From Candidatus Omnitrophota bacterium (GTDB lineage Bacteria > Omnitrophota > Gorgyraeia > Duberdicusellales > 4484-171): a DNA stretch of 64,000 bases. Positions 1 to 64,000 of this stretch are shown in pieces. Made by a program: the position numbers and the translations under genes. The stretch spans positions 64,897-128,896 of the forward strand of contig JAFGQU010000023.1 of assembly GCA_016935525.1 (NCBI GenBank), in the 5' to 3' direction. The notes under the pieces were generated by a model, which was given only the letters and a program-made list of their open reading frames with translations, was not told the origin of the DNA and made no database searches. The stretch's first letter is position 1; each line of letters opens with the position of its first letter.

Positions 1-300
1 ATCCGGTTCAAACTTAAATCCCAGGTTCATATCTTTTCTGATCCCGGTGACCAGGACTACCGGAATGGTCTTGGTCTTTTCATCGTCATGCAGAGAACGG
101 GAAACATCGAACCCTTCGGTCTTATGAGTCATCATCACGTCCAAAAGGATCAGATCGGGAGCATCCGCTTTGGCTTTCTTCACTCCTTCTTCGCCGTTTA
201 GGGCGGTATTCACCGTATACCCTTTTACCTCCAGCAACGTCTTCATCGCATCGGCAAAATCGGCGTCATCATCGATAATGAGAATCTTTTGAGCCATCAT
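1..300 (-). CDS. Response regulator with a CheY-like receiver domain. The C-terminus is cut off by the window edge.
   Basis: The reverse-strand translation begins MMAQKILIIDDDADFADAMKTLLEVKGYTVNTALNGEEGVKKAKADAPDLILLDVMM, a typical D-D-K receiver. An AGGAGG RBS lies upstream of the ATG at 298-300. Confidence 0.8.
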   Translation of the reverse strand, partial: MMAQKILIIDDDADFADAMKTLLEVKGYTVNTALNGEEGVKKAKADAPDLILLDVMMTHKTEGFDVSRSLHDDEKTKTIPVVLVTGIRKDMNLGFKFEPD

Positions 301-324
301 CAACCTCCTTTTTATGTACCTGCT

Positions 325-1563
325 TTATACAGAAACGGGTACCTGTTCTGGCCTATTTTGAAACGGTTTGACCGCTCTTTCCAGAATCCCGTGCATATAA
401 GCGATCACCATCCCGTAATTCGTAATCGGGACCCCCTGGACGCGGGCGGTTTCTAACCGGGAAAGCATATCCCGGCAGTTGAGCATACATCCGCCGCAAT
501 GGATGATCAATTTATATTTTTTAAGATCATCCGGGAAATCATACCCCACGGAATGATCGATGATCACCCCTTCACCTTTTTCTTTAAACGGCTCATTCAG
601 AAGCCGGGGAATCACTACCCGGCCGATATCGTCGCCGATAGGATGATGAGTACAGGCTTCCGCGATCAATACCCTATCGTTCGCTTTAAGGTTCTCTATC
701 GCTTGTATCCCGGCAGCAAGGATATCCAGTTCTCCTTTATATCGGGCATAGAGAACCGAAAACGATGTGAGCGGAATATCTTCGGGTAAAATATCTTTTA
801 TTGTACCATAGATCTGAGATTCAACGATAGCCAGTGCCGGTTTTTCTTTCAGATTTTCCAATACCCCGGGCAGTTCCGTTTCCTTCACCACGATAGTCGT
901 ACAGTTATGGTCAAGAAGGTCTCTGATGGTCTGTACCTGCGGCACTTTCAACCTCCCCTTAGGCGCTTCCATATCCAAAGGCGCGACAATGACCACGGTA
1001 TCTTTTGTCCGTACAAGGTCGCTTAAGATCCTCTTCCGTTCAAAATCTGAGGGAGTCATCTTCACGATCATCTCTCTTAACGTATCGATCCCGTTTTTTT
1101 TCAGAGCGCTGACCTCGATATATGGCCGTTTCTCTGAAGTGAGCGTTTCGATCAACTCCTCGTTTGAACGATTAAGATCGCTTTTATTGAGGACGACCAG
1201 TACGGGAATATGGCATTTCTTTATTTCTTTAAGTAACGCCTCTTCCGGTCCCGACAAACCGATAGTCTTATCCACGACCAGAAGCGCAAGATCGGTCTTG
1301 TGAAGCACCTTATACGCTTTTTTTACCCGGGCCTGCCCCAGAGGCCCTTCATCGTCGATTCCTCCGGTATCGATAAGCACTACCGGCCCGATATCATGAA
1401 GCTCCATCGCCTTATAGACCGGATCGGTAGTCGTACCGGGGACATCGGAGACGATCGCGATATTCTGACCGGTAAACGCATTGATCAAGGTCGATTTACC
1501 CACGTTGCGCCGGCCGAACAAACCGATATGCAACCGGTTACTTAAAGATGTTTTATTTCTCAT
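325..1563 (-). CDS. hydF: [FeFe]-hydrogenase maturation GTPase HydF
   Basis: N-terminal GTPase with a P-loop (GRRNVGKSTLINAF) and DTGG. The C-terminus carries the HydF FeS motif CTHH...HCGGC. Confidence 0.85.
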   Translation of the reverse strand: MRNKTSLSNRLHIGLFGRRNVGKSTLINAFTGQNIAIVSDVPGTTTDPVYKAMELHDIGPVVLIDTGGIDDEGPLGQARVKKAYKVLHKTDLALLVVDKTIGLSGPEEALLKEIKKCHIPVLVVLNKSDLNRSNEELIETLTSEKRPYIEVSALKKNGIDTLREMIVKMTPSDFERKRILSDLVRTKDTVVIVAPLDMEAPKGRLKVPQVQTIRDLLDHNCTTIVVKETELPGVLENLKEKPALAIVESQIYGTIKDILPEDIPLTSFSVLYARYKGELDILAAGIQAIENLKANDRVLIAEACTHHPIGDDIGRVVIPRLLNEPFKEKGEGVIIDHSVGYDFPDDLKKYKLIIHCGGCMLNCRDMLSRLETARVQGVPITNYGMVIAYMHGILERAVKPFQNRPEQVPVSV

Positions 1564-1574
1564 TATTTCCTCCT

Positions 1575-2063
1575 CTATTTTTTATAACTTCTCAGTATTT
1601 CTACCGCCTTTTTCGGCGTGAGTTCTCCGTACATCTTATCATCGACCATGATCACCGGCGCCAGGCCGCAGGCGCCCAAACATCTGGTCTCTCTCAACGA
1701 AAACAGATTATCCGGTGTCGTCTCTCCCACCGATATCTTCAATTCTTCTTTCACGGCATCCAATACCTTACCGGCACCTTTCACAAAACATGCCGTACCA
1801 AGACATACGTAAATAGTATGAGCTCCTTGAGGGGCGAGATTAAAATAATGGTAAAACGTCGCGACCCCCCAGATATGAGCGGTAGGGATATTCATCGTAG
1901 TCGCCACCTCATCCATGACTTCTTTGCTTAAATACCCGTAAAGCTGTTGAGCTTTGTGAAGTATCGCGATCAGACAAGATTCCGGATGGCTCTGTTTTTT
2001 GGTTTTCTCCATATATTCGATCAGTTCGTTTTTTCGCTCATCGACATGCGTATCCATGTTCAT
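1575..2063 (-). CDS. NuoE-like (24 kDa, thioredoxin-like [2Fe-2S]) subunit of a multimeric [FeFe] hydrogenase
   Basis: Shows the CxxxxC...CxxxC pattern (CLGTACFVKG ... CLGACGLAPVIMV) typical of NuoE, HndA and HydC. Confidence 0.85.
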   Translation of the reverse strand: MNMDTHVDERKNELIEYMEKTKKQSHPESCLIAILHKAQQLYGYLSKEVMDEVATTMNIPTAHIWGVATFYHYFNLAPQGAHTIYVCLGTACFVKGAGKVLDAVKEELKISVGETTPDNLFSLRETRCLGACGLAPVIMVDDKMYGELTPKKAVEILRSYKK

Positions 2064-2074
2064 CTCCTTCTCAA

Positions 2075-3856
2075 TTAACGGGCCTTTATTTCCTGGGGGA
2101 TGATCCCCCGCGGCTCTTTCGGACGATAATGAGTATGTAACAGTTTATGAGAAAGCGGGCTTAACGGACGCCCCAGATATTCCCGGTACAATTTCTGTAT
2201 TTCGGGATTTTCATGGCTGCGCCGGATCGTCTTATCCCGGTCAAGGCCATACAGCGCCTCGGCGCGTTTTTTCAGGCACTCCTGGTCCAGCGGTATCGAA
2301 TTAGAACCGGCATACGGCTGGCCGCCGCCGCCGATACATCCGCCCGGACACCCCATTATTTCGATAAAATGGTACCGGTCCGGTTCTTTTCTTACCAGAT
2401 CCAGAAGATTGCAGGCGTTCCCTAACCCATGAGCGACCGCGACTCTGATCTCTCTGCCGTCCATCATCACTTTTCCTTCTTTGATCCCGGCAAACCCCCG
2501 AATATCTTCTACCTCGATATCGATCAAGGTATCTCCGGTATAAAGCTCGTATGCCGTCCGGATCGCCGCTTCCATCACTCCTCCGGTCACCCCGAAAATA
2601 GTCCCGGCTCCGGAAGAAAGCCCTAACGGAGCGTCGAACTCTTCGCCCTGAAGATGCAGGAAATCTATGCCCGCGGATTTTACCATCCAGGCGAATTCAC
2701 GGGTAGTCACCACCAGATCGACCGCCGCAAGATCATTGACGCGTAATTCCGGACGGGCCGCTTCGTATTTTTTTGCCGTACAGCACATGATCGCTACGCT
2801 GAATATCCTGGCAGGGTCGGCTTTGATCTTTTCGGCAAAAAACGTTTTGGTAAGCGCGCCGGTCATCGACATCGGCGATTTACAAGTAGAGACGTTCTCG
2901 ATCAGATCGGGATAAAACTGTTCCATACATTTCATCCAGGCGCTTGAACAGGAAGTGATCATCGGCAGTTTACCGTTTGACTGTATTCTTTCTAAAAATT
3001 CGCTGGCTTCCTCCATGATCGTCAGGTCCGCGCCGAACTGGGTATCGAACACATAATCAAACCCTAACCGGCGCATCGCCGCGGCCGACTCTTTTTCCAT
3101 CGCCCGGCCGGGTCCAAGTCCGAACGCCTCGCCGATCGCGGCCCGGACTGAAGGAGCGATCTGGGCGACTTTGATCAACGCCGAATCCTGAAGTTTATCA
3201 AACAGTTCCTGAGTATAGTTCTTTTCCACAAACGCCGCGGTCGGGCACACATTGATACATTGGCCGCAGGCAGTACACACGCTTTCGGCAAACGGGAGAT
3301 CGTACGCCGGCATGACCACGGTTTTAAACCCGCGATGAGCATACCGTAACGCGTTCACTTTCTGGATCTCCGAACAGATCCGCACGCACCTACCGCAAAG
3401 GATGCATTTATCGGGGTCACGTATGACCGAAGACGAAGAAAGGTCTTTCTCGTAATGTTTCCTTTCCCCTTCGAAATGACGATGACGGATACCCATCGAA
3501 TAAGCTAACCGCTGCAATTCACAGATACCGTCACGTTCACAAGTATGACAATCCTGAGGATGGTTATCCAGAATAAGCTCTACGATATCACGCCGGGCCT
3601 GCCTTAATTCTCTAGAATTAGTCTTTATCTTCATGCCGGGAGTAATCGGATAGGCGCAGGAGGCGACATAATTACGGATCCCTTCCACCTCGACAATACA
3701 TACCCGGCATGCCCCTTCGATGGAAAGTTTAGGATGGTAACACAACCGCGGGATACGGAACCCCACGCTATCGGCCGCCTGCATGATGGTCTGGCCGGAC
3801 GAAACCTCGTACGGTTTATTATTGATATATATCGTGATCATTTCTGTAACGCGCAT
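2075..3856 (-). CDS. hydA: [FeFe]-hydrogenase catalytic subunit (HydA/HndD type, M3 architecture)
   Basis: N-terminal plant-type 2Fe-2S, a His-ligated 4Fe-4S, and two ferredoxin-like CxxCxxCxxxCP motifs. The H-cluster motifs TSCSSAW, MPCxxK-like and MGCPGGCIGGGGQP are present. Confidence 0.9.
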   Translation of the reverse strand: MRVTEMITIYINNKPYEVSSGQTIMQAADSVGFRIPRLCYHPKLSIEGACRVCIVEVEGIRNYVASCAYPITPGMKIKTNSRELRQARRDIVELILDNHPQDCHTCERDGICELQRLAYSMGIRHRHFEGERKHYEKDLSSSSVIRDPDKCILCGRCVRICSEIQKVNALRYAHRGFKTVVMPAYDLPFAESVCTACGQCINVCPTAAFVEKNYTQELFDKLQDSALIKVAQIAPSVRAAIGEAFGLGPGRAMEKESAAAMRRLGFDYVFDTQFGADLTIMEEASEFLERIQSNGKLPMITSCSSAWMKCMEQFYPDLIENVSTCKSPMSMTGALTKTFFAEKIKADPARIFSVAIMCCTAKKYEAARPELRVNDLAAVDLVVTTREFAWMVKSAGIDFLHLQGEEFDAPLGLSSGAGTIFGVTGGVMEAAIRTAYELYTGDTLIDIEVEDIRGFAGIKEGKVMMDGREIRVAVAHGLGNACNLLDLVRKEPDRYHFIEIMGCPGGCIGGGGQPYAGSNSIPLDQECLKKRAEALYGLDRDKTIRRSHENPEIQKLYREYLGRPLSPLSHKLLHTHYRPKEPRGIIPQEIKAR

Positions 3857-3868
3857 GATATTCCTCCT

Positions 3869-6037
3869 TTATCCTTTCGCTATGGCATCGAACTTACAGG
3901 TATCAAAACACAGCCCACAACGGGTACATTGAGCCTGATCGATTACGTGCGCCTCTTTCGGCGCGCCATTGATCGCCGAGACCGGACAGATCCGTTTACA
4001 GGCCCCGCATCCGACGCATTTGTCCGTGATCCGGTAGTCGATCAATGCTTTACATTCACCGGCAGCGCATTTTTTTTCATAAATATGCTCTTCATACTCC
4101 TTGCGGAAATTTCTTATCGTACTCAATACCGGATTCGGCGCCGATTGCCCTAACCCGCACAGTGACGCTTTTTTGATCATTGCCCCTAACCGTTCCAATT
4201 TTTCGATATCGCCTTTTTTGCCTTTACCTTCGGTAATCCTGGTCAGGATCTCAAGCATCCTTTTTGTCCCTTCCCGGCAGGGCACGCATTTACCGCAGGA
4301 TTCGTTCTGGGTGAAATCGAGAAAGAACTTAGCGATACTTACCATACAGGAAGTCTCATCGATCACGATCATCCCGCCGGAACCCATGATCGCGCCGGCT
4401 TTCTGGAGCGATTCATAATCTATTTTGGTATCCAGATCTTCTTCGGTAATACATCCCCCGGATGGGCCTCCGATCTGGACCGCTTTGAATTTCTTCCCAT
4501 CGGACACTCCGCCGCCGATATCAAAGATCAACTGTCGCAGGGTGATCCCCATCGGCACTTCGATCAACCCGGTATTTTTTACCTTACCCGCCAGAGCAAA
4601 CACTTTAGTCCCTTTACTGGTCTCGGTTCCGATCGAACTGAACCACCGGGCCCCGTCAAGTATGATCACCGGGATATTCGCCCAGGTCTCCACGTTATTG
4701 ATCAAGGTCGGTTTACCAAACAACCCTTCGATCGAAGGGTACGGCGGACGGGGCCGCGGCATTCCCCGCGAGCCTTCGATCGAATGAATCAACGCGGTCT
4801 CCTCTCCGCAGACAAACGCCCCGGCTCCCAGCCTGATCTCGATATGAAAACAGAAATCAGAACCTAAAATATTATCACCCAGGAATCCGTGTTCTTTCGC
4901 CTGAGCAAGCGCTTTTTCCAGACGTTTGATCGCAAGCGGATATTCCGCCCGGATATATACGATCCCTTTTTGCGCGCCGACGGCGTATCCGCCGATGATC
5001 ATTCCTTCGAGCACCGTATGCGGATCGCCTTCTATGGCGCTGCGGTCCATGAACGCGCCGGGATCGCCTTCATCGGCATTACAGATCACGTATTTTTCAT
5101 CACCGGGGGCCCGGCGGGTAAATTCCCATTTCGTCCCGGTCGGAAATCCCGCGCCGCCACGGCCGCGTAATCCGGATGTCTTCACTTCATCGATAACTTC
5201 CTGCGGAGTCATCTCGGTCAATACATGGGCAAGCGCCTCATATCCCCGTAAAGAGAGATACCCGTCGATACTTTCCGGGTCGCTTATCCCGCAATTACGC
5301 AGGGCGATACGCATCTGTTTCCCGAAAAAATTCACATCACCGAAAAATCGGTAAAACCGGTTAAACAGGTAATCTTCATCGACGATAAGACGCGAGACCG
5401 GCCTTCCGTTTATAAGATGGTCGTTTACGATAGACGGGATATCCTCTTCTTTCACTTTACCGTACATGGTATATCCGGGATTCACGATCATGATCGGGCC
5501 GTGATCACACATCCCCAGGCATCCCGAGAGCGTGATCGATACTTTATCATCGAGGTTTTTCTCTTTCAATTCCTGTTCAAGTTTTTCGGCCAGTTTCTTG
5601 GAATTTTTATGCATACAACCGGGCCCGTCACATAAAGTGACCGCGTACTCCCTGATTCCTTTCTGCGCTTTTGCCTCCAGGTTATTCAAAGTCCATTCCT
5701 CGATCACCTCGCCTCGTTTGAGATGGCGTTCGATGATATCCCGGGCTTTTTGCGGAGTGATCTTCCCGTACTTGACGGGCAGTTTCCCTTCTTCGACCAC
5801 CTCGACCGTCGGTTCCAGGTTACACCGTCCCACACAGCCTTTCTGACTGAGATACACATCCGCAAGCCCTTCTTCAATCGCTTTCTTAAACACCGCCATC
5901 ACTTCCTGAGAACCCGCGGCTATTTCACAGGTCGCCATCCCCACATATACGCGTTTGGTAGAAAGGTATCCCCCGCCGATAATCTTACCTATTGCTTCGG
6001 CACGTTTCTTTTTGATGATCGATAACGGTGTCACCAT
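3869..6037 (-). CDS. NuoF-like (51 kDa, NADH/FMN-binding) subunit of the hydrogenase, with N-terminal thioredoxin-like 2Fe-2S domains and a C-terminal 2x[4Fe-4S] ferredoxin
   Basis: The core GLRGRGGAGFPTGTKWEF (FMN/NADH site) and CGKCVPCREGT (N3 cluster) match NuoF. The C-terminal CVGCGACKRICP...CTRCGLCFDTC is a ferredoxin domain, giving the HndC/HydB-type architecture. Confidence 0.9.
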   Translation of the reverse strand: MVTPLSIIKKKRAEAIGKIIGGGYLSTKRVYVGMATCEIAAGSQEVMAVFKKAIEEGLADVYLSQKGCVGRCNLEPTVEVVEEGKLPVKYGKITPQKARDIIERHLKRGEVIEEWTLNNLEAKAQKGIREYAVTLCDGPGCMHKNSKKLAEKLEQELKEKNLDDKVSITLSGCLGMCDHGPIMIVNPGYTMYGKVKEEDIPSIVNDHLINGRPVSRLIVDEDYLFNRFYRFFGDVNFFGKQMRIALRNCGISDPESIDGYLSLRGYEALAHVLTEMTPQEVIDEVKTSGLRGRGGAGFPTGTKWEFTRRAPGDEKYVICNADEGDPGAFMDRSAIEGDPHTVLEGMIIGGYAVGAQKGIVYIRAEYPLAIKRLEKALAQAKEHGFLGDNILGSDFCFHIEIRLGAGAFVCGEETALIHSIEGSRGMPRPRPPYPSIEGLFGKPTLINNVETWANIPVIILDGARWFSSIGTETSKGTKVFALAGKVKNTGLIEVPMGITLRQLIFDIGGGVSDGKKFKAVQIGGPSGGCITEEDLDTKIDYESLQKAGAIMGSGGMIVIDETSCMVSIAKFFLDFTQNESCGKCVPCREGTKRMLEILTRITEGKGKKGDIEKLERLGAMIKKASLCGLGQSAPNPVLSTIRNFRKEYEEHIYEKKCAAGECKALIDYRITDKCVGCGACKRICPVSAINGAPKEAHVIDQAQCTRCGLCFDTCKFDAIAKG

Positions 6038-6039
6038 GT

Positions 6040-7887
6040 TTATTCCTCCTTTGCGATAGTAAATAAAAACGAATTCCCTTCTTCTTTCGGCTCAACCCAC
6101 ATTTTCCCGCCGTGTTTTTCGACGATCTCTTTGGAAATAAACAATCCCAGTCCCGTTCCTTTTTCCCGCTGCATCTGGGGACGCAGGATACGGGAAAACC
6201 TTTTGAACAATTTTTCTTTATCGGACTCATCTAACGGCACGCCGTCGTTATACACTTCCACCTGAAAACCGGATGGGTTCTTTTTGCCGCTTATGATCAC
6301 GCGGCCTTTGGGCCGTCCGTATTTGAGCGCATTGTTCACAAGATTGTTCGCGACGATTTTCAGCATATCGCAATCGGCATAGACCTGCTGATTCGGACCG
6401 ATGAGGTTGGAGATCGTCATCTGTTTTTCTTCAGCCTGTTTGGCGAACGTATCACAGGCTTCGCTTATCACATCTTCTTTGAGAAGGATCTCGGTTTTAT
6501 GTATATTCAGTTCTCCTTTTTCGATCCGGCTCAGATTAAGAAAATTCTTTACCAGTGCCGCGAGATAATCGAGACTTCTCGTCACCGAATCGAGCGCTTT
6601 ACGCTGTTTGAAGTTGATCATACCCAGAAATCCGTCACGGACCGCATAGGCGTTCAGGATCGCCCCGGAAAGCACGCCTTTTAATTCGTGAGAAACGAAC
6701 CCGATCAGATCAAGATAACTCTTATTCAGCGCGGCCAATTTCTCGTTAGAGACCTCAAGACTCCTTTCCCGTTCGGCAAGTTTCGCGGCCATATCATTGA
6801 ATGAACCGACCAGGCCGTCGAGTTCCTTTACCGACGCCTCGACTTCAAGCGGCGTATGTTCTTCTCCGTCATGGAGTTTTTTGATCATCCGGTTTAACAC
6901 GGAAATCGGCCGGACAATCGAAGAAGCGAGCAGATAGGAAAGACCGCTGGCAAGCAGCGAAGCGATCAAGATCACTCCCAGAAAGACAAAAAGGATGTTC
7001 CGTCTCAATAAGAAAAACGGCTTTTCTAAAATACCTACATATAAGATACCTATGGTTTTCCCGCGCATATCTTTAATCGGTTCATAGGCGGTGAGATACC
7101 AGTCGGTCACGACAAAAGCCCGGTCAAGCCATTTCTCGCCGCGGCCGACGACTTTCTCGTACACCTCGGCCGAAACCCTGGTTCCGATGGCCCGGTGTCC
7201 TTCGGCATCGAGGACATTCGTCGCAATACGCACGTCGTCAAGGAACACCGTAACCGTTCCGATCGGTTTCCCGTCATACAGTTTGCGTTCGAATACTGCG
7301 TCGTTCACTTTATTAATAAAGGTAAAGTTCCGGTTCAGGATCTTACCGCCGTATATCACTCCGGAGGAGGCCCCGTCCCCGTCAAAAAGCGGGACCGCAC
7401 ATTCAAACGCCATCGCTTCATCAAGCTCCTTACGCGTCGAGGCCTGAGCTTTCGGCGTCGGTTTGACCGGGATACGGATCTTATCTTCATAGAGTTTCCC
7501 GTTCATCTTTTTCAACTCTTCCGAAGCGATAAGTCTTACGGCGGAGACCGGTTTTTTCTGTTCTAACGCGGCTTTTACGATCTCACTGGGAATATCGGCC
7601 AGTCTTTCCCGAGGCACGATATAGAGATAATCGAGGTTTAATTTCTTTTTTACGATCTCAGGCTTATCCTGAGCATCCAGGAAGTCGAACGCGGCGTTCA
7701 TCATCTTCAGTTCCCAATAGAACACGGTATGTACCGTTTTCAGATAACTGCGCACCTGTTCCTGGGTCCGTCCGAGGATGAATTTCTCTACCCCGTAAAA
7801 ACCCAGAAGCGCGATCGTTACCCCTAAAAAAATGATGATCGCGAAAAATGCCCGCCGGATTTTAGCTCTTAAAGTGGCCGTCTTCAT
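6040..7887 (-). CDS. Sensor histidine kinase with two TM helices, a periplasmic Cache-like domain of about 260 aa, then HAMP, HisKA and HATPase domains
   Basis: The H-box HELKGVLSGAI and a C-terminal ATPase with GTGLGLFISKEIVEKHGG. The ORF track starts it at 7908, overlapping rex; the internal start MKTATLRA near 7887 avoids that overlap. Confidence 0.8.
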   Translation of the reverse strand: MKTATLRAKIRRAFFAIIIFLGVTIALLGFYGVEKFILGRTQEQVRSYLKTVHTVFYWELKMMNAAFDFLDAQDKPEIVKKKLNLDYLYIVPRERLADIPSEIVKAALEQKKPVSAVRLIASEELKKMNGKLYEDKIRIPVKPTPKAQASTRKELDEAMAFECAVPLFDGDGASSGVIYGGKILNRNFTFINKVNDAVFERKLYDGKPIGTVTVFLDDVRIATNVLDAEGHRAIGTRVSAEVYEKVVGRGEKWLDRAFVVTDWYLTAYEPIKDMRGKTIGILYVGILEKPFFLLRRNILFVFLGVILIASLLASGLSYLLASSIVRPISVLNRMIKKLHDGEEHTPLEVEASVKELDGLVGSFNDMAAKLAERERSLEVSNEKLAALNKSYLDLIGFVSHELKGVLSGAILNAYAVRDGFLGMINFKQRKALDSVTRSLDYLAALVKNFLNLSRIEKGELNIHKTEILLKEDVISEACDTFAKQAEEKQMTISNLIGPNQQVYADCDMLKIVANNLVNNALKYGRPKGRVIISGKKNPSGFQVEVYNDGVPLDESDKEKLFKRFSRILRPQMQREKGTGLGLFISKEIVEKHGGKMWVEPKEEGNSFLFTIAKEE

Positions 7888-8506
7888 GATTTTCTTTCTC
7901 CAGAGCATTCGCGAAATAAATGATCGTCTCCAGTTCCAACCCTAAATTCACATTATGGACCGCGCATTTTTTATCGGTTTTAAGCCGCAAGGGAGCGAAA
8001 TTAACGATGCCGGTTATCCCTTCAGAGATCATGATATTGAATACCTGTTGAGCGGCAATATCGGGGACGGCGATAACGGCAACCTTTATTGTATGTGTTC
8101 GGATAAAATCACGTAACTCATCCAGAGGAAAAATCGGTATCGGAGCTTTACGGTTTATTTTTACCGGATCGATATCGAACCCGGCGGCGATCTGTATCCC
8201 CAGCTGAGGAAACCCTTTATAATTCATAAGCGCACTACCCAGGTGACCGGCTCCCACCACGATCACTTTAGTGATCTTATCTTTCCCCAGGATCTCGTTC
8301 ACTTTGCTTAAGAGATCCTCAATAAGGTAGCCGCCGCGTTTATTACCGGTAATGCCAAAAAACGAAAAATCTTTTCTCACCTGGACCGCGGTAGCCCCCA
8401 CGGCATCAGCAAGGTTATCGGAAAAAATACGGACCAATCCTAAGGACTTAAACCGATACAAAGCATTTTTGTAACGAGATAAGCGGATAATGGGTTTTTT
8501 GTACAT
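7862..8506 (-). CDS. rex: Redox-sensing transcriptional repressor Rex
   Basis: N-terminal winged helix and a Rossmann GxGxxG (VIVVGAGHLGSAL) for NAD(H) binding. It sits immediately upstream of the hydrogenase genes. Confidence 0.85.
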   Translation of the reverse strand: MYKKPIIRLSRYKNALYRFKSLGLVRIFSDNLADAVGATAVQVRKDFSFFGITGNKRGGYLIEDLLSKVNEILGKDKITKVIVVGAGHLGSALMNYKGFPQLGIQIAAGFDIDPVKINRKAPIPIFPLDELRDFIRTHTIKVAVIAVPDIAAQQVFNIMISEGITGIVNFAPLRLKTDKKCAVHNVNLGLELETIIYFANALEKENHEDGHFKS

Positions 8507-8520
8507 TTATCCTCCTTATA

Positions 8521-8538
8521 TGTTATTATTTTCACAAT
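8521..8538. promoter_or_regulatory. Putative Rex operator ATGTTAT-TATT-TTCACAA in the rex / rlmD-like divergent region
   Basis: The right half-site TTCACAA is perfect and the left half-site is degenerate. It resembles the clostridial TTGTTAA-N-TTAACAA / TTGTGAA-N-TTCACAA Rex boxes. Confidence 0.4.
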
Positions 8539-8582
8539 ACTTAATTAAAGCATACCATATATGTAATATATGTCAATAAATT

Positions 8583-8600
8583 TTGTTATTTTTTTCACAT
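8583..8600. promoter_or_regulatory. Putative second Rex operator TTGTTAT-TTTT-TTCACAT
   Basis: It has the same 7-4-7 architecture as the site at 8521 and lies about 60 bp from it, upstream of rex. Confidence 0.4.
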
Positions 8601-8681
8601 AAAATAACACCTATTGCTCCCCCGTCGGTTATGGTACAATAGAATCAATAAAAACCTTTAATTTTAAAGGAGTTTCCAAAT

Positions 8682-9944
8682 ATGGCGTATCCGTTGACTA
8701 TTGAAAAAATAGTGTATCCCGGAAGGTCTTTAGGCCGCCGCGAAGGGAAAGTAGTTTTTACCGACGAAGGAGCTCCCGGCGAAACCGTTCTTATTGAACC
8801 GCTTAAAGATAAAAAGACCTATATTGAAGCCAGGACCCTGGAAATACTCACCCCCTCTCCCCGGCGGATACCCCCGCGTTGTACTCACTACAAAATATGC
8901 GCTCCCTACCAGTATCTTGACTACCCGTTTCAGCTTGAAATAAAAAAAGCCCAGCTTAGTGATACATATATCCGGACCCTGAAAACCGCACCTTTGGATA
9001 TCCCACTTACACCGGCTGTTTCTTTGTGGGGATACCGTAATAAAGTGAACTTCTCACTTATTCCCGATAACGGTACTTCTCAATGGGGTTACCATGACCC
9101 GCATCGGCCGGAACACCTGCTCCCTGTCACCGATTGTCACCTGATATCCCCCACAATGAACCGATGTAAAGACAGGATACTGGCATTGCTTGATAAAGAG
9201 CAAAAAGAGGGAATCGAGGAGATCACTCTGCGGGAAAATGCTAAAAGCCAACTGCTCATCCTCCTCAGCATGAAAAAGCCCTCTGTCGATATAAGAAGTA
9301 TCGCGCCGCTCATTGCGAAAGAATTTTCTCTTTCCGGAATAAGTTGCGAATATAAAGGCCGCATCTCTGTGGTTTACGGGCAGGATTATTTCGACGAACA
9401 ATGCGGCAACGTCATCTACCGGGTCGGCGTACATTCTTTTTTCCAGATAAATCGGGACGCGCTTACCTCGATGTTCGATACGATATCGGGATGGCTTGCG
9501 TTATCGGGAAAAGAGACTCTCGTCGATCTTTACTCTGGGATAGGTACGTTCGGCCTTTTTTTTGCCCAAAAAGCTTCCCGGATAATCGCGGTCGAACCGG
9601 AGCTTTCCAATGTATTCTGTTTAGAAGAAAATATCCGCCGCAACCGGATCGATAATGTATCGGTATTTCACTATACCAGCGAACAATGGTTTTCACTTGG
9701 CGATACCGCCGCAATCGATACGCTCATCGTCGACCCGCCGCGTCGAGGATTAGGCCCGTATGTCTGTGAACACATTTTAAAGAAAAGGCCGAAACGGATC
9801 GTCTATGTATCCTGTGATATGAGCACGTTCATACGGGACATCAAAAGCCTGATCGGCTCCTATGGATTAAAACGCCTGGCGGCGTTTGACTTTTTTCCGC
9901 ACACCCCCCACCTTGAACTCTGCGGGCTGCTGGAATTAAAATAG
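8682..9944 (+). CDS. 23S rRNA (uracil-5)-methyltransferase, RlmD/RumA family (TRAM domain plus SAM methyltransferase)
   Basis: SAM motif LVDLYSGIGTFGLFFA and a catalytic DPPRRG box. Cys residues in the N-terminal region fit a TRAM/FeS segment. Confidence 0.75.
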   Translation: MAYPLTIEKIVYPGRSLGRREGKVVFTDEGAPGETVLIEPLKDKKTYIEARTLEILTPSPRRIPPRCTHYKICAPYQYLDYPFQLEIKKAQLSDTYIRTLKTAPLDIPLTPAVSLWGYRNKVNFSLIPDNGTSQWGYHDPHRPEHLLPVTDCHLISPTMNRCKDRILALLDKEQKEGIEEITLRENAKSQLLILLSMKKPSVDIRSIAPLIAKEFSLSGISCEYKGRISVVYGQDYFDEQCGNVIYRVGVHSFFQINRDALTSMFDTISGWLALSGKETLVDLYSGIGTFGLFFAQKASRIIAVEPELSNVFCLEENIRRNRIDNVSVFHYTSEQWFSLGDTAAIDTLIVDPPRRGLGPYVCEHILKKRPKRIVYVSCDMSTFIRDIKSLIGSYGLKRLAAFDFFPHTPHLELCGLLELK

Positions 9945-10053
9945 TCTCTGGTCTACGGTCGACAGCATATAGTTTCCAACTCAAAAAAAAAGATTATTTC
10001 TATTCGCTGACCGCTAGCCGCTAAACGCTATTTTACAAAGGGCTATCGACGGT

Positions 10054-10635
10054 TTATTTGGGAATGTTTTTAAGGATCCGAAAATCGTTGGCAAGAACCG
10101 GCTTTTTATTGATATCGTACGTGACTACCGCCGGATGGAATATCGGCATGATCTTTATTTTCCCGTAAGGACTCGTCGTGATGAAAATATTACCGTGAAT
10201 CTTAGTGATTCCCTGGACTTTGGCGGCAAGTCCGAATTTACGCATGATATAGCCGGTTGAAAAATTCCCTAAACAGCAGATGACCTTAGGCTTGATGTAT
10301 TCGATCTGGGCGTCGAGATAAGGAGTACAGAGAGCTATTTCTTCATCGTGAGGGTTCCGGTTATCCGGCGGCCGGCATTTAAGGATATTCCCGATAAAGA
10401 TTTCTTGGCGCGTTAATCCCGCCAGAGCGAGCATCTCATCGAGAACTCCTCCGGCCCGGCCGCAGAAAGGACGGCCTTCTTTATCTTCGGACGCCCCCGG
10501 CGCCTCGCCGATACACATGACTTTTGCCTCCAGGCTCCCTTCGCCCGGGACGGCCTTCGTCCTGGTCTTCCCTAACGGGCACCTCTGGCACTGGCATATC
10601 GTCTGATTGAGTTTTTGAATATATTCAGGGTCCAT
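10054..10635 (-). CDS. Uracil-DNA glycosylase family 4 (4Fe-4S type)
   Basis: GEAPGASEDKEGRPFCGRAGGVLD motif and N-terminal Cys ligands. Confidence 0.8.
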   Translation of the reverse strand: MDPEYIQKLNQTICQCQRCPLGKTRTKAVPGEGSLEAKVMCIGEAPGASEDKEGRPFCGRAGGVLDEMLALAGLTRQEIFIGNILKCRPPDNRNPHDEEIALCTPYLDAQIEYIKPKVICCLGNFSTGYIMRKFGLAAKVQGITKIHGNIFITTSPYGKIKIMPIFHPAVVTYDINKKPVLANDFRILKNIPK

Positions 10636-11702
10636 GGGGATACTCCTCTTCGGTTTCTTTATAATTCACTTTTGCTTCCAGGTCGCGCAGTTGTTTCGCG
10701 ATATCTTCGAATTCGCTTTTATAGGTCTTTCTTTGTTTCAACGAGTACCCTAAATAGAGGGTTAACGGGAATACTACAAACAGGCCGCCGGTAAGTATCT
10801 GTCCCGGGTATTCTGGAAAAATAAAAAAGGAAACGATAAATAACAGCCAGCACACGACATCAGTAATCCCCGTATACAGAAGGGCCCGGGGAGTACCGCT
10901 GATGATCCGTTTGCCGGCGATGAACAGGAACGGGGCCGGGAAAAATGCGGTCGTATATGTACGCGCCAGATAAATAGTAAGCCCGCAGGCTTCCCCCAGC
11001 ATATCGCAATATATCACTTTTGCCAGGCCGTAAAAAAAGAAGATACTTCCTACGCTGCCGATCAATATCGCGTATCCTCCGAAAAGGTTACCCCATATAT
11101 CGGGGGCATGGCTTCCTTCCAGATGCCTGAGCAGTTCTTCCTGTTTTTCCTTCTGCTTTTTCATGAACAAATGGATAGAATCGCCCGATATGTCCGAAAG
11201 GGTATCTTTCTTTTTCAAAAATTCGTCTAATATTTTTTGAGAACCATATATATATTTTAACAACCATCGTACGGCAAAAAAGAGCAGTACATACCAGGAA
11301 ACATTTCTTAAAAGGTATCCCAGATATATGATTGCTCTCTCGTATACCGTGCGCTCGGGATATCGCCCGAACGCATAGATATGGATTATGGCTAACACGA
11401 TGAAAACCGCAAGCAGTATCGTCTTTACAAACTTGTTGAAGGTAAGCCCGAAAGAAGCTCTCTCCAGAATACCTAACCCGGCGATCAAGAAAAACGGCCC
11501 CGGTAAAAAAAGGATAATCGCCGCGCATACGAACTTTTGCGTACATTCGCTGCCGGGCGAGAAGATCATCGCGCCCAGAGTGGTAAACAAGCCGTAACTA
11601 AAGAAAATCGTCCCGGCTGTGCCAATGATCACCTCTATCGTACCGGCGACCTTAAGTAATAACGGAGGAGATCCCTGGGTATTATGTGAAGGAGTGTTCA
11701 TG
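10625..11702 (-). CDS. Polytopic membrane protein of unknown function with an internal tandem duplication of a module of about 3 TM helices
   Basis: The two halves are alike: GTAGTIFFSYGLFTTLGAMIFSPGSECTQ...FLPGPFFLIAGLGILE versus GSVGSIFFFYGLAKVIYCDMLGEACGL...FFPAPFLFIAGKRIIS. The likely start MNTPSHN at 11702 overlaps the treY stop (ATGA). Confidence 0.5.
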
Positions 11703-14526
11703 GTCCAGTATTGATCAATACCGCAGCCGGAAAATGGGCACACAGATCTGCGACCAAAAGGGATTTCTCCGTCAGTCGGTCTTGGTGAGTGATGCAATCG
11801 GATAATGTCCCTTCGATCCCTTCCGGTAAAAAGACCGCGGTATCATCCCATATATTTGCCCCTAACGGCCAGGCGTCCGGGCCGACAAGACGGGTAGTAA
11901 ACCGGCTCGTCACGATAATCGCCCATTGCCCTTGATGTTTCCGGGCAAAAGCCACGATACATTCTTTATATTTACCTTCGGCCCGTAACGGAATATATTC
12001 GCCTTTTTCAAAAAGGTCAGGAAACCGGCGCCTTCGATTCAGGAGTTGATAGATAAGAAATAACTTTATTTTGCCGGTTGACGCCTCTTGCCTTAATCGG
12101 CCGATAAGACTATGGATATCTTCTTTAATCCCTTTTTCTATCTCATGTAAATACTGTATCCTTTTTGAAAAATCGACCGGCCGGCGGTTATCGGGATCGA
12201 CCAGGCTTAATTCCCATAATTCCGACCCCTGATAGAAGTCGCAGACGCCGGGCGCGGCCATCTTTATCGTGACTTGAGCGAGAGAATTCAACACGCCATA
12301 GTGAGCGATGACTTTATGAAACCTTAAAAAAGAAGGTAAAAACTGGTTCGCTTCATTATCTTCAAGAAGCGCATCGATAAAATTGAGGCATACCTCTTCA
12401 TATCCTTCATCGGGTTTTACCCAGGCGCTATGCACTTTCGCTTCTCTTACCGCTTTGATGATATACTCTTTTATCCGGCGCGAATAGCCGGCGATCTCCT
12501 CTGCCTCACAAGGGTAAGACCCTAACAGTGTCTGATAAATAAAATACTCATCGTTGGCGTCCGGCATATATTCACCGTCTATTTTGCGTTTTTTGGAACG
12601 GTTTATCTTACTCCAGGCATGCAGGTACCCTTTCCATTCGGTAAAGAGTTCGGATAATACGTTTATCCGGGCCCGTACGTCTTCGCCGCGTTTGGTATCA
12701 TGCGTGGCGGTCGCGTTCATCGAATGAAGCATATGTGTGCTGCGCCATTTGTTGAATTCATGAAATTCGCTTAACATGGTCCCGGCACTGTTCGGTTCGC
12801 CGCCGACTTCGTTAAGCGAGATCAATTTATGGTACGTATAAAACGTGGTATCTTCGAATCCTTTAGCCATGATCGGCGAAGTCATCTGCTGGAACCGCAT
12901 AATAAAATGCCAGAAATCCCGTTTTTCCTCGTCGGTCAACGAATCGATCAGCCTTAAAAGCAAAAAGTTCTCGATAAAGTTAAGTTCATATTCCAAAGCC
13001 GGGGCGCTCAAACGCGCTTTCTCGATCGCTTTTTTCATGTATACACGGTCTTTTCCTTCAAAATGCTCCTGATCGATATAGGTGCGGTATACCGGAAAAA
13101 AAGTCACTACCTCCACCAACGCCCGTTTCAAACCGTAAAGGGTAATATCCCGGCCGTAGCGGTTACGTCCGGCTACTTTTTTCATAAGATAGGCGAGGTT
13201 ATCGATATCGCCCGCCATATGTTTTCCGATAATAAGCCTTTTTTTCTCACTGACCAGACGTTCGTAAGAAGTATGGAAACCGGTAAATTTATAATATAGT
13301 TTCAGGAGGTTTTTGGCGTTTTTCGGCTGGCAGAATAATCCATTCAACCGGTTCATAAAATCATACCCGGTCGTACCCTGGATATCCCAGGTTTCGGGAA
13401 GATGTTCGCCGGATGCCGATATCTTTTCGACGACCGTATACACATCTTTCGTCTCAGCTTTTAACCGGGCAAGATAGGCGTTGGGATTATACAGGCCGTC
13501 AACATGATCGATACGTAATCCCTGGATCTTATCTTCTTTAATCAACCGCAAAATAAGTCCATGAGTATAATGGAACACGTTTTCTTTCTCTACTCTTAAA
13601 GAGATGATATCGTTCACCGTAAAAAATCTTCGGTAATTCAACTCCTCCGATGCCACTTTCCAGAACGACAAACGAAAACATTGTCTCGATAGCAGTTCAT
13701 CGAGCATCGTAATACTCTCATCGTTCCCGCCGGCGGCGTTGAAGAACGAGAGATTTCCATCGACAAAGGCCTTGATCTCATCATGGGACTGGATAAAATC
13801 CCACAGCAGCTTTTTCGCGTGCCGGATATAATCATATTTTATCTTATCATCATGCAGCGAGACTTCTTTGAAGGTATCGACTAATCCGTAAAATTGAATG
13901 ACCAGCTGATTGTTGGGGCCGATCTTGTTTTTTAGTCTTTCGATATCATGCAAAAAGACATATTCATACGTATTCAATAATAACGGGAACTCTAATTCGT
14001 AATAGATGACCTTTAATCCTGCTTCGCCATAGGCCAGCTGTATTTCCCCGCTCTCTAAGGCTTCGGAATAAAATTTCCCTAAAAACGGAGCCAGTACCCG
14101 GCCTTGAAAACTTTCATAAGGATGGACCCAGTCGATATCAAAAAAATCGTAGAAGCGGGAATGTTCTCTTTGTTCAAACACATCCATCAACATGTAATTT
14201 TCTTTACTATACGCCATATGGTTCGGGACGATATCCTGAAGCCAACTCATCCCTTTCCCGTTCAATACCGCGAAAAGCTCATTAAAAGCGGCCTCACCGC
14301 CGAGTTCGGGATTAATATGGGTAGGGTCGACCACGTCGTAACCGTGAGGGCTCCCCGGACGCGGGGTAAATATGGGTGACGCATAGATATGAGAGACTCC
14401 TAAGGCGTGAAGGTAAGAGACTATTCCTTTCGCCGCGGGAAACGTAAACCCTGAGTTAAATTGAATTCGATAGGTCGCGCTCGGTATACGCATATATTCA
14501 GCCGGTCCGTATCCTAAGATATTCAC
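11698..14526 (-). CDS. treY: Malto-oligosyltrehalose synthase (GH13)
   Basis: The N-terminus ATYRIQFNSGFTF...GVSHIYASPIF..PGSPHGYDVVDP is diagnostic of TreY, and the length (942 aa) fits. Confidence 0.85.
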   Translation of the reverse strand: MNILGYGPAEYMRIPSATYRIQFNSGFTFPAAKGIVSYLHALGVSHIYASPIFTPRPGSPHGYDVVDPTHINPELGGEAAFNELFAVLNGKGMSWLQDIVPNHMAYSKENYMLMDVFEQREHSRFYDFFDIDWVHPYESFQGRVLAPFLGKFYSEALESGEIQLAYGEAGLKVIYYELEFPLLLNTYEYVFLHDIERLKNKIGPNNQLVIQFYGLVDTFKEVSLHDDKIKYDYIRHAKKLLWDFIQSHDEIKAFVDGNLSFFNAAGGNDESITMLDELLSRQCFRLSFWKVASEELNYRRFFTVNDIISLRVEKENVFHYTHGLILRLIKEDKIQGLRIDHVDGLYNPNAYLARLKAETKDVYTVVEKISASGEHLPETWDIQGTTGYDFMNRLNGLFCQPKNAKNLLKLYYKFTGFHTSYERLVSEKKRLIIGKHMAGDIDNLAYLMKKVAGRNRYGRDITLYGLKRALVEVVTFFPVYRTYIDQEHFEGKDRVYMKKAIEKARLSAPALEYELNFIENFLLLRLIDSLTDEEKRDFWHFIMRFQQMTSPIMAKGFEDTTFYTYHKLISLNEVGGEPNSAGTMLSEFHEFNKWRSTHMLHSMNATATHDTKRGEDVRARINVLSELFTEWKGYLHAWSKINRSKKRKIDGEYMPDANDEYFIYQTLLGSYPCEAEEIAGYSRRIKEYIIKAVREAKVHSAWVKPDEGYEEVCLNFIDALLEDNEANQFLPSFLRFHKVIAHYGVLNSLAQVTIKMAAPGVCDFYQGSELWELSLVDPDNRRPVDFSKRIQYLHEIEKGIKEDIHSLIGRLRQEASTGKIKLFLIYQLLNRRRRFPDLFEKGEYIPLRAEGKYKECIVAFARKHQGQWAIIVTSRFTTRLVGPDAWPLGANIWDDTAVFLPEGIEGTLSDCITHQDRLTEKSLLVADLCAHFPAAVLINTGP

Positions 14527-16921
14527 CTAACGGATTAAAAGCGTCTAACCAGCCTTGAGCGGTTTTATCGTTCTGGTCTGCTTTCTCCTGCATCGTTTTG
14601 GCAAAATTCTTCTTTACCGAAAAATAAAGGTTTTGTACTTTCCAGAGGTTGATCGTCAATCCTAAAGGACCGAGCACATCAATCAATGACCGGACGATCT
14701 GCATCGGATAGATCTCCTGCGGAGACTTATAAAACTGTTTCATCAGCGTCTCGATCTTCTGACCTACCCGAAACCCCAAGGTCACCTTATCTACGGTAAG
14801 ATCCCATTCCTGGATATCGGCAATCAATCCTTTAAGCTTGGCGGAATCTAATTCGTCGTTATCGATACAATTCATCAGGTCGATATTGAATGTCGCCGAA
14901 AGCGTGCTGGCCAATATCGTAGGTAAAGGCATATTCAATTGTTTCAGTACCGAAAGTATCGGATAATGCTGGTCACTGATCTGTTTAAGCGAAGATTCGA
15001 TACCGGAGATCGTCGATGCGATGATCTGATAGAGGATCTTGCGTTGTTCGTCTTTAAACAAATGCCATAGAGTATAATGGACGTCGGGGAAAAACTGTTC
15101 GATCATCTTTAATGTCCCGGGGATATCGCCTTTCTCGAAAGACCCGCTGATTTCCTCTTTCATTTTTAAAAAATCTTCATGATCACGGGACGGCAATACT
15201 CCGCCGAAAAAGTTGTGGTCACCCAGATGCAGGACCGCGAAATCCACAGAAGTTTCTTCCTGCGTGATCTTTGAAAATATATCGGCTTTGCCGATGACAA
15301 GTCTGCTTTTACCGGATTCTTTCAGAATATATTCCTGATTCTTCACCGTATAACAATAAAGTGTCGTTACGTCTTGATGCTCGTTGAATAACGAAGATAT
15401 CGCGTAATGGGCGCCGACCCGGTTAAAGTCAAGGATGAACGGTTTCACGAAATATTCATAGGCGTATTTAGCGTTCCCGTACCGGGCGATATTACTGGGC
15501 ACTTTTTCCAGAAGAGTTATGAACGTCTCCTCCAGCGGCGCCCCGATAAGGTCATGGGCAAGCTGGATAGCTCTTGCGGCATAAAGAATGATCTGGACGG
15601 TCTCGATACCGCTCACCTCATCAAAAAACCATCCGCAACTGGTATACATCAGCATCGCCTGACGTTGCATCTCAAGCAGTTTTAGAGTTTTGATGCGTTC
15701 GGCTTTATTCAGTGGCCTGACCTGATGGGCCTTAAAAAACGCATCGATATTTTCCGGCGAACGGTCCAAAATCACGTCAATATACGCGTCACGCGCGCCC
15801 CAGGCATCTTTTACCAATGCCGTCATCTGTTCTTCATAGATATGTGCCAGATTATCGCGTAACCAATCAAGCGCGCCCCTGAGCGGCGCGCGCCACTCCT
15901 GGTTCCACTGGGGATGTCCTCCGGAATTACAACCGCAGTTGTTCCGCCAGCGTTCAATACCATGGATACAACTCCATGAAGAGTTTTCATAAATCTCTAC
16001 TTCAAACTGGGAAGGATGATTTTCAAGATATTCGCTATAAATAGTGATCCGGGCAAAATCATTATTGCGGATATAATCAATACAATAAGCCAGCCCCATA
16101 TCCCCGTCACGATGATGGTGCCCGTAGGTCTCGCCGTCGGTAGCGATATGGACCAACTGGTCTTCTTCGGACGATAAAAACACTCCTAATAACCGGCCGG
16201 CAAAATCTTCGCCTTTAGACAACAACCCTTCAAACGCTACGCCTTGTGAGACCGGGCCGTCATAGAAAAAAAGCGTGATCGCTCGACCGGAAGGTAACGC
16301 GCATTGGTAGGGATGACGCGGGTCTATTTTTGAACCGCTTATATCTTTCCAGCGTTTATCGCCGATCTTGCGCATCCGTTTTGCCTGGCGCGGAGCAAGA
16401 ATAGTAAACTTGATCCCGCAGGAAGCCAGCATATCCAGAGTCTCGATGTCGACCGCGGTCTCAGGCAGCCACATACCTTGAGGTTTCCTTTTAAACCGGT
16501 ATTCAAAATCTTTTATGCCCCATACTATCTGAGTATATTTGTCCCGCGATGTAGCCAGCGGCAGGATCATATGGTTATAACCTTGGGCTAATGCCGATCC
16601 GTGGCCGGAAAAATTTTTCTGGCTCTCTTTATCGGCGGAAAGGAGCGCCTGATACACTTCCGGCTCTTTTTTTGCCATCCAGGAAAGCAGGGTCGGTCCG
16701 AAATTAAAACTGATATTCGAGTAGTTGCTCATGATATCGGTGATCTTACCGCCTTCTCCCAAGATCCGGGCGGTAGAATTCGGCGCGTAACATTCGGCGG
16801 TGACCCGTTCGTTCCAGTCATGGTAAGGGTACGCCGAATCCTGCCGTTCGACTTCTTCTAACCAGGGATTTTCCCGCGGCGGTTGATAAAAATGCCCGTG
16901 AATACAGATATATTTATTCAT
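14498..16921 (-). CDS. Glycoside hydrolase family 57 protein with a long C-terminal (DUF3536-like) domain
   Basis: The N-terminal HGHFYQPPRE motif is the GH57 signature. At 807 aa it matches the GH57-plus-C-terminal-domain architecture. Confidence 0.7.
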   Translation of the reverse strand: MNKYICIHGHFYQPPRENPWLEEVERQDSAYPYHDWNERVTAECYAPNSTARILGEGGKITDIMSNYSNISFNFGPTLLSWMAKKEPEVYQALLSADKESQKNFSGHGSALAQGYNHMILPLATSRDKYTQIVWGIKDFEYRFKRKPQGMWLPETAVDIETLDMLASCGIKFTILAPRQAKRMRKIGDKRWKDISGSKIDPRHPYQCALPSGRAITLFFYDGPVSQGVAFEGLLSKGEDFAGRLLGVFLSSEEDQLVHIATDGETYGHHHRDGDMGLAYCIDYIRNNDFARITIYSEYLENHPSQFEVEIYENSSWSCIHGIERWRNNCGCNSGGHPQWNQEWRAPLRGALDWLRDNLAHIYEEQMTALVKDAWGARDAYIDVILDRSPENIDAFFKAHQVRPLNKAERIKTLKLLEMQRQAMLMYTSCGWFFDEVSGIETVQIILYAARAIQLAHDLIGAPLEETFITLLEKVPSNIARYGNAKYAYEYFVKPFILDFNRVGAHYAISSLFNEHQDVTTLYCYTVKNQEYILKESGKSRLVIGKADIFSKITQEETSVDFAVLHLGDHNFFGGVLPSRDHEDFLKMKEEISGSFEKGDIPGTLKMIEQFFPDVHYTLWHLFKDEQRKILYQIIASTISGIESSLKQISDQHYPILSVLKQLNMPLPTILASTLSATFNIDLMNCIDNDELDSAKLKGLIADIQEWDLTVDKVTLGFRVGQKIETLMKQFYKSPQEIYPMQIVRSLIDVLGPLGLTINLWKVQNLYFSVKKNFAKTMQEKADQNDKTAQGWLDAFNPLGEYLRIRTG

Positions 16922-18747
16922 TTTGAGACCTCGGTTTTATAGACGACGAGACTTAAAGGGTTCATCGTCACATTTCCTCCGGATTCGACCGTTTCCGGCG
17001 ATACCGAACCCGGACCTTGCCACTTTTGATGAGAAGAATCAAGAATACACGTCATCCTTCCGGTTACATTATCGCACGGATATACCTCTTCGTTTGAAGA
17101 AAAATTCATAAGAGTAATCGTTTCACTGCTCTTTGAGTTCCGAATAAGCGCCATTACCTCCGGTGAAGCACAACAGGTTTTAATCCCTTCCCGGCTCGAT
17201 TCAGCAAACGCGGCGACAGTTTTACGTAACCTTATCAGTTCCTGATAAAAAGAAAACATGACCGCGTGTTGACCTCGCGCGACTTCTTCCCATTTCAGTT
17301 TCGATAAGTTAAACGTCGCTTCGCTCTGCGGATCCGGCGGTTCGGCTTGCCAACCGAAAGAAGCGAATTCTTTTTTACGTCCGGTACGTACCGCTTCGAC
17401 TAATTGAGTATCGAGATGGCTGATAAAATAAAGGAAGGGGCTGGATGAGGCGAACTCTTCACCCATAAACAACATCGGGATATAAGGAGAAAGGATCATA
17501 CATCCGGCGGCAAGTTTTAACGCTTCAAAATCCACAAGGTGCCCTATACGCTTCCCTTCGATACGGTTTCCGACCTGATCGTGATTCTGGATAAATACAA
17601 TAAACTTATCCGGGGCGATGTCGCGGGAAGAACTGCCGAAATATTTTTTCCGGCAGCAAGAATAATCCCAAGAATACACAAACCCTTCCCGCTCACATTT
17701 CTCCAACTGTTCGAGTCTTCCGAAATCGGCGTAATAGCCCGCGGATTCTTTAGTAAGTAATGTACGTAACGAATGATGAAAATCATCGAGCCATTGAGCG
17801 TCTATGGCGTAGCCGCCTTTTTCTTTTTCTCGGACTACCCGTACGTCGTTAAGATCACTTTCGGCGATGAGATAACACTTTCTTTTCTGTTTTCGGGAAA
17901 ACTCTTCGACTCTTTCAGCCATCTCTTCTAAGATATGTTTCGCGCCGAAATCGTAAATACCGTGTATCGCGTCAAGCCTGAGGACGTCGATATGGTAATA
18001 CTTAAACCAATACAACGCGTTTTCGATAAAATAATCTCTCACTTTATCGCTCATCGCACTGTCAAAATTCACCGCTTTTCCCCAGGGTGTCCGGTATCGG
18101 TCGGTAAAGTACGGGCCGAAATCAGACAAATAATTCCCCTCCGGTCCCAGATGGTTATAGACCACATCAAGGATCACGGCAAACCCGGCACAATGGGCTT
18201 TATCGATAAACTTCTTGAGATTTTCCGGGCCGCCGTAAGAGTTTTGAACACTGAACGGATAAACCCCGTCATAGCCCCAATTACGCTCACCCGGGAACTG
18301 TGAAACCGGCATGATCTCAATAGTATTGATCCCCAGTTGTTTAAAATGGTCGAATTTACCGAGGATCGCTCCGAATGTGCCTTCGGGAGTAAAGGTTCCT
18401 ACGTGCAATTCATAGATAATCATCTCAGAAACGGCAATCCCTTCCCACCCCTGATCGTTCCAAGAAAAACTATTATGATCGATAATACCCGACGGGTTAT
18501 GGACCCCTTCGGGCTGAAAACTTGATACCGGGTCCGGCCGATCTATCCGGCCGTCGAGTACATACACATACGTACTTTCCGGAGAGATCCCCCCGCTTTG
18601 GGCGTGCCAGTAACCGCGGTCATCTTTTTCCATCGGGATAATACGTTCAGAAGGTGAGATTATTTTGAGAGCGACCGAATCACGCTGGGGAGCCCACACG
18701 CACCACTGACACTGCCCGTTACCTGAATAATGAGCGCCTATTCGCAT
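16918..18747 (-). CDS. treZ: Malto-oligosyltrehalose trehalohydrolase (GH13)
   Basis: N-terminal E-set domain, GH13 catalytic regions (GFAVILDVVYNH, LRLDAIHGIYD) and a length typical of TreZ. Confidence 0.85.
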   Translation of the reverse strand: MRIGAHYSGNGQCQWCVWAPQRDSVALKIISPSERIIPMEKDDRGYWHAQSGGISPESTYVYVLDGRIDRPDPVSSFQPEGVHNPSGIIDHNSFSWNDQGWEGIAVSEMIIYELHVGTFTPEGTFGAILGKFDHFKQLGINTIEIMPVSQFPGERNWGYDGVYPFSVQNSYGGPENLKKFIDKAHCAGFAVILDVVYNHLGPEGNYLSDFGPYFTDRYRTPWGKAVNFDSAMSDKVRDYFIENALYWFKYYHIDVLRLDAIHGIYDFGAKHILEEMAERVEEFSRKQKRKCYLIAESDLNDVRVVREKEKGGYAIDAQWLDDFHHSLRTLLTKESAGYYADFGRLEQLEKCEREGFVYSWDYSCCRKKYFGSSSRDIAPDKFIVFIQNHDQVGNRIEGKRIGHLVDFEALKLAAGCMILSPYIPMLFMGEEFASSSPFLYFISHLDTQLVEAVRTGRKKEFASFGWQAEPPDPQSEATFNLSKLKWEEVARGQHAVMFSFYQELIRLRKTVAAFAESSREGIKTCCASPEVMALIRNSKSSETITLMNFSSNEEVYPCDNVTGRMTCILDSSHQKWQGPGSVSPETVESGGNVTMNPLSLVVYKTEVSK

Positions 18748-20678
18748 GAAGTTTTCGGTTGATACTTGAAAAAAACTGCCGCAAGCGGCGGAACGGTTAT
18801 GGAAAGAGAATAATGCCCGCCAGGCAAAGGTTCAACGGATGATTCCACTCCCCCTAAATTACCCTGGCCACTGCCGCCATATTCTTTCGCGTCACTATTG
18901 AGCATTTCTTTCCAGTATCCTCCGCAGGGAACACGCAGGGTATACCCGGAATGAGGTACGGGAGTAAAATTACATACGACCAGTATCGGCGGACTTTCCG
19001 AGAGCGGCTTACGGATGAAACTCAACACACTGCGTTGCCAGTCATGGCAGTCGATCCACTGGAATCCTTCGTGATGAAAATCATTTTCATACAGTGCCGG
19101 CTCATTTTTATAGAAAGCATTCAGTTCTCTGACCCAGCGCTGCAGGTCCCGGTGCGGGGCATACTCTAACACATACCATTCCAGTTCCTTTTCGTGGTTC
19201 CATTCGGCCCGCTGGCCGAATTCCTGGCCCATAAACATAAGTTTCTTGCCGGGATGGCCGTACATATACCCGTACAGCAGCCGCATATTGGCGAATTTCT
19301 GCCAATCATCTCCGGGCATTTTATTTACCAGGGAACCTTTTCCGTGGACGACTTCATCATGAGAAAAAGGAAGCATAAAATTTTCGGTGAAAGCATACAG
19401 CATACTGAACGTAAGTTCGCCATGATGATGCTTACGGTAAAGCGGATCTTGAGAAAAATACGCCAACGTATCATGCATCCAGCCCATATTCCATTTCATC
19501 CCAAACCCCAGACCTCCATCCGACGTCGGCCGCGATACGAGCGGCCAGGCGGTCGATTCTTCAGCGATCATCTGCACATCGGGATATTTTTCATATACCA
19601 CTTCGTTAAGACGGCGCAGAAAATCTATCGCTTCGATATTTTCCCTGCCGCCATACCGGTTAGGCACCCATTCTCCGTTATTCCGGGAATAATCAAGATA
19701 CAACATCGATGCGACCGCGTCGACTCTTAATCCGTCGATATGATATTTATCAAACCAGAACAACGCGCTGGAAATAAGGAAACTGCGCACTTCGGTACGT
19801 CCATAATTAAAAATATAACTTTTCCAGTCGGGATGGAACCCTTTGCGGCGATCGGCATGTTCATAGAGATGGGTACCGTCGAAATAGACAAGCCCGTGGC
19901 CGTCGGATACGAAATGCGAAGGGACCCAGTCAAAGATCACGCCGAACCCGTTCTCGTGAAGTTTATCGATGAGATACATCAACTCCTGCGGCGTACCATA
20001 GCGGCTCGTTGCCGCGAAATACCCGATGATCTGATATCCCCAGGACCCATAGAACGGATGTTCCATAAGCGGAAGGAATTCCACATGAGTATAGCCCATA
20101 TCTTTTAAATAACGGATAAGTTCAGAGGCCATTTCGCGGTAAGTTAAAGAGCAGTTATGTTCCTCATGACGTTTACGCCAGGACCCGAAATGTATCTCAT
20201 AGATAGAAATCGGCGCTCCGGACGCGTTCTTTTTACGGCGATTCCTCATCCAGCGGGCATCCTGCCACTGGTAATCAAGCCCCCAGACGACCGAAGCCGT
20301 CTGAGGCGGGACTTCTGAAAAAAAAGCAAACGGATCGGTCTTATCGGTACGGTAATCATTGTGCTGTGAAACGATATGATATTTATAGACCTCGCCGGAG
20401 CCGATACCGGGGATAAATCCTTCCCAAATGCCGGAGGCGTCGTCACGGATACTAAGCGGGTGAGCCTGGTCGTTCCATTGGTTAAAATTCCCGATGACAC
20501 TGACCGATTTGGCATTAGGAGCCCACACGGCAAAATACGTACCCGCTATTCCGTCATGAGTGATGAGATGCGCGCCCATCTTGTCATAAAGACGGGCCTG
20601 GTTCCCTTCCCGGAAAAGATACACATCTTCCGGAGAGAATAAACTTACTCCTGACATTACCTGTCCGATCTGAGCCAT
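18738..20678 (-). CDS. glgB: 1,4-alpha-glucan branching enzyme (GH13)
   Basis: Conserved regions GFGVIFDWVPSHF, GLRVDAVASMLY and EESTAWP. Confidence 0.9.
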   Translation of the reverse strand: MAQIGQVMSGVSLFSPEDVYLFREGNQARLYDKMGAHLITHDGIAGTYFAVWAPNAKSVSVIGNFNQWNDQAHPLSIRDDASGIWEGFIPGIGSGEVYKYHIVSQHNDYRTDKTDPFAFFSEVPPQTASVVWGLDYQWQDARWMRNRRKKNASGAPISIYEIHFGSWRKRHEEHNCSLTYREMASELIRYLKDMGYTHVEFLPLMEHPFYGSWGYQIIGYFAATSRYGTPQELMYLIDKLHENGFGVIFDWVPSHFVSDGHGLVYFDGTHLYEHADRRKGFHPDWKSYIFNYGRTEVRSFLISSALFWFDKYHIDGLRVDAVASMLYLDYSRNNGEWVPNRYGGRENIEAIDFLRRLNEVVYEKYPDVQMIAEESTAWPLVSRPTSDGGLGFGMKWNMGWMHDTLAYFSQDPLYRKHHHGELTFSMLYAFTENFMLPFSHDEVVHGKGSLVNKMPGDDWQKFANMRLLYGYMYGHPGKKLMFMGQEFGQRAEWNHEKELEWYVLEYAPHRDLQRWVRELNAFYKNEPALYENDFHHEGFQWIDCHDWQRSVLSFIRKPLSESPPILVVCNFTPVPHSGYTLRVPCGGYWKEMLNSDAKEYGGSGQGNLGGVESSVEPLPGGHYSLSITVPPLAAVFFKYQPKTSCE

Positions 20679-20878
20679 AAATGACTTTCGCGTGAGCCGG
20701 ATTTTACTTTAATGACTATAGTTAAAATGCGAAAAAGTTGATATCTATAAAATAATATTTTCTTCAGCAGTGAAACGCACGACAGTATCGAGGAATGGGT
20801 GGACCTAAAAAAGGCCTTATGTATTTATTATTTTAACACGTTTAAGGCAGTTCACAAGGAAGTTTTACGGCAACTGGC

Positions 20879-21463
20879 CTAGAGACGGATAAGGTAAAGG
20901 ATTCCTTTACGCACAAGCATTACCGCGATTGCCGCTAAAAGAAGGCTGGTGATCTTAGAAAGGACTTTCGCGCCCGAAACACCGATTATTTTGATCAATA
21001 CCCGGGATAACGAAAAAATTATTCCGGCCAAACACACATTTACCGCGACCGACCATAACGTGACCATCACTCCGTATTGGCCGATAAGGATCAACGAAGT
21101 AGTAAGTACCGCCGGCCCGACAATAAGCGGAGTACCCAGGGGGACCGCTCCTAATTCCTGAGAAGGAATGCGGCGTTTTTTTCCGGGAATGACCATATCG
21201 ATGATCGCGATACAAAACAGGACTATTCCTCCGGCGATCATAAAATCACCCATAGTAATACCCAAAAACCCGAATACCGCCTGCCCGATAAACACAAAAC
21301 CGATCGCGACCAGAAGCGCCGTCACTACCGACTGCATGATCACCCGTATCTTTTTTCGGGGATCCAACCCCTGGGTAAGCGAGATGAAAATCGGTAACAC
21401 CCCCACCGCATCGACTGCGACAAAAATCGGGATAAACGCGAGCAAAAACTTTTCAACTGACAT
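20879..21463 (-). CDS. MarC family (UPF0056) integral membrane protein
   Basis: 194 aa, six hydrophobic helices, and the N-terminus FIPIFVAVDAVGVLPIF typical of MarC/YhgN. Confidence 0.75.
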   Translation of the reverse strand: MSVEKFLLAFIPIFVAVDAVGVLPIFISLTQGLDPRKKIRVIMQSVVTALLVAIGFVFIGQAVFGFLGITMGDFMIAGGIVLFCIAIIDMVIPGKKRRIPSQELGAVPLGTPLIVGPAVLTTSLILIGQYGVMVTLWSVAVNVCLAGIIFSLSRVLIKIIGVSGAKVLSKITSLLLAAIAVMLVRKGILYLIRL

Positions 21464-21478
21464 GTAAAATCCTTTCTT

Positions 21479-21639
21479 TATTCGGCCCTATCACGGATCG
21501 CTTTCACTCTCAAAGGATCTACGCTGACGATCTCCAGTAACGCTTCGCATTCGGCGCAATGGAACGTATCGGATGCTTCTAAATCCGATTCCAGATTAAA
21601 CTCTTCCGCGCAGACCGGACATTTTATCTTCGCTATCAT
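21479..21639 (-). CDS. Small 53-aa zinc-ribbon protein resembling LysW/ArgW amino-group carrier proteins. It is absent from the ORF track.
   Basis: Manual reverse-strand translation gives MIAKIKCPVCAEEFNLESDLEASDTFHCAECEALLEIVSVDPLRVKAIRDRAE*. It has a CPxC...CxxC zinc ribbon and an ECEALLEIVSVDPLRV segment closely matching LysW CEDCGAELEVVGLDPLRL, and it ends in a C-terminal Glu. An AGGAGG lies 3 nt before the ATG. Confidence 0.55.
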
Positions 21640-21683
21640 AGGCCTCCTTTATTCGAGAACATTTATTTTTTACCTGCTCTCGG

Positions 21684-22160
21684 TTATATCCCGTGAGTAC
21701 GGATCTTTTTATAAAAAATGACTAAATCGTCACCGGCCCCATAAAAATCCGGGATGATCCCGCTCTGAATAAACCCGCGCTTCCGGTAGAAATCGCAGGC
21801 GATCGCGTATTCTCTGCGGGTAGAAGTCTCAACGCGAATAAGCGCTTCACTCGTACAAGTCAAAATAAACTCTTCCGCCCGCTGCATCATCTTTTTCCCG
21901 AGCCCCTTACCGTGATACTTTTTATCGACGATGAGCCAGTAAATATCCCAGGTAGATCGAGTCATAGGGGTCTGGCCAAAAAGAAGAAAACCGGCGGGCC
22001 CGGAGCCTTGCGGTATTTCTTCATGAATAAGCCGGTAATTCACATCGGGTTTTGCAAAACAATCTTCCAAAAGTTCCCGCAATACCACGCACTCTTCGGG
22101 ATGGAATATACCGGTGCTTCGGGCAATATCTATATATCGTTCGACTGTCGTCTCTACCAT
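21684..22160 (-). CDS. GNAT family N-acetyltransferase
   Basis: 158 aa with an acetyl-CoA binding motif of the form HGKGLGKKMMQRAEEF (Q/RxxGxG/A). Confidence 0.75.
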   Translation of the reverse strand: MVETTVERYIDIARSTGIFHPEECVVLRELLEDCFAKPDVNYRLIHEEIPQGSGPAGFLLFGQTPMTRSTWDIYWLIVDKKYHGKGLGKKMMQRAEEFILTCTSEALIRVETSTRREYAIACDFYRKRGFIQSGIIPDFYGAGDDLVIFYKKIRTHGI

Positions 22161-23221
22161 ATTCTCTTTTTGCGGTAATGACGCAAAGCCATCGCGATCA
22201 ATCTGGTAATAAATTCTTCGTAACGATACCCTTTATGGTATACCTGCCGCAGCAGGCCGCTGTCCCGGTTGATATCGGGATTAGGATTCACATCCAGCAC
22301 AAACAGTTTTTCCCGGCGTTGGCGGATATCGACGCGAAAATATCCCCGTCCTCTCACGAGACCCCCTACCCGCTGGCAGATATCGTATAACTGTTTTTTC
22401 ACCGTTTTAGAGATGATCTCGGTCACCTCCGGCACGATCGCATGGTATTGGACCGAATCGATGTTCCACTTGGCGTCATACGTAAGAAAAGGCGAAAAAT
22501 CCGTATACCGCTCATAATCGATCACCGAAATCCCCAGGACTTCATAGGGGTAGTTTCCCATCATACCTACGTTATATTCTTTTCCGGGAATAAATTCTTC
22601 GATAAGCACCCCTGAAGGAAATTCTGATAATTTTTTTTCGGCTTTTTTTAAAAGTTCCCGGGAACTCCACACCAACGAATCATTATCAATACCTACGCTG
22701 GCGTCTTCGGAGGCGGGTTTTATGAAAAAAGGCGGCTCGATAGTAACCCGGTCAATATCTTCGATATTGCGGATCAAATATCCTTTGGGAACGGAAATCT
22801 CGTTCTCTTCCAACAAAGCCTTCAGAACGGATTTATTCAGACATTTCTCAAGAGTATAGGCTGAATTTCCGGTAAACGGAATATCCATTTTTTCCAACTG
22901 AGCGGCAAATTCGGCTTCTTTTTGCGGTTGGTCACCGAACCCTTCGAATAGATTGAACACACAAAAAGCCTTCATTGCCTCCAACATATCCCTGATGTTT
23001 TGCGGGCCGTAAAAATCCTCTTTACTTACCCTGAGCGTCTCGACAGTATAGTTTCTCGCCCGTAAAGATTCTTCAACCGCATCCCGGCACCGTAACGCAT
23101 CTATGACGTCTCTGCGGGCGACATCATCCTTTGCGATAGCGATGACTATCCGCTTCTCTTTTTTGTTCATATTTTTAGTCAGGAAAAACTTCAGGTATCG
23201 TAAGAAGAACCGGTCTCCCAC
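22154..23221 (-). CDS. ATP-grasp ligase (D-Ala-D-Ala ligase / RimK-LysX-like fold)
   Basis: FFIKPASEDASVGI, VLIEEFIPGKEY and RGYFRVDIRQRREKLFVLDVNPNPDI match ATP-grasp B- and C-domain motifs. The true start may be MNKKEKR near 23170. Confidence 0.7.
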   Translation of the reverse strand: MGDRFFLRYLKFFLTKNMNKKEKRIVIAIAKDDVARRDVIDALRCRDAVEESLRARNYTVETLRVSKEDFYGPQNIRDMLEAMKAFCVFNLFEGFGDQPQKEAEFAAQLEKMDIPFTGNSAYTLEKCLNKSVLKALLEENEISVPKGYLIRNIEDIDRVTIEPPFFIKPASEDASVGIDNDSLVWSSRELLKKAEKKLSEFPSGVLIEEFIPGKEYNVGMMGNYPYEVLGISVIDYERYTDFSPFLTYDAKWNIDSVQYHAIVPEVTEIISKTVKKQLYDICQRVGGLVRGRGYFRVDIRQRREKLFVLDVNPNPDINRDSGLLRQVYHKGYRYEEFITRLIAMALRHYRKKRIW

Positions 23222-25428
23222 CGAAAACCGTACCGCGTAAATGCCGCCTTAAGCAACATCCTTACCAGTTGCCGGTAACTCCCTCCGTGTAAACGGTAAA
23301 GGATAGGCAAATCGCTGTAGAGCGGCGAGAGCCCCGGTAACGGATTGATATCGATGACCTTAGGGACATTATCCTTATCCAGGCGAAAATCGATACGGGC
23401 GATATCGCGTAATTCCAGCGCCGAAAAAGCTTTTAACGCATATTCGACCACCCGGGCCCGGACTTCTTCGGCGATGGCATCCTGCGGGTAATACGCCACG
23501 GCTTTTTGCCATTGCCGTTTATTCTCGATAGAATAAATAAACGGGTCATTACTTGCCTGTCGCGGCCCGATTTTCATCATCCCGATCACACGGGCGTCAT
23601 GGCCGTTACCGCATATTCCGACGGTGATCTCATCGTGAGGCAGAAATTCTTCAATAAGTACCGGCTGGCGGTATTGCGCAAGAAGAGCTGTCCCTTGCAT
23701 TTTTAATTGAGCGAAATCACGCACCAGAGATTTTGAGAAGATCCCTTTAGAAGAGCCCTCCCACCGGGGTTTCATGATAAAGCTCTGATACGTAAGGAAA
23801 ATATTTTCTAACGAATCGATCTCCTCAGGACGGGAAACCATATACATACCGGGAACCGGTATCCGGGCCTGAGACAGAAAGGCGTGAGTCAGGTATTTAT
23901 CCAGGCTCACCCCCAAAGCGATCGGATCCGAACCGGAATAAGGGATCTTGAGCGCTTCTAACATCGCCGGCACCTGCGATTCACGGCTACGGGTATTACC
24001 GATACCTTCGGTAATATTCAGTATGAAATCCGGCCGGTGGGCTTTTATTTTTTCTACGAAGTTTTCCGCCTGCTCGAACAACAGGGTTTTAACCCCGCAG
24101 TGTTCGATCTCTTTTTTTAATTGTTCGATCGTCTCGATCTCGTCATACTCTTCTTCGTCATCATCGACCTTATCGTTTCGCTTCAGGTTAAAGGCGATAC
24201 CCACGGTGTTTACCTTGATCTTTTTCAGCGGCGCGCGGACTTGACGGGAATTTTCGGGATTATAGTAAAAAAATGGTTCCCCTTTATAATTTTCAAGGAC
24301 GATACCCTGCGGAGACGCCGATACCAGGTAGTTCGGCCCTAACGGCACTTTCCCTTTACCGTCGATGCCATCGACGACGAAGGTCGGGATACACATGCCG
24401 CTGGTATATCCGCGTAGATGCTTCAGGATATCTATCCCTTTTTCTACCGACGTACGAAAATGCCAGGTCCCCAGTACCGGGTCGCATTGGAAAAGATAAT
24501 AAGGCCTTACCCGTATCGCCTGAAGCTTCTGACAGAGTTCACGCATTACGTGAGGATCATCGTTTATCCCTTTCAGAAGGACCGACTGGTTACTGAGCGG
24601 GATACCGCACCTCTGCAGTCTCTGACAGGCTTGAGCGGCAGATTCGGTCACCTCGCGCGGATGATTAAACTGTATGTTCACCCATAACTTCTCATATTTT
24701 TTAAGCGTACGGCAAAGGTACTCATCGATCCTTTGCGGAAGTACTACCGGCGCGCGGGTCCCGATACGGATGACTTCTATATGCGGTATTGATGAGACCA
24801 TATCCAGGATATGGTCAAGCCGGGCGGTCGCCAGCGTCAACGGGTCTCCTCCGGATACGATGATCTCTCTGATCTCGGCATGGCTCTTTACATATTCCAG
24901 GGCACCCGCGATATCATGTAACGTCGGCTCGCTCGTTTTTTCCCGCCATAGACGTTTACGCGTACAATGACGGCAATACATGAAGCATCTTCCCGTTACC
25001 AATAATAGCGCCCGGTCCGGATAACGATGCACCAGATACGGATTAGGGGAAGTTTTTTCTTCTCCTAACGGATCGATCGTCTCGTGAGTCTCATCCATGA
25101 GCTCTTCCGGCGCGGGAATACATTGGCGGCGGATGGGATCGGCAGGATCATAATGGGTTTCGATCAAAGAAAAATAATATTGGGTAGTACGCATATGGTA
25201 TACCTGTTCGACTTCTTTTAACCGGGTATACTCCTGGGGGCAGACCATAAGCAGGTCTGCAACGTCATCTATCGATTTAAACGAGTGCCGGGATGCGGCC
25301 TGCCAATTTTTATCCTGTACGACAAGGTCCTTACATCCTCCAGGTTCCTCTTCTGATTTTCGCTCAACGTTCATGGTCACGTCTCCTTTACTTTTTACGA
25401 TCTGTCCGGTCACACGTCTCTTTAACAT
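23191..25428 (-). CDS. Fusion protein: N-terminal KamA-family radical SAM aminomutase (lysine 2,3-aminomutase-like), C-terminal ATP-grasp ligase
   Basis: The first roughly 400 aa contain the radical SAM CFMYCRHCTRKR motif and the PLP/Zn regions of KamA (NPYLVHRYPDRALLLVTGRC...). The C-terminal roughly 330 aa show ATP-grasp motifs (MKPRWEGSSKGI, IEEFLPHDEITVGICGNG, ARIDFRLDKDNVPKVIDINPLPG). The better start is probably MNVERK at 25374, where AAGGAG lies 9 nt upstream. Confidence 0.75.
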   Translation of the reverse strand: MLKRRVTGQIVKSKGDVTMNVERKSEEEPGGCKDLVVQDKNWQAASRHSFKSIDDVADLLMVCPQEYTRLKEVEQVYHMRTTQYYFSLIETHYDPADPIRRQCIPAPEELMDETHETIDPLGEEKTSPNPYLVHRYPDRALLLVTGRCFMYCRHCTRKRLWREKTSEPTLHDIAGALEYVKSHAEIREIIVSGGDPLTLATARLDHILDMVSSIPHIEVIRIGTRAPVVLPQRIDEYLCRTLKKYEKLWVNIQFNHPREVTESAAQACQRLQRCGIPLSNQSVLLKGINDDPHVMRELCQKLQAIRVRPYYLFQCDPVLGTWHFRTSVEKGIDILKHLRGYTSGMCIPTFVVDGIDGKGKVPLGPNYLVSASPQGIVLENYKGEPFFYYNPENSRQVRAPLKKIKVNTVGIAFNLKRNDKVDDDEEEYDEIETIEQLKKEIEHCGVKTLLFEQAENFVEKIKAHRPDFILNITEGIGNTRSRESQVPAMLEALKIPYSGSDPIALGVSLDKYLTHAFLSQARIPVPGMYMVSRPEEIDSLENIFLTYQSFIMKPRWEGSSKGIFSKSLVRDFAQLKMQGTALLAQYRQPVLIEEFLPHDEITVGICGNGHDARVIGMMKIGPRQASNDPFIYSIENKRQWQKAVAYYPQDAIAEEVRARVVEYALKAFSALELRDIARIDFRLDKDNVPKVIDINPLPGLSPLYSDLPILYRLHGGSYRQLVRMLLKAAFTRYGFRWETGSSYDT

Positions 25429-25559
25429 AAAATCACCCCGATAGCTTTTTCGTAAAAAAATCTAAAGAATATTTTCTTTCTATTTTTATTTTGGAAATCA
25501 TTTCACACAACGACGGAGGCTCGTCGCCGGCCGGATGATGTTCATCTTCACTGCCGAGA

Positions 25560-25934
25560 TTATGGATTGGCATTGTGCACCTCATTGGCCGGGGAGGGAC
25601 GTTCATTTTTTATTTTTTCCAACATCACCCGGTCGTTCTGCAGTTGTTCGAATGAGGAAAATTGGGAAAAGAAAAAATCGAGGATCTTTTTCTGTTCGTT
25701 CTCTATATTTTTATGGAGACTGTAATACATACTGTTCCCTTCCCGGCGGTCCGAGACGATTTTAAGTAATCTTAACCGGACCAGATGCCGGGAGATCACC
25801 GGCTGACTGATTCGGAGTATTGCCTGTATTTCTTTTACCATCAGCGGTTCGTTATTCATCAGAAGAAAAACTATTCTTAACCGTGTATCATCGGCCAGAG
25901 TCTTTAAGAATTGCCGGAATGATTTAATATCCAT
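25560..25934 (-). CDS. ArsR/SmtB family transcriptional regulator
   Basis: HTH LADDTRLRIVFLLMNNEPLMVKEIQAILRISQPVISRHL. It sits at the head of the KamA cluster. Confidence 0.8.
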   Translation of the reverse strand: MDIKSFRQFLKTLADDTRLRIVFLLMNNEPLMVKEIQAILRISQPVISRHLVRLRLLKIVSDRREGNSMYYSLHKNIENEQKKILDFFFSQFSSFEQLQNDRVMLEKIKNERPSPANEVHNANP

Positions 25935-26119
25935 ATTTGCTTATCTGTATATATCAATATCCCTATATATCAATTAAAGTATATACTATTTATCCTTTAT
26001 TTGTCAATATTTTTTTCATCTATTTTTTAAAAAATATACCCTCTACCGGAAAGGATCGGCCTGATGAGTATGAGGTAAATAGCTGACATAGATGGGGAAA
26101 ATTGGCCACAAATAAGGCG

Positions 26120-26160
26120 GGAAAAAAACAGCCGGAAAGGACTTTTTAGCCCTTTCCGGC
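26120..26160 (-). terminator. Rho-independent terminator downstream of flagellin
   Basis: On the minus strand, stem GCCGGAAAGG/CCTTTCCGGC followed by TGTTTTTTT. Confidence 0.7.
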
Positions 26161-26167
26161 ATAATTG

Positions 26168-26995
26168 CTATAATGATTGCAGTAATCCCAGCGCGAGACT
26201 CTGGGCACTATTGGCCTGGACTAACGCCGAAATCCCTGCCTGCACGATGATCTGCTGATTGGTCAAGTTGGTAGTTTCCTGTGCCAGATCAGCATTAATG
26301 ATCCGGCTCTTCGCCGCGGTCAAATTCTCAACTAACGCATCCTGCGCATCAGCACTCTTGGTAAACGCGTTACCTTGAGCACCAACCTGTGCGATTACCT
26401 GTCCGATTGCCGAGAACGCGTTAGAAAGAGCCTGTAACGCAGACGAAGCTGCGCCCTGCGAGGTAATAGATGTTGCGGAAATCGCAAGTCCACCACCACC
26501 ATAGGTCAACGCGCCGATCTGGATCGTAACATTATTAGCGGTACCTTCACCGACACGGATCGATACCGTCATCCCACCGGCTAACAGAGTCTGGTCTAAA
26601 AATTTGGTATTCAGAGCCAATCTCTGCATTTCCGGAAGGATCCGGGAATATTCCTCATTGAGCAAGCCGCGTTCGGAATCACTCAAGAGCCCGTTCATCG
26701 CATCAGACGCTAACTGATACAACCGTTCCAGATCTTCGACCATAATCGTCAAATAACTATCTGCGGTGTTAATAAGATCAAGTCCTAACTTTAAAGAATT
26801 AGAACCTGATTGCCAAGCGGTGATACTTTTCCCCAAACGAGCCGCTAATAAAAGCCCGGCCGGGTCATCTTTTGCGTTGTTAATTCTTTTCCCGGAAGCA
26901 AGTCGTTCCAGAGTAGTGTTGAGACCTCTCTGTTGTATACCCAGCTGCCGCTGGGCAGTCATCGATGGGATGTTACTTCTTATGTACAATGGCAT
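26168..26995 (-). CDS. fliC: Flagellin (short, 275 aa)
   Basis: Conserved N-terminus (AQRQLG...LERLASGKRINNAKDDPAG) and C-terminus (LTNQQIIVQAGISALVQANSAQSLALGLL) flagellin domains. Confidence 0.9.
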   Translation of the reverse strand: MPLYIRSNIPSMTAQRQLGIQQRGLNTTLERLASGKRINNAKDDPAGLLLAARLGKSITAWQSGSNSLKLGLDLINTADSYLTIMVEDLERLYQLASDAMNGLLSDSERGLLNEEYSRILPEMQRLALNTKFLDQTLLAGGMTVSIRVGEGTANNVTIQIGALTYGGGGLAISATSITSQGAASSALQALSNAFSAIGQVIAQVGAQGNAFTKSADAQDALVENLTAAKSRIINADLAQETTNLTNQQIIVQAGISALVQANSAQSLALGLLQSL

Positions 26996-27040
26996 TATTA
27001 CCTCCTTGTGTAATGGTAATCCTCCTTGATTACCTCATCC
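26996..27040 (-). promoter_or_regulatory. Flagellin 5' leader with two CAAGGAGG motifs (putative CsrA binding sites BS1/BS2, the second being the SD)
   Basis: The minus-strand leader reads aatCAAGGAGGattaccattacaCAAGGAGGtaataATG, a duplicated A(N)GGA-containing sequence as in the hag/fliC leaders of Firmicutes. Confidence 0.5.
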
Positions 27041-27295
27041 CTTTGCTTTACCGGATATCCCCTTTGTGGACATACCTCCCTCCTTTTCAGTCCACAATTA
27101 AAGGTGTAACACAAAAGTTAGCTCGGTTTCAAGGGGAGAATAACAACTATTTATATCATAACATATTGTGCGGCAGTATGTTATAAGATTTGCTCCCGCC
27201 TTTAGGCATTTTAAAACCCATGGGGCGGTCTGATTACGTAACTATATGTACAGTAATGAGTTATGGATATAAAGGGCGGGCTATGGATACGATAT

Positions 27296-27745
27296 TTAAT
27301 CCGTATCGATACGGGTACTCTGTTTAATAGTGGTCTCTATTCGCGGAGCCGATGCTTTCGCTTTTTCTACTTCGGCATGTTCCCGGGCGACCTCGGCAGA
27401 GGTACGCTGGGGCCCGCCTAAAAATTCCCAACCGATCTCGAGGAGGATCCCGTCTTTAAATATATAGGGGGTAAACTCATCATCGGTCGTCTCCCCATCG
27501 GGGATGTAAGCCGAACGGGCATAATAAATATCATAGATATGGCCGTCCCGGGAAAACCGTTCCTGAGGCTTACGATCGGCAAACCCCATCCTCTGCTGAT
27601 CCGGTTCTAAGAGAGAAAGCACCTTCGCTTTAGAATCGCCTAACTGAATATGGTCGTATGCCGCATAATAGTTATGTACCGCTTTCGGCACCCGGGCGCA
27701 ACCGGTAAAGATAACCAATAAAACGATCAACAGGTATTGTCGCAT
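27296..27745 (-). CDS. Lipoprotein of unknown function
   Basis: Signal peptide with lipobox LVIFTGC. 149 aa, hydrophilic. Confidence 0.6.
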   Translation of the reverse strand: MRQYLLIVLLVIFTGCARVPKAVHNYYAAYDHIQLGDSKAKVLSLLEPDQQRMGFADRKPQERFSRDGHIYDIYYARSAYIPDGETTDDEFTPYIFKDGILLEIGWEFLGGPQRTSAEVAREHAEVEKAKASAPRIETTIKQSTRIDTD

Positions 27746-28124
27746 TGAATATCCTCCTTTTCGTTATTTTATTATACTGGAAAGGCGGGAACAAGACAAT
27801 AAATCAGGTTTGTCCGTTGGCCCGTTCGCCGGTGAGCCCGTTCTACATATCTAAGCAATAGCCATTATCGTTTAACGCTTCCCTATGGGAAAGCCTCTTT
27901 ACATCTGGGCATAAATCTGATATAAATACTAATCCTTCCCTGAATGGTGGGCGTAGCTTCAATGAACCGCAGCTTACCGAAGGATAAGTTGCCTGGTCGA
28001 ATTGACCCCTGCGGGATTTCAGAGAAATCCCTTCAATCAAAAGAATAAATGATTTCCAGAGGAAATCAGCAGGGGCAGTTGGCAGAATCCGCTCTTTTAC
28101 AAGATATACGTTTTAATTCTATAA

Positions 28125-28201
28125 GGTGGGCGTAGCTCAGTTGGCAGAGCACTTGACTGTGGCTCAAGATGTCGCGGGTTCAAATCCCGTCGCCCACCCC
28201 A
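28125..28201 (+). tRNA. tRNA-His (GTG) with encoded G-1 and CCA
   Basis: Cloverleaf: G-1, acceptor GTGGGCG/CGCCCAC, D-arm GCTC..GAGC, anticodon arm CTTGA-CTGTGGC-TCAAG (anticodon GTG), T-arm GCGGG-TTCAAAT-CCCGT, discriminator C, CCA. Confidence 0.85.
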
Positions 28202-28241
28202 TTCTTGTCACCCAGCCGAAATAGGATTGAGGAAGGTTGTT

Positions 28242-28739
28242 ATGAAAAGTCATGAACTGCTGAAAATTTATGAAAACCTTCCGTTTTCTACGCAATTACT
28301 CAATTTCATTGATACTCATAATGATTTTGAGGATTCTTTAAAAATTTCAGCTTATCCTCGATTTAGATTCATCCCAATAATCATTTTATCTTATCCCCCG
28401 AATATACAAGATGAGGTTATTGGAATGTTCTATTTTGATACCGAGGAAAAAATTTTTAAGCAGGATTATGTTGTGAATGTTGACTTTGCCCATAAAAAGT
28501 TTGTTTCTTATTCAAGGATGTCGAAAGATTCTCACGAAACTGAATTCGTTAAAGGGATAGATACATTTTTCAATAAATATGGAAAATGGGATGGGCAAAA
28601 AGGTGAATTTTATTGTAGAAATAATGGGACGCGGCCTTGGATGCATCATTATCTCGGAATTGAAGATTTACCTGATGAAATACAAGATAGCGGGAAAAAG
28701 TTGCTCAGCAAAATATGGAAAAAGTGCGAATTGTTGTAG
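28242..28739 (+). CDS. Hypothetical protein in a low-GC (about 35%) region next to tRNA-His. No recognizable family.
   Basis: GGAAGG RBS 7 nt upstream of the ATG at 28242. GC content is sharply lower than the flanking DNA. The protein is rich in K/F/Y/D with no motif I recognize. Confidence 0.45.
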   Translation: MKSHELLKIYENLPFSTQLLNFIDTHNDFEDSLKISAYPRFRFIPIIILSYPPNIQDEVIGMFYFDTEEKIFKQDYVVNVDFAHKKFVSYSRMSKDSHETEFVKGIDTFFNKYGKWDGQKGEFYCRNNGTRPWMHHYLGIEDLPDEIQDSGKKLLSKIWKKCELL

Positions 28740-28837
28740 TTTTGACAACAACTCTCGACTCCTAGACTATCCTCTATCCGCTCACCGCTAAACGTCCGCC
28801 TTCGGCGAGACCTCGTCCATAGGCTGGCTACCCGCTA

Positions 28838-29323
28838 TTAAAAACTGAGGGTCGTACCCCTTGATACCGGCTCTTCTTCTTTTTTCTCTATCGTTATTTT
28901 CGGAAGCCGGATAGCTTTCGGCCTGGCAGTTTCTTTTATCTCTATTTCTTTTATCGAAGATTTTACGTCCAGTTTTGCCTGAATACGGGCGATCTCCCTT
29001 TCTAATAAAGCGATTGATTGTTGCAACTGGACGGTATTAGTATAGTTATCACCAAGAACGTTCTGTACCATTTGTTTGATCTCGGCTTTAGTCGGTTTAT
29101 GCGCATTCACTATTTGACGGACTTCTTCTCTATCGACCAATTGAGCCTTGGCTGTCGAGATCTCGCGGTTTAATTTTGTGATTTGAACAATACTGATGAT
29201 ATTCGAAATAAGAAGAACAAACACAAGACTGATCAAAGTAACCGCGTAAGGTAACATAAACGGTAACCACCGGGCCTGTTGCTTTATCTTAGTCCCTTTC
29301 AGCAACTTCTGTTTTTTTATCAT
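28838..29323 (-). CDS. Single-pass membrane coiled-coil protein (FtsB/DivIC-like septum protein?)
   Basis: N-terminal TM (LPFMLPYAVTLISLVFVLLI) followed by a heptad-rich coiled coil. 161 aa. Function is uncertain. Confidence 0.35.
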   Translation of the reverse strand: MIKKQKLLKGTKIKQQARWLPFMLPYAVTLISLVFVLLISNIISIVQITKLNREISTAKAQLVDREEVRQIVNAHKPTKAEIKQMVQNVLGDNYTNTVQLQQSIALLEREIARIQAKLDVKSSIKEIEIKETARPKAIRLPKITIEKKEEEPVSRGTTLSF

Positions 29324-29465
29324 TCTCCACCTCCTTAATGCCCCCGATATATCATCGGGAGATTCCCCTAAACTATTTTATACATGAACCCATGACATCC
29401 GTTGTGGCTCTAGCGCAACTCTATCCAGGTTTCTATTTTATATCAACTCTTCCCTCAGGTCAATT

Positions 29466-31829
29466 TTATGATTGTCGATACGATAAGATTTTTCCGGCCC
29501 ATTTCCGGACGAATTCTCCTAACCCTTTGTCTGACGAAAGGTAAGGTAAAATCAAAAGCGCCGCGACCGGCGACATCAATGTCCCTAAAATAACGAATAA
29601 ACCGAACCGCTGGGTCGGAGGAAATTGCGACAGGCTGAATATCCCGAAACCCGTCGCGACAATAGCCATTGAACTTACGATCGGCCGCCAGAGATGCCGG
29701 CACGCATGCCGCCAGGCTTTTGGCGATGTCATATCGCCCCGGTATAAGCGGCGCACGAATATCACCATATGGATCATCGCGTCGACTCCCATCCCGATGG
29801 CGATATTGGTCGCGGGAGCCGCGATCACATCTAACGGTACGTTCAAAAACCCAAGTAACCCTAAAAGCCAGAACGGGATACAACACAGGCTGATAAGTAA
29901 CGCCAGAGTCACCTGTACCGAACGCGACAAGAAAAATCCCATAATAACAAAAAGGAAGATCAATAAGGTTATCCCGCTTACCACACTCTTTTTTACCAGT
30001 TCGGAAAGTTTTCCCTGCAGAAGATATACCCCGCCGACCAGATCGACCTGAAACCCGTTTTCCCGGACACGATCCTTTAGATCTTCGATGATCTTGATAC
30101 GTTTCCCTTCCCGGGCGCCTTCTTTCATCCGGGCAATAACAAGAGTCTGACGGCGGTCTTCGGTCACAAAACTTTTTGTAACCGCTCCGAACGACGGATT
30201 ATCCAGGACATCGAGTATCCATTCCCAGGCAAATAAAAATGATAACGGGATCCGGTCTTTCGCCTCCGCCATGATCAAAGGAAGTGAAATAATATTTCCT
30301 ACCGTAGGGACCTGTTCTAAATTTTCCTGTAACTTCCATAACCTTTTATACATCCCGGCATGATTAAACGTGTCTCCGGCCGGATCGCTCACCACGATCT
30401 TTAACGGACTGCTGCCGCCGTTACGATCGATATATTCCAGCCCCTGGTAAATATCTCCGCCTTGACGAAAATAAGAAAGCAGGCTGGGATCGGTATCTAA
30501 CCGGATGATGCCTACCAGGCATACCGCGATCGTGATAAGTATCCCCATTACCAGGTCAGGATGGCGGCCGATAAAAAAAGATTCTCCGTATTTTTCAAGG
30601 TCCTGGAGATTTAACGGCGTATTCACTTTCCGGTTTTCGGCACGCATAAACCAGGGAAACACCAGATACGCGATGATCAAAGCGACTACCGTACCTATCG
30701 AACCGGATACTCCCAACCGCTGCAGGGGGCGGGCCTGGACAAACATAAGGCTTAAAAAACCCAAAAATGTCGTAAACCCGCTCCAGAACGATGCCGGAAA
30801 TGTCACTTTTAACGCTTCCCGAGCGCTATCCTGTTCTGATTTTCCTTTCTCATTGATACATTCCTGCCAGTTAAAGATAATAAAGATGATATGCGAAAGC
30901 GTAAGGACAAATACGATCGTCGAAAGGTTAGCGGTAAGTACACCGACTTTCATCCCTAAAAGGTCGTTCACGATCAAAGTAGCCACACTGGCCGTAATAC
31001 AGGTAAGTAATGTCCCCGCCAGAATAAATTTCGACCGGAAAATAGCGAAGATCATCAATCCGAAGATGACAAACGCGACGATACTGAAGATCTTCAGGTC
31101 ACGCATGAGGTTCCGCCGGATAAGTTCAGTCACATACGGCGGGCCGGACATCATGATATCAAAACCATCTTCGCTATACCGGTCCTGGATCATCTCTATT
31201 TTAGGGATCAATTCTTCAGGAGGGACCCCTTCGACAAACACCAGGATATTCGTCGCTTTCTGGTCATCAGACACAAGGATCCTCCTCCATAATTCGCTTT
31301 CGAAAGCGTTCTGGGGGCTAGCCGGGCCGTGAGTGATCGACTGCACGTTAAGCGTCTCCGGAATCGCTTTTAAAGCTTGTGAGAGTGAATCGATACGATG
31401 GATATACTCCTGGGAATGGATATCGCCGCGGACGCTCACGATCACCTGATCGGATTGATAAAATGTTTCCGCGATCTCTTTATCTTGTTTAAACTGGGGA
31501 TCATCGCTTGAGAAAAAGAAATTTCCGCCGATCTTCGGCTGCAGATCGACCGTGAAAATAAGCACGCCTACCAAACTGATCGATACCACGCCGATAGCGA
31601 TAATGATCTTCGTACGGTTTGTCTCGATCCCTCGACGGTACACCGAAAGCAATCGTTCGGACAGGTTTCCGCCGGCACAGACTATCTGCTTATACCGGAC
31701 GGCCAGATGAGAAAATACCGGGTGTAAATACACAGCCGATTTTTTCAGAAAAATACGCAGGCCGCGACGCTGTACGGCAAGTATTTTTTTGAGTATATAC
31801 ACGAGTATCAATTTACCATACCTGATCAA
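29466..31829 (-). CDS. MMPL/RND superfamily transporter (two 6-TM bundles with sterol-sensing-domain-like regions)
   Basis: 787 aa with two large hydrophobic blocks separated by soluble domains, as in MMPL/HpnN-like exporters. It appears to use a TTG start overlapping the upstream stop. Confidence 0.65.
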   Translation of the reverse strand: MIRYGKLILVYILKKILAVQRRGLRIFLKKSAVYLHPVFSHLAVRYKQIVCAGGNLSERLLSVYRRGIETNRTKIIIAIGVVSISLVGVLIFTVDLQPKIGGNFFFSSDDPQFKQDKEIAETFYQSDQVIVSVRGDIHSQEYIHRIDSLSQALKAIPETLNVQSITHGPASPQNAFESELWRRILVSDDQKATNILVFVEGVPPEELIPKIEMIQDRYSEDGFDIMMSGPPYVTELIRRNLMRDLKIFSIVAFVIFGLMIFAIFRSKFILAGTLLTCITASVATLIVNDLLGMKVGVLTANLSTIVFVLTLSHIIFIIFNWQECINEKGKSEQDSAREALKVTFPASFWSGFTTFLGFLSLMFVQARPLQRLGVSGSIGTVVALIIAYLVFPWFMRAENRKVNTPLNLQDLEKYGESFFIGRHPDLVMGILITIAVCLVGIIRLDTDPSLLSYFRQGGDIYQGLEYIDRNGGSSPLKIVVSDPAGDTFNHAGMYKRLWKLQENLEQVPTVGNIISLPLIMAEAKDRIPLSFLFAWEWILDVLDNPSFGAVTKSFVTEDRRQTLVIARMKEGAREGKRIKIIEDLKDRVRENGFQVDLVGGVYLLQGKLSELVKKSVVSGITLLIFLFVIMGFFLSRSVQVTLALLISLCCIPFWLLGLLGFLNVPLDVIAAPATNIAIGMGVDAMIHMVIFVRRLYRGDMTSPKAWRHACRHLWRPIVSSMAIVATGFGIFSLSQFPPTQRFGLFVILGTLMSPVAALLILPYLSSDKGLGEFVRKWAGKILSYRQS

Positions 31830-32347
31830 TCTTCGGCGATATATACTTTATCGCCCGGATGTACCCGGGCGATGACTTTAATCCCGATTTCGGCCCCGCG
31901 TCCGGCCATCACGATATCACGATGGTTCATCTGCATCGAATCGACCGGTTGCACGAAATCGCCATGGGCCCCTTTAAAACGGATCTTTCTGCCGATACGC
32001 AGGACCCCTTTAAGATTGATGATCCCCACCGAAATGTTAGGAAAATAATGGGTGACGACTCCCACTTCGCGTTCTTTCGAAAGACTTTTACTCTTCCGTT
32101 TCGGCGTGGGTACCTTTTTTTTACTTTTAAGTCCGGCCGTCTTTTTAACAGGTTTTATTTTTTTCTTATTTTTCGGCAGTTTCTTTTTGTTTTTCCTTAC
32201 GGATTCTTTCGGTTTCTTTCTCTTCCTTTTCGCGGATTTGGTGACAGATCTTTTCTTCAAAGGTTTTTTTGCGGATTTTTTGCGCGGTTTTTTCTTTGGT
32301 TCCGGCGATACCCCTAACCACGATTTTACGAGATCAAACAACCCCAT
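31826..32347 (-). CDS. Lysine-rich histone-H1-like N-terminal tail (about 95 aa; KKKPRKKSAKKPLKK...) fused to a small beta-barrel domain (EF-Tu domain-2-like?)
   Basis: Extreme K/R/P low-complexity N-terminus. The C-terminal 75 aa (VGIINLKGVLRIGRKIRFKG...GAEIGIKVIARVHPGDKVYI) resemble a translation-factor beta-barrel. Confidence 0.5.
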   Translation of the reverse strand: MGLFDLVKSWLGVSPEPKKKPRKKSAKKPLKKRSVTKSAKRKRKKPKESVRKNKKKLPKNKKKIKPVKKTAGLKSKKKVPTPKRKSKSLSKEREVGVVTHYFPNISVGIINLKGVLRIGRKIRFKGAHGDFVQPVDSMQMNHRDIVMAGRGAEIGIKVIARVHPGDKVYIAED

Positions 32348-32411
32348 CCTGCTCTTTATCCTTTATGCATGTATTGTACCGAAATCGGGCAGAGAACGCA
32401 ATCGACCAGGC

Positions 32412-33389
32412 TTATTGTCCTTGAGAAAACTCCTGGAGGGTAAAAAGGATATTATTGACGGATTCGACCAACGCCAACCCGCTGGGGAACTCACCGGTCG
32501 CGGTGACTGCTGCCGGTACGGAATGCGAGATCAACCCGATCAGACGTAACTGGATCTGGACATCTCCTTTGGCACTGACATATTCTCTTCTTAAAAACAC
32601 CGGGCTTCCGCTGGTCCCCGGTAATATTCCGCCTTCAATAAGGATCTTTTTACTGTCTAAGAATTTCGATACGATACCTTTACGTACTACCGGATCAAGC
32701 GCGTGTTTTTTATTGAAATTGCTCAATACCGAAAGCTCAGGGAACCCGAAGAAATAGATTTCTTCGGCTTTATAAATATTTTCATACCCCAGGACGCTCG
32801 ATTTATCGTCATAAATATCCACTACGTAAGAAGTATAGTGGGGTTCTTCCTCTTTAGCGCTTCTGGCGGAACGCTTCTGTTTTTTCTGTTCTTTCGATTC
32901 AGTCTGATATGTACGTATCCGGACAATACCCACATCGATATCGTTATCTTTATTCAATTTAAGCGTCCCCTTATTCCAGCAATCGACCAGATCGATCTCA
33001 TAAGGCACTATTTTCTCTGTACCCGCAGGATCTTGCGTCACAAACCTCTGGAACGTGATCACTTTACCCGGATTATCAAGAAGGATCTTAAGCGCCTTTT
33101 CGAACACATGGCCGGAACTTACCAGATAGATATAATTGCCCCCATCGGTCATGAAAAACCCGGTTCCCACGTCCTGAGTAATGGTCTTTGAAAACTTTTC
33201 ATAACGGACCATGATCTTGGTGACCCGGACATCATACTGATCGGAAGTAAGGATGGCTTTGCGATAATACCGCGTCCGGGGATTTTGGGAAAAAGTATTA
33301 TCGCCGTATCCTGAGACCGGGTCAGTAAATCCCCAGCCAAGAGCAAAAATGACCGCAAGCAGAAAACATATCCGCCGCATACTATACAC
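32412..33389 (-). CDS. Secreted trypsin-like (S1 family) serine peptidase
   Basis: Signal peptide, an SGH region around the catalytic His, and GTSGSPVF (the GDSGGP-type active-site Ser motif). Confidence 0.65.
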   Translation of the reverse strand: MYSMRRICFLLAVIFALGWGFTDPVSGYGDNTFSQNPRTRYYRKAILTSDQYDVRVTKIMVRYEKFSKTITQDVGTGFFMTDGGNYIYLVSSGHVFEKALKILLDNPGKVITFQRFVTQDPAGTEKIVPYEIDLVDCWNKGTLKLNKDNDIDVGIVRIRTYQTESKEQKKQKRSARSAKEEEPHYTSYVVDIYDDKSSVLGYENIYKAEEIYFFGFPELSVLSNFNKKHALDPVVRKGIVSKFLDSKKILIEGGILPGTSGSPVFLRREYVSAKGDVQIQLRLIGLISHSVPAAVTATGEFPSGLALVESVNNILFTLQEFSQGQ

Positions 33390-33398
33390 CTTTCGCGT

Positions 33399-34664
33399 TT
33401 ATTCTTCGGATTTAAATTTATCTTTTATTATCGCCTCGACCCCCCGAAACAAGTTTTTTATGGTCTTCACTGCGGGGTCATCTTCGATATTTTTGATATC
33501 CGTCTCGCCTTTAAGCACCCGGTCCAGCACGTCACCGACATTCTGCATCGTAAGCTGCTGCAGACGTGCTGTTACCTGCCCCATATCGATAGAAGGATGG
33601 TCGAGCTTTGTCTTAAGCGGCGGCAAATTGAAGTAAGGATTATCATCCTTTTTTTTTAACGCGGCTAGGGCATTTTGGAGTGACTCGACTTTATCCGGCC
33701 TTAACGGATCGTTTTTGAACGCTACATCTTCAAACATCACTTCACCGGAGATAACAAGATCGTTATCGGCGGCTCTTAACTCTACAAGCAAAGAAAGGAA
33801 CGCCTGTTCCAGGTCGAGGTCATAAGCTTTAAACCCGCGCGAGTACTGTTTATCAAAAGTAAGATAATCATAACGGTCTACTTTCACCTGCGCTTCCATA
33901 TTTTTATAAAACCAATCGAGCCAACCGTCGGCTTTTAAGATATCGGGCATTTTTCTTGTTTCGGTCTCCATAGATGCCGAAACATCAAAATAGAACATCA
34001 ACAATTTCGGCAGGTTAAAATCCTTCAGCTTAACGTTGGTATCTTTCAAGGTGAATTCAAGCGGCGGGACAAAAGTATAATCGGTATAGGCAAGAGTTAT
34101 CTGTTTCAGTAATATTTCTCTGATGATAAGGGAAAAAGGGATATCTCTTTTCGGCACAGCCGAAGCGGTTAAGGGGCTTGAAATATCGACTTTACGGTTC
34201 ACGTCGACCTGATCCAATAACGGAGCGTCTTTTGAGGCCGCGATCTTGTAGCGCCAGAACGGTTCAATCGTCACCTCGTCTCTTTGCCGGACGACCTGGA
34301 CTTTAAGGCCGTCTATCTGGAGCCGGCTGAATATAGGGGTAACCGGATCGAACTTTACTCTCTCAAGTCTAAGATATGCGTGAGAAAAAGAGACATCACC
34401 GCAGGAGAAATCGCTGATAACCAGAGTAAACGGAAATGAAAGTTTTATCTGTTTTATTTCGGCCTGGACGCCATAGGTAGTGGATAAATAAGACTCTATA
34501 AAACTCTTCCCCTGACTGTTCACATAGATCATCAAACCCACATAACTGATTACGATCAACACAACGGCAACAACAACAAGCGCGAGAATAAGTTTACCTA
34601 ATTTTTCTATCATTTCATTCCCCTTTTCATTGTACAGTACAAAAAATAAATACCGAATTTTCAA
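33399..34664 (-). CDS. Membrane-anchored protein of unknown function (AsmA-like?)
   Basis: N-terminal TM LILALVVVAVVLIVISYVGLMIYV, then a 380-aa soluble region with no recognized catalytic motif. Confidence 0.35.
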   Translation of the reverse strand: MKIRYLFFVLYNEKGNEMIEKLGKLILALVVVAVVLIVISYVGLMIYVNSQGKSFIESYLSTTYGVQAEIKQIKLSFPFTLVISDFSCGDVSFSHAYLRLERVKFDPVTPIFSRLQIDGLKVQVVRQRDEVTIEPFWRYKIAASKDAPLLDQVDVNRKVDISSPLTASAVPKRDIPFSLIIREILLKQITLAYTDYTFVPPLEFTLKDTNVKLKDFNLPKLLMFYFDVSASMETETRKMPDILKADGWLDWFYKNMEAQVKVDRYDYLTFDKQYSRGFKAYDLDLEQAFLSLLVELRAADNDLVISGEVMFEDVAFKNDPLRPDKVESLQNALAALKKKDDNPYFNLPPLKTKLDHPSIDMGQVTARLQQLTMQNVGDVLDRVLKGETDIKNIEDDPAVKTIKNLFRGVEAIIKDKFKSEE

Positions 34665-34819
34665 CGCGTTTCGCGTGTCGCGTTACGCGTTACGATAAAG
34701 ACAGCGCGCCCGGCATTCTTCGTCATGCGTAACGCGTTCTGCGTAACGCGTGAAGAAAAATAAAAACCAAGTTTTCAACGCGTGTCGCGTTACTCGTTAC
34801 GCGTTACGATAAAAACAAC
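34664..34819. repeat. Two tandem copies of a CGTTACGCG-rich element of about 55-100 bp downstream of tRNA-Arg. The distal copy carries a fragment of the tRNA-Arg 3' end.
   Basis: 34664-34716 is ...cgcgttacgcgttacgataaagacaGCGCGCCCGGCA, against 34770-34830 ...cgcgttactcgttacgcgttacgataaaaacaaCGCGCCCGGCAGGG (the true tRNA end). The shared block gaagaaaaataaaaaccaagttttcaacgcg precedes both. Confidence 0.7.
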
Positions 34820-34893
34820 GCGCCCGGCAGGGATCGAACCTGCCACATTCTGCTTAGAAGGCAGATGCTCTATCCAAATGAGCTACGGGCGCA
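34820..34893 (-). tRNA. tRNA-Arg (TCT)
   Basis: Reverse complement GCGCCCG-TA-GCTC-ATTTGGATA-GAGC-A-TCTGC-CTTCTAA-GCAGA-ATGTG-GCAGG-TTCGATC-CCTGC-CGGGCGC-G. Anticodon TCT. CCA is not encoded. Confidence 0.85.
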
Positions 34894-35074
34894 TAATAGC
34901 TAATGGCGTACAGCCAATGGCTAATGTTAGCAAAGAACCTCGATGGCATATTACCATGAGTCCATTAAAATCCAAATGCTCAATGAGGCTTACGCTTTTT
35001 AGAGCCAGCAGCGAATAAAAAGCGTGTAGTCGAATTAGTCCCGCGTATCCCCGCGGGAAGCTACGGGCGCAAAA

Positions 35075-35168
35075 AGCGTCACGCGTTCTGCGTCATGCGT
35101 AACGCGTGAAGAAAAATAAAAACCAAGTTTTCAACGCGGTACGCGTTACTCGTTACGCGTTACGAAAT
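35075..35168. repeat. Third copy of the CGTTACGCG-rich element, immediately downstream of tRNA-Pro
   Basis: cgtcacgcgttctgcgtcatgcgtaacgcgtgaagaaaaataaaaaccaagttttcaacgcggtacgcgttactcgttacgcgttacga is near-identical to 34720-34808. Confidence 0.7.
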
Positions 35169-35246
35169 TGGTCGGGGCGACAGGATTTGAACCTGTGACA
35201 TCTTGGTCCCAAACCAAGCGCTCTAGCCAGGCTGAGCCACGCCCCG
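35169..35246 (-). tRNA. tRNA-Pro (TGG)
   Basis: Reverse complement CGGGGCG-TG-GCTC-AGCCTGGCTA-GAGC-G-CTTGG-TTTGGGA-CCAAG-ATGTC-ACAGG-TTCAAAT-CCTGT-CGCCCCG-A-CCA. Anticodon TGG. CCA is encoded. Confidence 0.85.
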
Positions 35247-35499
35247 AGGCGATAGCGCGTTCGCGCTATCTCGTAACGCGTGAGAAAATAGATTTTCAAT
35301 ACATTCCGTGATAATCCGCGTAGATATCCCCGCCTGCCTGTCAGCCCCGCACAGCGTGGGGCAGGCTGCCTCCCGACCAACGGGAGGGCGGGCAGGTCAC
35401 GCCCCGAAGAATAGCGTATAGCGGTTAGGGTATAGCGTTTAGTAAATAATTCTAATCTCCTCTAATCACTCGCCTCGAAGACTTTCAAAGAAGAGACGC

Positions 35500-35580
35500 C
35501 CTCGCATCGCTGTCACCCCTGAAGATTCTCACAAAAGAAATTTCTTCACGTGTGACTATGTGACCTTGTGTCGTGTGACC
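35500..35580. repeat. GTCACA-family element with right (TGTGAC) arm only
   Basis: cacgTGTGACtaTGTGACctTGTGTCgTGTGACc. Confidence 0.6.
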
Positions 35581-35603
35581 TTTATCATCCGCTTCTATAT
35601 ATA

Positions 35604-36206
35604 TTAGGCAGTTTTCAAATAACGGGCAAGGAATTTCTTAAACTTCTTAAATCCCCGGGCGCGATGACTGATCTTGTTCTTCTCCCGTAAAGGGAGCTGA
35701 GCAACGGTCTTTTTGTAGCGCGCAAGATAAAACACGGGATCGTACCCGAACCCCCCTCTTCCTTTAGGAGTACTACCGATAATCCCGCTGAGATTTCCCT
35801 CACATGCAAACAGCAACTTACCGTTTTTCACGGCCGCGATCGCGCAGGTATATTGGGCACCGCGTAATCTTTTATTACAATGTTCCAACTCTTCAAGTAA
35901 CTTGCGATTATTTTTTTCATCAGTCGCCTGCTCCCCCGAATATCTGCGGGAAAACACGCCTGGCCGGTTATCGAGCGAAAAAACCTCAAGCCCCGAATCC
36001 TCGCCGACCACCAGGTCATCGGGATAATACCGGGAGACTACTTTTGCCTTTTTATAGGCGTTTGCACCGAATGTACGGCCGGTCTCTTTTATCGAAAACG
36101 TACGGTCCAAATCGGCAAGCGAGACGGTTTTTATCTTTATCCCGCGCAGGATCTTCTTTATTTCCCGCATTTTCCCTCTATTCTCGGTCGCTATGATCAA
36201 TCTCAT
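35604..36206 (-). CDS. rdgB: Non-canonical purine NTP pyrophosphatase (RdgB/HAM1, ITPase)
   Basis: MRLIIATENRGKMREI, VGEDSGLEV and FGYDPVF motifs. Confidence 0.85.
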   Translation of the reverse strand: MRLIIATENRGKMREIKKILRGIKIKTVSLADLDRTFSIKETGRTFGANAYKKAKVVSRYYPDDLVVGEDSGLEVFSLDNRPGVFSRRYSGEQATDEKNNRKLLEELEHCNKRLRGAQYTCAIAAVKNGKLLFACEGNLSGIIGSTPKGRGGFGYDPVFYLARYKKTVAQLPLREKNKISHRARGFKKFKKFLARYLKTA

Positions 36207-36214
36207 GACTTTAC

Positions 36215-36330
36215 CATGTCACACGTTGCACGTCACACGACACACGTATCTTCTTTGCGTATGACTCTGTGACCATGTGACTTTGTGACTCGCCGAAGGC
36301 AGATGTGTGACTTTGTGACCATGTGACTTT
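36215..36330. repeat. GTCACA-family composite element (left GTCACA array, right array of 6 TGTGAC units)
   Basis: atGTCACAcgttgcacGTCACAcgacacacg ... ctcTGTGACcaTGTGACttTGTGACtcgccgaaggcagatgTGTGACttTGTGACcaTGTGAC. Confidence 0.7.
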
Positions 36331-36332
36331 TG

Positions 36333-37070
36333 TTAGAGTTTACCGATGATATCTTTATAGTATTTTTTCTCTTCCTCGACTATTTCAAGGATACCTTTTT
36401 TAGCCAGCTCCAGTAACGCGTCAAGATCGTCTTTCGAAAACGAACCGTTCTCGGCAGTCCCCTGGATTTCGACGAATTCTCCTGCCCCTTTCATCACCAC
36501 GTTCATATCCACATCAGCCTCGACATCTTCCTGATAACTTAAATCGAGCACATGATTGCCCCGCAATATCCCGACACTTATCGCGCCCAGATAATCTACT
36601 ACCGGGAATTCAGTGATCACCCCTTGTTTATACATCGCCTGCAGGCAATCGACCAGGGCGAAAAACCCGCCGATTACCGATACCGTCCTTGTCCCTCCGT
36701 CGGCCTGGATCACATCACAATCGATCCATATCGTTTTCTCCCCCAACAGTCTCATATCGATGACACTACGCAGAGACCTTCCGATAAGTCTTTGGATTTC
36801 CATGGTCCGGCCGGAGACCTTATCGCGTACTATCCGGCTTTGCGTGGAACGGGGAAGCATCCGGTATTCAGCAGTAAGCCAACCGGTATTAGTGCCTTTT
36901 AAAAAAGGCGGCACGTTTCTTTCAACCGTTGCCGCGCAAAGCACCCGGGTATCACCTAACTCGATAAGGCATGACCCCTCGGCTGTATTCAAATAATCTC
37001 TCTGAACTTTGATCTGTCGTAACTGGGTCAGTGCCCGTTTATCTTTTCGTTCCATCCTCTCTCCTTTCAC
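36333..37070 (-). CDS. rph: Ribonuclease PH
   Basis: [57 protein letters not shown] is the conserved RNase PH core. Confidence 0.9.
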
Positions 37071-37078
37071 TCTTGTAA

Positions 37079-37180
37079 GTCACACGCTTGTCTACCGACA
37101 AGCTAGTCACAAGGTTACATCGTCACATGTCAAAATATCTCTTACTACGTGTGACGTGTGTCGTGTGACTATGTGACGTT
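37079..37180. repeat. GTCACA-family composite element
   Basis: aGTCACAcg...taGTCACAag...cGTCACAtg ... cgTGTGACgTGTGTCgTGTGACtaTGTGACg. Confidence 0.7.
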
Positions 37181-37182
37181 TT

Positions 37183-37716
37183 TTACTCGCTACTTGTTCC
37201 TAGCCGTTCGTAGATATCGTTTCCCTGGGTGTCGATCGCCACGATAAGCGGAAATTTTTCGACTTCGAATTCAAACACCGCTTCAGCCCCCAGATCACCG
37301 AAGGCGATAAGTCTATATGATGTAATACGGTTTCGCAGATATGCCGCGCACCCGGCATGAGTCACAAAGTAGACTCTTTTATATTCTTTACATAACTGGC
37401 GCATTGCCGGCTCGCGCTGTCCTTTACCGATCGTCGCGGCGACACCTTGAATGTACATGGCTTTCATATACACATCCATCCGGCTTGCCGTAGTAGGCCC
37501 GCACGCGCCCAGAGTATCCCCTTTTATATTCGGGCCGCAATAATAAATAATCTTATTTTTCAAATCTAAAGGAAGCGCCTGGGTACGACCGAGGAGCTCG
37601 ATAAACCGTTGATGCGCCCGGTCACGTGCCGTATAGACCGTCCCGTTCAAAAGCACCACCTGCCCCGCCTTAAGACTAATTAAATCTTTTTCCGATAACG
37701 GTGTCTTTAATTCCAT
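37183..37716 (-). CDS. Class I fumarate hydratase / L(+)-tartrate dehydratase beta subunit (Fe-S hydro-lyase C-terminal domain)
   Basis: 177 aa. GPTTASRMD and HAGCAAY-type motifs of the FumA C-terminal / TtdB family. Confidence 0.7.
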   Translation of the reverse strand: MELKTPLSEKDLISLKAGQVVLLNGTVYTARDRAHQRFIELLGRTQALPLDLKNKIIYYCGPNIKGDTLGACGPTTASRMDVYMKAMYIQGVAATIGKGQREPAMRQLCKEYKRVYFVTHAGCAAYLRNRITSYRLIAFGDLGAEAVFEFEVEKFPLIVAIDTQGNDIYERLGTSSE

Positions 37717-37720
37717 ATTC

Positions 37721-37858
37721 TATTCCTTATATAGAAATACAGTTGAAATACGATGGAAATATGTCCCTGAAGAGACGAAATACATTGTAAAAACAATTGC
37801 ATTTCATGAGCGATAGCGAGTATATTTCGCGAAGCATATTTCTATATATTTCAAAAAT
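37721..37858. repeat. GAAATA-family composite element (GAAATA direct repeats, a central palindrome, TATTTC inverted repeats) lying between the fumarase beta and alpha genes
   Basis: taGAAATAcagttGAAATAcgatgGAAATAtg...GAAATAcattgtaaaaacaattgcatttc...gagcgatagcgagTATATTTCgcgaagcaTATTTCtaTATATTTCaaa. It shares the blocks gagcgatagcgagtatatttc and atatatttcaaa with 56977-57112. Confidence 0.7.
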
Positions 37859-38678
37859 CCCTGATTGTGGCACTCGCGCTGCGTAACGCGTGACAACTTA
37901 TATTTACCCCGACGGGAAGCCCGGCGATATGAGTAGGCGCTGTCTTTATTTTTACCGCAAGACAGGTATATTTCCCGCCTAATCCCATCGGCCCAATATG
38001 CAACGCGTTGATCTTTTCATAAAGCGATGTTTCCCATTTTCCGGCCGATGTATCGCGCGCCGGCCGGTCTATCCGGCCGATTAACGCTTCTTTCGCCAAA
38101 AGCAGACACGAATCGGATGTGCCGCCTATACCCACCCCCACGACATAAGGAGGACATGCGTCGCATCCGGCTTTTCTTACCGCTTCAACGATGAATTCGT
38201 CGATACTTTCTCTGGATACGGTCGGATTGAACATCTTCAGTTGAGATTTATTTTCCGAACCGAACCCTTTAGGGAAAACGGTAATGGTAAAGCCTTTCTT
38301 CCTGGTAAACCCTATATGAGTTATATAAGGGCTATAAGAAAGATGCCGGTCCGAATCGATAGTCGAAGCACGGAAGCCATATTCGGCATACCCCTGATCG
38401 ATCCCTTCCTGGATAGCGTCGATGAGCGCGCGGCTTATTTTCACATCAGCTCCGGCCTCTAAGAAAACTATCGGCAATCCTGTATCCTGACACAACGCGA
38501 TACGCCGCGCGCGGGCGATACGGGCATTCTCAAGAATAACGCCTAAAGCCTCTTGCGCCTGCCGGTTATCTTCATCCTGATAGGCGGTCCGGAGCAGTCC
38601 GGCCACATCTTTACGTAATTCGGTATTGGCTTTTACTACGAGTTTTTTTACCGTACTGACGATTTTTTTCCTGTTCAT
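37851..38678 (-). CDS. Class I fumarate hydratase / tartrate dehydratase alpha subunit (Fe-S hydro-lyase N-terminal domain)
   Basis: CQDTGLPIVFLEAG plus the Cys ligands of the FumA N-terminal / TtdA family. Confidence 0.7.
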   Translation of the reverse strand: MNRKKIVSTVKKLVVKANTELRKDVAGLLRTAYQDEDNRQAQEALGVILENARIARARRIALCQDTGLPIVFLEAGADVKISRALIDAIQEGIDQGYAEYGFRASTIDSDRHLSYSPYITHIGFTRKKGFTITVFPKGFGSENKSQLKMFNPTVSRESIDEFIVEAVRKAGCDACPPYVVGVGIGGTSDSCLLLAKEALIGRIDRPARDTSAGKWETSLYEKINALHIGPMGLGGKYTCLAVKIKTAPTHIAGLPVGVNISCHALRSASATIRDF

Positions 38679-39346
38679 CTTATTTTTAAAAATTTGTGGA
38701 TCTGCGGCACTACCCGTGCATCGATGTTTTGTCCTGAAAGATATTCCGCATACATCAAAATATGAGCTACCAGTTTTTTATTCATAGATGAGAAATCCGG
38801 CTGCAGATAGACCGTATATTTATTCTTGTCCTTCATAAAGCGCGCGATACGTTTTATTTCGGAAAATACGGTATTCGGCGTAATGACTACTTTAAAAAAA
38901 ACTTCTTTCCTTTTCGCGATCGAAAAAAACTCTTCATGTTTCGGCCATAACGATCTTTTCTTTAATGCCGAAGGTAATTTAAGATCACACGAGATCACAT
39001 CACACCACCGGACGACCTTTTTAAGTGCCGCAGGACGCGTGGAGTTCGTCTCAAGGTATACCTTGAATTTATGCGGCGCGATATACGGCAGAAACTTTTC
39101 CAGAAACGTCACCTGACAAAGAGGTTCCCCGCCGGTCAAAGAAAGCCATCCGGTCCGGTACCGCGGCGAACGTATCTCCTCAGTCAACCGTTCGACGCCA
39201 TATTGGACATACCGGGTGATCTTCGTATCGCAATAACTGCAATACAAGTTGCACCCGTAAAACCTGACAAAAGTCTGTAGTACTCCCGCGTATTTCCCTT
39301 CACCTTGAATACTTTTGAAAATGCGGGTTACTTTTGCTTTGTTCAT
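38675..39346 (-). CDS. queE: 7-carboxy-7-deazaguanine synthase (radical SAM)
   Basis: VFVRFYGCNLYCSYCDT CxxxCxxC motif and GGEPL. Confidence 0.8.
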   Translation of the reverse strand: MNKAKVTRIFKSIQGEGKYAGVLQTFVRFYGCNLYCSYCDTKITRYVQYGVERLTEEIRSPRYRTGWLSLTGGEPLCQVTFLEKFLPYIAPHKFKVYLETNSTRPAALKKVVRWCDVISCDLKLPSALKKRSLWPKHEEFFSIAKRKEVFFKVVITPNTVFSEIKRIARFMKDKNKYTVYLQPDFSSMNKKLVAHILMYAEYLSGQNIDARVVPQIHKFLKIR

Positions 39347-39403
39347 GCCGTAAAAAATGAAAAATTAAATACTAAAAAATAAAAATACTGATTAAGAAAA
39401 TAG

Positions 39404-40183
39404 TCAACTCTGTCGTGGAGTATTTTTAATATTTCTTTTTTCATCTTTCATTTTACTGCGGGATTGGTCGCCCCCTCTTCCCTTTCCCCGCAGTAATGGA
39501 TCGGTCATATTCAACCGGCGAAACGCTTCGAGACGAAACCGGCAGCTATCGCAACGCAGGCAGGGTTCTTTTCCCCCCAGATAACACGACCAGGTCTCTT
39601 CAAACGGTACCCCCAGGCTCAACCCCAGCTTAATGATGTCTTTCTTACCTTTATCAAGAAGCGGAGCAATAATACGTAACCCTTTTTTTTGTATACCTTT
39701 ATTTACGGCAAATTCGAAACTATTCAAGAATTCACCCCGGCAATCGGGATAATCGGAATAATCATGCACGTGCGCCCCGATAAAGATAGCGTCGGCACCA
39801 ATACTTTCGGCAAAAGATACCGCATAACTTAAAAAAATGATATTCCGCCCGGGCACGTAGGTAGACGGGACTTTCTTATCACGAAGATTACGGTCAAAGG
39901 GGACTTTTTTATCTTTCCGGGTAAGGCTGGAAGGAGCCCACTCAAGAGTCACCTTGACGACTTCATAAGGGATCTTATTCAACCGGGCGATCCGTTTTGC
40001 CGATTCTATTTCACGGTAATGCCGCTGATGATAATCGAAAATAAGCGCGGTCAGATGATACCCGTATTTTTTCGCAAGGTAAAGAGTCACTGCCGAATCG
40101 ATCCCTCCCGATAAAAGGACTATACCCCCCGGGCGGTCTTTTTTTACTCGTGATAAGTCGCGCATGACGTATCTTTCTCCCAC
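39404..40183 (-). CDS. queC: 7-cyano-7-deazaguanine synthase, with a basic C-terminal extension of about 30 aa
   Basis: PP-loop SGGIDS and a C-terminal zinc cluster CYLGGKEPC..C..C. Confidence 0.85.
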   Translation of the reverse strand: MGERYVMRDLSRVKKDRPGGIVLLSGGIDSAVTLYLAKKYGYHLTALIFDYHQRHYREIESAKRIARLNKIPYEVVKVTLEWAPSSLTRKDKKVPFDRNLRDKKVPSTYVPGRNIIFLSYAVSFAESIGADAIFIGAHVHDYSDYPDCRGEFLNSFEFAVNKGIQKKGLRIIAPLLDKGKKDIIKLGLSLGVPFEETWSCYLGGKEPCLRCDSCRFRLEAFRRLNMTDPLLRGKGRGGDQSRSKMKDEKRNIKNTPRQS

Positions 40184-40509
40184 ACCTTTATTTCATCCAA
40201 CCGGCAATGCCGGGGTATCTTAGTCTTGATATTCGTAAAAAGGAAATAAGCGATATGTTCAGAAGTAGGATTATGTGTTTTAAAGTAGTCGTGCTCGTTT
40301 AGGAGACGATGGTCAAACTCTTCGATCAGTTCATTAAGGATCTTCTTTAAATCGCCGAAATCCATCACGAGCCCGAGAGAATCAAGCTCCCCGGCACTAA
40401 CCGTGACCTGGACGCGCCAGTTATGGCCATGGAGCGACTCGCATTTACCCTTATATTCTCTTAAGAAATGCGCGCCGCTGAAAGAAGAACTCACACTCAC
40501 TTTATACAT
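40144..40509 (-). CDS. queD: 6-carboxy-5,6,7,8-tetrahydropterin synthase
   Basis: 121 aa. FSGAHFLREYKGKCESLHGHNWRV matches the QueD/PTPS CxxxHGH motif. Confidence 0.85.
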   Translation of the reverse strand: MYKVSVSSSFSGAHFLREYKGKCESLHGHNWRVQVTVSAGELDSLGLVMDFGDLKKILNELIEEFDHRLLNEHDYFKTHNPTSEHIAYFLFTNIKTKIPRHCRLDEIKVWEKDTSCATYHE

Positions 40510-41320
40510 TGATCACCTTCGGTTTTCCGGTCGTTTTATTTAAAAACAGCCTCGCCAGCTTCATAAATCCCGCCGGTTCGTCACTTACAAAAAATTCTCG
40601 CCGGCCGCGGCGGCCCGGATTAAGCAGTCCTGAATGCCGCAAAACGCCACGGACTTTGACCGCGACCTCATAGGCGGAATTGATAAGATGCACATCTTTA
40701 AGATATGAGGCAATGATTTTTTTCAAAAGCGGGTAATGAGTACACCCCAATATTAAGGTATCTATTCCGCCTTTAAATCCTTTTAAATAATACCTGGCGA
40801 TATCTTCGGTGATCGGACCCGAAAGCATCGCTTCTTCGACCAGCGGGACAAATAACGGGCAGGCTTTTACACAAACTCTTGCCCGGGAGTCTTTTTGAAG
40901 GATTTTCTTCTGATACACACCGCTTTTGATAGTAGATTTTGTCCCGATAACTCCTATCCGTCTACCGGGAGATACTTCCACGGCTTTTTCTACTGCCGGA
41001 TCGATCACTCCCACTATCGGCACGCTAAAGGTCTTCTGCAGAAAATCAAGGGCAAGGCTGGAAGAAGTATTACAGGCGACGACTACCAGTTTTACTTTAT
41101 TCTCTAGAAGGAACAATACGTTTTCCGTACTGAACCTGACCACGGTCTTGGGCGATTTATTCCCGTAAGGGACCCTTGCGGTATCTCCCATATACACGAT
41201 ATGTTCACCGGGCAAGAGGCGTTCGATTTCTTTAAATACGGTGAGACCCCCTACCCCGGAATCAAAAATACCGATCGGGCTTTGCGGGGAATATCTTTTA
41301 TTTTTCGCTGATTTTCGCAT
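40502..41320 (-). CDS. murI: Glutamate racemase
   Basis: IGIFDSGVGGLTV, VVACNTSS and GCTHYPLL motifs. Confidence 0.9.
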   Translation of the reverse strand: MRKSAKNKRYSPQSPIGIFDSGVGGLTVFKEIERLLPGEHIVYMGDTARVPYGNKSPKTVVRFSTENVLFLLENKVKLVVVACNTSSSLALDFLQKTFSVPIVGVIDPAVEKAVEVSPGRRIGVIGTKSTIKSGVYQKKILQKDSRARVCVKACPLFVPLVEEAMLSGPITEDIARYYLKGFKGGIDTLILGCTHYPLLKKIIASYLKDVHLINSAYEVAVKVRGVLRHSGLLNPGRRGRREFFVSDEPAGFMKLARLFLNKTTGKPKVINV

Positions 41321-42326
41321 AACGGGAATTAAATTGTTTTACACCCAGGGCGACTGCCTGGGATATCTGTTTACGGTATTGAGCGCTGCGTAATAATTTT
41401 TCCTCATAATAGTTGCTTAAATATGCCGTCTCCAACAGCACACTGGGCACGGAGGCATATTTTAACACATAAAACGGCGCGCCTCGAGCCTGCTTCACTT
41501 TAAATCCCAACCGCTTGAACATATTTACGAGTACATTAGCGTATTCTACCGAAAGAGCGTTATTTTCCGTAGAGATCAGGTCCCAGAGAATAGCTTTTGT
41601 CCTTTGAGAGAATTCACCGCTGAAATCCAAAGAAGCATTTTCGGTGAGCGCGACTACTTTTGCCTCATCATCGAAATATTTCGGCGCAAGATAATATACT
41701 TCCACGCCGTTTACCTTACGGTTCTTGTTGGAATTAGCATGGATACTGATAAAGAGATCGGCTTTTTTTATACTGGCAACCTGTACCCGCTGGCGTAACG
41801 AGAGATAGACGTCGGTTGAACGGGTAAGATATACCGTAAACCCCATCTCCTGCAATTCTTCCTGTAAGATTTTCGCGACAGCGAGATTTACGTCTTTCTC
41901 TTTTAATCCCTGCCGCGATATCGCTCCCGGATCTTTCCCTCCGTGACCGGGGTCGATCACGATAGTCTTGATCTGCATGATCGGCAATTCGCGCCGAGGA
42001 GTTTTCTTGCTGATTATTTCAACGAGCCCGGCGGGCACGTAGATCTTCCCATCCTTATAATAAGGAGCCTCATCGAGATAGAAAGTCGTCCCGTTAAAAT
42101 AGACGATCAAAGAATTCAAAAGCAGGCGTATTTCATGTTTTTCCGAACCCAGACGGACGATATCGTCGATCGTATCGAAAGAATATTTCATCCCGTACTG
42201 TGTACAGAATTTTTTTATTTCAACGAACTGCGATGCCGCCGGCGGCTCCTTATAGGTTTTTAAAGTAGAAGTCGTACCACAGCCGGCGGTAAAGATAAGG
42301 GCGCATATGACAAGGATTCTTTTCAT
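41298..42326 (-). CDS. N-acetylmuramoyl-L-alanine amidase (Amidase_3, AmiC-like) with an N-terminal targeting domain
   Basis: IVIDPGHGGKDPGA...ISIHANS zinc-amidase motifs. N-terminal signal/lipobox. Confidence 0.8.
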   Translation of the reverse strand: MKRILVICALIFTAGCGTTSTLKTYKEPPAASQFVEIKKFCTQYGMKYSFDTIDDIVRLGSEKHEIRLLLNSLIVYFNGTTFYLDEAPYYKDGKIYVPAGLVEIISKKTPRRELPIMQIKTIVIDPGHGGKDPGAISRQGLKEKDVNLAVAKILQEELQEMGFTVYLTRSTDVYLSLRQRVQVASIKKADLFISIHANSNKNRKVNGVEVYYLAPKYFDDEAKVVALTENASLDFSGEFSQRTKAILWDLISTENNALSVEYANVLVNMFKRLGFKVKQARGAPFYVLKYASVPSVLLETAYLSNYYEEKLLRSAQYRKQISQAVALGVKQFNSRYAKISEK

Positions 42327-43666
42327 AACCGCAAAATATATTGAGCGATCTCAAAGTAGACAAAGATACCCACGACATCGACGATGGTAGTAATAAGCGG
42401 GCCGCTCATCAATGCAGGATCTAACCGCAGTTTTCTAAAGACAATCGGTAAAGTCGCGCCGATAATCGCCGAAAACATAATGGTAAATCCCATAGAAACC
42501 CCTACGGAAATACTTAATAGCCAGTTGTTTTGCTGCAGGACTACCCGCACCAGCCCCACTACCGCCAGGATCGCGCCGATACAAAACCCCATGAGCGATT
42601 CACGGAGTATCACTTTAAAGAAATCCTTCACTTTGATATCGCCGACCGCAAGTCCTCTGATGACCATCATCGCCGACTGCATCCCGGCATTCCCGCCGGT
42701 CGCGACCAGAATGGGCAGGAAAAAAGTCAGCGCGATCCAGTTCTGGATCACCCCGCCGTATTTCTGTAATACCAGGCTCGAAGCTGATTCAAGCACGGTA
42801 AGCACGATCAACCAGAAACTTCTCTTCCATAACAGGTCAAGAAAACCCGCCTCCATATACGGGCGTTCGACCGGCAACATCGCCGCGATACGTTCGAAAT
42901 CTTCGGTCGCCTCTTCTTCCAGGATATCGACGAAATCGTCAAACGTGACGATCCCGAGCAGTTTATTATCGTTATCGACCACAGGGAGAGCGATCACGTC
43001 GTATTTTTTAAAAATATTAGCGGCTTCTTCTTTATCGGCGTATACGTTCACTTTCACCACATCGGTATACATGATCTCGGATATCGGGGTCTCAGGTTGA
43101 GCCAATACGATCTTTTTAAGAGAGACGATCCCGATTAAACATTTTTGACGGTCAAGGACATAACAATGGTATATAGTCTCCTTTTTCATCCCCACGCTGC
43201 GTAACTGTTCCAATGCTTCTTTTACCGTCATGTCCGCATAGAGCTGGACATAATCCGGAGTGATCAGGCGGCCGATGGAATCTTCGGGATAATTGAGCAG
43301 TTCCAGAGCGATCTTGCGTTCCTCTATCGATAATACGTTGATGAACCGTTTTACGATCTCGGCAGGCATTTCTTCAAAAAGCTCGGTCCGGTCATCAGGA
43401 GACATCTCATTCAATATGATCTTCACTTCCTGGATGGGAAGAGATTGAAGCATTTCTTCTTCTTCTTCGATAGGAAGATATTCAAATACTTCTACCGCTT
43501 TACTGGAAGAGATGAGGCGGAAGATGAATAATTTATACGCCGATTTGGAAAATCCGCTGATAAGACGGGCAAGATCTTCAGGATGCTGAGGAAGCATCCT
43601 TTTGATCTCGGCAAACCTCTTTTCGGCAATCAACTCCTCTATGTGGGTACCCAGTTCTTGCAACAT
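42323..43666 (-). CDS. mgtE: Magnesium transporter MgtE
   Basis: MgtE N-terminal domain, tandem CBS domains and a C-terminal 5-TM domain (GNAGMQSAMM). Confidence 0.85.
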   Translation of the reverse strand: MLQELGTHIEELIAEKRFAEIKRMLPQHPEDLARLISGFSKSAYKLFIFRLISSSKAVEVFEYLPIEEEEEMLQSLPIQEVKIILNEMSPDDRTELFEEMPAEIVKRFINVLSIEERKIALELLNYPEDSIGRLITPDYVQLYADMTVKEALEQLRSVGMKKETIYHCYVLDRQKCLIGIVSLKKIVLAQPETPISEIMYTDVVKVNVYADKEEAANIFKKYDVIALPVVDNDNKLLGIVTFDDFVDILEEEATEDFERIAAMLPVERPYMEAGFLDLLWKRSFWLIVLTVLESASSLVLQKYGGVIQNWIALTFFLPILVATGGNAGMQSAMMVIRGLAVGDIKVKDFFKVILRESLMGFCIGAILAVVGLVRVVLQQNNWLLSISVGVSMGFTIMFSAIIGATLPIVFRKLRLDPALMSGPLITTIVDVVGIFVYFEIAQYILRL

Positions 43667-43734
43667 ATTCCACTAGTTTAGAGGAATAAGCTATACCTGT
43701 CAAGATAAGCATTAACCCGCTCTTTAGGAATAAG

Positions 43735-45141
43735 TTAGATCGAAAAATATACGGCGTGATCTTTTATGGTGTGATAGGTAGCAAGGCTTATCCGGCGCAA
43801 TGTATCGATATTATCGCGCAGATATTCCGAAGGTACCCCGGCGGCGGTTTCCCGATACCGCTCCAGCCCGAGGATCACATAGAGGGTAGTCGTATCCCGG
43901 GATGCCGCCTGGTAGGAATGGTGGTTCCAATCACTGCCCAGAAATATAAGAAGCAGTTTATCGGGGAAAGCTTCAGTTATTTTATTACGCAGGTGTTCAA
44001 CAATATGTTTGGGGGGGGCACAATACAATACGACTTCTATAAAAGATTGTTCCGGCATGAGCCGGTCGGCGATCGCTTTGATGAGCCGCGTGAGATCTAC
44101 TTTTTCCGGAACCGCCGGCGGTTTATCCTGTAATTGGCGCATCATCTTTTTATATGTCTCTACGCAAGGCTGGTTCACGAAATTGATGCCTTTGAGATAC
44201 GCGAAACATCCCACAAATACCTGCAAAAAATGCATGAGCAGCATCAGGTATAGGAAAGGGTCCTTATCGGGCGCGTCCAGCGCGACCGGCAAAAATCCTT
44301 CCTGAGTATACGTCTCTACTACCGTCTTTACGGAAAACCCTTCTTTTTTTGAACCGAGGCTTTCCTGAATAAGCTGGGTCACCCAGGTGGCAAACGCGTT
44401 TTTGATCTTTTGGGAGACAACGATCGAAAAAAAGGCCGGATCTTCGTTACGATATGTATCAGCCAGTTCATACGCTTTCGGCAGTATCCGGTTACGGGCC
44501 TGAACGTATTCACTGAAAAGCTGTTTGATCTTCGAGATATTCCGGTCATACATGATCAAAAGCGGTAAAAGAAAAATAAGGGTATGCGGGCAGGTAAATC
44601 TCCCTCCGACATCGGAGGAGCCGTCGACCTGGATGGTGCGTTTCACTGAGCCCTGCCAACCGGAACTGTCGAGTTTTACAAACGCTTCTTTATCCGACAA
44701 CCAGAGAAAATTTTTCCGCCAGGTATCACCAAACCAGGCTTGGAGAGTTTTCGCCAACAGTTGGGTTTCGGCGGTCGAACCTGATTTAGAAATCGGGACC
44801 ACTAACGTTTTTTCTTTATTTTTTATTTTTTCTAAAATAGCATCCAGAGCCTGGGGATCTAGACTGTCAATACAATGGATAGGGGCATCTTCGCCCAGTG
44901 AGGCCAGAGTCTTAATACCGTTTCCCGAACCGCCGATACCGACAAAAATAAACTCTTCTTTACCTTCGATGAGCCCATTTATATCGAGCAACGTCTCTTC
45001 GATCTTCTCCCAAGCGGGAGGCACTACCCAGCCTAACCGGGGGCTGTCGCCGTCAAACCCTATTTCTCTAAACAGGTTATCCGAAGATATCTCCGTTTTC
45101 GGTTTACCGACAGCCTGTATGAGTTGTTCGATAATATTCAT
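43735..45141 (-). CDS. pgi: Glucose-6-phosphate isomerase-like SIS protein (short bacterial/archaeal PGI type)
   Basis: FIFVGIGGSGNG and SDVGGRFT match the PGI signature motifs. 468 aa. Confidence 0.6.
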   Translation of the reverse strand: MNIIEQLIQAVGKPKTEISSDNLFREIGFDGDSPRLGWVVPPAWEKIEETLLDINGLIEGKEEFIFVGIGGSGNGIKTLASLGEDAPIHCIDSLDPQALDAILEKIKNKEKTLVVPISKSGSTAETQLLAKTLQAWFGDTWRKNFLWLSDKEAFVKLDSSGWQGSVKRTIQVDGSSDVGGRFTCPHTLIFLLPLLIMYDRNISKIKQLFSEYVQARNRILPKAYELADTYRNEDPAFFSIVVSQKIKNAFATWVTQLIQESLGSKKEGFSVKTVVETYTQEGFLPVALDAPDKDPFLYLMLLMHFLQVFVGCFAYLKGINFVNQPCVETYKKMMRQLQDKPPAVPEKVDLTRLIKAIADRLMPEQSFIEVVLYCAPPKHIVEHLRNKITEAFPDKLLLIFLGSDWNHHSYQAASRDTTTLYVILGLERYRETAAGVPSEYLRDNIDTLRRISLATYHTIKDHAVYFSI

Positions 45142-45217
45142 TCTTTTAATAGTCGTTCGTCGTCAGTCGATAGTATTTAGTCGAAAAAAGAAACTCAAAA
45201 TTCTAAAACTGTTTGGG

Positions 45218-45312
45218 ATTTTGGTAATTGGGATTTTCCCGATCCTTAGCATCTTTATTTAGCGGGATCCCGCCAGAGACGGGAATTTAGGATTTCGTGC
45301 TTCGGATTTATT
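45218..45312. repeat. AATCC / AAGCACGAAAT-family element immediately downstream of the malK-like gene
   Basis: gGGATTttggtaattGGGATTttccc...gggaatTTAGGATTTCGTGCTTCGGATTtat. Confidence 0.65.
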
Positions 45313-45317
45313 TTCAA

Positions 45318-46421
45318 TTAGGTAATCGTTTCTTCGGTATCGGCGTCAAAAAACCGGCCTTTTTCCATATCCAGCACCACGTCGAGATTGGACCCCGGAG
45401 CAGGTTTATTACTGGCGTCAAACACAGCGATAAATTTATGTTTACCGGAAACAAGATACACGAAATTATTCGCTCCCATCGTTTCCAACACATCGCATAC
45501 CGCCGGGATAGTATTGGCTTCAGTCGCGTTTGTCGCGAATAATCTATCGAAAATACATTCCGGCCGGATACCGAAAAATATCTTTTTACCGGCATAAGAG
45601 ACCAATTTATCGTATTTTGACTGGGGTATCTTTACTTTAAAATCTTCCGCGTCAAAATAAAGCGCCCCGTTCTGTTTGTAGAGTTTCCCGTCCATGAAAT
45701 TCATCGGCGGAGAACCGATAAACCCGGCAACGAATTTGTTTGCCGGATGGTCGTATACTTTTAAAGGCTCATCAAACTGCTGTACTTTCCCGTGACGCAT
45801 GACCGCGATCCTATCTCCTAAAGCCATCGCTTCGGTCTGGTCATGAGTAACATAGATCATTGTAGTTTTGATCTTCAGGTGAAGTTTATCGATCTCGGTA
45901 CGCATCTGTACCCGCATCTTCGCGTCAAGGTTACTTAACGGCTCGTCGAATAAAAACACAAGCGGATGCCGCACGATCGCCCTCCCCAGGGCGATACGTT
46001 GACGTTCGCCTCCGGAAAGCTGGCGGGGTTTACGGGTCAATAGGTGAGTAACGCCCAATATCTCGGCAGCTTCTTTTACCCGGGTCTCGATCTCGGATTT
46101 AGTATGTTTTCTCAGCTTTAACGCGAACGCCATATTATCGTACGCGTTCATATGCGGATAAAGCGCGTAATTCTGGAAGACCATGGCGATATTTCTATCT
46201 TTTGCGGGGACTCCGTTGACCAGGCGGTCACCGATCCATATTTCACCGGCGGTCATCTCTTCTAACCCGGCGACCATGCGTAATGTGGTAGATTTACCGC
46301 ATCCGGAAGGGCCGACTAATACGACAAATTCACTTCGTTCGATACCGAGGTTTACGTTATCAACGGCGGAAACCTTGTTCGCATAGATTTTACTAAGGTT
46401 ACGTATACTTACCTGCGCCAT
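45318..46421 (-). CDS. ABC transporter ATP-binding protein, MalK/UgpC (sugar import) family
   Basis: Walker A GPSGCGKST, signature LSGGERQR, Walker B LFDEPLSNLD, and a C-terminal regulatory/TOBE-like domain. Confidence 0.85.
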   Translation of the reverse strand: MAQVSIRNLSKIYANKVSAVDNVNLGIERSEFVVLVGPSGCGKSTTLRMVAGLEEMTAGEIWIGDRLVNGVPAKDRNIAMVFQNYALYPHMNAYDNMAFALKLRKHTKSEIETRVKEAAEILGVTHLLTRKPRQLSGGERQRIALGRAIVRHPLVFLFDEPLSNLDAKMRVQMRTEIDKLHLKIKTTMIYVTHDQTEAMALGDRIAVMRHGKVQQFDEPLKVYDHPANKFVAGFIGSPPMNFMDGKLYKQNGALYFDAEDFKVKIPQSKYDKLVSYAGKKIFFGIRPECIFDRLFATNATEANTIPAVCDVLETMGANNFVYLVSGKHKFIAVFDASNKPAPGSNLDVVLDMEKGRFFDADTEETIT

Positions 46422-46455
46422 ATTCTCTCAATTTTAGAGTTGAAACGGAATCCTG

Positions 46456-47301
46456 TCAAGTCAAATAATCAATGAGGCGGGCTATGGTCTCTTTGAGGTT
46501 CTTTCGCGGCACCACCATATCGATCATTCCGTGTTCTAAATTGAATTCGGAGGTCTGAAATCCTTCCGGTAAATCCTGTTTGATGGTCTGTTTGATCACC
46601 CGCGGCCCGGTAAACCCGATAAGCGCGTGCGGTTCGGCAATGATCACATCGCCTAAACCCGCGAACGAAGCCATCACTCCCGCCATGGTCGGATGAGTGA
46701 GGACCGAGATGAACGGAATATGGTTTTTCTTCAATTCCGATAGCACTCCGCTGGTCTTGGCCATCTGCATCAGGCTCAACATCCCTTCATACATACGCGC
46801 CCCGCCTCCGGAACCGGACACGATCACCAGCGGGATTTTCTCTCCCAAGGCATGTTCGGCGATACGGGTGATCTTCTCGCCCACGACCGACCCCATCGAT
46901 CCCATGATAAACCGGGAATCGGTCACGGTAAGCGCGGCCCGGCGTTTTTGAATAAGAGCTTCTCCGACTATTGCCGCTTCTTTTAAAGAAGTCATGTTCC
47001 GTTCTTCTTCGAGTTTCTGAGGATAAGATTTCGGGCCGGCGAATTTAAGCGGATCCAGCGGTTCAAGGCCGGCATATAATTCCTGAAAACTGTTCTGATC
47101 GGTGAGGAATTCGATCCGTTCCCACGCGGTCAAAGAAAAATGATATTCACATTTAGGGCAGACTTTAAGGTTTTCCTGTAATATCTTATTAAAAATAAAC
47201 TGGCTGCACCGGGGACATTTACTCCATAATCCGTCCGGTATCCCCCGTTTTTTGTTCGCTTTTACGAACTGATATTTAAACGGTTTCTTGAATATTCTCA
47301 A
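46456..47301 (-). CDS. accD: Acetyl-CoA carboxylase carboxyltransferase beta subunit
   Basis: N-terminal zinc ribbon CPRCSQ...CPKCEYHF and the carboxyltransferase domain. Confidence 0.85.
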   Translation of the reverse strand: MRIFKKPFKYQFVKANKKRGIPDGLWSKCPRCSQFIFNKILQENLKVCPKCEYHFSLTAWERIEFLTDQNSFQELYAGLEPLDPLKFAGPKSYPQKLEEERNMTSLKEAAIVGEALIQKRRAALTVTDSRFIMGSMGSVVGEKITRIAEHALGEKIPLVIVSGSGGGARMYEGMLSLMQMAKTSGVLSELKKNHIPFISVLTHPTMAGVMASFAGLGDVIIAEPHALIGFTGPRVIKQTIKQDLPEGFQTSEFNLEHGMIDMVVPRKNLKETIARLIDYLT

Positions 47302-48515
47302 TGTTCAAACCTCCTTATCAGGACCCCGCTGGGCAGTTTAGGATAAAAATAAGTCGATTTCTGCGGCAACAGTTTTCCTTTTTTCGCGATCGAAAACACC
47401 GTTGCCAGCGGCGTATCTCTCAGGATAAACCCTGTCTTCTTACCTGTTGTCTGCCGAGCTACCTCATCGATACGATGAACGTATTCGATGTTTTTTACGG
47501 TAAATCTCTTCAATACCAGACGATGCAGGAGCCACACATCCAACGTTTTATACACCCGGTTCTGTGGGGATATTTTACCTAAAAGCGTGCGGTTTTTCAA
47601 TTTAAGAAAATAAAAACTGTTTTTATGATACATCCCGAACGAAAAAAGGGCGGTCGCGGCGGGAGGTTGCGCAATAAGTCTTTCAAGCGATTTCTGAGAA
47701 ACTTTTTGCACGAAAAAGTCCGCGCTCAACCGTTCTTTTACTTCCTGAAAGGATTCTTTTAATTCCGTGACCCGGTGCGTCGGCAACACCAACAACCCGT
47801 CTGAAGGATGAGTGAAATAAGCTAGAATATAATTAAGATCGGAAAATTTATTACGGCACGTCTGGTAATAACGGCTGGCGACTTTAAACCGATGATGGCC
47901 GTCGGCGATAAAAAGTTTACGGCGCATGGTCTCATTGGTAAGAGATGAGATCTCTTTCTTGCCGTCTATTTTCCACAATTGGTGCCGGATACCGGTATGG
48001 TCTTTATAGCGGATGAAAGGTTTGGCCTTTACATATTTCCGGTACAGTGTCGAAAGAGAATCCAATTTTTCCGCGCTCACCACGAATATCGGGCTTAAAT
48101 TCGCTTTTACTTCTTTTAATACCGCGAACCGGTCTTTTTTGGGAGCGCTTAACGTATTCTCATGAGGAAAGACTACCCCTTTTTTGTCGAGCTTTAATAA
48201 CCCCAGGAAACCGACCCGTTTAAATTTTTTACCGCCATAAGGGAATTCCTGTTCATAAAGATATATCGCATCGCTTTTATCGGGAACCAATACTTCTTCT
48301 TTTATCCAACCAAGAAACCGTTTGGCCAGGACTTTATATCCTTTCCGCTGATTCACCAGGAGGATATTGGCAAAATTATACCGGGATTTGTGCTGGTAAG
48401 CCTGTTTTTCGGTACCTTTGATCACGTCATAAGGCGGGCAGACCAAAGGTTCAAGATCATTGAATCGGGCCGGGTTGTAGAAGAACGCTTTAAATGGTTT
48501 TATAAAAGATCTCAT
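47298..48515 (-). CDS. DUF1015-family conserved hypothetical protein
   Basis: 405 aa. N-terminus MRSFIKPFKAFFYNP...CPPYDVI is typical of DUF1015 proteins. Confidence 0.5.
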   Translation of the reverse strand: MRSFIKPFKAFFYNPARFNDLEPLVCPPYDVIKGTEKQAYQHKSRYNFANILLVNQRKGYKVLAKRFLGWIKEEVLVPDKSDAIYLYEQEFPYGGKKFKRVGFLGLLKLDKKGVVFPHENTLSAPKKDRFAVLKEVKANLSPIFVVSAEKLDSLSTLYRKYVKAKPFIRYKDHTGIRHQLWKIDGKKEISSLTNETMRRKLFIADGHHRFKVASRYYQTCRNKFSDLNYILAYFTHPSDGLLVLPTHRVTELKESFQEVKERLSADFFVQKVSQKSLERLIAQPPAATALFSFGMYHKNSFYFLKLKNRTLLGKISPQNRVYKTLDVWLLHRLVLKRFTVKNIEYVHRIDEVARQTTGKKTGFILRDTPLATVFSIAKKGKLLPQKSTYFYPKLPSGVLIRRFEH

Positions 48516-48787
48516 TTGTTCTCTTGTTTAGGACAATTATCACAAGATGAGCCTGAGCCGTCACAGGAAGATTGGCCGGATTTCTTACTGTCGGTGGATG
48601 GATCCTTTTTCTTATAATCGGTACTATAAAATCCCGACCCTTTAAAGATCAACCCCATACCGGCACCGATCAACCGTTTTACTTTCCCCTTACATGAAGG
48701 GCAGCTTTTTAACGGCTTATCCGTCATCTTCTGAAACGCTTCAAACCGGTTTCCGCATTCTAAACATTCATAATCATACGTCGGCAT
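48512..48787 (-). CDS. FmdB-family zinc-ribbon putative regulatory protein with a Cys-rich tail
   Basis: MPTYDYECLECGNRFE...CPSCKG is the FmdB signature. Confidence 0.75.
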   Translation of the reverse strand: MPTYDYECLECGNRFEAFQKMTDKPLKSCPSCKGKVKRLIGAGMGLIFKGSGFYSTDYKKKDPSTDSKKSGQSSCDGSGSSCDNCPKQENK

Positions 48788-48817
48788 CTCACTCGCCTCC
48801 TTTATCTTTTATTGTCG

Positions 48818-48926
48818 GCGAAAATCCGAAATCCGAATATCGAAATCCTAAACGGAATTCGTTTGAGAAATTAGGATTTTGGTCATTCGAATTTGTTTCG
48901 AAATTCGAATTTCGTGCTTCGTTTTT
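48818..48926. repeat. AATCC / AAGCACGAAAT-family element between the dnaJ 3' end and the FmdB-family zinc-ribbon gene
   Basis: gAAAATCCGAAATCCGAAtatcgAAATCCTAAacggaattcgtttgagaaattaggattttggtcattcgaatttgtttcgaaattcgAATTTCGTGCTTCG. Confidence 0.65.
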
Positions 48927-48929
48927 TCT

Positions 48930-50048
48930 TCAGAGTTCTTTGCGTAATTTCCCCAATTCGGTCAAAAGAGCTTTCTCTTTTGCCGAAAGGTTTTTAGGGA
49001 TTACTATTTCGACTTCAACGAATTCATCACCCTGACGTTTAGTCCGGTAATCGAGCACGCCTTTTCCTTTAAGACGGAACACGCTGCCGTTCTGAGTCCC
49101 GGCCGGGATCTTCATCTGAACTTTACCGGCAAGCGTCGGCACTTCTATCTCACCGCCCAAGGCGGCTTTCACCATGGTCACGCTCACTTTGCATTTCAAA
49201 TTACTCCCCTGCCGCTGAAAGACAGGATGTCTGGAAACGACAATATGCAAAAAAAGGTCGCCGTATCCGGCGACTCCGGCATTCCCTTCGTTACGCAGCC
49301 GGACAATCGATCCGTTATCCACGCCCGCGGGGATCTTTACGCTTACTTTCTTATTCGCTTTCGTTTTTCCCTGCCCGTGACACTGGGTACACGGTTTTTC
49401 GATCATCTGGCCGGTCCCCTGACAACGGACACACGGCTGGCTTAACGTGAAAAAACCCATTCCGCTGGTCACCTGGCCAGAGCCGCGGCATCCTGAACAC
49501 ACTATTTTTTTTGAACCGGGTTCGGCACCCTGCCCCTGACAACGGGTACAATGTTCAAACCGGGGGAACGTGATCGTCCGTTCGACGCCGCCGGCGGCAT
49601 CCGGAAGCGTGATCTCTATTTCATAATGGATGTCTTTTCCTTGTCCGCGGGAAGTTCTACCTCCTCCACGGCCGCCGAAGATATCAAAACCAAGATCACT
49701 AAAAAAATCACCGAATATATTCTCGGCACCGCCGCCACCGCCGAACCCCATATCCCGGAATATCGTACTGAAATCGGCGCCACGGAAAATATCTTCGGTA
49801 GAATACCGGGAATCTATCCCGGCATGGCCGTACTGATCATATAATTTACGTTTCTTTTCATCGCTCAATACGGCATAGGCTTCGGAAACCTCTTTAAACT
49901 TTTCCTCAGCCGCTTTCTTCTTCTCTTCCGGCACCCGGTCGGGATGCGTCTGCATGACAAGCTTACGGTAAGCTTTCTTTACCTCGTCCGGCGAGGCGCC
50001 TTTAGCTACTCCCAAAATTTCGTAATAATCACGTTGGGTACTCATCAT
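48930..50048 (-). CDS. dnaJ: Chaperone DnaJ
   Basis: J-domain with HPD, G/F region, four CxxCxGxG repeats. Confidence 0.95.
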   Translation of the reverse strand: MMSTQRDYYEILGVAKGASPDEVKKAYRKLVMQTHPDRVPEEKKKAAEEKFKEVSEAYAVLSDEKKRKLYDQYGHAGIDSRYSTEDIFRGADFSTIFRDMGFGGGGGAENIFGDFFSDLGFDIFGGRGGGRTSRGQGKDIHYEIEITLPDAAGGVERTITFPRFEHCTRCQGQGAEPGSKKIVCSGCRGSGQVTSGMGFFTLSQPCVRCQGTGQMIEKPCTQCHGQGKTKANKKVSVKIPAGVDNGSIVRLRNEGNAGVAGYGDLFLHIVVSRHPVFQRQGSNLKCKVSVTMVKAALGGEIEVPTLAGKVQMKIPAGTQNGSVFRLKGKGVLDYRTKRQGDEFVEVEIVIPKNLSAKEKALLTELGKLRKEL

Positions 50049-50054
50049 AGCTCA

Positions 50055-50145
50055 CGCACGTCACAAAGTCACAAGGTCACATAGTCACAGGTTGAAGAGA
50101 GATTTTTCTCCCCACGTGTGACGTGTGACATGTGTCGTGTGACCT
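50055..50145. repeat. GTCACA-family composite element between dnaK and dnaJ (four GTCACANN units facing four TGTGAC units)
   Basis: GTCACAaaGTCACAagGTCACAtaGTCACAgg-N21-cacgTGTGACgTGTGACaTGTGTCgTGTGACc. The left arm is identical to 52222-52253. Confidence 0.75.
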
Positions 50146-50148
50146 TTT

Positions 50149-52053
<1,905 letters not shown>

Positions 52054-52221
52054 ACCTCCTCAATGAGCGCACAATTTTTCAAGCGTACTCACGCGATGAA
52101 AAATTGCATGCGCGAATTGACTCCGACGAGCTCCGCGAGATTTTACCTGTAAAATCGAGCGGTATACTGGGCGAGTCGGAGCAAATACCCTATCAATAAA
52201 CTACTTCCTTCAAATCTTCGG

Positions 52222-52330
52222 GTCACAAAGTCACAAGGTCACATAGTCACAGGTATAGAAAATTTTATTCGTGTGACGTGCTTGCCCCGTTGTCGCCAGA
52301 CTCACGGGTGTGACCTGTGTCGTGTGACTC
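52222..52330. repeat. GTCACA-family composite element at the grpE 3' end. Its right arm is interrupted by 25 nt and overlaps the last roughly 20 grpE codons.
   Basis: GTCACAaaGTCACAagGTCACAtaGTCACAgg...cgTGTGACgtg[cttgccccgttgtcgccagactcac]gggTGTGACcTGTGTCgTGTGACtc. Confidence 0.75.
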
Positions 52331-52903
52331 ATTTTTCTTCACACTCACAATCACTTTCGCGGTCCTTAGCACTTTCTCGTTTAAAAAATACCCTTTTTGT
52401 ACTTCTTCAAGGACCATATGCTCTTCACCCTCGTCGATTTCTTTCTGCCCGACGATCTCATGGCAATGAGGGTCGAATTTTTTACCTTTAGTCACGATGA
52501 GTTCAAGCCCGCATTTCTGCAGGATCCCGAAAAACCGGTTGAACGATATCTCGATACCTTTCAGCATCTGTTCGCCGGCATTATGTTCTTTACCGATACG
52601 CAACGCGTGTTCCAAATCATCCAGCACGACGATAAGGTCCAGGATCAACTGATAATTGGCAAACCGGAACATCTCTCCTTTTTCCCGGTCCCACCGTTTA
52701 CGGCTATTCTCAAAATCGGCATGTAACCGCAGATATTTATTCCACAATTCGTTATATTCCGACGCTTTTTTCTGCAATTCGTCTTCAAAGAACTTCCCGG
52801 CCTCTTTACCGCCGCACTCGTTTTGGCAGGCCTCATCGTTATGAGCGCAAGATGATTCCTGCTGTTTTTCCTGGTCAGGGTTATGCTCTTTAGGTAGTTT
52901 CAT
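52265..52903 (-). CDS. grpE: Nucleotide exchange factor GrpE, with a C-terminal tail (HDTGHTRESGDNGASTSHE) that appears to be encoded by the GTCACA repeat
   Basis: GrpE coiled-coil plus beta-domain core (…LRTAKVIVSVKK). The last 60 nt of the ORF coincide with the TGTGAC arm. Confidence 0.85.
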   Translation of the reverse strand: MKLPKEHNPDQEKQQESSCAHNDEACQNECGGKEAGKFFEDELQKKASEYNELWNKYLRLHADFENSRKRWDREKGEMFRFANYQLILDLIVVLDDLEHALRIGKEHNAGEQMLKGIEISFNRFFGILQKCGLELIVTKGKKFDPHCHEIVGQKEIDEGEEHMVLEEVQKGYFLNEKVLRTAKVIVSVKKNESHDTGHTRESGDNGASTSHE

Positions 52904-53663
52904 CCCACACTCCTTCTAAAATCGATTCGAGATTATGTTTTACCGAATGAAGAGCCGATACCGCCCGCACATAATCCATACGCATCGGCCCCAAAAGAGC
53001 AAGCGAAGCGGTAAGATCGCTGTGTTCGATACCGGAGATCACCATTGAACATCCCGAAATATCGCTGACACCGATCTGGTCCCCGATAAGAATACACATA
53101 TCTTCTTTGGTATAACGGAACAACAGATCCTGCAAATCGTCGATCTTCACCTCTAACGCGTAAAACAACGATTTAAGACGATGAATATCTTCGAATTCCG
53201 GCTGGTTGAAGATGAACCTCATTCCCCGAAAGAAGAACTTATCTTCGAATCCCGATATCGCTACCAACGAGGCATATCCGCTGATCGTCGCCAACACATC
53301 GAGGGTCCGGTCAAATATATATTCGATATCCCGGGCATGACGCAGATCTATCTCCATATCGGCGATAATACGCTCTTGAAGCAACCCGACTATCTCTTCA
53401 TCCAGCATATTCTCTTCTTTCAGGCGGCCGACATAATATTGAAACCCTTCCTGAGTAGGGACCCTTCCCGACGAAGTATGGATATGAGATAGATACCCTT
53501 TCTTTTCCAGAGATTCCATCACATTACGGACCGTTGCCGACGAACAGGAAAGATTGGCACGATCACAAAGATATCCCGAACTGATCGGTTTCGATTCTTT
53601 GATATAATGCTGAACGACCAGGTTTAATACCTCAAATTCCCTTTTTTTACTATCTTCTTTCAT
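52890..53663 (-). CDS. hrcA: Heat-inducible transcription repressor HrcA
   Basis: Winged-helix N-terminus. Length and the conserved GPMRMDY-like C-terminal region fit HrcA. Confidence 0.85.
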   Translation of the reverse strand: MKEDSKKREFEVLNLVVQHYIKESKPISSGYLCDRANLSCSSATVRNVMESLEKKGYLSHIHTSSGRVPTQEGFQYYVGRLKEENMLDEEIVGLLQERIIADMEIDLRHARDIEYIFDRTLDVLATISGYASLVAISGFEDKFFFRGMRFIFNQPEFEDIHRLKSLFYALEVKIDDLQDLLFRYTKEDMCILIGDQIGVSDISGCSMVISGIEHSDLTASLALLGPMRMDYVRAVSALHSVKHNLESILEGVWDETT

Positions 53664-53691
53664 ATCATCACCTTCATCTGCCGCGCACGCT

Positions 53692-53718
53692 TTAGCACTC
53701 TATCAATCAGAGTGCCAG
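53692..53718 (-). promoter_or_regulatory. CIRCE operator (HrcA binding site) for the hrcA-grpE-dnaK-dnaJ operon
   Basis: The minus strand reads CTGGCACTC-tgattgata-GAGTGCTAA, against the consensus TTAGCACTC-N9-GAGTGCTAA. Confidence 0.8.
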
Positions 53719-53720
53719 GT

Positions 53721-53749
53721 ATAATAACACACCGCATTCTATGAGTCAA
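53721..53749 (-). promoter_or_regulatory. Sigma-A type promoter (TTGACT-17-TATTAT) immediately upstream of CIRCE
   Basis: The minus strand reads TTGACTcatagaatgcggtgtgtTATTATacCTGGCACTC... Confidence 0.6.
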
Positions 53750-53762
53750 GGAATAATGAATC

Positions 53763-54131
53763 TTAGTCTGTTTCGGAATCAACAGACCGGTGGACCGCGG
53801 ATAGTTTCTTTTTCCCCCGTCTGAGAGAAGTCTCGATACGATATTTCAATTTATCTAACTGCCGGGCAATCGCCGAAAAAGCTTTGTTCATGGCGGATGC
53901 GGCGTTCGCCGCTTTCTCATCGGCAGCGACCACATGATGCGGTAAATAAATATAGCTGCGGCAGAAATACTGTTCTTTATTCGGATTTTTTTCCAGATGT
54001 ATCGACACATGTATCGGCGAATCCTTGCGAAAGATCTTCACCCGGCGGGTAATCCGCTGGATATTCTTCTCAAGCGCGTTTTTCAGGATATCGTTTTTCT
54101 CGATATATTTAAGCGTAAAATCAACCCGCAT
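53763..54131 (-). CDS. hpf: Ribosome hibernation promoting factor / ribosome-associated inhibitor (HPF/RaiA/YfiA family)
   Basis: MRVDFTLKYIEKNDILKNALEKNIQRI...VSIHLEKNPNKEQYFCRSYIYLPHHVVAADE. A strong RBS AGGAAGGAGG precedes the ATG at 54131. Confidence 0.75.
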   Translation of the reverse strand: MRVDFTLKYIEKNDILKNALEKNIQRITRRVKIFRKDSPIHVSIHLEKNPNKEQYFCRSYIYLPHHVVAADEKAANAASAMNKAFSAIARQLDKLKYRIETSLRRGKKKLSAVHRSVDSETD

Positions 54132-54236
54132 ATTCCTCCTTCCTGCCGGCAAAGGCCCGGTAGACATCTCGCCATTGTTAAAACTGATCGAATGGTATTA
54201 TCACACAGCTTGAAAGTTTATTCAAGAACTACCTGT

Positions 54237-54372
54237 GAAAATCCAAAGCACGAAATCCTAAATCCTAAACAAATTCCAAATCCTAATGTTCAAAACAGAT
54301 TCCGTTTGAGAATTTAGGATTTTCTTCATTTGTTTCGAGTTTCGGAATTCGGATTTAGAATTTAAACCGCGT
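54237..54372. repeat. AATCC / AAGCACGAAAT-family element immediately downstream of clpB
   Basis: aAAATCCaAAGCACGAAATCCTAAATCCTAAacaaattccAAATCCTAAtgttcaaaacagattccgtttgagaatttaggattttcttcatttgtttcgagtttcggaattcggatttagaa. It shares cgtttgagaaNttaggatttt with 48818-48926. Confidence 0.65.
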
Positions 54373-54379
54373 CCGAATG

Positions 54380-56956
54380 TTATTTCTTCTTAAACACCAG
54401 CTTATGTTTCTGCTCATCGATGACGACTTTATCTCCTTCGGAAAACTTGCCTTGAAGGATATCGATACTTAACGGGTTGATGATCATTTTCTGGATCGTC
54501 CGTTTGACCGGCCGGGCTCCGTATTCGGGGCTATATCCCTTATCGGCGATAAAATCACGGGCCCGATTAGTCAGTTCTAAACCGATATTTTTCTTTAAAG
54601 TGCGTTTCTTTAATATCTCCATCTGAATATCGACGATATCCCGGATATGCGCGAGTTCAAGGCTGTTGAACACGATAATCTCATCAAGCCGGTTTAGAAA
54701 TTCCGGCCGGAAATGATTTTTCAGTTCTCTCCTGATCCGTTCGTCAATGATCTTTTTATCCAGAGTAATATCGTTGAATATCTCGCTGCCGATGTTAGAC
54801 GTGAGAATGACGACGGTATTACGGAAGTTCACGGTGCGTCCCTGCGAATCGGTAAGTTTTCCTTCATCCAATACCTGCAGGAGTATGTTGAATACATCCG
54901 CGTGAGCTTTTTCTATTTCATCGAACAGGACCACCGCGTAAGGCCGGCGCCGTACGGCTTCGGTCAACTGCCCGCCTTCTTCATATCCCACGTATCCCGG
55001 AGGCGCGCCGATAAGCCGCGATACAGAAAACTTTTCCATATATTCGCTCATGTCGATACGTATCAAGTTCTGTTCGCTGTTAAACAGAAACCAGGCCAGC
55101 GTCTTTACCAGTTCGGTCTTCCCTACGCCGGTAGGCCCTAAAAACAGAAACGACCCTAACGGCCGGTGAGGATCGGATAACTCCGCGCGTGACCGGCGGA
55201 TACAATCGGCGATAAGCTCGATCGCGTTATCCTGGCCGACGACCCGTTTTTTCAGCTCATCTTCCATCCGGATAAGTTTTTCCATTTCCGCTTCGATAAG
55301 TTTTGAGACCGGTACCCCGGTCCATTTAGAGACTATCTCGGCGATATCTTCCTCATCGACTTCTTCTTTAAGCATTTTCGTCGTTTGCTGGATCTCGTTC
55401 AGTTCTTTATTCAATGTATCCAGTTGTGAAGTAAGAAGAGGGACCTGGCCGTACCGGATCTCGGCGACCTTTTCCAATCGCGCCTGTTTCTGATATTCGG
55501 CGGCTTCCAGCTTCAGTTTTTCCAGTTTCTCTTTGGTATCCCTGATCCGGGTGATCACATCTTTCTCTTTCTGCCAATGCGACTTAAGCGATCCCAACTC
55601 TTCCTCTAACTTCTCGATATCTTCCGCTAACTTACTTAACCGCTCTTTCGCCGCCGGGTCGGTCTCTTTTTTAAGGACCTGTTTCTGGATTTCCAGTTCC
55701 ATCTTTTTACGTTCGATCTTATCGATCTCTTCCGGTTTAGAATCTATCTCGATACGCAATTTCGATGCCGCCTCATCGATAAGGTCGATAGCTTTATCGG
55801 GAAGGAACCGTTCGGTAATATACCGGTCCGAAAGTACGCTCGCGGCGATGATCGCCGAATCCGTTAATCGCACCCCGTGATGCACTTCATATTTCTCCTT
55901 CAACCCGCGTAAAATAGCTATGGTCTGCTCGACATTCGGTTCGGATACATATACCTGCTGGAACCTTCGCTCGAGCGCGGCGTCTTTCTCGATATGTTTA
56001 CGGTACTCATCGAGCGTCGTCGCTCCGATACAGCGTAACGTGCCGCGGGCCAATGCCGGTTTCAGCATGTTGGACGCGTCGATGGACCCCTCAGATGCGC
56101 CGGCCCCGACTAACGTATGCAATTCATCGATAAAAAGGATCAATTGTCCTTCTTTCGATTCGATCTCTTTTAACACGCTTTTAAGCCGTTCTTCAAACTC
56201 ACCGCGGAATTTACTCCCGGCGACAAGAGCGCCCATATCCAAGGCGATTATCTTTTTCTCTTTCAGGATTTCGGGAACGTCGCCCGAAGCAATACGCTGA
56301 GCCAATCCTTCGACGATCGCCGTCTTACCGACCCCGGGTTCACCGATAAGCACCGGATTATTTTTTGTCCGGCGGGAAAGCACCTGGATCACCCTGCGGA
56401 TCTCCTCATCTCTGCCGATGACCGGATCGAGTTTACCTTTTCTTGCAACTTCGGTCAAATCGCGGCTGTATTTTTCTAACGCCTGATAGGTCTCCTCTGC
56501 CATCGGGGAATCGGCATGGTGCGAACCACGCAAAGACTGGGTGAGCGAAGACAGTTCATCAAAAGAATATCCCTGTTTACGTAAATAGTTAAAAAACAGG
56601 CTGTCTTTCTCTTTCGCAATCCCCAAAAGGAGATGTTCGCTACTCACAAACGAATCATTGAATTTTTTGGCAAAACTTTCGGCGTTATTGATAATATCCT
56701 TAAGACGCCCCGACGCATACGCAGCGCCTGGACCCTGCACTTTCGGCTGAGAGGCAAGAAACTGACGGACCCCGGCGGTAAGATCGCTTGCGTCTATCCC
56801 GGACCGGATAATGATATCCCGGCATATCCCCGGTTCTTCCATAAGCGCCGCCAGAACGTGTTCAGGAAGAAGCGCTTGATGGTTCAATTTTGCCGCCAAC
56901 TGTACGGCTTTACTCATTGATTCCTGTGCTTTTAAAGTAAATTTTTCTAAATTCAT
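54380..56956 (-). CDS. clpB: ATP-dependent chaperone ClpB
   Basis: Two AAA+ modules ([16 protein letters not shown]), a long middle coiled-coil domain. 858 aa. Confidence 0.95.
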
Positions 56957-56976
56957 ACTTTGATTACTCCTATTAT

Positions 56977-57112
56977 TTAGAAATACATAGAAATAAGAAG
57001 AAATTCACCGAAGAATTTCATAGAAATATGGTGGAAATACAATTGTATTTCGCGTGAGCATATTTCGCGAGCGATAGCGAGTATATTTCCATATATTTCA
57101 AATCACGTTTGT
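56977..57112. repeat. GAAATA-family composite element between clpB and the rhomboid gene
   Basis: aGAAATAcataGAAATAagaaGAAATtcaccgaaGAATTTCataGAAATAtggtgGAAATACAATTGTATTTCgcgtgagcaTATTTCgcgagcgatagcgagTATATTTCcaTATATTTCaaa. Confidence 0.7.
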
Positions 57113-57134
57113 TTATTTCATCTCTCAATATACA

Positions 57135-57800
57135 TCAATACTGTACACTTCTCTTACGCACAAAAACCTTTACGAAGATGATCCCTGCGACAAACCCTCC
57201 GACATGCGCCCAGAACGCGACGCCGGTTGAATCCGGAATCCCTAACGACGATAGCCCTAAAAAGAACTGATATAAAAACCAGACCCCTAAAAAGAACGGT
57301 GCCGGTATTTCCACTATTTGCCAGAAGATAAAAAACGGCAGAAGCGTAAGTACCCGCGCCCGCGGAAACAGAAGGAAATATCCTCCGAGGACCCCGGCAA
57401 TCGCGCCGCTTGCGCCGATTGCGGGTATCGTCGAATCCAGGTTAACCAATCCGTGGATAACGGACGCGGCAATCCCGCAGATAAAATAAAAGATCAAAAA
57501 CTTTCCATGCCCTAACCGGTCTTCGACGTTATCGCCGAAAATCCAGAGATACAGGCAATTTCCCAACACATGCCATACCCCGGCATGAAGGAACATATTG
57601 GTAAAGAACGGATATATTTTTTCAAATATCCCGACCGGAAGCTGAAGGCGGTACGGGATAAACCCGAACGTATGTACAAACGCCTCCAGCTGCGGGCCCA
57701 ACGATATCTCATAGAAGAACACGATGAGGTTTATCGCAAAAAGCGTTATCGTGACCACCGGCTGAGTACGGTGAGGGATATTATCGCGTAAAGGTATCAT
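57135..57800 (-). CDS. Rhomboid family intramembrane serine protease
   Basis: Six TM helices, GASGAIAGVLG (catalytic Ser) and AHVGG (catalytic His). Confidence 0.8.
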   Translation of the reverse strand: MIPLRDNIPHRTQPVVTITLFAINLIVFFYEISLGPQLEAFVHTFGFIPYRLQLPVGIFEKIYPFFTNMFLHAGVWHVLGNCLYLWIFGDNVEDRLGHGKFLIFYFICGIAASVIHGLVNLDSTIPAIGASGAIAGVLGGYFLLFPRARVLTLLPFFIFWQIVEIPAPFFLGVWFLYQFFLGLSSLGIPDSTGVAFWAHVGGFVAGIIFVKVFVRKRSVQY

Positions 57801-57902
57801 TTTCCGTCGTTAGTCGATCGTCGTTGGTCGTTCGTATAAGGATATCGGGACAGGGTTACGGGTACCGAGAATACCCGAAACCCTGCACCCTGTACCCGAA
57901 CA

Positions 57903-58346
57903 TTACTGCACTTCAATCGCGATCTCTTTCGTTTGGGCTTCTTCCCGTTTAGGTACGGTAAGTTTCAGCACACCATTCTTATAGGTCGCTTTAATTTTAC
58001 CGGTATCGGCATAGATTGGCAACCCTATCTGACGATAAAACTTCCCCTGAAATCTTTCGGTACGTAAGTACCCTTTCTTCTTTTCTTCTTTCTGCTCGTT
58101 CCGTTCAGCAGAGATCGTCAGTATATCGTCCTTGGCGTTTACCTTGATATCTTTCTGCTCGAACCCCGGCAAATCAGCATCGACATAGATGGTCTTCTCA
58201 TCTTCGCTCACATCGACACTAGGAGTCAATATCGGATCCTGGTGTTTGATCAATTTACCGAACGAAGAGTCAAAGAGACGATCCAACTCATGATGCAAAT
58301 CGTCCAACGCATTAAACGGATTAGAATTGTAACGTACTAACTTCAT
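57903..58346 (-). CDS. Hsp20/alpha-crystallin family small heat shock protein
   Basis: Alpha-crystallin domain (…DVSEDEKTIYVDADLPGFEQKDIKV...GVLKLTVPK). The start MKLVRYNSNPF is preferred over the longer ORF-track start. Confidence 0.8.
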   Translation of the reverse strand: MKLVRYNSNPFNALDDLHHELDRLFDSSFGKLIKHQDPILTPSVDVSEDEKTIYVDADLPGFEQKDIKVNAKDDILTISAERNEQKEEKKKGYLRTERFQGKFYRQIGLPIYADTGKIKATYKNGVLKLTVPKREEAQTKEIAIEVQ

Positions 58347-58447
58347 TCTACACCTCCTGCTTCGTTCGCAGATGATCACTGATTGCAGACTGATGATCAC
58401 AGACAGGATGCCTGCGGCCATTTCCTCTTTTCAGAAATCATCCGGCT

Positions 58448-58474
58448 TTAGCACTCATAACAATAGACTGCCAA
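58448..58474 (-). promoter_or_regulatory. Degenerate CIRCE-like inverted repeat upstream of hsp20
   Basis: TTAGCACTC-ataacaata-GACTGCCAA. The left half is perfect; the right half matches 6 of 9. Confidence 0.4.
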
Positions 58475-58555
58475 CCCTTGGGTAAAAAATTTTTCTATTC
58501 CCCTACACTATCAGCGCTGATTTCAACGATTAAAAATCGATTACGGTGATTCAAA

Positions 58556-58867
58556 TTATTCTTGTCCATTTTCATCATTTTCGTCCTCTTCCTCATGCAT
58601 TTCGAAAATCACCCGGATACCCTGGATATTCACTCCTTTTTCTTTAATAAGGTATTTAATATATTTGAGGCGCCTCAGGTCTCCGTAACAAAAGAGTTTT
58701 TTCCTTTGGCCTACCATCTTAGGTTTCAATACCCCTTCTTTGATGAGCTCATTGATCGTCCAGGTATGCATATCGATAAGCCGGCACACGATATTCAACG
58801 GATACAACGGCTCATCATCGGGAATATCCACATCAAATTGATCTTCATCCTCAAACCAATCTCTCAT
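58556..58867 (-). CDS. MerR-family transcriptional regulator, HspR-like
   Basis: A MerR HTH (LYPLNIVCRLIDMHTWTINELIKEGVLKP...LRRLKYIKYLIKEKGVNIQGIR) followed by an acidic C-terminal tail. It sits among hsp20, clpB and the dnaK operon. Confidence 0.6.
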   Translation of the reverse strand: MRDWFEDEDQFDVDIPDDEPLYPLNIVCRLIDMHTWTINELIKEGVLKPKMVGQRKKLFCYGDLRRLKYIKYLIKEKGVNIQGIRVIFEMHEEEDENDENGQE

Positions 58868-58982
58868 CTCATCCTTTTTATATCATATATCAAAATTTCT
58901 GTCAAGATATTTCTTGAAAATTTTTTAGTTTTTTATTAAAAACGCAAGCGTTTACAATGAAAAAAGTCAATAAATAAAAGGT

Positions 58983-59030
58983 TTTTAAAAAATAAGATAT
59001 ACCTACCCCCCGTTTCAGGAAGTAGGTATA
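58983..59030 (-). terminator. Rho-independent terminator downstream of the VIT-vWA gene
   Basis: On the minus strand, stem TACCTAC...GTAGGTA followed by TCTTATTTTTT. Confidence 0.55.
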
Positions 59031-59058
59031 TCCGATACTATCAAGCCGCTATTATGTC

Positions 59059-61302
59059 TTATCTATATTCCAGAACAACTCTTATATACCCTTGGGGCAA
59101 TGGAACCTGGTTCAGAATACCGGTAAGATCAGCCTGATGACACTCTTTTCCGGTAAATCCAGCCACTTTTAACCAGATAATACCATGAGAATCGGTCTTC
59201 ATCTCGAGAGTGACTTTTTTTAACGACCACTTCCGGAAAAGATCTTCTAACTTACTTTTTACCGGGTCGATGAGCGTATCGAACCTATCTTGGGTCCATC
59301 CTTGCGGAAACACGCCGTTACCGGCCACGAGATGAGATGACTCCGCTTTTACCTCGGGCGCGGCAGCCATATCGTTACGGCTTAACGATAAAGATCCGGC
59401 AACCGATTTGAAACAGGCTTGAGGAAAAGATCCCCGTTCTTCCAACGCCAGTTCACTTACTCCCTGCGGTAAGGGAAGAGGCTGTTTCACGGTCACGACT
59501 TCTCCGGTTTCCCGGACAACCGTATCGACCGCGACAAAGGAGGTATATTCGGTCATAAGCGAATATTTCAATCCCAACTCCGCCACCTGATCTTTTACAT
59601 TCATACCCACACTTGCGTAATCGGAAAGTCTCGCGATTTTTTCTCTTGCCCACAAATACCGCAGGGCGCTGTTGGTTTCGTTTTCTTTATAATCCGTTAC
59701 CTTGATCACTCGACGATACGGGCCGCCTGCGGTATTTCCGGTCACCACGATCTCACCTTCAGGGTTTTTGTATTTCCCGTACACGATCAAAGGACGCATC
59801 GCAAAGAGATCGCCGATCGCCTCAGGTCCCACATCATAAGCCTCGAACCCGCGATACTCTACTTTGATGTCGGTCAACACCGGCCAACTCACGTAGGTCA
59901 AAAACGTTTCGGCCAATTGTTGGGCTTCTCGTTGATCGGTCGCCACAAACGGCGCGCCTGACCCGGCCCGGGCCAATCCTTCGATAAGGTACCGGTTAGT
60001 GCTTGCGCCGATACCGAACGTGAAACAATTCGCATCCCCTATACGCTTTGAAATCATATCAAACGCTTCTTTTTCGACCGAGATATACCCGTCGGTCGCG
60101 ATCACTACCGTACGCGATACACCCTCTTTCTTTTCGAGCGCCAGAGTATGAGTCAATGCCGAAAGCAGGTTTGTCCCGCCGCCGCCTTGCTGGCTATCAA
60201 GCATAGCAATAGCCTGACGGATATTATCCGGTGTCACCGGGAGCGGATACGGCGATAATACGCGTGAGCCGCCGGCAAAAAACACGATATTAAAATAATC
60301 CTTTCCGTTAAGATCATTCAGGATGTTACGAATAAGCGTCTTTGATACTTCCAGAGGAAATCCGTTCATCGATCCGGACACATCGACTACGAACACGTAT
60401 TCCCGCGGCGGCACATCACGCACCTCAACCCTTTTAGGCGGCTGGACCATTAACAGGAAAAAATTCTCTTTTTCGCCGGGATACAGCATAAGGCCAGTTT
60501 GGATCTGATTACCTTTTAACGCGTACCGTAATATAAAATCCCGGTTTCCCCCTTGAACTTCCTCAGAAAGTTTTACGCGGGTATAGAGATCGCCTTCTTC
60601 GACAGTCACGTTATGAGAAGGGACCCATACCTCATCGACCGCGACCGGAGTGTTAAGCGTCACTTCTATATCGATATCATAAGGGACTTCTTCTTTATTC
60701 CGCAGATACGGCATCGCGACCCAGGGATTTTCTTTTTCAGGATCTTTTACCTCACCGTTATACCGCGGGCCGACGACCGTGGGAAATACGAATTCATAGG
60801 TACTGTTTTGAGGTACAATCAGCTCAGTATAATGGACCGTGACTTCAATCATATCGCCGGGCATAATGTTTGCCACGTTCATCTGGAACACGTTCGGACG
60901 TTGCTGCCGGAGTAGTGAGGCGATTTGTCCCGCATTCTTCGCGGTTTCATAGATATTTTTTGCGGTTTCTTTTTCTTCGATCTTGGCGGTAATCACCCGG
61001 TCGGCTATCTTCATCTGCATCCGGTTGATCGCCGCGTGCGCCCCCAGGGGAAACACGTACATTGCCTCTATCGTTTTATTCCCCTCATTTTTATACGTCT
61101 GGATGAACTCCACATAGGCGACAACCCCGGCGATATTTACGTGTACTTTTGTCCCTAAAAGCGGGAATTGTTCGACTCCTTCTTTACCGGCCACCTGAAA
61201 ATACGGCGACTGGTGGGCGGCCGGCTTATCCTGCGCCCAGCTTACGGGAACGATATGCCCGATCATCCCGAGAAACCCCAGAACCATTATAAGTTTTCTC
61301 AT
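59059..61302 (-). CDS. Secreted VIT (vault inter-alpha-trypsin) plus von Willebrand factor A domain protein
   Basis: Signal peptide, a VIT-like N-terminal domain, and a vWA MIDAS DVSGSM...T...D pattern. 747 aa. Confidence 0.7.
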   Translation of the reverse strand: MRKLIMVLGFLGMIGHIVPVSWAQDKPAAHQSPYFQVAGKEGVEQFPLLGTKVHVNIAGVVAYVEFIQTYKNEGNKTIEAMYVFPLGAHAAINRMQMKIADRVITAKIEEKETAKNIYETAKNAGQIASLLRQQRPNVFQMNVANIMPGDMIEVTVHYTELIVPQNSTYEFVFPTVVGPRYNGEVKDPEKENPWVAMPYLRNKEEVPYDIDIEVTLNTPVAVDEVWVPSHNVTVEEGDLYTRVKLSEEVQGGNRDFILRYALKGNQIQTGLMLYPGEKENFFLLMVQPPKRVEVRDVPPREYVFVVDVSGSMNGFPLEVSKTLIRNILNDLNGKDYFNIVFFAGGSRVLSPYPLPVTPDNIRQAIAMLDSQQGGGGTNLLSALTHTLALEKKEGVSRTVVIATDGYISVEKEAFDMISKRIGDANCFTFGIGASTNRYLIEGLARAGSGAPFVATDQREAQQLAETFLTYVSWPVLTDIKVEYRGFEAYDVGPEAIGDLFAMRPLIVYGKYKNPEGEIVVTGNTAGGPYRRVIKVTDYKENETNSALRYLWAREKIARLSDYASVGMNVKDQVAELGLKYSLMTEYTSFVAVDTVVRETGEVVTVKQPLPLPQGVSELALEERGSFPQACFKSVAGSLSLSRNDMAAAPEVKAESSHLVAGNGVFPQGWTQDRFDTLIDPVKSKLEDLFRKWSLKKVTLEMKTDSHGIIWLKVAGFTGKECHQADLTGILNQVPLPQGYIRVVLEYR

Positions 61303-61540
61303 GTTTCCCTCCTTTCATGAGGCCATCACTTACGGAATTTTAATGAACGTAAGTGATCCGGCCGAATTAAATCCTTGACAATTGTAGTGCGTAATTCAAT
61401 TGTCAAGGATCAGGTTCGTTCATCGGACTTATGTTCGCCCACTTTGTTACCTCCATAAGTCCGGAACTCACCTGATTGGACACCGCAAGGCACAGGATTG
61501 TTCCAAAAAAATCACCTTTTTTTAAAGGGAAAAAATGAGG

Positions 61541-62410
61541 TTATTCGGCGAGTTTTTTATGTAACCGGATATGTAACACAACACTCTGGTATCGATCAAG
61601 TTCTTTTCGCGGGCTGACGAGGATGTCGGCAATATCCGTTTTTTCAAGTTCGTCTAAAAACGAAGTAATACTTCGCCCGTCAGCTTTCACCGCGAACTCA
61701 AGAAATTCTATATTCTCGGTATTTACTTTACGCAGGTCTTCGTTTAACGGGGCGATTACCGGGATATTCAGTTTTTCAAGCAGTGTGAGGATAGCGGTTA
61801 TTCCCTGACGCAGGTCTTTTACCGTAACTTCTAATCGTTGTTCGGATATCGCCGTGAGCCCGCCCTGAGCGACACCGATCATTTCTTTTTGCATCAACGC
61901 CGCCGACGGCTCCCTTTTCATCTGAACAGCTTTCCTCTCTTCTAAAGCAAAACTCTCGCGCATACCATTTTCCCGTTCTTGTCTCAAAATGCCGCCGGTC
62001 TCGCGCGCGGGGCTTGCCGGTATAACGGCTGTTGTTTCATCGCCTTTTTGGACCATCATCTTCATCGGCGCGTTCACTTCAAGGGTCTTAAATACCGCGA
62101 CCACACAGATACACACTACCACCAGCGCTACCGGGATTTTAAGCGCCGAATTTTTCATTATCCTTTTTAAAACCGAATCGAGCTCTTTTTGCCGGCCCAG
62201 ACGCGTGTTCACCCGGTCCAGGAAATCCGACGGGGCGTGTTCGTGCGGCTCTTCTTTCAATAAATAAGATATCTGCCGTAACGATTCAAGATCACGGCTA
62301 CAGGCGGCGCATCCGGCAAGATGTTCTACGACCTCGTTATGATCGATGGCATCCAGTTCACCGTCTAAGTATTGGCCTAACAATTCTTTTATACGGTCAC
62401 ATCCACTCAT
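61541..62410 (-). CDS. Anti-sigma factor with an N-terminal zinc-binding (ZAS, HxxxCxxC) domain and a single TM
   Basis: HLAGCAACSRDLESL and a TM (IPVALVVVCICVVAVF). Its start overlaps the ECF sigma gene stop. Confidence 0.7.
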   Translation of the reverse strand: MSGCDRIKELLGQYLDGELDAIDHNEVVEHLAGCAACSRDLESLRQISYLLKEEPHEHAPSDFLDRVNTRLGRQKELDSVLKRIMKNSALKIPVALVVVCICVVAVFKTLEVNAPMKMMVQKGDETTAVIPASPARETGGILRQERENGMRESFALEERKAVQMKREPSAALMQKEMIGVAQGGLTAISEQRLEVTVKDLRQGITAILTLLEKLNIPVIAPLNEDLRKVNTENIEFLEFAVKADGRSITSFLDELEKTDIADILVSPRKELDRYQSVVLHIRLHKKLAE

Positions 62411-62990
62411 AATAGTCTTTCAATTTCTGTCTCAATTCCGCGCGCGCGCGCGCCAGACGCGATTTTACCGTACCGATATCTATTTTAAGTATCGCCGCGA
62501 TCTCGTTATATTTTAACTGTTCGAACTCTTTTAACACAACGATCTCTTTATATTCTGTTTTTAGACTATCAACAGTATCCCGTACTATCTTGCGGCGTTC
62601 TTTATCGCTCGTCTCGTCCCGCGGAGTCGGCATACCGGAATCTATCTCGCGGCGCATCACGCCGCCGGCGGCCTCGACCGGGCTATCCAGGGAATAAGCG
62701 ACGTTACGGCGCAGCCGCGCGCGGCTCCGGAGACGGTTTTTACACATATTCATACATATCCGGTAAAGATAGGTCGATAACAGAGAGTCTCCCCGGAACT
62801 CTTTCAGGTGCCGGTATAACGAGACAAACACATCCTGGGATACATCCAAAGCGTCATTGCGGTCGCGTAACATCTTCATGCACACATTAAACACCATATC
62901 CTGATATTTTAATACTATTTTATTGAACGCGGCATGGGCGCCCCGCGTAAACTCTTCGATCAACCGGATATCGTCGCTATGATTAGACAC
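62397..62990 (-). CDS. ECF (sigma-70 family group IV) sigma factor
   Basis: Region 2 (DVSQDVFVSLYRHLKEF) and region 4 HTH (YKEIAAILKIDIGTVKSRLARAR). Confidence 0.85.
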   Translation of the reverse strand: MSNHSDDIRLIEEFTRGAHAAFNKIVLKYQDMVFNVCMKMLRDRNDALDVSQDVFVSLYRHLKEFRGDSLLSTYLYRICMNMCKNRLRSRARLRRNVAYSLDSPVEAAGGVMRREIDSGMPTPRDETSDKERRKIVRDTVDSLKTEYKEIVVLKEFEQLKYNEIAAILKIDIGTVKSRLARARAELRQKLKDYYEWM

Positions 62991-63040
62991 TTTCCGTCCG
63001 CCTTTTGTTCCGTTTTTTATATACTGTATTTTCGGCCGCC

Positions 63041-63084
63041 GCGCGGGATGAGAGTCACACAGTCACATGGTCACATGTCACACG
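63041..63084. repeat. GTCACA-family half element (left arm only)
   Basis: GTCACAcaGTCACAtgGTCACAtGTCACAcg. Confidence 0.6.
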
Positions 63085-63170
63085 TAAAGAAAAAACTGTG
63101 GTTAAGCTCTCTGAAAATAGATCTTTTGCGTTATACTACGGACCACAGACTATGGACTACAGGCCATCGA

Positions 63171-64000
63171 CTATCGCTCTATTTCTTTAATCTGAGCGCC
63201 CTTTTTTTCCAAAGAAGAGATCAGATCGTTTTTGATCACTGTTTTTACCTCGACGTGCTCGGCGGTATAATTCACTTTTATCACGGAGGCGTGGCGGTAA
63301 AGCCAGTCGAGTATTTTCATCTCCGCGAAATTAAACGTCACCCATACCGTCTTATTATCGACAAAAAGTATCTTCTGGATCTCAGCTAAGAGTTCAGACA
63401 CATTCGCCCGGGTAAGGGCTGAAACAAGTATCGCTTCCGGATATTTCACCTGCATCCTCTCGATCTCAGCGTCACTTAACCGGTCGATCTTATTAAAAAT
63501 AAGCAGCTGATGTTTTTCGTTCAACTCCAGGTCTTTCAGTATCTCATCGACAGCCTTGATCAGTTTCGGATAATTTTCGTTACTCACATCGACCACATGA
63601 AGCAAAAGATCCGCGTACTGTAACTCTTCCAGCGTCGCTTTAAACGATTCCACAAGATACGGCGGCAGTTTATAGATAAATCCGACCGTATCGGTGATCA
63701 CTATCTGCAGATGATTATCGAAGGTGAACGTCCGGCTTACCGGATCGAGCGTAGTAAACAAAGAATCTGACGTTTCCCGTCCGGCGCCCGTCAACGTGTT
63801 CAGCAGGGTAGATTTACCGGCATTGGTATATCCGACCAGGGAACATACTTGTACCTGTTCTTTCTGTCGTTTTTTCCGTATGGTATCCCGATGTTTACGT
63901 ACGTTTTCCAGTTCTTTTCTTAACCGCGTGATCCGTTCGTCGATCCGCCGCCGGTCGATCTCGATCTTCCTTTCGCCCGGCCCTCTAGTCCCGATACCGC
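63171..64000 (-). CDS. hflX: GTPase HflX. The N-terminus is cut off by the window edge.
   Basis: The reading frame stays open to the window end: ...GIGTRGPGERKIEIDRRRIDERI...GYTNAGKSTLLNTLTGAG...FATLDP...DTVGFI..LP..LVESFKATLEE..ADLLLHVVD. Confidence 0.85.
   Translation of the reverse strand, partial: GIGTRGPGERKIEIDRRRIDERITRLRKELENVRKHRDTIRKKRQKEQVQVCSLVGYTNAGKSTLLNTLTGAGRETSDSLFTTLDPVSRTFTFDNHLQIVITDTVGFIYKLPPYLVESFKATLEELQYADLLLHVVDVSNENYPKLIKAVDEILKDLELNEKHQLLIFNKIDRLSDAEIERMQVKYPEAILVSALTRANVSELLAEIQKILFVDNKTVWVTFNFAEMKILDWLYRHASVIKVNYTAEHVEVKTVIKNDLISSLEKKGAQIKEIER

Follow-up and report, generated by a model that had tools for sequence, protein, structure and literature searches.

The stretch of DNA analysed here, referred to as the window, comprises 64,000 nucleotides from a Candidatus Omnitrophota bacterium. 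Its minus strand carries a standard heat-shock operon in the order hrcA-grpE-dnaK-dnaJ, with an operator-like site ahead of the first gene:

53692-53718, plus strand: CIRCE-like operator upstream of hrcA (consensus search; two mismatches, 0 expected by chance)
52890-53663, minus strand: hrcA, heat-shock operon member
52265-52903, minus strand: grpE coding sequence, 212 codons plus stop (list of open reading frames); residues 1-190 are conserved GrpE protein
50149-52053, minus strand: dnaK, the operon's downstream gene (open reading frame; Pfam HSP70, E=3.7e-224)
48930-50048, minus strand: dnaJ, heat-shock operon member

A promoter-like site is also present upstream of hrcA on the minus strand (53749-53721). 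The CIRCE-like site marks the four genes as one operon, and the repeat element located between grpE and dnaK is therefore probably part of the heat-shock operon transcript. A second CIRCE-like inverted repeat, likewise with two mismatches and 0 expected by chance, was found at 58448-58474. Both repeats have the form TTAGCACTC-N9-GAGTGC....

The GrpE protein matched Pfam family PF01025 (E=1.6e-39) over residues 32-187, corresponding to profile positions 9-164 of 165, and the match spans both the coiled coil and the beta-domain. The protein is 100% identical to a 212-residue GrpE annotated in an NCBI Candidatus Omnitrophica MAG. Its open reading frame ends in ...KVIVSVKKNESHDTGHTRESGDNGASTSHE and a stop codon, and residues 193-212 lie outside the family model. 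Matches to the solved GrpE chains 4ani, 3a6m and 1dkg stop at query residues 186-188, where those chains reach their C-termini. In an AlphaFold model built with 29 homologues, the final strand covers residues 182-189 and pLDDT falls from approximately 92 to approximately 53 past residue 190. Pfam, the solved structures and AlphaFold agree that the GrpE fold finishes at K189/K190, leaving the tail outside it. The initial annotation had placed the end of the conserved protein near VKK, and these sources put it at residues 187-190.

Beyond the fold, the 3' end of grpE runs into a hairpin repeat element with the following parts:

52222-52329, minus strand: whole hairpin repeat element, 108 nt, consisting of 5' arm, loop and 3' arm in mRNA sense (sequence, tandem repeats, fold and alignment)
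52268-52327, minus strand: codons S193-E212, the element-encoded C-terminal tail SHDTGHTRESGDNGASTSHE (translation)
52308-52328, minus strand: 5' arm units 1-3, GTCACAC GACACAG GTCACAC, encoding SHDTGHT (sequence, alignment)
52278-52307, minus strand: window-specific 30-nt in-frame insertion in the 5' arm, encoding approximately T199-T209 (alignment)
52271-52277, minus strand: 5' arm unit 4, GTCACAC, encoding part of T209-S210-H211 (sequence, alignment)
52254-52270, minus strand: loop of 17 nt, GAATAAAATTTTCTATA in mRNA sense, containing codon E212 and the stop TAA (sequence)
52222-52253, minus strand: non-coding 3' arm, four TGTGAC units with an 8-nt period, CCTGTGAC TATGTGAC CTTGTGAC TTTGTGAC (sequence, repeat search)

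In mRNA sense, the element consists of four G(T/A)CACAC heptamers followed by a loop of some 17 nt and four TGTGAC units. Read on the plus strand, four GTCACA units start at 52222, 52230, 52238 and 52246. Past the loop follow GTGTGAC (52271-52277), 30 nt of non-repeat sequence (52278-52307), GTGTGAC (52308-52314), CTGTGTC (52315-52321) and GTGTGAC (52322-52328). The element is predicted to fold as RNA at -40 kcal/mol (z=-4.0), and the 30-nt insertion forms a branch or side hairpin in the predicted minimum-energy fold.

The grpE gene has no stop codon ahead of this element. With slashes at the limits of repeat units, its mRNA ends AAG AAA AAT GA/G TCA CAC GAC ACA GGT CAC AC/C CGT GAG TCT GGC GAC AAC GGG GCA AGC AC/G TCA CAC GAA TAA, followed by aattttctata and the 3' arm. 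The frame crosses the whole 5' arm and halts where the loop begins, at a TAA (52265-52267). The initial annotation had equated the nucleotides of the tail with an interrupted repeat arm, and the tail codons do coincide with the 5' arm of the element. Its further statement that the last 20 or so codons are encoded by the repeat holds in so far as S193-E212 lie inside the element; about half of these 20 codons (T199-T209, approximately ten) derive, however, from the 30-nt non-repeat insertion, and the rest from repeat units. A search of the window and all fetched loci with the insertion revealed no other copy and no recognizable repeat. The tail is predicted to be disordered, the AlphaFold model having no secondary structure there at a pLDDT of about 53.

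A paralogous copy of the element is located at the next junction of the operon:

50060-50143, minus strand: fully intergenic copy between dnaK and dnaJ, starting 5 nt after the dnaK stop

Its predicted RNA fold has an energy of -38.2 kcal/mol (z=-4.1). The 3' arms of the two copies are identical and the 5' arms nearly so. With the insert removed, the grpE-dnaK element is 92% identical to this non-coding copy.

The databases searched held only two close relatives (L001/L002 and L003), giving a clade of three genomes and two lineages. L001 is a JGI record, L002 an ENA record and L003 a GTDB representative MAG. The L003 contig (CAZABB010000028.1) is labelled 'uncultured Planctomycetia bacterium' and its nearest named GrpE matches are Omnitrophica/Omnitrophota, which is probably a difference in taxonomic labelling inside the PVC group. 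The GrpE of L001/L002 is 79% identical to that of the window and ends KK-TSHDTGHTTHE; its arm is uninterrupted and the loop TAA is used in the same way. The GrpE of L003 is 78% identical to that of the window and ends KK-ESHDT; its stop is a TGA within the arm, formed by a T spacer together with a GAC unit. In all three genomes the arm starts at the identical codon position, just past the conserved V-K-K codons, and the tail after KK is 22 (window), 11 (L001) or 5 (L003) residues long. The element of the window can be aligned with four other junction copies, and the 30-nt insertion is present neither in L001 or L003 nor in either dnaK-dnaJ copy. The GA(A/G)TAA motif also occurs in the non-coding dnaK-dnaJ copy of L003, which indicates that the grpE stop codon belongs to the element. 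The spacer that separates the element from the dnaK ribosome-binding site is 168 nt long in the window (52054-52221), compared with only 24-27 nt in L001 and L003. The spacer contains internal inverted repeats, its fold is not significant (z=-1.4), and no second copy of it was found in the window or any of the loci.

L001 and L003 share the SHDT start of the tail, encoded by arm DNA at the same codon. The same tail was not encountered in an orthologue lacking the GTCACA repeat, both relatives carrying a GTCACAC arm. In more distant Omnitrophota, whose GrpE identity does not exceed 61%, the tails are unrelated and range from 3 to approximately 60 residues. A GTCACAC arm was sought after grpE in the outgroups L028, L029 and L031 and was absent; these genes have unrelated tails and ordinary stops. 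In L028, four GTGAC units with an 8-nt period are found just upstream of the dnaK ribosome-binding site (2146-2175), with no partner arm after grpE, and this array may be a half or decayed element.

Repeats carry a general risk of misassembly in MAGs, and a miscalled 3' end or a native tail resembling the repeat by chance could also be imagined. Beyond that general risk nothing speaks for such an artefact or coincidence, which is considered extremely improbable. The identical open reading frame architecture is found in four separate assembly records (the window MAG, JGI L001, ENA L002 and GTDB L003), and the arm closely matches the non-coding copy 2 kb away. By chance, a pattern of as few as two GTCACA units would be expected 0.05 times in the window.

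The age of the overlap can be judged from the neighbouring coding sequences. Four-fold sites of hrcA, grpE, dnaK and dnaJ are 45-58% identical between the window and L001/L003, which is near saturation. Since the element nevertheless occupies the same position, the overlap must be old; as far as these alignments date it, the overlap of grpE and the element is ancient and predates the split from the two related genomes. The element itself is 91-93% identical between the window and L001/L003, far above the four-fold sites, and we infer that concerted evolution or selection has held it almost unchanged. Four of the five junction copies, namely both of those in the window and both in L003, have 4+4 units, and the L001 copy has 4+3. 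With unit number near constant, nothing appears to be expanding at grpE, and copy-number slippage of the STRR type was not observed.

These data bear on the proposal that the element recently transposed into, or multiplied its units at, the 3' end of grpE in the window genome. The family is multi-copy, its variants move between sites, its arms are repeatedly interrupted by small insertions, and the window copy has undergone a lineage-specific 30-nt change, all of which would fit recent mobility. Such an event is nonetheless very unlikely, given that relatives with near-saturated synonymous sites carry the element at the same codon, that none of the junction copies has gained units and that the interruption is a unique, non-repeat sequence. 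Target-site duplications, as expected of a MITE, were not visible at the flanks of either the grpE-dnaK or the dnaK-dnaJ copy. With two lineages only, independent insertion at a hot spot is formally possible. The initial annotation had proposed that the repeat inserted into, or expanded at, the end of grpE and replaced or extended its native terminus. The extension stands, the tail being encoded by the element, and the expansion of units does not. The same annotation had seen here direct evidence for mobile or expanding elements, a claim that is not supported in view of the old overlap, the near-constant units and the unique interruption. The GrpE tail is repeat-derived and tolerated, and the old overlap at grpE does not demonstrate a recent move of the repeat. 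The interpretation given in the initial annotation is thus supported in part, and the locus is read as an ancient, stable overlap rather than a product of recent mobility or expansion.

Indirect evidence on the dynamics of the family comes from comparison across sites. Identity between the grpE-dnaK copy of L001 and the dnaK-dnaJ copy of L003 reaches 97%, and these two have their loop and 20-nt palindromic insert (CCTGCCTGCCGGCAGGTAGG) in common; with its positional orthologue in L003, the L001 copy is only 90% identical. This pattern is best explained by exchange of variants between copies, through gene conversion or replacement; it suggests concerted evolution and points indirectly to a dynamic repeat family. 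The palindrome is also found beside an element in L010, and a small GC-rich palindrome, CTGCCTGCCGGCAGG, was observed in or beside GTCACA elements at three non-orthologous sites (L001 1004-1023, L003 4070-4089 and L010 1153-1171) and is absent from the window.

The composition of the two arms accounts for the length of the tail. The strand of the 5' arm is rich in C and A, with T solely in the context GTC, and TAA, TAG and TGA are impossible in all frames. Each unit of the 3' arm has a TGA, and three units suffice to close every frame. This genome uses TGA as an ordinary stop, and 12 of 32 long open reading frames in the window end with it. At some 20 other copies, nearly all of them between co-directional genes, the upstream open reading frame stops 0-19 nt ahead of the first unit. 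Because the 5' arm is free of stops in every frame, read-through from grpE extends to the loop when the upstream stop is missing. A second read-through was found in L004, in an epimerase/GDP-fucose-synthase-like open reading frame that ends ...RELKTRHTSHDTGHT before its stop, 19 residues beyond the end of the family model:

L004 518-560, minus strand: repeat-encoded tail TRHTSHDTGHT with TGA at the start of the loop (related metagenome)

This is a second, independent repeat-encoded tail; the peptide SHDTGHT, specified by units 1-3 in the window, is also read off that arm in L001 and L004. The suggestion in the initial annotation that such elements can be tolerated in coding sequence is borne out by both cases. 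A third candidate, in L010, was rejected, as the open reading frame had no Pfam match and is antisense to purE (AIR carboxylase).

It might be argued that the GrpE tail is a selected extension, for example a metal-binding or regulatory C-terminus rich in His and Asp that was recruited from the repeat. In favour of this, all three genomes read the tail in frame and share its initial SHDT, the 30-nt insertion leaves the frame intact, the tail includes His, Asp, Ser and Thr, and C-terminal tails are general among Omnitrophota GrpE proteins. However, the constraint on the arm nucleotides, which are equally conserved in non-coding copies, explains the shared SHDT and the in-frame insertion just as well, and frame-keeping is weak evidence since any other frame would also stop within the 3' arm. 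Tail length varies over 5, 11 and 22 residues, and L001 and L003 differ in it although their GrpE proteins are 96% identical, which argues that the tail has no length or sequence constraint of its own. It is also predicted to be disordered at low model confidence, and an unrelated enzyme in L004 ends in the same peptide. Selection for the tail is thus unlikely. From these sequence comparisons, we infer that the tail is probably a tolerated by-product and not a selected domain.

Further copies with irregular arms were found elsewhere in the window:

36218-36330: copy with irregular arms
37079-37180: copy with irregular arms
35551-35580: half copy

Further copies also show arms broken by small hairpin-forming inserts. 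In one of the two irregular copies the TGTGAC arm is duplicated and a small GC hairpin interrupts it; in the other, a 21-nt palindrome (tagcttgtcggtagacaagcg) separates units. A plus-strand array of four GTCACA units is located at 63054-63083; its nearest partner is not a TGTGAC arm but two copies of ACTACGGACCACAG (63135-63162). Tandem Repeats Finder reported arrays of about four copies with a period of 7-8 at 36218, 37147, 50060, 50114, 52222 and 63053. A long interrupted hairpin was predicted for the copies tested, with z between -3.5 and -4.9 in six of seven. A search with the 21-nt arm pattern returned 24 metagenome loci, 17 of hairpin type (L025 among them being the same contig as L001) and 7 with microsatellite-like runs. 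No Rfam family was detected at the elements, either across the whole window at gathering thresholds or within 49900-52500 at E<=1.

The window also contains other families of inverted heptamer arrays, which follow the 4+4 plan with different units (34660-35300, 35411-35442 and 57805-57835). ACGCGT(T) arrays flank tRNA-Arg (34818-34893) and tRNA-Pro (35169-35246), and ATAGCGT and CGTCGTT arrays are found elsewhere. Directly after the dnaK stop, L029 has four AGTAGAG units (5543-5575) and L031 (5587-5625 and 5676-5700) has five (A/T)TAGCG(A/G) units, as well as three TGTGAC-like units. The heptamer-array architecture seems to be widespread in the phylum, with a fast-changing unit sequence.

Two specific functions were considered for the element and rejected. 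It is not an intrinsic terminator of the sense strand, as no U-run or terminator-like site was found at either element, the sole match being on the plus strand at 50115-50141. A heat-shock-specific operator or RNA thermometer was rejected since the element also lies between unrelated genes. The element fills spacers between co-directional genes, and a sister family flanks tRNA genes. By analogy, it is likely to be an intercistronic, REP-like RNA hairpin that affects transcript stability or processing. Within the stem, GACACA units oppose TGTGAC without compensation, giving A-A mismatches, and therefore pairing alone may not be what is conserved.

Several known classes of bacterial repeats resemble this family in part. 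A role in transcript stability or processing has been proposed for REP elements, and some copies of REP/BIME, including the GTAG- and CGTC-tagged REPs, lie inside genes (Di Nocera et al., 2013; PMC3733652). Like REPs, the present elements are imperfect palindromes that closely follow coding regions, for the most part where neighbouring genes share one direction, and are plausibly transcribed as RNA hairpins. They differ in size (85-110 nt compared with palindromes of 20-40 bp) and in having arms of 4+4 heptamers instead of a single palindrome. An unpaired GTAG or CGTC tag at one end, as in REPs, is not clearly evident: many copies start CGTCACAC, and CGTC occurs solely at unit junctions, where it recurs each time and is predicted to be paired. 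Intergenic heptanucleotide repeats have been described in Calothrix/Nostoc and, as GGGAATC with some inverted pairs, in Xanthomonas (Rehm et al., 2015; PMC4692102). The present family shares with these STRR-like repeats the tandem heptamer unit, the intergenic location, some inverted arrays, the capacity to form stem-loops and the variation between related species. In contrast, its arrays keep to a fixed, short length of four imperfect units in each arm, always have an inverted partner and are not G-rich, and several unit families (GTCACAC, ACGCGTT and others) occur in one genome.

Rickettsia palindromic elements (RPE), which Ogata et al. are said to have reported in 2000, are reportedly inserted internally and in frame in protein-coding genes. 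The likeness lies in a selfish-looking palindromic repeat that is translated within an essential, conserved protein without destroying it. The grpE element differs in that it overlaps the 3' terminus only and adds a terminal tail.

Further precedents are repeats of the ERIC/RU, BOX/RUP/SPRITE and BRE types, whose open frames extend the 3' ends of genes (Delihas, 2011; PMC3184786, section 15). As in those fusions, a dispersed intergenic hairpin repeat continues the frame of a genuine gene at its 3' end and lengthens it. Here, however, the repeat belongs to a heptamer-unit family of an uncultured phylum, the fusion is old and conserved in position, the stop position is variable, and the stop codon is supplied by the loop of the element. 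Repeat-encoded 3' extensions are thus already known, and the grpE tail is a new example in an apparently undescribed repeat family; no description of the GTCACAC family was found in literature searches on cyanobacterial STRR sequences, heptameric repeats and Omnitrophota repeats.

Two routes could have led to the overlap. In the first, a stop codon abutting the arm would have been lost, for example by a change of TAG/TCACAC to GAG; stops directly abutting the arm exist in L007. In the second, the element would have inserted just after the conserved V-K-K codons, which out of frame resemble the stop-plus-A-run that usually flanks the element (T TAA AAA G in L001). Stop loss and insertion fit the data alike. 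In either case, grpE lacks the stop that most copies have 0-19 nt ahead of unit 1. Translation would then cross the stop-free 5' arm and halt at the loop TAA of the element itself, adding a 20-residue tail that would sit beyond the last GrpE beta-strand. The 30-nt in-frame insertion, specific to the window, has split the arm and provides about half of the tail. Taken as a whole, the reading of a dispersed hairpin repeat in old overlap with grpE, read through to give an unconstrained and tolerated tail, is regarded as likely.

A broader possibility is that heptamer-array hairpins form a phylum-wide, actively homogenized punctuation system of Omnitrophota operons. Behind it stand the variety of heptamers by genus (GTCACAC, ACGCGTT, AGTAGAG and WTAGCGR), their placement after stops and around tRNA genes, the strand-asymmetric stops and the constancy of the elements. 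The idea is rather doubtful at present. If true, it would imply a dedicated mechanism that maintains the arrays, either copy-correction or a sequence-specific RNA- or DNA-binding factor, and the grpE tail would be its visible side effect.

The grpE locus offers a dated case in which a dispersed hairpin repeat has long overlapped the end of an essential chaperone gene while the encoded tail drifted between 5, 11 and 22 residues. It also provides a sequence rule for long tails, in that stops are impossible in one arm and close every frame in the other. When Omnitrophota proteins are annotated, C-terminal tails such as SHDTGHT and the like should be recognized as derived from the repeat and not as features of the protein family. 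The repeat family, conserved far above synonymous sites, is a more interesting lead than the tail itself.
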